DNA of 34,006 nt from Candidatus Dojkabacteria bacterium. Lineage in GTDB: Bacteria; Patescibacteriota; Dojkabacteria; J137. A program made the translations under genes and the position numbers. The notes under the pieces are model-generated. The model was not told the origin of the DNA. It saw nothing but the letters and a program-made list of their open reading frames with translations, and ran no database searches. Of the stretch, positions 1-34,006 are shown in pieces. How positions within the stretch are numbered: position 1 is the stretch's first letter; each line of letters opens with the position of its first letter. The stretch lies in contig AP024679.1 in NCBI GenBank assembly GCA_025999215.1, positions 1-34,006 on the forward strand, read 5' to 3'.

Positions 1-432
1 CCGCCCATGAAATTTGAAGCAGGCACTCCACCCGTGGCAGAAGCTTATGCATTAGGTTTTGCAACTGAATATATTCAAAGGATTGGTTTCAAAAACATTT
101 CAGAAATAGAACAAAACCTAAGAAAAGAATTAATTTTACAACTTAGAGAAATTGATGAGATTAAAATTTACCATCCACCATTAGAATATGAAGCGGGAGC
201 TAGCATAAGTTTTTCTATTCAAAATATTCACCCTCATGATGCAGCTTACTTTTTAGGAAAGGAAAACATTTGTGTAAGAGCAGGACATCATTGCACTCAA
301 ATACTTCATAGAGAAATTTTGAAAGTACCTGCAACGCTCAGAGTTAGCTTTGGACTTTACAATGACTTAAATGATGTAAAAAAGTTCATTAGTAAGCTCA
401 AAGAAGCAATCAAATTTTTCTCGAAAAATTAA
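1..432 (+). CDS. sufS: Cysteine desulfurase (SufS/CsdA, class V aminotransferase), C-terminal fragment; 5' end lies outside the window
   Basis: The frame is open from base 1. The blocks FEAGTPP, IHPHDAAYFL, VRAGHHCTQ and ATLRVSFGLYN match the conserved SufS C-terminus, including the active-site Cys in HHC. Confidence 0.85.
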   Translation, partial: PPMKFEAGTPPVAEAYALGFATEYIQRIGFKNISEIEQNLRKELILQLREIDEIKIYHPPLEYEAGASISFSIQNIHPHDAAYFLGKENICVRAGHHCTQILHREILKVPATLRVSFGLYNDLNDVKKFISKLKEAIKFFSKN

Positions 433-1713
433 CTAGTATTGACTCAAATGCCAGTAAGCTGTTTTAAAACCTTGATTGCTACAAGCTGCATTTTCGCAAA
501 TTATAATGTAATTAGCTCCATATTTATCAACTCCTTTATACAAATAACCATCATGAGCAGCATAAACAGGAGCATTCCACGGTGATGCCGCAACATCTAT
601 ACCGTAATGAAAATCACACTCATAACGTCCACCAAAATAAAAACATCTGTTGCCATAAGCGCTTGTAAAAATACCACCACTCAATGGCCACTGAAGAGAG
701 CTTCCCCAACCACAGCCAGCAACTACCCCCGATGGTAAATAGTTACATGGATTATCATTAACACCATTGTAATAAACTTCGAAATGAAGATGAGGTCCAG
801 TTGAAAAACCAGTACTACCTTGCCTTCCTATCATGGTTCCCGCCACAACATAGGTGCCTTCTTGAAAAGGGGTAAAGTTATTTAAAATTTCTTGCCTAGC
901 TTTTTCTGCTTCTGCACGTTTTTTAATTTCTTCTTCTTCTAGCACCGCAAATACTGCTTGATTTTGCTGATTAGTTAAATTTAGCGTATTAATTTGAGCA
1001 TAATAAACAGCCATTTGAGCTTCTACTTCTGATTGTTTTTTTACAAGATCTTCCTTTTTAATTTCTATACTTGCTTTACTTTTTTGAACTTCAAGAAGTT
1101 TTAATTCCAGTTCTTGTTTTTTGATTTTTAATTCTTGTTTGAGTCTTGCTAATTCTGTAAGCAGTTTATTTGTATCTTTCTGAATGATTGATTTGTATTG
1201 TGAAGATTTAAAATAATCATTGATGTTATCAAGATTTAAAATATTATCTGAACCACTTAAACCATCGCCATATAAACGAAAACCCATGTAACTTTCCTTC
1301 AATCTTTCATTAGTCTCCGATTCAAGATTTGCTACATCTTTTTCTGTTTGATCAATTTCTTTGAGTTTTTTGTTTATTTCTTCTTGGAGAATTTCTATTT
1401 GAACTTCAAGCTGATCAATTTCTAAGTTTAATTTGTCAACCTCTTTATCTAAAATTGATATTTCACCATAAAGTTTCGAAAGTTCAGAGCTATATCCTGC
1501 TATAAGATAATTATTGTTGTCAATTTGAGATTGAATTTGGTTTTGTTCTTCTTCTAATTTTTTAATTTCTTCTTCAAGTTTTTTTAATTGTTCCTCCAAA
1601 GTTTCACTAGCATTAATTTCTGGAGCAAAAAAATTAAAAGGATAAACTACCAAAAATAATGAAATAAATGACAAAACATAGGTAACAATTTTTACTTTTT
1701 TGAAAGCTTTCAT
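433..1713 (-). CDS. Secreted M23 (LytM-type) metallopeptidase with N-terminal signal anchor and long coiled coil (EnvC-like architecture); catalytic halves in permuted order
   Basis: N-terminal hydrophobic helix. About 250 aa of heptad-like E/K/Q/L-rich sequence follows. M23 motifs GSTGFSTGPHLHFEV, FHYGIDVA and YWHLS are present. Confidence 0.85.
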   Translation of the reverse strand: MKAFKKVKIVTYVLSFISLFLVVYPFNFFAPEINASETLEEQLKKLEEEIKKLEEEQNQIQSQIDNNNYLIAGYSSELSKLYGEISILDKEVDKLNLEIDQLEVQIEILQEEINKKLKEIDQTEKDVANLESETNERLKESYMGFRLYGDGLSGSDNILNLDNINDYFKSSQYKSIIQKDTNKLLTELARLKQELKIKKQELELKLLEVQKSKASIEIKKEDLVKKQSEVEAQMAVYYAQINTLNLTNQQNQAVFAVLEEEEIKKRAEAEKARQEILNNFTPFQEGTYVVAGTMIGRQGSTGFSTGPHLHFEVYYNGVNDNPCNYLPSGVVAGCGWGSSLQWPLSGGIFTSAYGNRCFYFGGRYECDFHYGIDVAASPWNAPVYAAHDGYLYKGVDKYGANYIIICENAACSNQGFKTAYWHLSQY

Positions 1714-1762
1714 TATTTCATTCTACAATATTTTTTGTGAGAATATCAATATGGTGTTAATT

Positions 1763-2356
1763 CTATTTAATTAAATCTTCATGCCTACCTATCAGTAAAA
1801 CATTATCTTGAATCATTATATTATTTATGAATTGATCTCCTCTCCTTTTTCTAAGTTTAAATTCATTCTCTTCTATAACTGTGTAATTGATTTCCCTTCC
1901 AATCTCATCTTCATGATGATGAATTATCTTTTGTAATTCTCTCAAATTAATTTTACCTACAACGAAGAGATCTATTATTTGATCACCAAAGTACATACCT
2001 CTTGTGAATGCTGGAGTTAGCAGAGCAAAAGCTACATCACCTAATTTATCTTGCATCTCAATAATCTCTCCACCCAAACCATATGATTTATGAAAAAATG
2101 ACATAAGCTCATTTATGAAAGGGTGTGATAGATTAAGTTTGAAATATAATCTGTTTCCCTTTGTGTCCGAAGTTATTAACTGAACTTTTTCTAACCTTGA
2201 AAATTCTCGTCTCACTGCGTTTATTTCCTCTTCGAAAGCGCGCACTGCCCCCCTCAAATGTATTTCTCGTGATGGATTAAGCATGAAAAATTTCAATGCT
2301 TTAATTCGCACTTTTGAAACAAACAAAGATTCCAGTGTTAAATTTTGTAAACTCAT
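1763..2356 (-). CDS. Putative winged-helix DNA-binding protein / transcriptional regulator
   Basis: N-terminal VRIKALKFFMLNPSREIHLRGAVRAFEEEINAVRREFSRLEKVQLI resembles ArsR/wHTH recognition regions. The C-terminal half was not recognised. Confidence 0.4.
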   Translation of the reverse strand: MSLQNLTLESLFVSKVRIKALKFFMLNPSREIHLRGAVRAFEEEINAVRREFSRLEKVQLITSDTKGNRLYFKLNLSHPFINELMSFFHKSYGLGGEIIEMQDKLGDVAFALLTPAFTRGMYFGDQIIDLFVVGKINLRELQKIIHHHEDEIGREINYTVIEENEFKLRKRRGDQFINNIMIQDNVLLIGRHEDLIK

Positions 2357-2409
2357 ATTTCAATCAAAAACTTAACTCATTTTATCACTAATGCTTTTTT
2401 TATAAAACA

Positions 2410-3450
2410 TTATTTTTCTACGCTTTCAACTTTTTGAGTTCTACTCAATCCAGATTTTTCTTTTACCTTTTCCCAAATTTCTTTGAGCAACTTTTTGTCT
2501 GTTTCTAAAACCTCTTTAACACTGTCTCTACCTTGACCTAAATTTTCACCATTGTATTTAAACCAAGACCCTGCCTTCTCAATCACTTCATAACTTATTG
2601 CGGCATCTAAAAGACTTGAAATTTTATCTATGCCTTTGCCGTAGTACATTTCAAAAGTAGCTTCTCTAAATGGCGGTGCAACCTTATTTTTAACTACCTT
2701 TACTCTAACTACGCTTCCAATAATTTCATCACCTTGTTGAATTTTTTCCCTAACCCTAATATCCATTCTTACAGAAGAATAAAATTTTAATGCATTACCA
2801 CCAGTAGTAGTTTCAGGATTGCCAAACATTACACCAATCTTCATTCTAAGCTGATTTAAAAAAATTACAGTTGTATTTGTTTTTCCAGCAATTCCAGTGA
2901 TTTTTCGTAACGCCTGACTCATTAATCTTGCTTGTAGCCCCATGTGAGAATCGCCCATATCTCCTTCTATTTCTGCTCTTGGAGTAAGTGCTGCTACAGA
3001 GTCTACAACAATTACATCCACTGCCCCTGATCTCACTAATGTTTCTAAAATTTCAAGCGCTTGTTCTCCAAAATCAGGTTGAGAAACTAATAAATCTTTT
3101 ATATTAACTCCTATTTGCTCTGCATACTTGGAGTCAAAAGCATGCTCAGCATCAATAAAAGCTGCCACTCCTCCTTCTTTTTGAGCTTCAGCTATTATGT
3201 GCAACGCAAGAGTTGTTTTTCCTGAAGACTCTGGACCATAAATCTCTATAATCCTACCCTTTGGAACTCCACCTGCGCCTAAAGCAATATCCAAAGATAT
3301 TGCTCCTGTTGGAATAACATCAATGTTTTTAACTTTTGTATCTTCTAGAGTCATTATAGACCCTTCTCCAAATTGCTTTGTAATTTGCTGAATAGCCATA
3401 TTAATAGCTTCTTTTTTGGGGTTATTTTCTTTTTTAGCTTTAGCAGACAT
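2410..3450 (-). CDS. recA: Recombinase RecA
   Basis: Walker [31 protein letters not shown], and the L2 region [26 protein letters not shown]. Full length. Confidence 0.97.
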
Positions 3451-3566
3451 AGTATAAAATTTTTAATAAATTAATCTTTTTATCAAGTTTAGAATAATGT
3501 ACTTTAATTCTATTGTCAAAATTATAATTCAATATAGTACTACTTACTTTGTACAATGATACAAAA

Positions 3567-4091
3567 TTATTGAACAATTTTAATTATTACTTCGACAGGA
3601 AAATTTATTTTTTCCTCGGAAGAAATTTCTAATACAAAATCTCTCTTTGACTGAGGTTGAACAGTAATTTTTCTTTGATTATTACCTAAAATAGGTGAAG
3701 TTAAAATTATTCTATCAATACTATCAACCAATTCAATTCTCAAATATTTTTCAAGGTTTTTTGGATACTGCGCTTCAACTCTAACTGTACCCTTTGATTT
3801 TGTAAAATTTGTAAACGATACAAAATCAAAACTTTTAAGTGAATCTAAGCTATCAAATTTAAAAGTGAAAGTATTATCAAACTCTTCATATTTTATTTCT
3901 GGAGGAATATGTATTAATGTACCAATAACAGAATTTGTTGGTTCATTTTGATCTGTAACAGCTCCTGCTACGGCACCATTGTTTCCAACAATAGCTGGAT
4001 TAAGAGCAACAACACTAGCAACACTTATTGTACTTAAAACAAATAACCCCATGATACCCACCAAATTGTCTAAAAATAAAGCTTTACTCAT
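3567..4091 (-). CDS. Hypothetical secreted/membrane-anchored protein
   Basis: N-terminal hydrophobic segment LVGIMGLFVLSTISVASVVAL, then a beta-rich sequence. No recognisable family. Confidence 0.5.
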   Translation of the reverse strand: MSKALFLDNLVGIMGLFVLSTISVASVVALNPAIVGNNGAVAGAVTDQNEPTNSVIGTLIHIPPEIKYEEFDNTFTFKFDSLDSLKSFDFVSFTNFTKSKGTVRVEAQYPKNLEKYLRIELVDSIDRIILTSPILGNNQRKITVQPQSKRDFVLEISSEEKINFPVEVIIKIVQ

Positions 4092-4135
4092 TAATAAATA
4101 CTACTATATTTTTGCTAAATTGTACACAAATTTTT

Positions 4136-5569
4136 TTAGGAAAGTTTTGATTTAAGTAGTTTTTCAGTAATTCCTGGGTTAGCTTTACCGCGAGAAATTT
4201 TCATTACTTGACCTACCAAAAATTTTATAGCGTTTGGATTTTTGGCTACATCTGCTACAACTTTAGGGTTTTCTTTTATTACTTGATCAACCCATTTTTC
4301 AATTTCTTCCTCACTATTAATTTGTATTAAACTTCTTGATTCAATTATTTGTTTAGCATCACCACCTTTTTCAATAATTTCTTCAAAAACTTGTTTTGCT
4401 ACTGTACGGGTAATTTTATTATTTAAAACTAATTCTACAATGTATGAAATATCACTTACACTCACTTGAATCTCAGTAATACTCTTACCTTTGCTCTCTG
4501 CCAAGCCAACAAGTTCTGATGTAATCCAATTTACTCCTTCCTGTACTAAAGCTGGGTTCCATTTTATATTTTCTCCAAACTTATCAAATAGTTCTCCTAA
4601 ATTTTGATTTTCCACTAAGACTTCTGCTCGTTCGTTAGAAATTCCTAAGTTAACATATCTTTGCTTTCTTTTTGTAGGCAATTCTGGGAGAGTTTTTGCT
4701 ATATTTTCTACGTGATCTCTTGTTATTCTTATTGGAGGTATATCTGGCTCTGGAAAATATCTATAATCATCTGATGTTTCTTTTATTCTTTGCAAAACAG
4801 TTTCTCCAGACATATTTTTTAAACCTCTGGTTTGTTGTGGAATTTTTTCACCTTTGTTCAATAGTTTTTTTTGCCTTTCTATTTCTAAACGAGCAACATT
4901 TTCTAAAACATTTATAGAGCCAATATTTTTTACCTCGACTCTGTAATCTGGAAGTTTTGTGCTTGATGGATCTTGTTTGACACTAATGTTCAATTCAAAA
5001 CGCATTTGTCCTTTTTGCATTTCTGCGTCTGATACATCAACGTACCTAACAATTTGCCTTAACCGCTTTCCAAAAATCACTAATTCCTCAATAGATTCAA
5101 AATCAGGTTCTGTAACTATCTCTATCAATGGAACCCCTGATTTATTGAAGTCTATTAAAGTCTCTCCGTCCTGAGAATGTATGGATTTTGCTGTGTCTTC
5201 TTCTAATAAAACTTTTTTTATTCTTATTCTTCTTGAGTCATCGTTAATTTCTATTTCAACATATCCATTTTGTCCAATCGGATTATCAAATTGCGTGATC
5301 TGATAGCCTTTTGGTAGGTCAGGATAAAAATAATTTTTTCTATCAAATTGTGCAATGTTAGTAACTTCACAATTTAAAGCTAAAGCTAGGGCAATGGTTT
5401 TATTAAAGGCTAGTTCGTTTGGTATAGGTAATGCTCCAGGCATTCCCATACATACGGGACAAACATTAATATTTGGGGACTTACCAAAATAATCCGCAGA
5501 ACATCGACAAAACATTTTAGATTTTGTCTTGACTTGCAAGTGAACTTCTAAACCAATTACTGGAACCAT
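4136..5569 (-). CDS. gatB: Asp-tRNA(Asn)/Glu-tRNA(Gln) amidotransferase subunit B
   Basis: VIGLEVHLQVKTKSKMFCRC, CPVCMGMPGALP, KNYFYPDLPKGYQITQ, and the C-terminal YqeY/GatB tail FLVGQVMK. Confidence 0.95.
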   Translation of the reverse strand: MVPVIGLEVHLQVKTKSKMFCRCSADYFGKSPNINVCPVCMGMPGALPIPNELAFNKTIALALALNCEVTNIAQFDRKNYFYPDLPKGYQITQFDNPIGQNGYVEIEINDDSRRIRIKKVLLEEDTAKSIHSQDGETLIDFNKSGVPLIEIVTEPDFESIEELVIFGKRLRQIVRYVDVSDAEMQKGQMRFELNISVKQDPSSTKLPDYRVEVKNIGSINVLENVARLEIERQKKLLNKGEKIPQQTRGLKNMSGETVLQRIKETSDDYRYFPEPDIPPIRITRDHVENIAKTLPELPTKRKQRYVNLGISNERAEVLVENQNLGELFDKFGENIKWNPALVQEGVNWITSELVGLAESKGKSITEIQVSVSDISYIVELVLNNKITRTVAKQVFEEIIEKGGDAKQIIESRSLIQINSEEEIEKWVDQVIKENPKVVADVAKNPNAIKFLVGQVMKISRGKANPGITEKLLKSKLS

Positions 5570-5585
5570 TTGTATGATTTTTAAA

Positions 5586-6095
5586 TTATTTTTGAATTAA
5601 CCGTAAGACTTTATACTTCACTTCTCTATTTGGCAACTCAACCGTTACAACATCTCCTACCTTTGCATTATTTAAAGCTTTACCCACAGGAGAATCAATT
5701 GAAATTTTTCCTTCTTCCGGAGAAGCAGAAAGCGTTTCCTCTGCACCCACCAAGGTTATAGTTCTTTTTTGATTTGTGTCAACATTTTCAATTTCAACAG
5801 TGTTACCCACCCTAACAACGTTTGAGTTTGAGCTTGTAGTAACGATTTTCGCCTTTCTAAGCATTTCTTTAATGTCTGTGATTCTGTTTTCGTTTAGTTC
5901 TTTCTTTTCCATTGCTGATTGGTACGGAAAATTTTCAGACAAATCTCCAAGCTCTCGCGCTTTAGCAATTTCTGAGGCAATCTCTCGTCTAATTATAGTT
6001 TCTCGCTCCTCTAGTTCTCGCTTTAGCTCATCATAAGCTTCTTGAGTCATCTCAATAATGTCTTCGCTTTGTTGTTTAGTGTTTTTTCTAGGCAT
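5586..6095 (-). CDS. greA: Transcription elongation factor GreA (with a short N-terminal extension)
   Basis: Coiled-coil N-domain with ARELGDLSENFPYQSAMEK, and C-domain SIDSPVGKALNNAKVGDVV. Confidence 0.9.
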   Translation of the reverse strand: MPRKNTKQQSEDIIEMTQEAYDELKRELEERETIIRREIASEIAKARELGDLSENFPYQSAMEKKELNENRITDIKEMLRKAKIVTTSSNSNVVRVGNTVEIENVDTNQKRTITLVGAEETLSASPEEGKISIDSPVGKALNNAKVGDVVTVELPNREVKYKVLRLIQK

Positions 6096-6146
6096 AATTA
6101 ATTTGTAAAGTCTAATATACTTTATCCCAATGATTCTATCACAATA

Positions 6147-9100
6147 CTAATTTTTTGCCAACTCTAATTCATAGATTTTATCTCTTGGAAGCTCATTTGT
6201 AAATATGAAAGAATTCCTGCTTTTTATAAGCTCAGGGGAAATTAAAACATTTCTATATGCTTCATCAAATATAAATTCTGCATCAACTCTAACATTTTGT
6301 CCAAAAATTGAAGGTAGTAAAAAATTATATTTGATATTACCATCAATCTCATCACCAATGAAATTTAAATTCCAACTGATTTCAAATGGGTTGCTGTTCA
6401 CAACATTTATTATTCTACACTGTTTTCCATTTATATTTAAACTTTTAAAATTTTGCCCTGTAGATAATTTCAGTTTAACATCTGATGCAATTGACGAATT
6501 TGGTACGCAAACCACCCAATCTTGGGAAGCAAAATTCAAATTTGGAGAAAAACTAACATCAAAAGTTGCAGTGCCATCGGCACTAACTATATACTTTAAG
6601 CTATATTCAGAATTTTTAAAATTGTCACCTATGACTCTCAAAGGATCGTTGGTATTTACAAATACTTCAAAAAACTGTAACACTTCTTTTCTTTGTGAAT
6701 TATCAAAATTTTTCATGGATATAAACTTTGCTGTATTGTTATTCTCAAAATGAGCGTATACATTACCATTATTTGAGTTATCACTAAAAAATTCTACAGC
6801 TTTAAAAAAATTATTATTTAAATTTTTTGAAAATTCATGGATAGTCAAAGCAAATTCTTGAGATACAAGCTGATTTTTGGTTTGTAAGTTTGATGCTCTA
6901 AATTTACCCATTAAATCTTCTTCTTTATTGAAAATTTTATTATGAAACTCTGAAAAATCCTCAAGTGGAATAATAACTACTCCATCAACATCCACGTTAT
7001 AAATATCTGAAAACAAGGCTTTTGCATGAAATGAGAAATTATCCAAATCTCCAATAGTTGCCAATTCTTCAAAAGTAAATTGATTTTTATCAATTGGAGC
7101 AAACCTAAACTTATTGACGTCTTCAATCAAAACATCATTCAAATTCTCTTGATTAAACTCAATATCTTGAGGTGTTTTCACATCAATGAAGCTAATACTT
7201 CCATTTTGCATTGTCACTACTCCTACACTAGAAATTTCGCCGCCAATTGAGCGAGGAATCGAATCATCCACTATGAAAATAGCTATAGTTGTAGGTTTGT
7301 TGACTCCTAACAAATCAACAATATATTGATAATTTTTGAAATTTAGAATCGAGTTTGAGTAACTAATTAGCTCTAAATCGACTTCACTTAATTTTTTATC
7401 TAAACCAGTTATTAAAGTTTTTCGTGGAATTGGCATCTTGGTTGTTACATTCTGAATTTTTTGAGCTCCAGACTCTACAAAAGGTATTCTACTTTCAAAT
7501 TCCAAAATCTCATCTTCATAATTTACTCCCTCATTTAACAATGAAATATAAATGTCTGAAGAGAGACGCTGTTGAGTATTATCATCATAATCTTCAAGAT
7601 AATTTTGTAAAGGTTCCATAAAGTAAGCTACTTCGTTTAAAGCTTTGGAATATTCTTGATAAATCTTCACTGTATTGATATATGAATCAACATAACTATC
7701 TAGCGCAATCAACTTGGTATAGGGTTTAATAAAACTCATTGCTTCTTCCATTTTTTGTAAATTTTGATTTATTTCGTTAGTCTCTTCATAAACGACTTCA
7801 AAATTATTTTGGTTAAAGCCAATTTTAAGCTCTTCATAATTTTTAGATAAACTGAAAGCTTCCTTGATAAGTAAAATTGTGGGCGCAACAACCCAAACAT
7901 ATGTTATAAAAAAAATCATTAAAAAAATTAAAAGCCCAAAAACTTCAGCAGGACTTAATTTTTTAAGCAATGTAAAAATCTCTCCTAAACTTCTATACTG
8001 CTTCCAGAATTGATTTTGAAGTTTTTCTTTCAGAGTTCTGGGTTTAGATGACCTTTTTTTCTTGGTTATGGCGTGAGCAAGTTCAAGCCGTCTTTTTTTA
8101 AGTTCTTCTTGTCTCTGCCGTTCTGCAATCAACCTTGAAAGCGCACTATCAGGTTCAGTCTCATTACTTCCTGATATAACCTTTTGCAATTTGGAAACTA
8201 TTCCGTGCCCTTCACGCTTAACCTGATGACCAGCTATAAAAACCTTTGCTGCAAGTAATGACTGATGAACAGCCTTATCAAATGGAATTTTTGGTTTCCA
8301 ACCAATCACTTGCAAATTTGGTGCTGGTTTATAAGGTGCCAAATGTGGCAAATTATCCTTTTCGTCTACAAATATGATTTCTGCAGGATAATCAACATAC
8401 TCTTGAATTTTGTAAGCAATAGAAAGATGAGTAATTGGATTATCATAACTAACCGAAAAAATTTGTCCAGTGGTATCTTTTGAAAATTGAGCTTTAATTA
8501 TTCCATATGATGCATCAAGAGTGTGAACATACCATTCTGCTTCAAGCCCGTCTTTGTATAATTTCAAAGGCATTTCATGCGCTGCAGAAACTATTAATTC
8601 TGTAAAGGCGGTTCTAACAGAAAAATCTGTATGCTCACCGATCATTTCTCCCAATCTTACAATACGAGTATCTAAACCTTTTTTGTCGTGATATTCTTGA
8701 GTTAAATTTTCGGAATATCTCTGTAGCTCCATTTCAGAATATGCTGAGTTAAAGGAAGATTTTAATTTAAAATGCAAATCTTCAATTGAAAGCAATAATT
8801 GTTGCGCTTTGATTGATGTAGTTAGTAAAAATTTTGCATTGAAAGCATGTGCCAAAGATAAAACTGAATCTAGAGTGTTAGATGCCTGCAAAAATTCGTG
8901 AGTTGTAATTTGTGATAATAAATCTTTAGATTCGTGATTAAAATAAAAAACATAATCCAACCTTCTAATATCTTCCGATAAGTGAGGAACTGAAGAATAA
9001 TCTAAAAAACTCACTAGAGTATCCTTTGGAAAAACTTTTAATTTTTCTAAATTTTGAGGTGTGAAAGTATCAATTAAGATCACATACCCACCTTGCTCAA

Positions 9101-9209
9101 TCAAAACATCTGCCAATTCAAAGCCTAGTGCTGAAACTCCGCCAACAATTATGGATGTTGGATATTTAATTGTATTTTTTAATTTAAATTGATCAGGTAT
9201 TTGTTTCAT
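6147..9209 (-). CDS. Large membrane protein: N-terminal NAD-dependent epimerase/dehydratase-like domain (degenerate motifs), K/R-rich linker, one TM helix, C-terminal about 570-aa extracytoplasmic DUF4012-like domain
   Basis: Epimerase-like blocks IIVGGVSALGFELADVL, RIVRLGEMIGEH, PLKLYKDGLEAEWYVHTLDASYGI and VIGWKPKIPFDKAV. TM helix FGLLIFLMIFFITYVWVVAPTILLI. The IPRSIGGEISSVGVVTMQNGSI region resembles DUF4012 from memory only. Confidence 0.6.
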   Translation of the reverse strand: MKQIPDQFKLKNTIKYPTSIIVGGVSALGFELADVLIEQGGYVILIDTFTPQNLEKLKVFPKDTLVSFLDYSSVPHLSEDIRRLDYVFYFNHESKDLLSQITTHEFLQASNTLDSVLSLAHAFNAKFLLTTSIKAQQLLLSIEDLHFKLKSSFNSAYSEMELQRYSENLTQEYHDKKGLDTRIVRLGEMIGEHTDFSVRTAFTELIVSAAHEMPLKLYKDGLEAEWYVHTLDASYGIIKAQFSKDTTGQIFSVSYDNPITHLSIAYKIQEYVDYPAEIIFVDEKDNLPHLAPYKPAPNLQVIGWKPKIPFDKAVHQSLLAAKVFIAGHQVKREGHGIVSKLQKVISGSNETEPDSALSRLIAERQRQEELKKRRLELAHAITKKKRSSKPRTLKEKLQNQFWKQYRSLGEIFTLLKKLSPAEVFGLLIFLMIFFITYVWVVAPTILLIKEAFSLSKNYEELKIGFNQNNFEVVYEETNEINQNLQKMEEAMSFIKPYTKLIALDSYVDSYINTVKIYQEYSKALNEVAYFMEPLQNYLEDYDDNTQQRLSSDIYISLLNEGVNYEDEILEFESRIPFVESGAQKIQNVTTKMPIPRKTLITGLDKKLSEVDLELISYSNSILNFKNYQYIVDLLGVNKPTTIAIFIVDDSIPRSIGGEISSVGVVTMQNGSISFIDVKTPQDIEFNQENLNDVLIEDVNKFRFAPIDKNQFTFEELATIGDLDNFSFHAKALFSDIYNVDVDGVVIIPLEDFSEFHNKIFNKEEDLMGKFRASNLQTKNQLVSQEFALTIHEFSKNLNNNFFKAVEFFSDNSNNGNVYAHFENNNTAKFISMKNFDNSQRKEVLQFFEVFVNTNDPLRVIGDNFKNSEYSLKYIVSADGTATFDVSFSPNLNFASQDWVVCVPNSSIASDVKLKLSTGQNFKSLNINGKQCRIINVVNSNPFEISWNLNFIGDEIDGNIKYNFLLPSIFGQNVRVDAEFIFDEAYRNVLISPELIKSRNSFIFTNELPRDKIYELELAKN

Positions 9210-9889
9210 ATTTCTTCAAGAATTATTGGTTGTTGCAATAACTGAACTTCTACTAAAATGTTGTATTTTTTTAATTTATCCCTATCTTCTTGTGATTCTG
9301 GTAAAAGTGTAAATGTAAATGTTTCATAACCCACTTTTGAAACTGACATGGTATGCTGTTGGTTTAAACTTATATATTCTTTGAAAGTAGTTGCGTTGAT
9401 TGACTGCATTGGAATATCATCTAAACTTACAAAAGCGTCTTCAACGTTTAACCTAACTGTTAGTTCTGTTCTTTCATCTTCCGAATCTTTTTCAACAGCA
9501 TATATTATGTTCCCTTCAGAAAATTTTTCATTTGGTCCCAAATTATAAGCAATAACCACAGCGGTCTCTGGAGTAAAAGTTATTAATTTATTTAACCTCC
9601 AATACTCGTTAGTTAAATTTTTTCTTCTTAAAGAAACCAAATGTTCCCCAGCAGATACAGAATCTATTATTAAAGGAGATGTTTCTGTATCTACCGCTCC
9701 CACATTTTCTCCATCAATAAAAACTTCTAATTCTCCACTCAAAGAACTAACATAGAGACTCGAAATTTCTTTTTTTTGCTCAACTCCAAAAAAAGTATTT
9801 AAATCTATTGATGCACCTACCCAAGGTGACCATAGGCCCAAAATAACACAAAAAGATGCAATAAAGACAATTACAATAAAACTTCTCAT
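9206..9889 (-). CDS. PEGA-domain-like secreted protein, 4-nt ATGA overlap with the downstream giant gene
   Basis: Signal-like N-terminus IVIVFIASFCVILGL. VFIDGENVG...SAGEHLVSLRR and HTMSVSKVGYETFTFTL resemble PEGA repeats. Confidence 0.55.
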   Translation of the reverse strand: MRSFIVIVFIASFCVILGLWSPWVGASIDLNTFFGVEQKKEISSLYVSSLSGELEVFIDGENVGAVDTETSPLIIDSVSAGEHLVSLRRKNLTNEYWRLNKLITFTPETAVVIAYNLGPNEKFSEGNIIYAVEKDSEDERTELTVRLNVEDAFVSLDDIPMQSINATTFKEYISLNQQHTMSVSKVGYETFTFTLLPESQEDRDKLKKYNILVEVQLLQQPIILEEI

Positions 9890-9991
9890 AATCTTTGATA
9901 AACTAATACATTCTACTACAAATTTACTCTTTCTTAAACAAAAGTTGGCTAAGTTAGTTATTTTATTTCATTTATTTTAATATTTTAAATT

Positions 9992-10738
9992 GTGATGTAT
10001 AATGAAGATATGAAATATGGACTTAGACTAGACCCAAATCCTGGAAGAAAATTAGAACAAGAGTATAAAGGGAAAGTTTATGTTAGGTATCCTATAGAGA
10101 CTCCAGAACTTAAGATTGGTGATGACTTTGATACTTTTTTGAAAAAATATGCCAAGCCCTATGTTAAGCCAGAGGATATTTTAGGGATCGCCTCTAAAGT
10201 AGTTAGTATTGGAAATAAATTAATAATTCACGAATCAGAGGTAAAAATTTCATGGTTAGCAAGGCTAATTGTAAAATTTGTAACAAAATGGCCAGATGAT
10301 ATAGGTTATTCTCATCCCAGAAAAATGCAAGTTGCAATTAACATGGCAGGATACCCAAGAACAATTTTAGCAATATTAATTGGTTCAATTTTAAAACTAT
10401 TTGGAAAAAGAGGTTACTTTTATATAATAATGGGAAATAAAATAAACGCTATTGATGGATTTAATCCAGTATCGAAACCTCCGATGAATCAGTATGCTGT
10501 ATTACCTCCAAAGAATGGAGATGAACTAGCTACACAGTATGAAAAAATGCTAAATTGTAAGGTAGTTATTTTAGATGGCAATAATGTAGATAATAATGTT
10601 CTTGGCATGGGCGAAAAAGCAAGAGCAGATTTTAATGAAAAAGACATCATGATCATTGCTCAGGGCAATCCTCAAGGACAAGAATACGATGGCAGAGTAA
10701 CTCCTTTTTTAATTATCAGAGAAAAACAAAATGATTAA
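9992..10738 (+). CDS. CofE-like (F420-0:gamma-glutamyl ligase family) protein; start ambiguous (GTG 9992, ATG 9995 or ATG 10010)
   Basis: [23 protein letters not shown] and [13 protein letters not shown]...[10 protein letters not shown] follow the CofE-family pattern. Motif-level recognition only. Confidence 0.5.
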
Positions 10739-11726
10739 GGATAGAATTTTGACAGGAGAAAGGCCAACAGGACCTCTTCACTTAGGACACTACGTTGGAA
10801 CTCTAAAGAGTAGACTTGAACTTCAAGATCGCATTGAAACATTCATACTTTCTGCTGATTTACAAGCAATTACAGATAATATTAAAAATCCAGAAAAAGT
10901 ACGCAACAATGTTTTTCAGGTTATCCAAGATAATATTGCAGTAGGTATTGATCCTCAAAAAGTTACTTTTTTTATTCAGTCTCAAATTCCAGAAATTGCA
11001 GAGCTAACTATGTATTTTATGAATTTAGTAACTCATAGTGAGGTAATTAAAAATCCTACAGTAAAAACAGAAATTAAAGAAAAAAAATTTGGAAGTTCTA
11101 CTCCATTTGGTTTTGTTGCATACCCTGTTAGCCAGGCTGCAGATATAATGATTGTTAGAGCCAATACTGTTCCAGTCGGTGATGATCAAAAACCAATGAT
11201 AGAATTAGCGAGAATTATAGCTAGACGTTTTAATAAAACATACATGAAAGAAGTTTTTCCTGAAGTAAAAGGAATTTATAGCGAAGTTGGGCGTTTAGTC
11301 GGTACAGATGGCAATTCCAAAATGAGTAAATCTCTTGGCAATACGATTTATTTAATTGATGATACTCAAACAGTTCACGAAAAAGTAATGAAAATGTATA
11401 CAGATCCAAACAGAATAAGAGCTACTGATCCTGGAAAGGTTGAAGGAAATCCTGTTTTCATTTATCACGATATTTTCAATCCTAACCAAGAAGAAGTGGA
11501 TGACTTAAAAAAGAGATACAAAGAAGGAAAAGTTGGTGATGTGGAAGTAAAAGAAAAACTTAGTCGAGCAATCAATAATTTCTTGGAACCAATCAGAGAA
11601 AGGAGATCCAAATATCCAATAGATATCGTAAAAGATATTGCATTTGAAGGTACAAAACGTACCAAAAAAGAGGCGCAAGAAACTATAGAAATAGTGAGAG
11701 ATGTCATGAAATTAAATTACAAATAA
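10731..11726 (+). CDS. trpS: Tryptophan--tRNA ligase
   Basis: Class I HIGH-type motif [16 protein letters not shown] present, and the AADIM block. 8-nt overlap with the upstream gene. Confidence 0.95.
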
Positions 11727-11742
11727 TTTTTAAATTATAAAA

Positions 11743-12384
11743 ATGTTAAGGACAATACTATCTATAATTTTTTTCAGTTTAATTTCTTTTGGAATAGTTT
11801 ATGGATTGTACATGGATCAAATAGCATCAGTTCAAAAACCAGTTACCAAAATAACCCCAGAAAATTATTCACCTAGTATAAAACAACAAATAGAATATGG
11901 TGATATTGTTGAAATAACTGGCACACCTGATCTACTACATCAAGTTTCTCAGGAAGGTGAGATAGAATCAGAGGATGGATCAAAAACAGAAGGAATTCAA
12001 TATTATTATGTAGGTTTAAAAGAATACGGTTATGATTTTGTTGTGCGAATTAATCCTGGAAAACTTTTTTCTGAAACACAAACTTTCAAAGGCAAAGTAA
12101 CCGGTTTAACTCAAACAGATTTTGGAAATAGAATAAAGAACAGTCTCAACAAACCTATTAATTTTCAAGATAGCGTTAATAAAGAAGCAGCGAAAGAGCT
12201 TGATGTAGAATTTCAAGAAGAAATTGCTCAACAATCCGAAGCTAATTTTACTTCATCTACACTATTAATTTTAGATAACGAAATTGTAAACAAAAACGAT
12301 ATTTATGCCAAAGTGTTTTTTTGGGGCGTACTGTTAGATATTTTCCTAATTGCCGTTTTTCGAAAAGTAGTGTTTAATTTATAG
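11743..12384 (+). CDS. Hypothetical membrane protein (N- and C-terminal TM helices)
   Basis: Hydrophobic ILSIIFFSLISFGIVYGL at the N-terminus and VFFWGVLLDIFLIAVF at the C-terminus. No family recognised. Confidence 0.5.
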   Translation: MLRTILSIIFFSLISFGIVYGLYMDQIASVQKPVTKITPENYSPSIKQQIEYGDIVEITGTPDLLHQVSQEGEIESEDGSKTEGIQYYYVGLKEYGYDFVVRINPGKLFSETQTFKGKVTGLTQTDFGNRIKNSLNKPINFQDSVNKEAAKELDVEFQEEIAQQSEANFTSSTLLILDNEIVNKNDIYAKVFFWGVLLDIFLIAVFRKVVFNL

Positions 12385-13308
12385 TATCCCGACGTTTTTA
12401 AGTTTCAACCATTCTCCTAAAACGTATTGATCTTTGTACAAAATATATTCACTCGCAAGATCACGGCCAATCCATCGGTAGTGCCAAGGCTCATGAATGT
12501 ATCCAGTTTTATTTTGAGTTCCTGGAGGATAAGACATTATGAAACCAAATTTGTATGCGTTATCTCGAAGCCAATTCCAAATCGATTCATTACAGTTTGT
12601 AAAAGATGAGCAAGAAACAGCTCCTATATCTACAGTTGTACCCAATTGATGCTCACTAAAACCTGGACGAGCTGAATATTGTGATGCAATTGCTTCTGCT
12701 TGACTTCTAGTGTAACCCTTTGACATTTCTACCTTTACCCAATTCTCATAAACATAGTATTGCGTTTGATATGATCTGTATCCTGAATTCAACATCATAG
12801 AAAACCCAGCCTTTTGTGCTTCTCGAAACATATCGATTAAATCATTATAAGCTTTCATGCTAATTGACTGTCCTCCAGGTATTTCTTGAACATAAACAAT
12901 ATCTGATGGCTCCCAAGCTACATTTGGAAGACTATTATACCGATCTAGCGGATAAAAAGTACAATCTTCGCAAGATTCTCCAAAAATAAACCCCAAAATT
13001 CCAGATTTTAAACATAGGTTATCTACAAAATTTTCGTAGTTAGAAAATGTAAATTTTTCAAGTTTTTTATCAAAATAGACTCTAAGAGATGCATCTTTTT
13101 TACAAGCTCCCATTGAAAGATCTAAATTTGCAAAGCTTGAGTCTATGATTTTTTCTTTTTTTATATCTAGATTAGTAATGTTGATAGAAAATTCTCTCAA
13201 ATTCTTAGGGAGTTCTTTTTCTGGTTTATAATCTTTAAATTTTTGAATTAAAATTTCTCTATCATCATTATTTATTGCATCAAAAATAGTCCTTATTTCA
13301 TCTTGCAT
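12379..13308 (-). CDS. VanY-type D-alanyl-D-alanine carboxypeptidase (peptidase M15B); as called it lacks any export signal
   Basis: SGYRSYQTQ, FSEHQLGTTVDI and EPWHYRWIG are the M15B zinc/catalytic blocks. Confidence 0.85.
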   Translation of the reverse strand: MQDEIRTIFDAINNDDREILIQKFKDYKPEKELPKNLREFSINITNLDIKKEKIIDSSFANLDLSMGACKKDASLRVYFDKKLEKFTFSNYENFVDNLCLKSGILGFIFGESCEDCTFYPLDRYNSLPNVAWEPSDIVYVQEIPGGQSISMKAYNDLIDMFREAQKAGFSMMLNSGYRSYQTQYYVYENWVKVEMSKGYTRSQAEAIASQYSARPGFSEHQLGTTVDIGAVSCSSFTNCNESIWNWLRDNAYKFGFIMSYPPGTQNKTGYIHEPWHYRWIGRDLASEYILYKDQYVLGEWLKLKNVGIL

Positions 13309-13472
13309 GATATTCTTAAATTCTTCTTCAGTCTTTACTCCTTTTAGTAAGTACTTGAAATGCTTGAGGATAGCTAGTCACCAAATGTTTTGGTTGAGAA
13401 ATTAACTTTTTAGAATGTTTTTTGGATATGTACTCTAATCTCCGTTTGGATTACTTTTGGAGTACCCGACCA

Positions 13473-13727
13473 TTATGATTTGAACTCCTTCAGGCAGATA
13501 ATGTCTTTTTCAACTATGCTATCACTAAACATTACTATGTCTTTTTTGTGTGAAGTTTGCCGAGTTTGAAGATCTCGAAAGATATCAGTATCATCTGCAT
13601 AAATATACCAAGAAAAAAAATTTAAAAGTTGAGTATAGTTCAAACCTATGGTCAAAGATACAACAAAACCTATCCACAAAAAGGAAATAAACTGATTTAA
13701 AAATTCAAAATTTTTCAACCTTTTCAT
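13473..13727 (-). CDS. Small membrane ORF; possibly the detached signal anchor of the downstream VanY gene
   Basis: One TM helix FISFLWIGFVVSLTIGL. ATG lies 3 nt after the tig stop. The spacer down to VanY stays partly open in successive frames. Confidence 0.3.
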   Translation of the reverse strand: MKRLKNFEFLNQFISFLWIGFVVSLTIGLNYTQLLNFFSWYIYADDTDIFRDLQTRQTSHKKDIVMFSDSIVEKDIICLKEFKS

Positions 13728-13730
13728 AAT

Positions 13731-14885
13731 TTAGGATCCTTGTTTTTTTGAGGATTTACTTTGATTTGGTTTCTTAGTATTTTGCTCAACAATTTCTTTT
13801 AGTTTCTTAATTCCTCTTTGTTTGGTCAATACACTCCTAATATAATTTTTAGCTTCCTCATTTTGGTAATTTTTTCTAACTTGTTCATCTTCGATTTTTT
13901 CTATTTCGGAGTCAACATCTTCATCGCTTGGCAACAACTTGTGTTCTGAAGCTATTTTGATTAAAACTAAGTCTGATGCTATCTTTCTCTCAGCTTCCTT
14001 TTGCCATAATTTTCGCCTTTCTTCCAAGTTAGTGCCTTGAGACTTTAAATAATCTTCCGCGTCAAGATTTAATTGTTTTAAACGCTCTGTAAAATCTCTT
14101 TCCATATTCTCAGATTCTTTTTCAAGTAAAACCTTAGGAATATTAAACTTTGATAACTCTATTGCTTTTTCAACAATTTGTCCTATGTAATCATTTTCTA
14201 TCTGCTCCTGTTGAAGTTCTTCTAATTTTTGACGAACAGCTTTTTTTAGAGATTCAAGAGTTTTGTGTTCTTCATAGCCAAGTTCACTCACTAATTCATC
14301 ACTTAGCTCTAAATCATATTCTTTTTCTGTATCATCAGATTTCTTAGACTTCTTTGATTTTTTTTCAGAGGATTTAATTTTATTTGATGTTTTTTTAGGT
14401 TTTTGAAATTTTTTGAGTTTCTCTGGTGTCAGAGTTGTTTGAGCAATATTTTTAATTACACCTTCAACATCCTCGTCTGTCACGTCTACTTTCTTTTTTT
14501 CAACTTTAATTTTAGTGAAATCACCAAGCTCTATTTCTGGGTAATTGGTAAATTTGAAAGTGTAAACCACGCCTTTAGTTTTATCTATTTCCTTTATGTC
14601 ATATTCAGGTGTTGTGATTGGGTTCTTTTTTTCCGAAACTATAATCTCGTATGTAACCTTAGGAACAAGATTGTTTAATGTCTCTGTTAATAGCTTTACT
14701 CCTAGTTTTTCTTCAATCACATTTCGTGGACCTTTTCCCGGCCTAAACCCGGGCAAGGTAACCTCTTCCGCAAGAGTTTCAAAAACTCTGTCTTTTTCTC
14801 TTTCAAATAGATCCCAGTCAATAGTGACTGAATATTCAACAAAATCAGGTGAATCTGAAACTTTTTTGTAACTAAAACCTTTCAT
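13731..14885 (-). CDS. tig: Trigger factor lacking the PPIase domain (start moved to ATG at 14885)
   Basis: Ribosome-binding signature PGFRPGKGPRNVIEEKLG. C-terminal arm domain present. A Lys-rich linker of about 35 aa sits where the FKBP domain should be. Confidence 0.85.
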   Translation of the reverse strand: MKGFSYKKVSDSPDFVEYSVTIDWDLFEREKDRVFETLAEEVTLPGFRPGKGPRNVIEEKLGVKLLTETLNNLVPKVTYEIIVSEKKNPITTPEYDIKEIDKTKGVVYTFKFTNYPEIELGDFTKIKVEKKKVDVTDEDVEGVIKNIAQTTLTPEKLKKFQKPKKTSNKIKSSEKKSKKSKKSDDTEKEYDLELSDELVSELGYEEHKTLESLKKAVRQKLEELQQEQIENDYIGQIVEKAIELSKFNIPKVLLEKESENMERDFTERLKQLNLDAEDYLKSQGTNLEERRKLWQKEAERKIASDLVLIKIASEHKLLPSDEDVDSEIEKIEDEQVRKNYQNEEAKNYIRSVLTKQRGIKKLKEIVEQNTKKPNQSKSSKKQGS

Positions 14886-14989
14886 AATAATAATTTTAAA
14901 AATAATCATCATAATCATCGTCATCGTCGCTATCATCGTCCCCCCAGTCTAGTGGCCATTCTTCGTCCTCTGGAGGCTCATAGTCAGGG

Positions 14990-15259
14990 TCAAAATTTGT
15001 TGCGGGATCTATCTTTATTTAAATCAATCATATCCTCAACAGGTGGCTCATCTTCCTCCCCGTAATCCTCTGCAACTATCTCGCCAATACTATATCCCTC
15101 TCCAACTTCGCTATCTGCATCAATATCTTCTAGTAAAGGATCATTTTGATTCGTATCATCTTCTGTATAGTCTATATCATCAGTTTGATGAGCATCATTG
15201 GTAACGTCGCTATCATCATTTAAATTGTCATTATCGTCATCTTTATTGTTTTTTTTCAT
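14990..15259 (-). CDS. Highly acidic (D/E-rich) protein of unknown function; probably continues to 14896 after a 1-nt frameshift
   Basis: 89-aa ORF with more than 40% D/E. The next frame continues with DPDYEPPEDEEWPLDWGDDDSDDDDDYDDYF and stops at 14896. Confidence 0.5.
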   Translation of the reverse strand: MKKNNKDDDNDNLNDDSDVTNDAHQTDDIDYTEDDTNQNDPLLEDIDADSEVGEGYSIGEIVAEDYGEEDEPPVEDMIDLNKDRSRNKF

Positions 15260-15375
15260 TTTTGTTGAACTTTACGTATACGTTTGAAACTTTACTCTTT
15301 ATCTTTGTTCTTGTCAAGAACTTTTCAAAATTTTCTCTGAAACTTTTTCCCAACTATACTTACTTAATAAAGCTT

Positions 15376-16386
15376 TTATCGTTTGTTATTTTGTTTACCG
15401 GAAACAGCCTTTACTAAGGCTGCTTTAATTTCATCCTCACTGTTTGGATCAACGAACATAGCATTGTTTTCTACCACTTCGTGAAAAATCTCAATGTCTG
15501 AAACCACCAACGGCAAGTCGAAATAATACGCTTCAATCAAAGGTAACCCAAATCCCTCCCATAAGCTCGTACTTAAATACACTTGAAGCGTTTTTGTATA
15601 CAGCGTTTTTAAGTCATCTTCGGTTACAAAGCCTGTGATGATTACGCTTTCACCTAATTTTCTGTTGCTTATCAACTCAAAAATACGATCGTACTTCCAT
15701 CCTTTCTGCCCTACTATCACAAATTTATAATCAGGGTAATCTTTTTTAAACTTATCAAAAGCCAAAATTGATTTTTCATAATTTTTTCGTGGTTGTAGCG
15801 TTCCAACTGACAAGATATACTTTCTTATGTCTTAAATTTAATCTATCTAGAATATCCGTATTAATTGAGTCATTCGGATAAAAAGTGAGAATTTAATCCT
15901 ATACCTATTGTAAATATTTTACTTTTTACTTCGTCTTGCAAATCGCTCTAAATCTTTTGATGTTGTTTGCGATACGGTTGCTAGTGCTAAAGCTCTGTAT
16001 GTTGCTAATTTCAAGTAAATTCTAAATTTAAAAGATGAAATGTATCCATAATGGCTAGGATATCTGATTGGCGCTAAGTCATGAACAATTTGGATTGTTT
16101 TGTTAGATAAAATTGCATATATAAAATTTGATGGAGAGACAATAGCATCAACTTTTAGCTTTTTTATATAGAAAAAAACTTTTAAATGCCACAATAAATT
16201 TACTTTCCCTTCGATTTTAAATACCTTTATATTCTCATTCTGAATTAATAAATCATTATTTGTAAATGCATAAATATCGGCCTTGGTTGATAAATTATAT
16301 AAAAGTTCTCTAGCATAATAGCCGATTCCTGCATTTTTATCTGTGATCATTGACGCATCAAAAGCAATCGTATATTTTTTGTTCAT
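15376..16386 (-). pseudogene. Glycosyltransferase family 1 (GT4-type), broken into two ORFs plus fragments by about 3 frameshifts
   Basis: N-terminal ORF IAFDASMITDKNAGIGYYARELL. C-terminal ORF GTLQPRKN...FVIVGQKGW...SLWEGFGLPLIEA. The 105-nt gap translates as KIFTIGIGLNSHF / PNDSINTDILDRLNLRHKK / YILSVGT in three different frames. Confidence 0.75.
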
Positions 16387-16426
16387 GTTATTTTAATAAC
16401 TTAATGTTGATGTGTTATTCTTAAAT

Positions 16427-17513
16427 ATGATAACCCAAATAACTCTCAAAAACTATAGAAACATTACAGATTTTGATTCTACTTTAAAAAAAATTAATTT
16501 AATTGTAGCGCCTAATGGAGCTGGTAAAACAAATTTGCTTGAAAGTATTTTCTTTTTGTTTAATGGCACATCTTTTAAATCAATGCGTTCAATGCTTGAT
16601 GCTGTTGGCCCAAATGAAGATTTTTCTACTGTAAAAATTATACTTCAAAAAAATATATGTGAAATGGTAATAATTAAATCCCCAAACCTTAAAAAACAAT
16701 ATAAAAAGAATAATAAAAAGACTAATTTAAAACAAATATACAAAATTTTAAAACCTGTTATTTTTTCACCTAATTCAGTTGATCTTGTTGATGGCGCTCC
16801 AGAAGTTAGAAGAAAAGATTTAGACCTTTTTATTGCTAGTTTTGACTACCAATACAGTGATGCGCTTACACGCTATGAAAAAGTTTTAAAAAATAAAAAT
16901 GCAATTCTAAAAAACATAAGAGATGGTAATTCGACTATAGAACAACTAGAATTTTGGAATAATGAACTATGCCAAAACCGCAGAAATTTTAGTTTCAAAA
17001 AGAATAAGCATAATTGAAAAAATAAATAATCAATTATTAAATTCATCAAAATATTTTTCACCTGATTCTAAAATTTCTATTGATTATCAACATTTTAGGC
17101 CAATTGATTTAAATTCTTATGCTCAAAACTTGTTACAGCTATTTTTAAAAAATACGCAAAAAGAAATAATTGTCGGCAAAACTCTATATGGACCACACAA
17201 AGATACCATAGATATCTATAAAAATGATAAAGCGCTTAGATTTTTTGGCTCAAGAGGTGAACAAAGAATTGGCGCATTTTGTTTGAAACTGGCACAATTA
17301 GAACTTTTACAAAATGAAAATTTAAATGTAGTATTTCTACTTGATGATATTTTTTCTGAATTAGATGAGAGTCATAGAAAAATTGTTAGCGAGATTATAT
17401 TATCAAGAAGTGAACGTATACAAACATTCATAACCACATCAACTATAGACGAGATTCCAGAAAAACTGCTGAAAACCTCCTATTTGATATCTATCAAAGA
17501 TAGTAATTCATGA
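16427..17513 (+). pseudogene. recF: DNA replication/repair protein RecF, interrupted by one frameshift near 16965-16975
   Basis: N-terminal part ITLKNYRN...APNGAGKTNLLESI (Walker A). C-terminal part GPHKDTIDI...GSRGEQRIGAFCLKLAQ...LLDDIFSELD (signature and Walker B). The two overlapping ORFs are in different frames. Confidence 0.8.
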
Positions 17514-17851
17514 ACATCTTTTATTTTTTCAAGAACAATATAAACATCCAATACTTCATCTAAATCTATAGCTTCCATTTCCTCAAACTTCTTGATCTCT
17601 TGTTCGTCAACTAACTCTTGTTTTATATTTGTTCTTTTTGCAGATAAATTACCATCCATATCTTTATGAATTTGAAGTATATAAATATTTCTACAATTAT
17701 TGCAACTTAGCTTGCATACCAATCTGTTATCTGTTTGTTCAATTAGGTCTAAATCTGTATGCGAATATTTCTTCCCGCATTTATCACAGTACTTCGGTAC
17801 TATGTTAGAAATTTGAGATAGTATATTTTGGTTTTTAATTTTATTTTCCAT
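17480..17851 (-). CDS. Hypothetical zinc-ribbon protein
   Basis: CDKCGKKY...CKLSCNNCRN gives two CxxC pairs. Acidic C-terminal half. 34-nt convergent overlap with the recF 3' end. Confidence 0.45.
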   Translation of the reverse strand: MENKIKNQNILSQISNIVPKYCDKCGKKYSHTDLDLIEQTDNRLVCKLSCNNCRNIYILQIHKDMDGNLSAKRTNIKQELVDEQEIKKFEEMEAIDLDEVLDVYIVLEKIKDVHELLSLIDIK

Positions 17852-17926
17852 ATTATCACTCTAAGTATATCACTGCTAATTAAAAAATTCAAATCTTAAT
17901 TCTTAGTTTTCTTAACATAACTTTAA

Positions 17927-18274
17927 CTAAATATTTTCTAATTGTAAATATAAAATTCTATCTTTTGTAACAGAAATAAAAAAATATTTTAAAAAAAATT
18001 TTTGTTCATCAATACCATTGTTTTGAATCCAAATCATTACTGAATCAAAAATTCTTTGCGTTTTTATTTCGGAAATCTTTTCGTAAGGATTTACAAATCT
18101 TTTTGAAAAGTTTGATTTTACTTCGATGAAAAAATAATGATCTAATTTTTTCATTATCAAATCAATTTCACCGTATGGAGTATTGTAATTTCTGTCAATA
18201 AAATCAAAGCCTAACCTGAAGAGATAGTTTAAAATTATAGTTTCTGCAAAATTTCCACGCTTAAATTGTGACAC
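17927..18274 (-). CDS. YraN-family (UPF0102) endonuclease-like protein
   Basis: GEIDLIMKK...YFFIEVKS matches the YraN/PD-(D/E)xK core. Size of 115 aa is typical. Confidence 0.75.
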   Translation of the reverse strand: MSQFKRGNFAETIILNYLFRLGFDFIDRNYNTPYGEIDLIMKKLDHYFFIEVKSNFSKRFVNPYEKISEIKTQRIFDSVMIWIQNNGIDEQKFFLKYFFISVTKDRILYLQLENI

Positions 18275-18301
18275 ACAAATGTATGTTGAGGGCTTGAAAA
18301 A

Positions 18302-18697
18302 TTAACGCTTTGTATACTGCTCTGCTTTTCGTGCTTTCTTGAGACCAGTCTTTTTTCTTTCAACCATTCTAGGATCTCGAGTTAAATATCCAGCATCTTT
18401 TAGTTGTTTTTTCTTATCTTGATCAAACTTAACAATACTCCTAGCTACTCCCAGAAGTACCGCTTCCAATTGCGAATTTATACCTCCACCTCTTACTCTT
18501 GCAGTAAAATGAAAATCTTTAAAATTCAAATCAGCTTTCCTAAAAAGTTTCTCAAAAACTTTGCTAGTTAAACTATCTACAAAATAATCATACAATTTTT
18601 TGTCATTAACTTTATTTTCTCCCTTCCCTTCATATAGCCTAACAGTAGCATGAGAAGTTTTTCTTCGTCCAATTGAATAAAAATATTTTTCTGCCAT
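18302..18697 (-). CDS. rpsI: 30S ribosomal protein S9
   Basis: GRRKTSHATVRL, GGGINSQLEA, LTRDPRMVERKKTGLKKARKAEQYTKR. Confidence 0.95.
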   Translation of the reverse strand: MAEKYFYSIGRRKTSHATVRLYEGKGENKVNDKKLYDYFVDSLTSKVFEKLFRKADLNFKDFHFTARVRGGGINSQLEAVLLGVARSIVKFDQDKKKQLKDAGYLTRDPRMVERKKTGLKKARKAEQYTKR

Positions 18698-18698
18698 A

Positions 18699-19136
18699 CT
18701 AAAATTTTAACTTTCTAACATCTACTAACTCAGGCTTTTGAGCTTCATGAGGATGTTCAGAGCCTGCGTATAAAAACAAATTTTCAGCCAAAATAGCTTG
18801 TGATCTTTTATTTTTAGGTAGCATACCTTTTATAGCTTTTCTTAATGGTTCTGTTGGTTTTCTTTTAATTAATACTTCCAAAGGTTCCACTTTCAAACCG
18901 CTTGGGTAACCAGAATACCTTCTATAAAACTTGGTAAAACCTCGCTTTGCAGTGTAATCAAACTTATCAGCATTGATTACTATAACTTTATTCTTTGGCA
19001 TCAGGTTAGACCTGACCAAAGGATCATTCTTGCCAAGCAACAACTGCGCCACCGCACTTGTCAATAATCCAGCCCTGACTCCAGCTGCATCAATTAAGTA
19101 CCACTTTTCTTGTATATTATTTTGACTAATTTTCAT
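18699..19136 (-). CDS. rplM: 50S ribosomal protein L13
   Basis: KWYLIDAAGVRAGLLTSAVAQLLLGKNDP and SGYPSGLK blocks. Directly upstream of rpsI, as in most bacteria. Confidence 0.95.
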   Translation of the reverse strand: MKISQNNIQEKWYLIDAAGVRAGLLTSAVAQLLLGKNDPLVRSNLMPKNKVIVINADKFDYTAKRGFTKFYRRYSGYPSGLKVEPLEVLIKRKPTEPLRKAIKGMLPKNKRSQAILAENLFLYAGSEHPHEAQKPELVDVRKLKF

Positions 19137-19137
19137 A

Positions 19138-19674
19138 TTATGATGTAGCTACTCTTCTAACTCCTTTAGAAGAATCTTTAACATTTAAATTTTTGGTTGA
19201 CTTTACTTTTGTATCTTTATTATCTTTCTTAGAAACTTTCTCTGACTTTTTCTCATTTTTCTTACTTTGTTTCTCAAGTACCTTTGATATTTTTGATTTT
19301 TTCTCTTGTACTTCTGTATTAACTAACATAACATAAACTTGATCAGCATTGTCTCCTGCTCGAGGCAGTGTTTTTATCACTCTAGTATAACCTGAATTTC
19401 TATCACTTAGCTTTTCTTTAACTACATCAAAGAAACGTACAACAGACCTTTCATTGTTACCAAAAAAAGCTCTTACTCTTCTTTCGCTTGCTAAAGTGTT
19501 TTTCTTACCTTCCGTAACCAACCTATCAAAAACCCTCTTAAGTGCTTTAGCCTTTGAAGGTGTTGTCTTAATTCTGCCAGCTCTTACCAACTCTATAACT
19601 TGTGATCTTATCAATGCCTCTCTATGAGACTTCTTTTTACCAGCTAATTTTATTTTTTTTCTATTCGTATTCAT
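19138..19674 (-). CDS. rplQ: 50S ribosomal protein L17 with a Lys-rich C-terminal extension of about 55 aa
   Basis: KSHREALIRSQVIELVRAGRIKTT and GYTRVIKTLPRAGDNA. Follows rpoA. Confidence 0.9.
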   Translation of the reverse strand: MNTNRKKIKLAGKKKSHREALIRSQVIELVRAGRIKTTPSKAKALKRVFDRLVTEGKKNTLASERRVRAFFGNNERSVVRFFDVVKEKLSDRNSGYTRVIKTLPRAGDNADQVYVMLVNTEVQEKKSKISKVLEKQSKKNEKKSEKVSKKDNKDTKVKSTKNLNVKDSSKGVRRVATS

Positions 19675-20630
19675 ATTAAGTTAATGTTATGTTTTTTGAG
19701 CACCTCAATTAATTCTCTAAAAGATTTTTCTCCCATGCCTCGAATATTTGCAACTTCTTCTTCAGTCATACCTTCTAGTTTTCTTAAATCATCAAAACCA
19801 GATCTAACTAAAGCATTTACTAAACGAGTAGATAAATCTAAATCAGTAACTTTTAGAGGTGTAGAATTCTTTTCTTTATCTTGTTTATTTGTACTTGCTT
19901 TACCTACAACCAAAGATACTTCATTACCTTTCAAAAGCGCTGATGCAGCTTCAACCAAATGAGAAGTCATTTCATTTAAAATATCGCTTGCAACATGCAA
20001 AGCTTCAATAGGAGTTACAGCTCCATTTGTAACTATGTTTAAATTTAATTGATCTAATTCTGTTTCTTGACCAACACGAGTTTGCACAACTTCATAACTG
20101 ACATTCAAAACAGGTGAAAAATTTGCATCAAGAGGTAACATTCCAATTTCTTTTCTAACCTCACCATCTGGCAAATGATAACCAACACCTCTATTTACAA
20201 CAAGCTCTAACTCCAAAGTTGCATCTGGACCAGTTAATTTAGTAATAACATAATCCGGGTTGATAATTTCTACGTCAGAATTTTTCTCAATATCACCAGC
20301 TTTAACTTCTACAACACCATCCTTTGAGCCTTTTGCTTTTAATTTCAAAACTACCGTATCATGAGTTTTTGAGACTAAAACAATATTTTTTACAGATAAT
20401 AGCAACGCCAATACATCGTCACTTACACCATCAACAGTGGAATACTCATGTAATACACCATTAACTTTTACTGCTGTTATTGCAGTTCCAGGAATTGATG
20501 TTAGTAATACTCTTCGTAAAATGTTACCCAAAGTGTGCCCATAACCTTGTGGTAATGGCCCAATCTCAAATTGTCCTCTATCGTTTGTTTCACTGGTTCT
20601 ATTTATTGTAAATTGCTTAAGATCAATCAT
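19671..20630 (-). CDS. rpoA: DNA-directed RNA polymerase subunit alpha (start moved to ATG at 20630)
   Basis: GQFEIGPLPQGYGHTLGNILRRVLLTSIPG and a C-terminal domain with LDLSTRLVNAL. Synteny rpsD-rpoA-rplQ. Confidence 0.95.
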   Translation of the reverse strand: MIDLKQFTINRTSETNDRGQFEIGPLPQGYGHTLGNILRRVLLTSIPGTAITAVKVNGVLHEYSTVDGVSDDVLALLLSVKNIVLVSKTHDTVVLKLKAKGSKDGVVEVKAGDIEKNSDVEIINPDYVITKLTGPDATLELELVVNRGVGYHLPDGEVRKEIGMLPLDANFSPVLNVSYEVVQTRVGQETELDQLNLNIVTNGAVTPIEALHVASDILNEMTSHLVEAASALLKGNEVSLVVGKASTNKQDKEKNSTPLKVTDLDLSTRLVNALVRSGFDDLRKLEGMTEEEVANIRGMGEKSFRELIEVLKKHNINLI

Positions 20631-20655
20631 ACTAAAAGTATAAATATATAAAATA

Positions 20656-21252
20656 CTATCTTGAGTAAAGCTCAATTATTAATCTCTCTTTAATGGTTGC
20701 ATCAATTTCATCTCTAGTTGGTTCTGCAATTACTGATCCTCCCTTAGACAAAGCTTTCAACCATGTTGGAACTTTATATGCTTTGTTATACGACAAAATT
20801 TCTTTCATCAAAGGTGTTTCAAAAATACTATCTTTCAATTCAATCTCATCACCAGCTTTCAAAATTGTTGATGGTATATTGTGTTTTTTACCGTTAAGTA
20901 AAACATGTCCATGAGTAACGAACTGCCTAGCTTGTGCTCTGGTTGTAGCAAAACCCAATTTGTAAACAACATTATCTAACCTCAACTCAAGCAATTGCAA
21001 AAGTCGTGTACCAGTATTACCTTCAGTTTTCAAAGCCATTTTGTAAAATTTTTTAAACTGCCTTTCACTCATTCCATACATCCTCTTTACTTTTTGCTTT
21101 TCTCTAAACTGTCGAGCATACTCTGAAGGCCTTTTTTTCAAAGTCGGAAACTGGCCCGGCAATGTCGGGCGCCTTTTCCACTTGTCATTAGACCCCAACA
21201 CTTGTGAGTTTTCTCTTCTGTTTATCCTCCACTTTGGTCCTGTATATCTCAT
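20656..21252 (-). CDS. rpsD: 30S ribosomal protein S4
   Basis: MRYTGPKWRINRRE, LELRLDNVVYKLGFATTRAQARQFVTHGHVLLNGKK. Confidence 0.95.
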   Translation of the reverse strand: MRYTGPKWRINRRENSQVLGSNDKWKRRPTLPGQFPTLKKRPSEYARQFREKQKVKRMYGMSERQFKKFYKMALKTEGNTGTRLLQLLELRLDNVVYKLGFATTRAQARQFVTHGHVLLNGKKHNIPSTILKAGDEIELKDSIFETPLMKEILSYNKAYKVPTWLKALSKGGSVIAEPTRDEIDATIKERLIIELYSR

Positions 21253-21273
21253 TTCTTAATTAATTTAAAAAAA

Positions 21274-21684
21274 TTATTTCTTAGGTGCCTTTCTTGGTTT
21301 AACTCCACCATGCGGCACTGGTGTTTTATCTAACAAAACTGAAATTTTTAAACCTGCTGATCTAATACCTTTCACAGTAGCCTGCCTACCAACTCCAATC
21401 CCTTTAATAACTACTTCAGCCTCACGAGCTCCAGCATTCATTGCCTTGGTTGCAATGTCTTCACCAACTTTTGTAGCTGCATACACTGTGCTTTTTCTGC
21501 TTCCTGTAAAACCAAGCGCTCCACAACTACTCACTGCAATTACATTCCCTTCATAATCACTTGCACTTGCAATTGTATTATTATAAGTAGCCTTTATATT
21601 AATAATTACCTTTGGCGATACAGTTTTTTTATTCTTTTTCTTGTTTACAACTTTCTTGTTTTTAGTATTTTTTTTATTAGCCAT
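21274..21684 (-). CDS. rpsK: 30S ribosomal protein S11 (Lys-rich N-terminus)
   Basis: INIKATYNNTIASASD, GFTGSRKSTVYAA, PHGGVKPRKAPKK. Confidence 0.95.
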   Translation of the reverse strand: MANKKNTKNKKVVNKKKNKKTVSPKVIINIKATYNNTIASASDYEGNVIAVSSCGALGFTGSRKSTVYAATKVGEDIATKAMNAGAREAEVVIKGIGVGRQATVKGIRSAGLKISVLLDKTPVPHGGVKPRKAPKK

Positions 21685-21685
21685 A

Positions 21686-22069
21686 TTATTTCTTAGTTAC
21701 TTTTACTTTTAAACCTCCCACAGCAACACCTTTACCTTTGCGAGTTCTAGCATTTTTCCTTGTGTTTTGACCTCTAACAGGAAGCCCTAACTTATGCCTA
21801 ATTCCTCTATAACAACGAATATCTTTTAGTCTTTTGATATTCATAAAAACTTTTTGTTTTACTTGTCCCTCTGTGGGGATATTTTTTTCAATGTATTGAT
21901 AGATTCTCTTAATTTCGTCGTTTGATAAATCCTTAACTCTTGTAGTCGGGTCAACATTCACTGCCTTCAAAATTTTCTGAGAAGTCGATCTACCTATACC
22001 ATGAATGTAGGTTAAAGATATTTCTATAGGTTTTTCGTTTGGTATTTCTACTCCAACAATTCTTGCCAT
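21686..22069 (-). CDS. rpsM: 30S ribosomal protein S13
   Basis: MARIVGVEIPNEKPIEISLTYIHGIGRSTS and CYRGIRHKLGLPVRGQNTRKNARTRKG. Confidence 0.95.
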   Translation of the reverse strand: MARIVGVEIPNEKPIEISLTYIHGIGRSTSQKILKAVNVDPTTRVKDLSNDEIKRIYQYIEKNIPTEGQVKQKVFMNIKRLKDIRCYRGIRHKLGLPVRGQNTRKNARTRKGKGVAVGGLKVKVTKK

Positions 22070-22085
22070 ATTTTTATTTTAAAAA

Positions 22086-22244
22086 TTACCCTTGCCTTTG
22101 TTTATGACGAGGATTGACTTTGCAATAAACATAATAAACTGGTTTAATCTTTACTTTACCCCTTTTCCAGTCAACAACTACTTTTCTTCTTTTGACTATA
22201 TAACAATGTCTACACCTTTTTTTAATACTTGCTCTTACTTTCAT
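22086..22244 (-). CDS. rpmJ: 50S ribosomal protein L36, unusually long (52 aa) because of an internal insertion; absent from the ORF track
   Basis: Hand translation gives [52 protein letters not shown]. The MKVRAS..C..C and C..NP.HKQRQG ends are canonical. Position between infA and rpsM is canonical. Confidence 0.8.
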
Positions 22245-22407
22245 ATTTTATTTTAAAACTCCTTAGGTTATACCAAATTTTTTAATTAATGTAAACCCCA
22301 ATTTTACAAACTTCTTTTTTTCAAAAGAAGGGATAACGAGTAAAAAACGTCGTTACCTCAAAATATTTTAAGACTTATAACGAGAGTTACAATCTTAAAA
22401 TACCAGA

Positions 22408-22692
22408 TTACTCTGTCTTGCTTAACTGAGGATCGCCAGATTTTCGTTCAGTCAACCTGTAAACAATTCTACCTTTATTAATATCATACAAAGAAATCTC
22501 AACTTTCACTCTATCGCCTTTTTCAATTTGTATAAAGTTCTTTCTCATTTTACCTGCAACATAACATTCTTGCAACTCAAATTCTATTCCTTGGTATTCT
22601 ACCATTACTTTGTACTTCAAACCAGTTAACACTTCAGTTACCACTCCCTCAACAATTACAAAATCTTTTTTATTCTTTTTTTCCATAGTCAC
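22408..22692 (-). CDS. infA: Translation initiation factor IF-1 (extended, 94 aa)
   Basis: S1-like fold blocks VEGVVTEVL, VAGKMRKNFIQIEKGDRVKVEISLYDINKGRIVYRL. Confidence 0.9.
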   Translation of the reverse strand: MTMEKKNKKDFVIVEGVVTEVLTGLKYKVMVEYQGIEFELQECYVAGKMRKNFIQIEKGDRVKVEISLYDINKGRIVYRLTERKSGDPQLSKTE

Positions 22693-22707
22693 AACCTTAG
22701 CGCATAG

Positions 22708-22736
22708 ATTTTACCAAACAATTTCTTTTAAGTAAA
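22708..22736 (-). promoter_or_regulatory. Candidate sigma70-type promoter for the infA-rpmJ-rpsM operon
   Basis: The minus strand reads TTTACT-17 nt-TAAAAT, ending about 15 nt upstream of an AAGG Shine-Dalgarno and the infA ATG. Such matches are frequent in AT-rich DNA. Confidence 0.3.
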
Positions 22737-22776
22737 TACTTTTTATTATTTTTTAACCACAATTGATGGGCGAAAT

Positions 22777-23610
22777 TTATTTAGTATCTCTAGGCCTTCT
22801 TCTCAAAAAAAGTAAAACTCCCAACAAAATTAGTACCAAACCACCTCCCAATGCTGTTCCATTCCCAATTTGGTCACTAAGTGATGTATCAGGAATTTGA
22901 GTAACAGGAGTTGGTGTGCCATTTTGCTCATTAGATTGATTGTTTGGTGCTGGATTTACAGGTTGTTGGTTGGGGTTTTGATTTATAGGCTCACCACTAC
23001 CAACAACTTGCTCAACAATATCTACACTCCTCTGGTTAGTTGTATATTGTATACTTTGCCCACTTGGCCTGATTAATTGAGTCCCATTTACCCCCTCTTT
23101 TATTTTTATTGTTGTACTACCTATGGATTGTGCTTGAAATATTATTTCAACAACATTCCTATTAACTGTCAACCCGCTGCCCTCTGTGATACTCGCATTA
23201 ACCTTTATTTCGCCATTAACTATGTCAACAAAATTATCGTTAGGTAAGCTGGATGTTGTAAAAATAGTATCTAACAATTTAACCTGCGTGCCAGCGACAT
23301 CAGGATCTTGATCTAAAATACTTAAAACTGAGGGATCATACTCAACAACTATATTGTAAGCATTTATTGGAATGTCATTTGTTCTAACTTCAATTCTTAC
23401 ACTAAACTGATCCCCTACCTCCACGCTTGAAGCAGAAGTATTGACCAACACTTGCGCCGCAATTGTTTGCCCACCTCCAATTTGTATACTTCCAAAAGTC
23501 GGCTGAGCGATTGCATCAGATTGCGCATTAACTTGTGGAATTATTTTTAAAATATTCATTAGTACAATATAAACTAATTTTAAAGATGTTTTAAGTGTTG
23601 CACAAAACAT
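22777..23610 (-). CDS. Cohesin-domain-like cell-surface protein with a P/N/Q-rich stalk and a C-terminal TM anchor plus basic tail
   Basis: VGDQFSVRIEVRTNDIPINAYNIVVEYDPSVLSI...VVEIIFQAQSIGSTTIKI resembles type I cohesin. C-terminus is GGGLVLILLGVLLFLRRRPRDTK. The true start may be the internal ATG near 23559. Confidence 0.6.
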   Translation of the reverse strand: MFCATLKTSLKLVYIVLMNILKIIPQVNAQSDAIAQPTFGSIQIGGGQTIAAQVLVNTSASSVEVGDQFSVRIEVRTNDIPINAYNIVVEYDPSVLSILDQDPDVAGTQVKLLDTIFTTSSLPNDNFVDIVNGEIKVNASITEGSGLTVNRNVVEIIFQAQSIGSTTIKIKEGVNGTQLIRPSGQSIQYTTNQRSVDIVEQVVGSGEPINQNPNQQPVNPAPNNQSNEQNGTPTPVTQIPDTSLSDQIGNGTALGGGLVLILLGVLLFLRRRPRDTK

Positions 23611-23613
23611 TAT

Positions 23614-24018
23614 ATGATAAAATTCAATGTGGAAGGAATTTTTTATTTAAACAATGCTCAAAACATTGCAGTTATAGGTGCATCTAACAACCAATCAAAG
23701 TTTGGATATAAGATAACTCAAGCACTAAAAGAAAGATTCAACGTGTACCCAATTAATCCAAAAGAAAATAAAATTCTTGATTTAAATTGCTACAAATCAA
23801 TTTTGGATATTCCAGAAAACATCAAAATTGATATTGCTTCAATTGTGGTGCCACCTAATATATCTTATAGTGTTTTAGATGGACTTGCACAAAGAGGTGT
23901 TGATCTTGTTTGGTTTCAGCCAGGAAGCTATGATTCAAAAGTTATCAATAAAGCAAATGATCTAAAAATTAATTTTTTAGTAAATCAATGCATTTTAACT
24001 GAGAGCCAAAAGTTATGA
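23614..24018 (+). CDS. CoA-binding domain protein (YccU/YneT-like)
   Basis: NIAVIGASNNQSKFGYK, INPK, and VWFQPGS blocks of the CoA_binding_2 family. Size of 134 aa is typical. Confidence 0.75.
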   Translation: MIKFNVEGIFYLNNAQNIAVIGASNNQSKFGYKITQALKERFNVYPINPKENKILDLNCYKSILDIPENIKIDIASIVVPPNISYSVLDGLAQRGVDLVWFQPGSYDSKVINKANDLKINFLVNQCILTESQKL

Positions 24019-24831
24019 AAAAATATAAAGTATCAATAATAATTGTAACTTGGAACTCTGGTAAAGATATCAAAACATGTTTAGATAGTCTTTTTGAACA
24101 ATCGTTCAAAGACTTCAAAGCTATTGTAGTTGACAATGCCTCGCAAGATGACACTGTTCAAAAAGTAGAACAATATCCGGAGGTTGATGTAATCAAACAA
24201 AAGAAAAATTACTTTCTTTGTAAATCAAACAACGATGGAATCAAGTATGCTATTAAAAATTATCAAAGCGAGTATGTTATGGTTTTAAATCCTGATACAA
24301 AGCTTGATAGCAATTGCTTAAAATTTTTAATTCAAACATTCAACAAAAACCAAAATATTGGTGCGGTTGGACCCAAAATTTATTTTTGGAACAACCCTAA
24401 TGAAGGCAAAATTAATTCTGCAGGAATGATTTTTGATAATTTTATGCAAGCCTACGATAGAGGTTTTCTTGAAGAAGATCATGGGCAATATGATAAAGAA
24501 GAGGTAGTTCCTGCTCTAAGTGGAGCTTGCATTTTGTTTAAAGTGGAGGCTTTAAAAAAAGTAGGATTATATTGGGAAATTTTAAAAATGTATCTTGATG
24601 ATGTAGAAATAGCTTTAAGATTGAAAAAAAACGGTTTTTTTAATATATTATCAACCAAAAGCTGTTGTTTATCATTCATACATGGCTTCTACAAAGCAAA
24701 ACAAGAAGTTTTCAATATCCAAACAAAAAATGTTTGCCTGGCTCTTAATTGCTTTAAGACACTATAAACTTAAGTCTAAATTGGCAATGATTAAAAAATA
24801 TCTGATGTTTAAATTGTTTAACAAGATTTAA
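24015..24831 (+). pseudogene. Glycosyltransferase family 2 (rhamnosyltransferase-like) with a frameshift in an A8-C-GG-T7 tract near 24623-24640; may be a phase-off allele or a sequencing error
   Basis: N-terminus VSIIIVTWNSGKDI...AIVVDNASQDDT and LDDVEIALRLKKNG. After the homopolymers the conserved continuation (F)LIYYQPKAVVYHSYMAS... is in the +1 frame and runs to a TAA at 24829-24831. Confidence 0.8.
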
Positions 24832-24832
24832 A

Positions 24833-24854
24833 ATTAGCTATTCTCATAGCTAAT
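24833..24854 (+). terminator. Hairpin immediately after the frame-corrected GT2 stop (possible terminator)
   Basis: ATTAGCTA-ttctca-TAGCTAAT, an 8-bp stem with a 6-nt loop starting 2 nt after the TAA at 24829-24831. No clear U-tract follows. Confidence 0.3.
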
Positions 24855-25018
24855 CACTCTATTTAATAGATCTTGTAGTTGAAAAGAACTATTTAATTAT
24901 TTCTAAATGTCCTTCTTTACAATGCGTCTACCTACAAGCGCTACTAATCCATATCTTTCTGAATGAAATTAATATATCAAACATAAATAATTTGAGTTTT
25001 ACAAAATAATCTCGATCT

Positions 25019-25948
25019 TTATAGCCAATTATTCAAATCTACTTGAAACACAGTTTCTCCTGTAAAAGCATCTTGAAAATCCAAAACACCATTATTATTC
25101 TCTACGTACGAGAACCCTCCTCCATCATTTACTATTCTTTCTTCCTTTATGGTCCCATCCTCATAACGAGCCAATGAATAAGTTATATAGTTACGTTCTA
25201 AAAGAACAAAAATATCTGAATTCTTGTTTTCAAAAATTGCTGTTACTATTTTATCTGTAGATATTGCTTCAGTTACTTCACCTGTTGATAAGTTGTATTT
25301 CATTAGCTTCCCATGTATTGTTGTAATGTCAGCTCCTAAGATAAGTCCCCGACAAAAGAATATGTCATCACCCTTCACAATAAGATAATTACAACTAAAT
25401 CCCGTTACTGAGATAGGATTAGAACTCCACTCATATAACACCTGCTCTTTTTCTTTAGAAATTCTTACGAGTGATAATTGGTTTAAATATATAAGTGTAT
25501 CGTCTGGTAACCATTCATATGCGTTCAAATACTCTTCACTGTCAATTAATTGGGTTACAAAAAGCTTATCTTTAAGCTGGGTATTTCCATCATATTTGTA
25601 TCCAGCACATTGATTTTCATCACAAATTATGTAATTCAAGGTGTTTTCATGCACATTCAGTTTTACTGCCCTAAAATTTTGACTTTCGTTCAAACTATCA
25701 ATCTCCCTCAAATTGTTGAAATTATATACTATTACTAGAGATTCATCTTGCACTTGAAAATCTTTTATAATTTCAAGGTTAATCGCAGAATATTCTTTTT
25801 TTACTCCATAATTTTCTATAACAATGAAAGCAAGTGTTCCTACAATAATCGAAATAAAAGTAATTAATAATATATTCATGAATATTTTTTTTGTATTTGT
25901 CATTTTTGATATTATAATAAATGAATAATCGTTATCATAACTAACCAT
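25019..25948 (-). CDS. Hypothetical signal-anchored extracytoplasmic protein (last gene of the island)
   Basis: TM helix MNILLITFISIIVGTLAFIVI, then a beta-rich about 270 aa. Probable start at the internal ATG at 25903. No family recognised. Confidence 0.5.
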   Translation of the reverse strand: MVSYDNDYSFIIISKMTNTKKIFMNILLITFISIIVGTLAFIVIENYGVKKEYSAINLEIIKDFQVQDESLVIVYNFNNLREIDSLNESQNFRAVKLNVHENTLNYIICDENQCAGYKYDGNTQLKDKLFVTQLIDSEEYLNAYEWLPDDTLIYLNQLSLVRISKEKEQVLYEWSSNPISVTGFSCNYLIVKGDDIFFCRGLILGADITTIHGKLMKYNLSTGEVTEAISTDKIVTAIFENKNSDIFVLLERNYITYSLARYEDGTIKEERIVNDGGGFSYVENNNGVLDFQDAFTGETVFQVDLNNWL

Positions 25949-26075
25949 CTCATTTTATCAATTTTATTATTGTAAATAATTTTTAAACTATTTCTAAATC
26001 TTTATGTTTGTATGTTTTTTTAACAAGCTTCTATCATAAGTTTCTATTTCAATTAAAATTAAAAGAGCTACTAAT

Positions 26076-27203
26076 TCATATTGAACCATATCCTTTTACA
26101 CTAACTATTGGTATATATGTCTCTATATAGTAATCATCCACATTTTCTAACTCGTCGAATTGTATAAAGCCTCCCATTACAATTACTGGCACCAAATAGC
26201 TTACTCCTTCTTCTTCTATTTCTAACAAAGTATACCCTGGCTTATAACTTATATATTTTATCGTTGGTTCTGGTAATAGTGTATCATTCAGCCTACTTAA
26301 TCTAAAAGATAACAATGGTGAAGAGTCTCTTTTAGACATTTGCTCAACTATATATGCTTCACCTTTTTTAAATTCTTCTTTTATATTTTCGTTTTGCATT
26401 ATTTCTAATTCTAATATACCATCATAACTTTCGAAATCATAATCAATAGGCCTAATAATGTTATGAGAAAAATTTTGTGTTTCATTTGGATCTTCCCTAT
26501 ATAGTGCTATTGTTCCCATAATTTCTGTATCTATTATAGGTTTATCCAAAAAAACAGGATAAACATTTACGTTCCATCTGTAAGTACTAACAAATTTTTC
26601 ATACCCCAATCCAATAGGACCTTCTGATGGGTACACATCATAGTCTTTTGATAATGATAATCTATGTATAGCGTCTTGTAATATCATATATCCTTCGTCT
26701 TCATATCTCTTCTTTATGTTTTCATATGTGTCTAATTCTTTAGGAATCATATTACCTCCTACTACCGGTAAACCTAAATCCAAAACGTCACTACCAAATT
26801 CTACTTGCATATCAGTATTTTCAAAAACTTTGTTATACTTATAAATATTCATTTTTGGTATCTTAATTACCTCTAAGCTTTTCATATCTATATAGTATCC
26901 TTTACTCAAAACTTCTTTTACCTTTGCATCTTTTATTTTTTCAATACCTACGAGTATATTCTTTTGATCATAATTTAAACTCTCATATATTTCTTTGTTT
27001 CCATACGTTTCTTCTGTGTTTGAGATAGTTTTTTCTTCTTCATTATCCTTTTCTGGTACTTGTAATATAACTTTTTTTAGCACTTGGTTATCTTTTAATA
27101 TTTGTTTTTGACTTAGGAACACTAACAGAAAAAAACTTCCTGCCAATAAAATTAATGCAATGACTATGGATATTTTTGGTGCTATTTTTTTTACTTTTTT
27201 CAT
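26076..27203 (-). CDS. Hypothetical signal-anchored extracytoplasmic protein
   Basis: N-terminal KKVKKIAPKISIVIALILLAGSFFLLVFL. No family recognised. Confidence 0.5.
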   Translation of the reverse strand: MKKVKKIAPKISIVIALILLAGSFFLLVFLSQKQILKDNQVLKKVILQVPEKDNEEEKTISNTEETYGNKEIYESLNYDQKNILVGIEKIKDAKVKEVLSKGYYIDMKSLEVIKIPKMNIYKYNKVFENTDMQVEFGSDVLDLGLPVVGGNMIPKELDTYENIKKRYEDEGYMILQDAIHRLSLSKDYDVYPSEGPIGLGYEKFVSTYRWNVNVYPVFLDKPIIDTEIMGTIALYREDPNETQNFSHNIIRPIDYDFESYDGILELEIMQNENIKEEFKKGEAYIVEQMSKRDSSPLLSFRLSRLNDTLLPEPTIKYISYKPGYTLLEIEEEGVSYLVPVIVMGGFIQFDELENVDDYYIETYIPIVSVKGYGSI

Positions 27204-27235
27204 ATATAAGATAAATATTTAATATATTATTATTA

Positions 27236-27847
27236 TTATCCTTCTATTCTTCTTGCTTTCAAAACATCGTCCAATATTTTTAAAAAACTCTCTATGTACT
27301 TTTCTACATCCTCTTCTCTTTCAAATTTCATGACTACTTGACTTGCTGGATACCCTAATACTTCTATATCTATTTCATAGTACTTACCATCAGCTTCTTT
27401 AGTCTTCACTCTACATACATATTCATTTATTATTACGTATCCACAGAACAAATAAACTTTTTCCTTGTTAAAAACATTTCCTTCCATTTCATATAATTGA
27501 GCTAACTCCTGTTCTACTGTCACATTGTAGATATATTCTTCATCCATACCTTTCCATCCATCTTCATCGTATTCGCTAGAAAATCTTTTATTTAACAATA
27601 CTATGTACAGCTCTCCTCCTTCCTTGTTCTTTATCTTTATTCCACCTTTCTTTACTCCCCATACTTCAGGCCCTGCTCTTTGGGGTTCATCTATTGATAC
27701 CTTATACTTCCCTTTATCGTATTCAAATTCGTAATCTCTATATACATATTTCTCTTGGTTTACACCATCTATTTTCATAAACTCTCTTAAAAATATCAGT
27801 GCCCCAAACACCGCAACTATCATCGTTAATAGTAGTATTTTTTTCAT
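27236..27847 (-). CDS. Hypothetical signal-anchored extracytoplasmic protein
   Basis: N-terminal MKKILLLTMIVAVFGALIFL. No family recognised. 22 nt downstream of the previous gene. Confidence 0.5.
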   Translation of the reverse strand: MKKILLLTMIVAVFGALIFLREFMKIDGVNQEKYVYRDYEFEYDKGKYKVSIDEPQRAGPEVWGVKKGGIKIKNKEGGELYIVLLNKRFSSEYDEDGWKGMDEEYIYNVTVEQELAQLYEMEGNVFNKEKVYLFCGYVIINEYVCRVKTKEADGKYYEIDIEVLGYPASQVVMKFEREEDVEKYIESFLKILDDVLKARRIEG

Positions 27848-27869
27848 TTTTTTTTAATTTTAATATTTA

Positions 27870-28600
27870 TTAATTACCCCAACTAATACTCTTTAAAATT
27901 GATACCATTTCTTTTACTGCTTCTATGTCATATTGTTCTTCACTGGATGAAAGCACTGGAAAAATCAACGAAATTGAATATTGTCCTGTACCAGATTTTG
28001 TTGGTATGGCATTCTCTAAATCTGTAGGATATAACTCCAATTCATATTCATAATCACCTTGAATTACATTTCTAATTAAGTGTAATGTGGAACCAGGCAA
28101 GCTATATGGGCTCGTGAAACCAGTTCCTGAAACTTTATCTACATCAAAAACTAAGATTCTTCCATCTACGCTAAGAGCAAATTGATCTAATATGGAATTA
28201 AGCTTTACATACTCACCTTGCGTTATTTTAATACTCTGGTTGTACGAAATTATAATTTGATATTTGTTATTGCCAAATGATTTTGTATACTCCCCTGCTA
28301 TTCAAATCGCTTTGATTGCTTTTCACTCCAACCGTCAGGTAAAACTATACTCATCCCTGATATATCTATTTCCCTCCCTTTTGCTGCTTCGACTTCTACC
28401 AACTCTTTCTTTAAACCTTCCAGACTATAGCTATTAATTATCTCTTCTAAGTTCTCATATGTGATACTATTATTCTCAATTTCTTCTTTATCTAAACCAT
28501 TTTTTACTTCACCTGCTAGCAAATATATTCCCACTATAAATGTACTTGTTAAAAGCAGCATTGTAAACAAAACTATTATTTTATATTTTCTTATTTTCAT
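27870..28600 (-). pseudogene. Hypothetical signal-anchored protein, apparently split by a 1-nt deletion near 28296-28300
   Basis: The 100-aa ORF (28298..28600, TM helix IIVLFTMLLLTSTFIVGIYLL) stops at TAG. An adjacent frame is open from 28297 down to 27870, and its first about 65 codons have no ATG/GTG start. The track ORF 27870..28100 begins at an internal TTG. Confidence 0.45.
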
Positions 28601-28612
28601 ATTTTTTAATTA

Positions 28613-29132
28613 TTAATAATTATCAGATTTATACAAAATTGTATTTAATAAATCTATAAAAAAAATTTCTGCTTCACACTTTTCATAATTTGGGTCTTTT
28701 TGTTCATAATAACTAGTCTTTATATAAGGTCCTTTGTATCAAAGTTAGAAACTAACACATGCTCATATTCGTCTGCATTTATTTTTAAAATATTTAACCA
28801 GTCATGATTCGACCCTTTAAGACTTGATCATCCTTGCCATATTGCCATTTACCTAACACTGGCTTAAAATCTTCATAATCGTATTTCACCTGGACTTCGT
28901 CTGGAGATAAGGTAATTTTTGCAGCAACTATACTGTCGCCAATACTACTCCAGGTCCCAACTATAAATTCTTCACTAAATCTCTCCCAGCACATATCTTT
29001 TGCATTTAAAGTGTTTTCAAGGTTTTTAAATGTTTCTTTTTTACTGACATCAAGTAAAAAATTAATACTGAAAATGGATGTAAACAAGAAAAAAGTTAAT
29101 ACTCCTAGTAGAAATATTTTAATCTTCTTCAT
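28613..29132 (-). pseudogene. Hypothetical signal-anchored protein; the 112-aa ORF (28794..29132) plus two downstream frame-shifted open segments reach a stop 12 nt before the next gene
   Basis: N-terminal MKKIKIFLLGVLTFFLFTSIF. After the stop at 28794 other frames read ...NHDWLNILKINADEYEHVLVSNFD and YKGPYIKTSYYEQKDPNYEKCEAEIFFIDLLNTILYKSDNY*. Confidence 0.4.
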
Positions 29133-29234
29133 ATTATCTTATAATTTTAAATATCTCTTTTTTTACTATTATTCAGAGAAATCTGATACTCTTAAAATTC
29201 ACTTACCTGTTAAACTTTATAATTTCAATTATTT

Positions 29235-30029
29235 TCAATAATAATCTTTTGCAAGCTCAGATACGTTAATTGAACCATCTCCTTTGAATGTCTCAACTGT
29301 TTCGTTTCCTTTCTTCACTGTATATATATATTCAATATTGTCTTCAAAAACAGGTGCAGGTGAAAGCATTTTTGTAATCTCTAGAAAAAGTATGATTTTA
29401 TCTCCATCCCATACTCCTTCTCGGTAAACTTCTCCTGATTTTGCTGGTCCACTTATGAAACTAGAAACCAATCTGTTAATTTCTTTATCAAACTTAGGGT
29501 CGGGATATCTCTCAAAATTTTCCACATACTCAAGCGAATTATCTTTGTAAATCCAAGCTGAATAAATCTGGTTAATATCGTAATTTGTCCCATACTGAAC
29601 TAGAAAATCATCTTGATTATCCCCGTTAATATCCATTAATCTTATATTATCTTTCGGTAATGAACCTTGACGAAAGTACTGGTCTGCCATAACTTTCATA
29701 TCTAAAATATTAACCACACATATATATGCTAAGGTATTACTAGCTTTATCACTAGTTATGGTAAAGATGAGAACATTACTTTGATTCAGCATTTCTTTTT
29801 TGACAAATACATTACCATTATTTATGAATACTGGCAAATTAGCACTAGTAGCAACAACATCTTCCTTTAACATGCTTAGAATTTGATCTCTCTTTGAACA
29901 TTGCTTAGATACATCTGAAATAGTCGGATAACTCTCTTGCTCATTGTCGTTCAAGTTTAAGCTAAAAATATTTATCAAAACTCCAAAAAATAAAAGTACT
30001 GTTATTACTACAAATATCTTTTTATTCAT
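29235..30029 (-). CDS. Signal-anchored protein, paralog of 30686..31411; candidate immunity protein for the adjacent GH19-like module
   Basis: TM helix IFVVITVLLFFGVLINIF. MDINGDNQDDFLV and YPDPKFDKEINRLVSS align with DLNLDNENEILIL and LFNPVFDPSTERLISS of the paralog. ATGAATAA 8-nt overlap with the upstream gene. Confidence 0.55.
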   Translation of the reverse strand: MNKKIFVVITVLLFFGVLINIFSLNLNDNEQESYPTISDVSKQCSKRDQILSMLKEDVVATSANLPVFINNGNVFVKKEMLNQSNVLIFTITSDKASNTLAYICVVNILDMKVMADQYFRQGSLPKDNIRLMDINGDNQDDFLVQYGTNYDINQIYSAWIYKDNSLEYVENFERYPDPKFDKEINRLVSSFISGPAKSGEVYREGVWDGDKIILFLEITKMLSPAPVFEDNIEYIYTVKKGNETVETFKGDGSINVSELAKDYY

Positions 30030-30513
30030 AATTATATTTATTAAAAATTAGTAAATAACTGTGAGCTATTGAAGCAAAGGAGCTTCCACGTTCAGATACA
30101 TCATCATTTATAATATCTCTAGAATTATAAAAATCGAAACTACCATCTGGTTGGTCATAATCACTCAACTTTTTCCCCCTAAAGACTCCATTTAGTGCTC
30201 CATTTATTAAAATATCTGCTGATAAATGCTTTTCTTTTGCGACCAAATCAGGATTATTGATTAGTGGATATCCGGTTCTATTCTCTTCTCTTGCATAGTT
30301 ATACTTGCCTGTAAGTTGAGTGTAACCTCTGCCCTTATATTTAGGTCCATCTCCAATCTCAGTATTTCCTAATGCATGCGCAAGACATCCCGTATTTGGG
30401 TTGTTGTCTGTGCATGTCCAGTAAGAAATATCATATGCATCTCCTGAAGCTAACTCTGTCATAAAGGTTCCATAATTTGATTTAAATTGAGCTGTAGCTA
30501 AAGTGAAAGCCAT
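30022..30513 (-). CDS. Stand-alone GH19-like (COG3179 predicted chitinase / lysozyme-like) module, degenerate orphan copy of the C-terminus of the giant protein
   Basis: GDGPKYKGRGYTQLTGKYNYA, NNPDLV, LSDYD and DFYNSRDIINDD align with the 31416.. protein. Homology continues upstream of the ATG up to a stop at 30616-30618. Confidence 0.7.
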   Translation of the reverse strand: MAFTLATAQFKSNYGTFMTELASGDAYDISYWTCTDNNPNTGCLAHALGNTEIGDGPKYKGRGYTQLTGKYNYAREENRTGYPLINNPDLVAKEKHLSADILINGALNGVFRGKKLSDYDQPDGSFDFYNSRDIINDDVSERGSSFASIAHSYLLIFNKYNYE

Positions 30514-30685
30514 ATAATTTTTATTAGTGATATTATACTCTTTTAATTTTTCTAAAAGAATTTTCGTTGTTTCAACACATATTTCTTTTCTTATGCAATT
30601 ACAGAACCCAATATTTTACATTTTTTTTATTACATTTAACGATTCTATAATAAAAAAACAGCCGTTAATCATTCTAATCGTTTTA

Positions 30686-31411
30686 TCATAAACTAAGATA
30701 ATATTCATTAATAGGAATCTTCTCTATAACTCCTGGAGCTGTTACACTTTCTACATACTCATTAACGAGTTCTAGCTTATATTCATCCGTATATATATAT
30801 TCCTGTATTAAGAAATCACTTGCTCTAATTTTTTTGGAGCTTATTAACCTCTCTGTGCTTGGATCAAAAACAGGGTTAAAAAGTTTTACATCATTTTCTA
30901 ACCTTAACAATTTTCCATTTATTAAAGAAAAAATATAAAAGCTTTTTGATGTCCCCATATCTAGTAACCTGTTTAGTATTAAAATCTCGTTCTCATTGTC
31001 TAAATTAAGATCCTCAACTGATATAATTGGTACATCTTGCCAAATCTCTAAATCATATTCAATATAAAATATATCCTTCCAAATATCAGTCTGTTTTACA
31101 GATATACATAACGTATCATAACTTGAAGCGGATATCTCATTTGAAGGCAACACCTTTACCGCATATAATGAGCCGTTTGCAAATATGTCCCCTACTACGC
31201 TTGATTGATAGTTTTTTTTCCTTGGATCATACTTCTCAAAATTAATAAGATCAAGTCCACATGGTAGATTATTAGCTTGAATATTTTCTGAAATAGCATC
31301 CCTTATCTCTTCAGAATATTCTCTTAAATACATCGATTTATAAAGCAATAAAGCTGTAAGTATTACTAGTAATGTAATAGCGATAAAAAATATGGTTATT
31401 TTGTTTAACAT
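30686..31411 (-). CDS. Signal-anchored protein, candidate immunity protein for the GH19-like effector domain (start moved to ATG at 31411, 4 nt after the effector stop)
   Basis: TM helix ITIFFIAITLLVILTALLLY. DLNLDNENEILIL acidic loop. Paralogous to 29235..30029. Confidence 0.55.
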   Translation of the reverse strand: MLNKITIFFIAITLLVILTALLLYKSMYLREYSEEIRDAISENIQANNLPCGLDLINFEKYDPRKKNYQSSVVGDIFANGSLYAVKVLPSNEISASSYDTLCISVKQTDIWKDIFYIEYDLEIWQDVPIISVEDLNLDNENEILILNRLLDMGTSKSFYIFSLINGKLLRLENDVKLFNPVFDPSTERLISSKKIRASDFLIQEYIYTDEYKLELVNEYVESVTAPGVIEKIPINEYYLSL

Positions 31412-31415
31412 TTGG

Positions 31416-34006
31416 CTAATATTTAATAAGTATTGGTAAAAACATATTTTTTGCATACAGCGCTATATACTCACCTACAGTTAATCCATGGGTCCATGGG
31501 TAAGAAGTATAATTTGTATCACCATTAATTATCCACCTAGCATTTACAAAATCATACCCGCCCCCTGGAAGATCATAGTCTGAGAGCCCTACTGATCTAA
31601 AAAGCCCTCGGTTCATTCCTATAACTAGAATTTTAGCTGAAAATTCTTCACTTAGCACTAGTTCTGGATTCAAGACTATGTCTATACCTAAAATATCCTT
31701 AAACTTAGAATAATTATATTTGCCTGTGATTTGAACGTATCCTCTACCTCTATATTTATATCCATCTCCATTTGTGTAAGATAAATTTGGTGATAGATTT
31801 GGTTCATTACCAAGTGAATTCCCTACTGCATCATAGTTTTTTTGAGCAGTTGTCGGACCCCATACTTCCTCGATTACATTTATACTTGATGATTCGTGGT
31901 ATGCTGTTGCAAGAATGTAAGCCATATAATTGTCATTCTGAGCAATACCTAATTCTTCTGCTTCAGTGAAAATTGCAATGAGATCATCTCTTTTATTTTC
32001 ACCTAATAAGCCCACAAGCGTATTAACTAACTCTAAGTCATACTTATAATCACTTATACAAACCGCACTACACCCGTCCCCACTAACATTATTCCCATCA
32101 TCACAAACTTCCCCAACCTCTAATTTTCCATTACCGCATATACTCTTATCTCTTCCATCTGGACATACAGTAGCGCCTGCAGGATCATAAGCGATTGTTT
32201 TGGTATTTTTTAAATATGTTATTTTTGTGTTGTTAAAATCTTGATAAGATTCATTCAATTTACTTACTTCATTTCCTTTTGGTAATCCAAACCATTCTGC
32301 GCCACCATTTTCAAAGAAATTTTTTCCAATACTACTGTTTCCATATACTACCCAATATTGTTCCCCATGTCTATATATTGCACCATTCTCCATATTCCAA
32401 TAATTTCCTCTAGACCCACACACTGCCTCTACGAAAATTGATTTATCAAAACTATTTTGCGGAAACCCTAATCTACCAAGTCCTCCATAATCGTTATAAG
32501 CATTTCTAATGTTTCCTTCTAGAATCACCACATCTTTTCCACCTTGTTCTTCAACGTAAAAATCAAAAACTTTATAATCTTTATGAAATCTTTGAGCAAA
32601 ACCTGGGGTGCCTTCGTAGCCAAAAACTTTCTCAGTATCATTTTCAGGTAAACCATACGTATTACAAGCGCCATTATCCTCCCAAACCGTATAAATAGAA
32701 CCTCTGATTACTCTAACATTATTGTAATAAGGATCATAGTAGACAATACCGTTTGGTATCAAATGAGCTTTAAAATCATCTGTATTGCAAACTGAGATCA
32801 AATTTACTCTTTTATAATCTCCGCCCAAATCTTCAACTTTATTTTTTAATAACATTTCCCAATCTTCAATAATTCTTTCACAGTATTGCCCGGCTTCTGC
32901 TTTTACACATGTACCTAATTCCATATCACTTTCATCTTGAAATACTTTCAAAGGATAACCTATCTGTGCTAACCCACCTTCACGCTCAACTATATTTCGA
33001 GGAATGCCCTCCAATATCAAAAGCTCTCCACCATCTACCTGATAAAAATCATAAATTAATTTGTCGTTAATAAACCTTTGAGAATAACCAGAACTAAATT
33101 TTGAAGCACTTCTTGAAGTATCATTTTCTGGCTCTCCATAAGTTTCACATTTTAAAAACCATGATTTAAATATGTCGCCTGTTATTAACTTGACAGATTT
33201 TTCATTTGAAGAATAAATAGCAATACCATTATTTAAATCAACTGATGGAAATCCGCATACTTCATATATGTCATTTAGTAAAATTTCTCGATTTAGTTTT
33301 GCTTCAAACATTAATTGCAAATAATTTTTTTCAAGTATTTTATCTTCACATATTCTTTCACCTTCATAATCTTGACATTTAGTGTTAACTCCGTTTTCAC
33401 TATGTTTGTATACTTCACTTTTTGGCCATCCAAATTTAGAACTCGTTCCTCCAGTATCTTCAAATATCTTACTTATTTTTCCATAAACGAACTTTCCTTC
33501 GTGCTTTTTGCTCCAATAAATTCGACCGCCAAATTCTCCATAACCACCATTTATTAGCGGTTTAGAAAAATTTTGAAAATAGCCAAAAGTATTGCTTGGA
33601 CCTTTTGCGCCTATACTTTGATCTTCTATAGGAATACCAAACCTATCACATCTATCTTCAAACCATTTATAGGTTCTATAGACCCCTCCATAACTCATAA
33701 CAGCCTTGCTTCCTGTGTATAAAATAATTCCTTCATCTTTTGTATCGCTCGATATTTTTTCAACGTACTTAAATTTATACCCACATGTTTCAAATAAATT
33801 GCTTATGTTTTGGCTTCCTAAAGTCTGAGCTCGCTCATCAATAGCTTTTTCAGCATCACTACGATTATCAGGCAATCTTCCACCTTCAAAAAGTTGGTAG
33901 TAATAATTTGTTACCTTTTTCATTTCGCTTATAGGAAAACCTAGTCTACCCGCTGTGCCATTTAACTGCAAATGTATTCTATAAACTTCACTTAAACTCG
34001 CAAATG
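31416..34006 (-). CDS. Giant multidomain protein (N-terminus beyond window): LGFP repeats x at least 8, Myxococcus-type Cys-rich repeat, C-terminal GH19-like peptidoglycan hydrolase domain
   Basis: The frame stays open to base 34006 (FASLSEVYRIH precedes the TTG used by the track). Repeats include GRLGFPIS, DRFGIPIE, SKFGWPKSE, ETYGEPEND, AQIGYPLK, NTYGLPEND, GRLGFPQNS and EWFGLPKGN. Cys-rich repeat CGNGKLEVGEVCDDGNNVSGDGCSAVC. Hydrolase blocks ATAYHESS and GDGYKYRGRGYVQITGKYNY. Confidence 0.8.
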   Translation of the reverse strand, partial: FASLSEVYRIHLQLNGTAGRLGFPISEMKKVTNYYYQLFEGGRLPDNRSDAEKAIDERAQTLGSQNISNLFETCGYKFKYVEKISSDTKDEGIILYTGSKAVMSYGGVYRTYKWFEDRCDRFGIPIEDQSIGAKGPSNTFGYFQNFSKPLINGGYGEFGGRIYWSKKHEGKFVYGKISKIFEDTGGTSSKFGWPKSEVYKHSENGVNTKCQDYEGERICEDKILEKNYLQLMFEAKLNREILLNDIYEVCGFPSVDLNNGIAIYSSNEKSVKLITGDIFKSWFLKCETYGEPENDTSRSASKFSSGYSQRFINDKLIYDFYQVDGGELLILEGIPRNIVEREGGLAQIGYPLKVFQDESDMELGTCVKAEAGQYCERIIEDWEMLLKNKVEDLGGDYKRVNLISVCNTDDFKAHLIPNGIVYYDPYYNNVRVIRGSIYTVWEDNGACNTYGLPENDTEKVFGYEGTPGFAQRFHKDYKVFDFYVEEQGGKDVVILEGNIRNAYNDYGGLGRLGFPQNSFDKSIFVEAVCGSRGNYWNMENGAIYRHGEQYWVVYGNSSIGKNFFENGGAEWFGLPKGNEVSKLNESYQDFNNTKITYLKNTKTIAYDPAGATVCPDGRDKSICGNGKLEVGEVCDDGNNVSGDGCSAVCISDYKYDLELVNTLVGLLGENKRDDLIAIFTEAEELGIAQNDNYMAYILATAYHESSSINVIEEVWGPTTAQKNYDAVGNSLGNEPNLSPNLSYTNGDGYKYRGRGYVQITGKYNYSKFKDILGIDIVLNPELVLSEEFSAKILVIGMNRGLFRSVGLSDYDLPGGGYDFVNARWIINGDTNYTSYPWTHGLTVGEYIALYAKNMFLPILIKY

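Follow-up and report, generated by a model that had tools for sequence, protein, structure and literature searches.

A putative polymorphic, Sec-exported peptidoglycan-hydrolase effector locus with XAC2610-family candidate inhibitors in a Candidatus Dojkabacteria genome

Polymorphic toxin systems (Rhs/YD-repeat, CdiA, LXG and similar) were reportedly described by Zhang, Aravind and colleagues in 2012. Bacteriolysins (class III bacteriocins, e.g. lysostaphin and zoocin A) are used by monoderm producers to lyse other cells, and immunity to them comes from modification of the producer's peptidoglycan cross-bridges by FemABX-like proteins (Lif/Zif). In the XAC2609/XAC2610 system of Xanthomonas citri, XAC2609 is a GH19 effector (X-Tfe) of the bactericidal X-T4SS, and XAC2610 is its immunity protein (X-Tfi; PDB 4QTQ) and proven inhibitor; Y170 of XAC2610 contacts the catalytic Glu of XAC2609, and the Y170A mutation impairs inhibition (PMC10933484). 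XAC2610 has been compared with wall-targeting effector/immunity pairs of the T6SS and with periplasmic lysozyme inhibitors, in which a loop of the inhibitor is inserted into the active site (PMC10933484).

Here we analyse a window of 34,006 nucleotides (contig AP024679.1) from a genome of Candidatus Dojkabacteria (CPR), in which a polymorphic effector locus, coding for a Sec-exported peptidoglycan hydrolase and its cognate protein inhibitors, likely resides (Table 1). Computation lends good support to the toxin-immunity reading: GH19 and XAC2610 identities, a swapped tip and conserved adjacency bear out the polymorphic toxin-immunity layout proposed in an earlier sequence-only reading, with its orphan toxin amended to a remnant. 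The genes flanking the cassettes are cellular, and the neighbourhood (ribosomal-protein and glycosyltransferase genes) is syntenic with that of a related locus, L001, with no obvious island. The stop codon of the giant gene is separated from the start of imm1 by 4 nt (TAG ccaa ATG), and the orphan GH19 gene overlaps imm2 by 8 nt (ATGAATAA); this gap and this overlap had both been read correctly before.

Table 1. Features of the locus, all on the minus strand; those named in the sequence-only reading lie where it had placed them
Feature	Position	Strand	Remark
LGFP repeat (putative delivery/wall-binding) region of the giant protein	32139..34006	-	N-terminus beyond window end
Cys-rich junction, CGNGK..CDDGN..GDGCSAVC	32058..32138	-	directly precedes the variable C-terminal domain
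A-type GH19 peptidoglycan hydrolase domain, C-terminus of the giant protein	31416..32057	-	stop codon included
imm1, 241-aa signal-anchored XAC2610-family protein	30686..31411	-	
Start-less in-frame 35-codon stretch 5' of the orphan ATG	30514..30618	-	
Orphan B-type GH19 remnant, 163 aa	30022..30513	-	
imm2, 264-aa signal-anchored XAC2610-family protein	29235..30029	-	
Frameshifted homolog of the 236-aa membrane protein of L001	27876..28594	-	tblastn

The giant ORF (stop codon 31416-31418) exits the window end with its frame open to 34004, and encodes at least 862 aa. Its LGFP repeat is recognized by Pfam (27.8 bits, cut-off 22), and its repeat region is 84% identical at the amino acid level (85% at the nucleotide level) to the L001 ortholog, a protein of 1395 aa that contains a signal peptide and an internal M23 domain. 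Because the N-terminus lies outside the window, the evidence for a signal peptide in this giant protein comes only from orthologs. The junction is a myxo_disulf_rpt (NCBIfam TIGR02232; E 2e-11, residues 622-649), and also matches Pfam DUF4215. The only Pfam and NCBIfam matches in the giant protein are LGFP, DUF4215/TIGR02232 and GH19, with RHS/YD, FHA, VENN, PxxxxDPxGL and LXG absent, and no dedicated secretion system is evident for it.

As noted before, the giant protein ends in ~215 aa that are indeed a GH19 paralog, of endolysin type, of the 163-aa ORF (BLASTP: 40% identity over 147 aa, E 2e-29). At the DNA level the pair shares two blocks that are 80% identical, with a spacing of ~1.41 kb; DNA repeat D2 crosses the orphan ATG. 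The orphan scores 33.2 bits against Pfam GH19 (cut-off 25.5) and the giant C-terminal domain 23.9 bits, just under the cut-off; both match the PHROG endolysin family phrog_181 (E 3e-16 and 8e-25, respectively), and the top PDB matches of the C-terminal domain are the GH19 endolysins 8p8e, 9ms7 and 4ok7 (E 2e-9 to 1e-8). The A-type tip has an intact catalytic motif (AYHES, Glu codon 31893-31895) and a second Glu within IEEVWG, and shares 50% identity with the C-terminal domains found in loci L005 and L008. The orphan is short of roughly 35-50 residues at the N-terminal end of the domain, and a Lys (AQFKS, codon 30481-30483) has taken the place of the catalytic Glu, with the second Glu kept; the giant proteins of L004 and L011, to whose C-termini it is 45-51% identical, read QYES and QYET at the catalytic position. 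The start-less stretch upstream of the orphan translates to NIGFCNCIRKEICVETTKILLEKLKEYNITNKNY; its homolog in the giant protein of L004 is ...CIIEVTT...EDTTRKLLSAINKYKIKDKNY, and, judged by this homology, it is left over from a B-type GH19 domain (the N-terminal helices) and from the junction. All motif blocks quoted earlier as shared by the two modules are present, except that the NY of NYMAF belongs to this stretch, 5' of the orphan ATG, rather than to the ORF. Given the truncation and the loss of the catalytic Glu, the orphan is a displaced remnant and not a second working enzyme.

Both small proteins match XAC2610_fam (NCBIfam NF047539): imm2 with E 1.1e-8 and 35.4 bits (cut-off 35; model positions 2-78 of 89), and imm1 with E 2.6e-7 and 31 bits, which is under the cut-off (positions 1-88 of 89). 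A profile search, as had been suggested, thus turns what was a motif-level recall of XAC2610 into a family-level match for both proteins. The acidic loops had also been read as FG-GAP-type, and the Pfam FG-GAP match itself is negligible (E 0.076); proteins with FG-GAP-like repeats match XAC2610_fam at model positions 1-26 only, or not at all, so the full-domain matches are specific. In a reciprocal search, all 14 short proteins tested from the matches of an imm1+imm2 profile (1.84 billion proteins) match XAC2610_fam. Compared directly, imm1 and imm2, called paralogs before, are not clearly so (BLASTP E 0.005, 30% over 64 aa; hhalign E 0.014; Smith-Waterman score reached by 12 of 2000 shuffles). 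They are nevertheless related, because of the family evidence and not the direct comparison: in addition to XAC2610_fam, an HMM built from 17 homologs with both proteins left out finds imm2 (E 5e-39) and imm1 (E 2e-23) over ~190-214 positions, and matches no other ORF in the window. In each protein a hydrophobic helix lies at the N-terminus and there are just two Cys, whose positions correspond (C51 and C102 in imm1, C44 and C104 in imm2), a pattern by which both are predicted to be extracytoplasmic. When imm2 is aligned to 4qtq_A (LTDINGDGHEDVVVWSGKEGNYGG), its Tyr150 in TNYDIN (codon 29580-29582) is matched to Y170, the inhibitory residue of XAC2610, and its Ca-loop DINGDNQDD (29607-29633) to DINGDGHED; what the loop and Y170 do is known from PMC10933484. 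imm1 keeps only the loop (DLNLDNENE, 30986-31012), the inhibitory position being without a Tyr (RLLDMG); no close homolog of it was found among 5.8 billion proteins. AlphaFold2 models of both proteins were unusable (pLDDT 37-40).

C-terminal domain swapping, which the sequence-only reading proposed looking for in relatives, is found in one swap partner, L001: its giant protein shows 84% identity across 649 aa, beyond which an M23 peptidase stands in place of GH19. The homology breaks right after the Cys-rich repeat, with the nucleotide match ending at about 32048. Directly behind the M23 C-terminus, L001 encodes an unrelated protein (the 236-aa membrane protein), whose residues 1-94 and 97-235 are found by tblastn in the window in frames -1 and -3, respectively. 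This homolog may be a decaying immunity gene for an M23 warhead absent from the window genome, its membership in the system being uncertain; an assembly indel is possible, because other window genes are also split. L001 further contains a 37-codon relic corresponding to the last codons of the orphan GH19, beside a disrupted imm2 homolog at a different position, and L003 contains an intact imm2 and no GH19; the imm2 homologs of neither adjoin a working GH19. We count the L001 relic and L003 in favour of a cassette that would move as a unit.

These observations bear on whether the giant protein is instead a housekeeping autolysin, i.e. the cell's own wall-remodelling or division enzyme tuned by XAC2610-like membrane proteins. 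The conserved chromosomal neighbourhood syntenic with L001, the internal M23 domain of the ortholog, and the fact that the protection given by XAC2610 is chiefly against cis-intoxication, by an enzyme of the cell itself (PMC10933484), would all fit. However, neither a GH19/M23 exchange between 84%-identical orthologs nor truncated, catalytically dead copies with kept inhibitors are expected of a housekeeping enzyme, and XAC2610_fam members are also found in immunity-gene islands (P0138, in another genome, stands among Imm-NTF2 and Imm44 immunity genes). We therefore consider an autolysin unlikely.

The toxin-immunity reading is also in line with gene order elsewhere. The adjacency of toxin and immunity gene, for which a survey of related genomes had been suggested, is kept in four other independent metagenomic settings, a small sample of four conserved pairs, where giant LGFP proteins with a GH19 end have an XAC2610-like gene directly 3': B-type C-termini in L004 and L011 are followed by P0126 and P0152, and A-type C-termini in L005 and L008 by P0128 and P0135. 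As a negative control, none of 80 stand-alone small GH19 genes has an XAC2610-like ORF within 4 kb; XAC2610-like homologs in L007 and L010 have a non-GH19 fragment upstream. The closest partners of imm1 are P0128 and P0135, both behind A-type domains, and those of imm2 are P0126 and P0152, both behind B-type domains. Similarity of the inhibitors tends to track the GH19 type in sequence comparison, with overlapping ranges (42-94 bits within and 0-59 across types, imm2-P0128 being the cross-type 59). imm1 is a candidate cognate inhibitor of the A-type GH19.

Could the XAC2610-like proteins be Ca-binding surface, adhesion or chaperone proteins that are merely co-transcribed with the giant protein? 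This would suit the missing Tyr and sub-threshold score of imm1, an acidic loop that looks like a generic FG-GAP Ca-binding loop (the loop portion of the profile is also matched by FG-GAP-like repeat proteins), and two homologs that do not adjoin GH19. Yet the matches extend beyond the loop over the whole 89-position domain, the pairing is confined to C-terminal domains of the GH19 kind (behind the M23 tip of L001 lies an unrelated protein), protein similarity tends to follow GH19 subtype with some overlap, and the sole family member characterised in the literature consulted is a GH19 inhibitor (PMC10933484), so that we give a non-inhibitor role a low probability. Prophage debris, with the 163-aa GH19 as a phage endolysin beside holin- or spanin-like lysis partners, is very improbable: the GH19 domains do match phage endolysin families best (phrog_181; PDB endolysins), but no neighbouring ORF matches a phage family, the surrounding genes are cellular, giant LGFP C-termini are the closest match (45-51%) of the orphan, also for the non-coding extension upstream of it, and the catalytic Glu of the orphan is lost.

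For the preferred effector-inhibitor reading, we infer the following course from export to target cell. The giant protein (~1,400 aa by ortholog) is probably exported through Sec, because its orthologs have a signal peptide, and its LGFP-type repeats would probably hold it on a cell wall, where the C-terminal GH19 lysozyme-like domain would cut glycan strands in the wall of a neighbouring cell, be it a competitor or a host. Where there is no outer membrane, the producer's own wall is also exposed to the wall hydrolase that it secretes; imm1, held by a single N-terminal helix on the outside of the cell membrane, would block the GH19 active site by binding to this domain, by analogy with XAC2610/XAC2609. 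The Cys-rich junction is where the warhead can be exchanged, and in relatives it is a type A or type B GH19 or an M23 peptidase. The second cassette is the leftover of a displaced B-type warhead, a dead truncated GH19 with an intact inhibitor, and imm2 may protect against B-type enzymes of other strains. The locus suggests a possible route for CPR bacteria with tiny genomes to attack neighbours or hosts without self-harm.

As in XAC2609/XAC2610, a GH19 peptidoglycan hydrolase lies directly upstream of an extracytoplasmic XAC2610-family protein, and the acidic Ca-binding loop is conserved; the inhibitory Tyr has an aligned counterpart in imm2, unlike in imm1. The GH19 domain here is the C-terminal tip of a giant Sec-type LGFP protein, whereas that of XAC2609 is the N-terminal domain of a cytoplasmic T4SS substrate, and, GH19 being its last domain, the giant protein has no XVIPCD secretion domain. 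A transmembrane helix replaces the lipobox as anchor of the inhibitors, the CPR host presumably has no outer membrane, and the warhead is polymorphic and accompanied by an orphan cassette. Pairing of a peptidoglycan hydrolase with an extracytoplasmic inhibitor is shared with T6SS Tse1-Tsi1 and Tge/Tgi and with periplasmic PliI/PliC, whose protein families and delivery machinery are unrelated to this locus. Like bacteriolysins, the giant protein joins a Sec-type wall hydrolase (M23 or glycosidase) to repeats that probably bind the wall; bacteriolysins are not giant, their immunity involves no protein inhibitor whereas a candidate one is present here, and we know of no modular warhead exchange with orphan cassettes among them. 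With polymorphic toxins the locus shares a conserved N-terminal/repeat region, a variable C-terminal toxin starting at a fixed junction, an immunity gene directly downstream, and a displaced 5'-truncated orphan toxin with a junction piece beside its own immunity gene. Unlike them, it has none of the defining repeats or junction motifs, the junction being a Cys-rich disulfide-type repeat, and its warheads would act on the wall and not inside the cell. The locus joins two known kinds of system, polymorphic toxins and the GH19/XAC2610 pair, in a variant that is new.

The giant gene ends with its stop at 31416 and its frame stays open to the window edge, giving a protein of at least 862 aa. According to Pfam and NCBIfam, this protein contains LGFP repeats, a Cys-rich repeat (DUF4215/TIGR02232, residues 622–649) and a GH19-like domain that makes up its last ~215 aa. 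These were the only domains detected, and no known delivery module (RHS/YD, FHA/CdiA, LXG, PAAR or MuF) was found in the part of the protein encoded here, its N-terminus lying outside the window; the signal peptides of its orthologs are plain. The GH19 domain ends the protein, with no XVIPCD domain and nothing beyond found by Pfam or NCBIfam, and no T4SS genes were detected within the window.

Against Pfam PF00182 (cut-off 25.5 bits), the C-terminal domain scores 23.9 bits, under the cut-off, and the 163-aa orphan GH19 ORF, which lies between the two putative immunity genes imm1 and imm2, scores 33.2 bits. Both match phrog_181 (phage GH19 endolysin; E 8e-25 for the C-terminal domain and 3e-16 for the orphan), and for the C-terminal domain there are further matches to solved GH19 endolysins in PDB (E 2e-9). 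Using the GH19 catalytic criterion of an HE(S/T) acid and a second Glu ~9–10 residues on, sequence comparison placed both catalytic Glu in the main C-terminal domain (AYHES...IEEVWG). The sequence-only reading had described this domain and the 163-aa ORF as paralogs, and they indeed share 40% identity (E 2e-29) with every quoted motif block present; the 4-nt gap between the giant gene and imm1 and the 8-nt overlap between the orphan and imm2 are likewise as described.

Comparison with relatives shows that the tip of the giant protein is exchanged. In L001, a syntenic relative from a JGI metagenome, the giant ortholog (1395 aa) combines a signal peptide with an internal M23 domain and LGFP repeats. 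Its amino acid identity to the giant of the window is 84% over 649 aa, after which the window has GH19 and L001 has M23. At the DNA level the identity is 85% up to ~32048, just past the Cys-rich repeat, and homology stops there. More distant relatives carry a GH19 tip of a second type (type B, see below), and the M23 tip of L001 is followed by a gene for an unrelated 236-aa membrane protein. Scans of genome and metagenome contig collections with the repeat region of the giant found nothing, nor did a genome-contig scan with the GH19-A (main tip) alignment; a homolog search with the giant protein returned mostly DUF4215 Cys-repeat proteins and no orthologs.

A motif, CxxxE(I/Q)W(D/N)GxxC(V/I), is found directly before the variable C-terminal domain in L001 (5650–5720) and in three of the other loci collected from relatives, metagenomes and other genomes (L005, L008 and L011), with M23 and GH19 tips alike, and may be a common junction or recombination module. 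The A-type copy in the window does not have this motif; the end of the TIGR02232 repeat takes its place.

The proteins encoded after the two GH19 domains belong to the family of XAC2610, the inhibitor of the Xanthomonas citri GH19 effector XAC2609. The earlier link to XAC2610 was at motif level and can now be placed at profile level: the NCBIfam model NF047539 ("XAC2610-related protein"), which is independent of the window proteins, matches imm2 with E 1.1e-8 (35.4 bits, cut-off 35; model positions 2–78 of 89) and imm1 with E 2.6e-7 (31 bits, under the cut-off of 35; model positions 1–88 of 89), and none of the remaining downstream membrane proteins. That the two proteins are paralogs of each other was overstated on direct comparison alone (BLASTP E 0.005; 12 shuffles out of 2000 score as high; hhalign E 0.014), but both match the XAC2610 family model. 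We also considered the 112-, 203-, 375- and 309-aa proteins of the window and the 236-, 218-, 237- and 371-aa proteins of L001 as paralogs of imm1 and imm2, and rejected them (no shuffle-test signal and no match to the family model).

A profile of imm1 together with the imm2 family, searched against 1.84 billion representative proteins, retrieved ~20 proteins of 135–290 aa together with long FG-GAP-like repeat proteins. In the reciprocal test, all 14 short proteins tested match the family model (XAC2610_fam) across the full domain, nine of them above the cut-off. Because the long repeat proteins match model positions 1–26 (the acidic loop) only, or nothing, a match across the full domain, as seen for imm1 and imm2, is specific. 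An HMM built from 17 homologs with the window proteins left out finds imm2 (E 5e-39), imm1 (E 2e-23) and no further ORF in the window, a test that is not fully independent because its homologs were recruited by a profile containing imm1 and imm2. Other comparisons returned little: in Pfam, imm1 has no family and imm2 has FG-GAP_3 alone (E 0.076); single-sequence PDB searches with either protein gave nothing relevant; and word-indexed homolog searches found two relatives for imm2 and none for imm1. AlphaFold2 models were unusable (pLDDT 37 for imm2 with a 3-sequence alignment, 40 for imm1 as a single sequence).

Profile alignment places imm2 IRLMDINGDNQDDFLVQYGTNYDIN with XAC2610 IILTDINGDGHEDVVVWSGKEGNYGG (PDB 4QTQ; E = 1 by itself). 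The Ca2+-binding loop of XAC2610 is DINGDGHED (residues 151–159), and in the next loop Y170 touches the catalytic Glu48 of XAC2609; the substitution Y170A reduces inhibition (PMC10933484). The putative Ca2+-binding acidic loop reads DINGDNQDD in imm2 and DLNLDNENE in imm1, with D133 and D137 invariant in 20 family members. Tyr150 of imm2 (TNYDIN) aligns with GNYGG of XAC2610 at the Y170 position and recurs in 90% or more of the closer homologs; imm1 has Leu at the position of the inhibitory Tyr (RLLDMG). Both proteins have a single N-terminal hydrophobic helix, no lipobox Cys and exactly two ectodomain Cys at equivalent positions, so that both are predicted from their topology to be extracytoplasmic, and the paired Cys would fit a disulfide-bonded ectodomain. 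An exact 14-nt repeat, GTATATATATATTC (encoding EYIYT), is found at window positions 29319–29333 and 30788–30802, at equivalent sites in imm2 and imm1, which are otherwise very divergent proteins.

The orphan had been read as a second toxin. Its GH19 identity and its own downstream immunity-like gene stand, but it is a 5'-truncated remnant whose catalytic Glu is replaced by Lys. Upstream of its ATG there are 35 in-frame open codons with no start codon. This stretch shows homology to the junction and the initial helices of type B domains in L004 and L011, and ~35–50 residues of the GH19 domain are absent. The catalytic acid is Glu in all five related domains (YHES, YHEG, YYES, QYES and QYET), and the orphan has QFKS (AQFKS) with the second Glu retained. 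In L001, just the final 37 codons of an orphan-type GH19 are left, elsewhere in the locus, beside an imm2 homolog broken by 1-nt and 4-nt deletions; in L003, another of the collected loci, the imm2 homolog is intact and no GH19 adjoins it. Given the truncation, the lost Glu, the relic in L001 and the imm2 homolog without GH19 in L003, the orphan and imm2 show the pattern expected when a toxin tip has been displaced and its immunity gene kept, as judged from sequence.

The pairing is also found in other loci, as the toxin-immunity reading had predicted: a GH19 tip is followed by an XAC2610-like gene in L004, L005, L008 and L011. L004 encodes an LGFP giant of at least 1307 aa, and the LGFP giant of L011 has 1450 aa including a signal peptide; both end in a type B GH19 (45–51% identity to the orphan), with XAC2610-like proteins P0126 and P0152, respectively, encoded directly after. 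L005/L006 and L008/L009 have type A GH19 ends (50% identity to the main C-terminal GH19 of the window), followed by P0128 and P0135. Directly after P0152, L011 has a second XAC2610-like ORF (5768–6349, 193 aa; family HMM E 2.5e-27), making tandem candidate immunity genes behind a single GH19 tip. Similarity among the inhibitor-like proteins follows GH19 type as a trend with overlap in a small sample (42–94 bits within type, 0–59 across). In L007 and L010, the fragment upstream of the XAC2610-like homolog is non-GH19. As a control for the pairing, stand-alone GH19 genes in 80 metagenomic loci (ORFs of 158–381 aa, 32–43% identity) had no XAC2610-like ORF within 4 kb in any case, by an HMM that found all known positives but had been trained on those. 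The strongest XAC2610_fam match, P0138 (63.6 bits), is in L012 (1191–5543; NCBI GCA_010500995.1) among Imm-NTF2, Imm44 and several DUF genes, an array resembling an island of orphan immunity genes.

With a G+C content of ~30%, the DNA of the window is cellular and encodes RecA, GatB, GreA, trigger factor, a class I tRNA synthetase and a cluster of ribosomal proteins. GatB shares its 90%-identity cluster with one other protein, which is annotated as Candidatus Dojkabacteria and places the genome in the CPR/Patescibacteria. A scan found no excess of promoter-like sites over shuffled sequence and no terminator-like sites. Further features are listed in the table. Three split genes in 34 kb suggest pseudogenes or assembly indel errors; the one at 27876–28594 may be an immunity gene in decay, its warhead being absent here, or may reflect an assembly indel. 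Among the ORFans after the cassettes, the 203- and 375-aa proteins evolve fast, since they share 48% and 43% identity with their L001 orthologs as compared to 84% for the giant; the 112- and 309-aa proteins have no L001 counterpart, and the 309-aa gene occupies the site of the relatives' imm2 homolog.

Features of the candidate toxin locus and its surroundings in the window
Feature	Position	Strand	Remark
M23 peptidase, N-terminal coiled coil (EnvC-like)	433–1713	−	
VanY D,D-carboxypeptidase	12379–13308	−	
GT1 glycosyltransferase, two ORFs	15376–16386	−	intact L001 counterpart (361/358 aa for this and the ATPase below)
SMC_N/AAA ATPase, two ORFs	16412–17513	+	intact L001 counterpart
Signal-anchored ORFan run (112, 203, 375, 309 aa)	25019–29132	−	after the cassettes
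Homolog of the L001 236-aa membrane protein	27876–28594	−	frameshift near 28295, giving ORFs of 100 and 76 aa
imm2	29235–30029	−	264 aa, after the orphan
Orphan GH19 ORF, B-type	30022–30513	−	163 aa
imm1	30686–31411	−	241 aa, after the giant gene
GH19 tip of the giant, A-type	31416–32057	−	

The polymorphic-toxin layout proposed earlier is borne out by a conserved region with a swapped tip, an immunity-like gene directly downstream, and an orphan cassette with a junction piece. From these sequence comparisons, the reading of the locus as a putative polymorphic GH19 toxin tip with candidate XAC2610-family immunity proteins is well supported. A housekeeping autolysin with its regulator is less likely. 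It is also less likely that the XAC2610-like proteins have a non-inhibitory role. Prophage debris is less likely as well, a prophage origin being rejected on comparison with phage families (PHROG).

For a polymorphic toxin with its immunity proteins, the giant protein would probably be exported by Sec, with its LGFP repeats probably keeping it attached to a wall, and the GH19 tip would cut the peptidoglycan of an adjacent cell, either a competitor or the host of the CPR bacterium. The organism has its own peptidoglycan needing protection, because the window encodes M23 (EnvC-like) and VanY enzymes; imm1, predicted to be tethered outside the membrane, would shield the producer's own wall by blocking the active site of GH19 in the manner of XAC2610, and imm2 would guard against type-B enzymes from other strains. 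Tentatively, and with more doubt than confidence, we propose a new polymorphic-toxin route in CPR bacteria (e.g. Dojkabacteria), in which a Cys-rich junction is where the tips (GH19-A, GH19-B or M23) of a Sec-exported, LGFP-held giant are swapped by recombination, the producer is protected by XAC2610-family inhibitors tethered to its membrane, and the wall of a host or rival is breached by surface contact with no secretion needle. A literature search, not exhaustive, found no such system described in Patescibacteria.

To our knowledge, little has been established on how CPR/Patescibacteria attack, attach and compete around hosts, and only a few of their effectors have names. The locus provides a concrete candidate effector-inhibitor pair, in which GH19 and XAC2610 have experimental precedent and here appear in another chassis and envelope type; the XAC2610 inhibitor family reaches well past Xanthomonadales T4SS loci. 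Hydrolase tips swapped between strains, together with a putative immunity gene kept as an orphan, suggest that antagonism is ongoing in these communities. The locus shares the logic of polymorphic toxin loci; none of their defining delivery repeats or junction motifs was found by Pfam or NCBIfam. As compared to XAC2609/XAC2610 of the Xanthomonas X-T4SS, the effector and inhibitor families are the same, whereas here there is no XVIPCD (recognised by VirD4 in X-Tfe effectors), GH19 is the C-terminal tip, the bacterium belongs to the CPR, and imm1 and imm2 have a predicted transmembrane anchor and no lipobox where XAC2610 is a lipoprotein.
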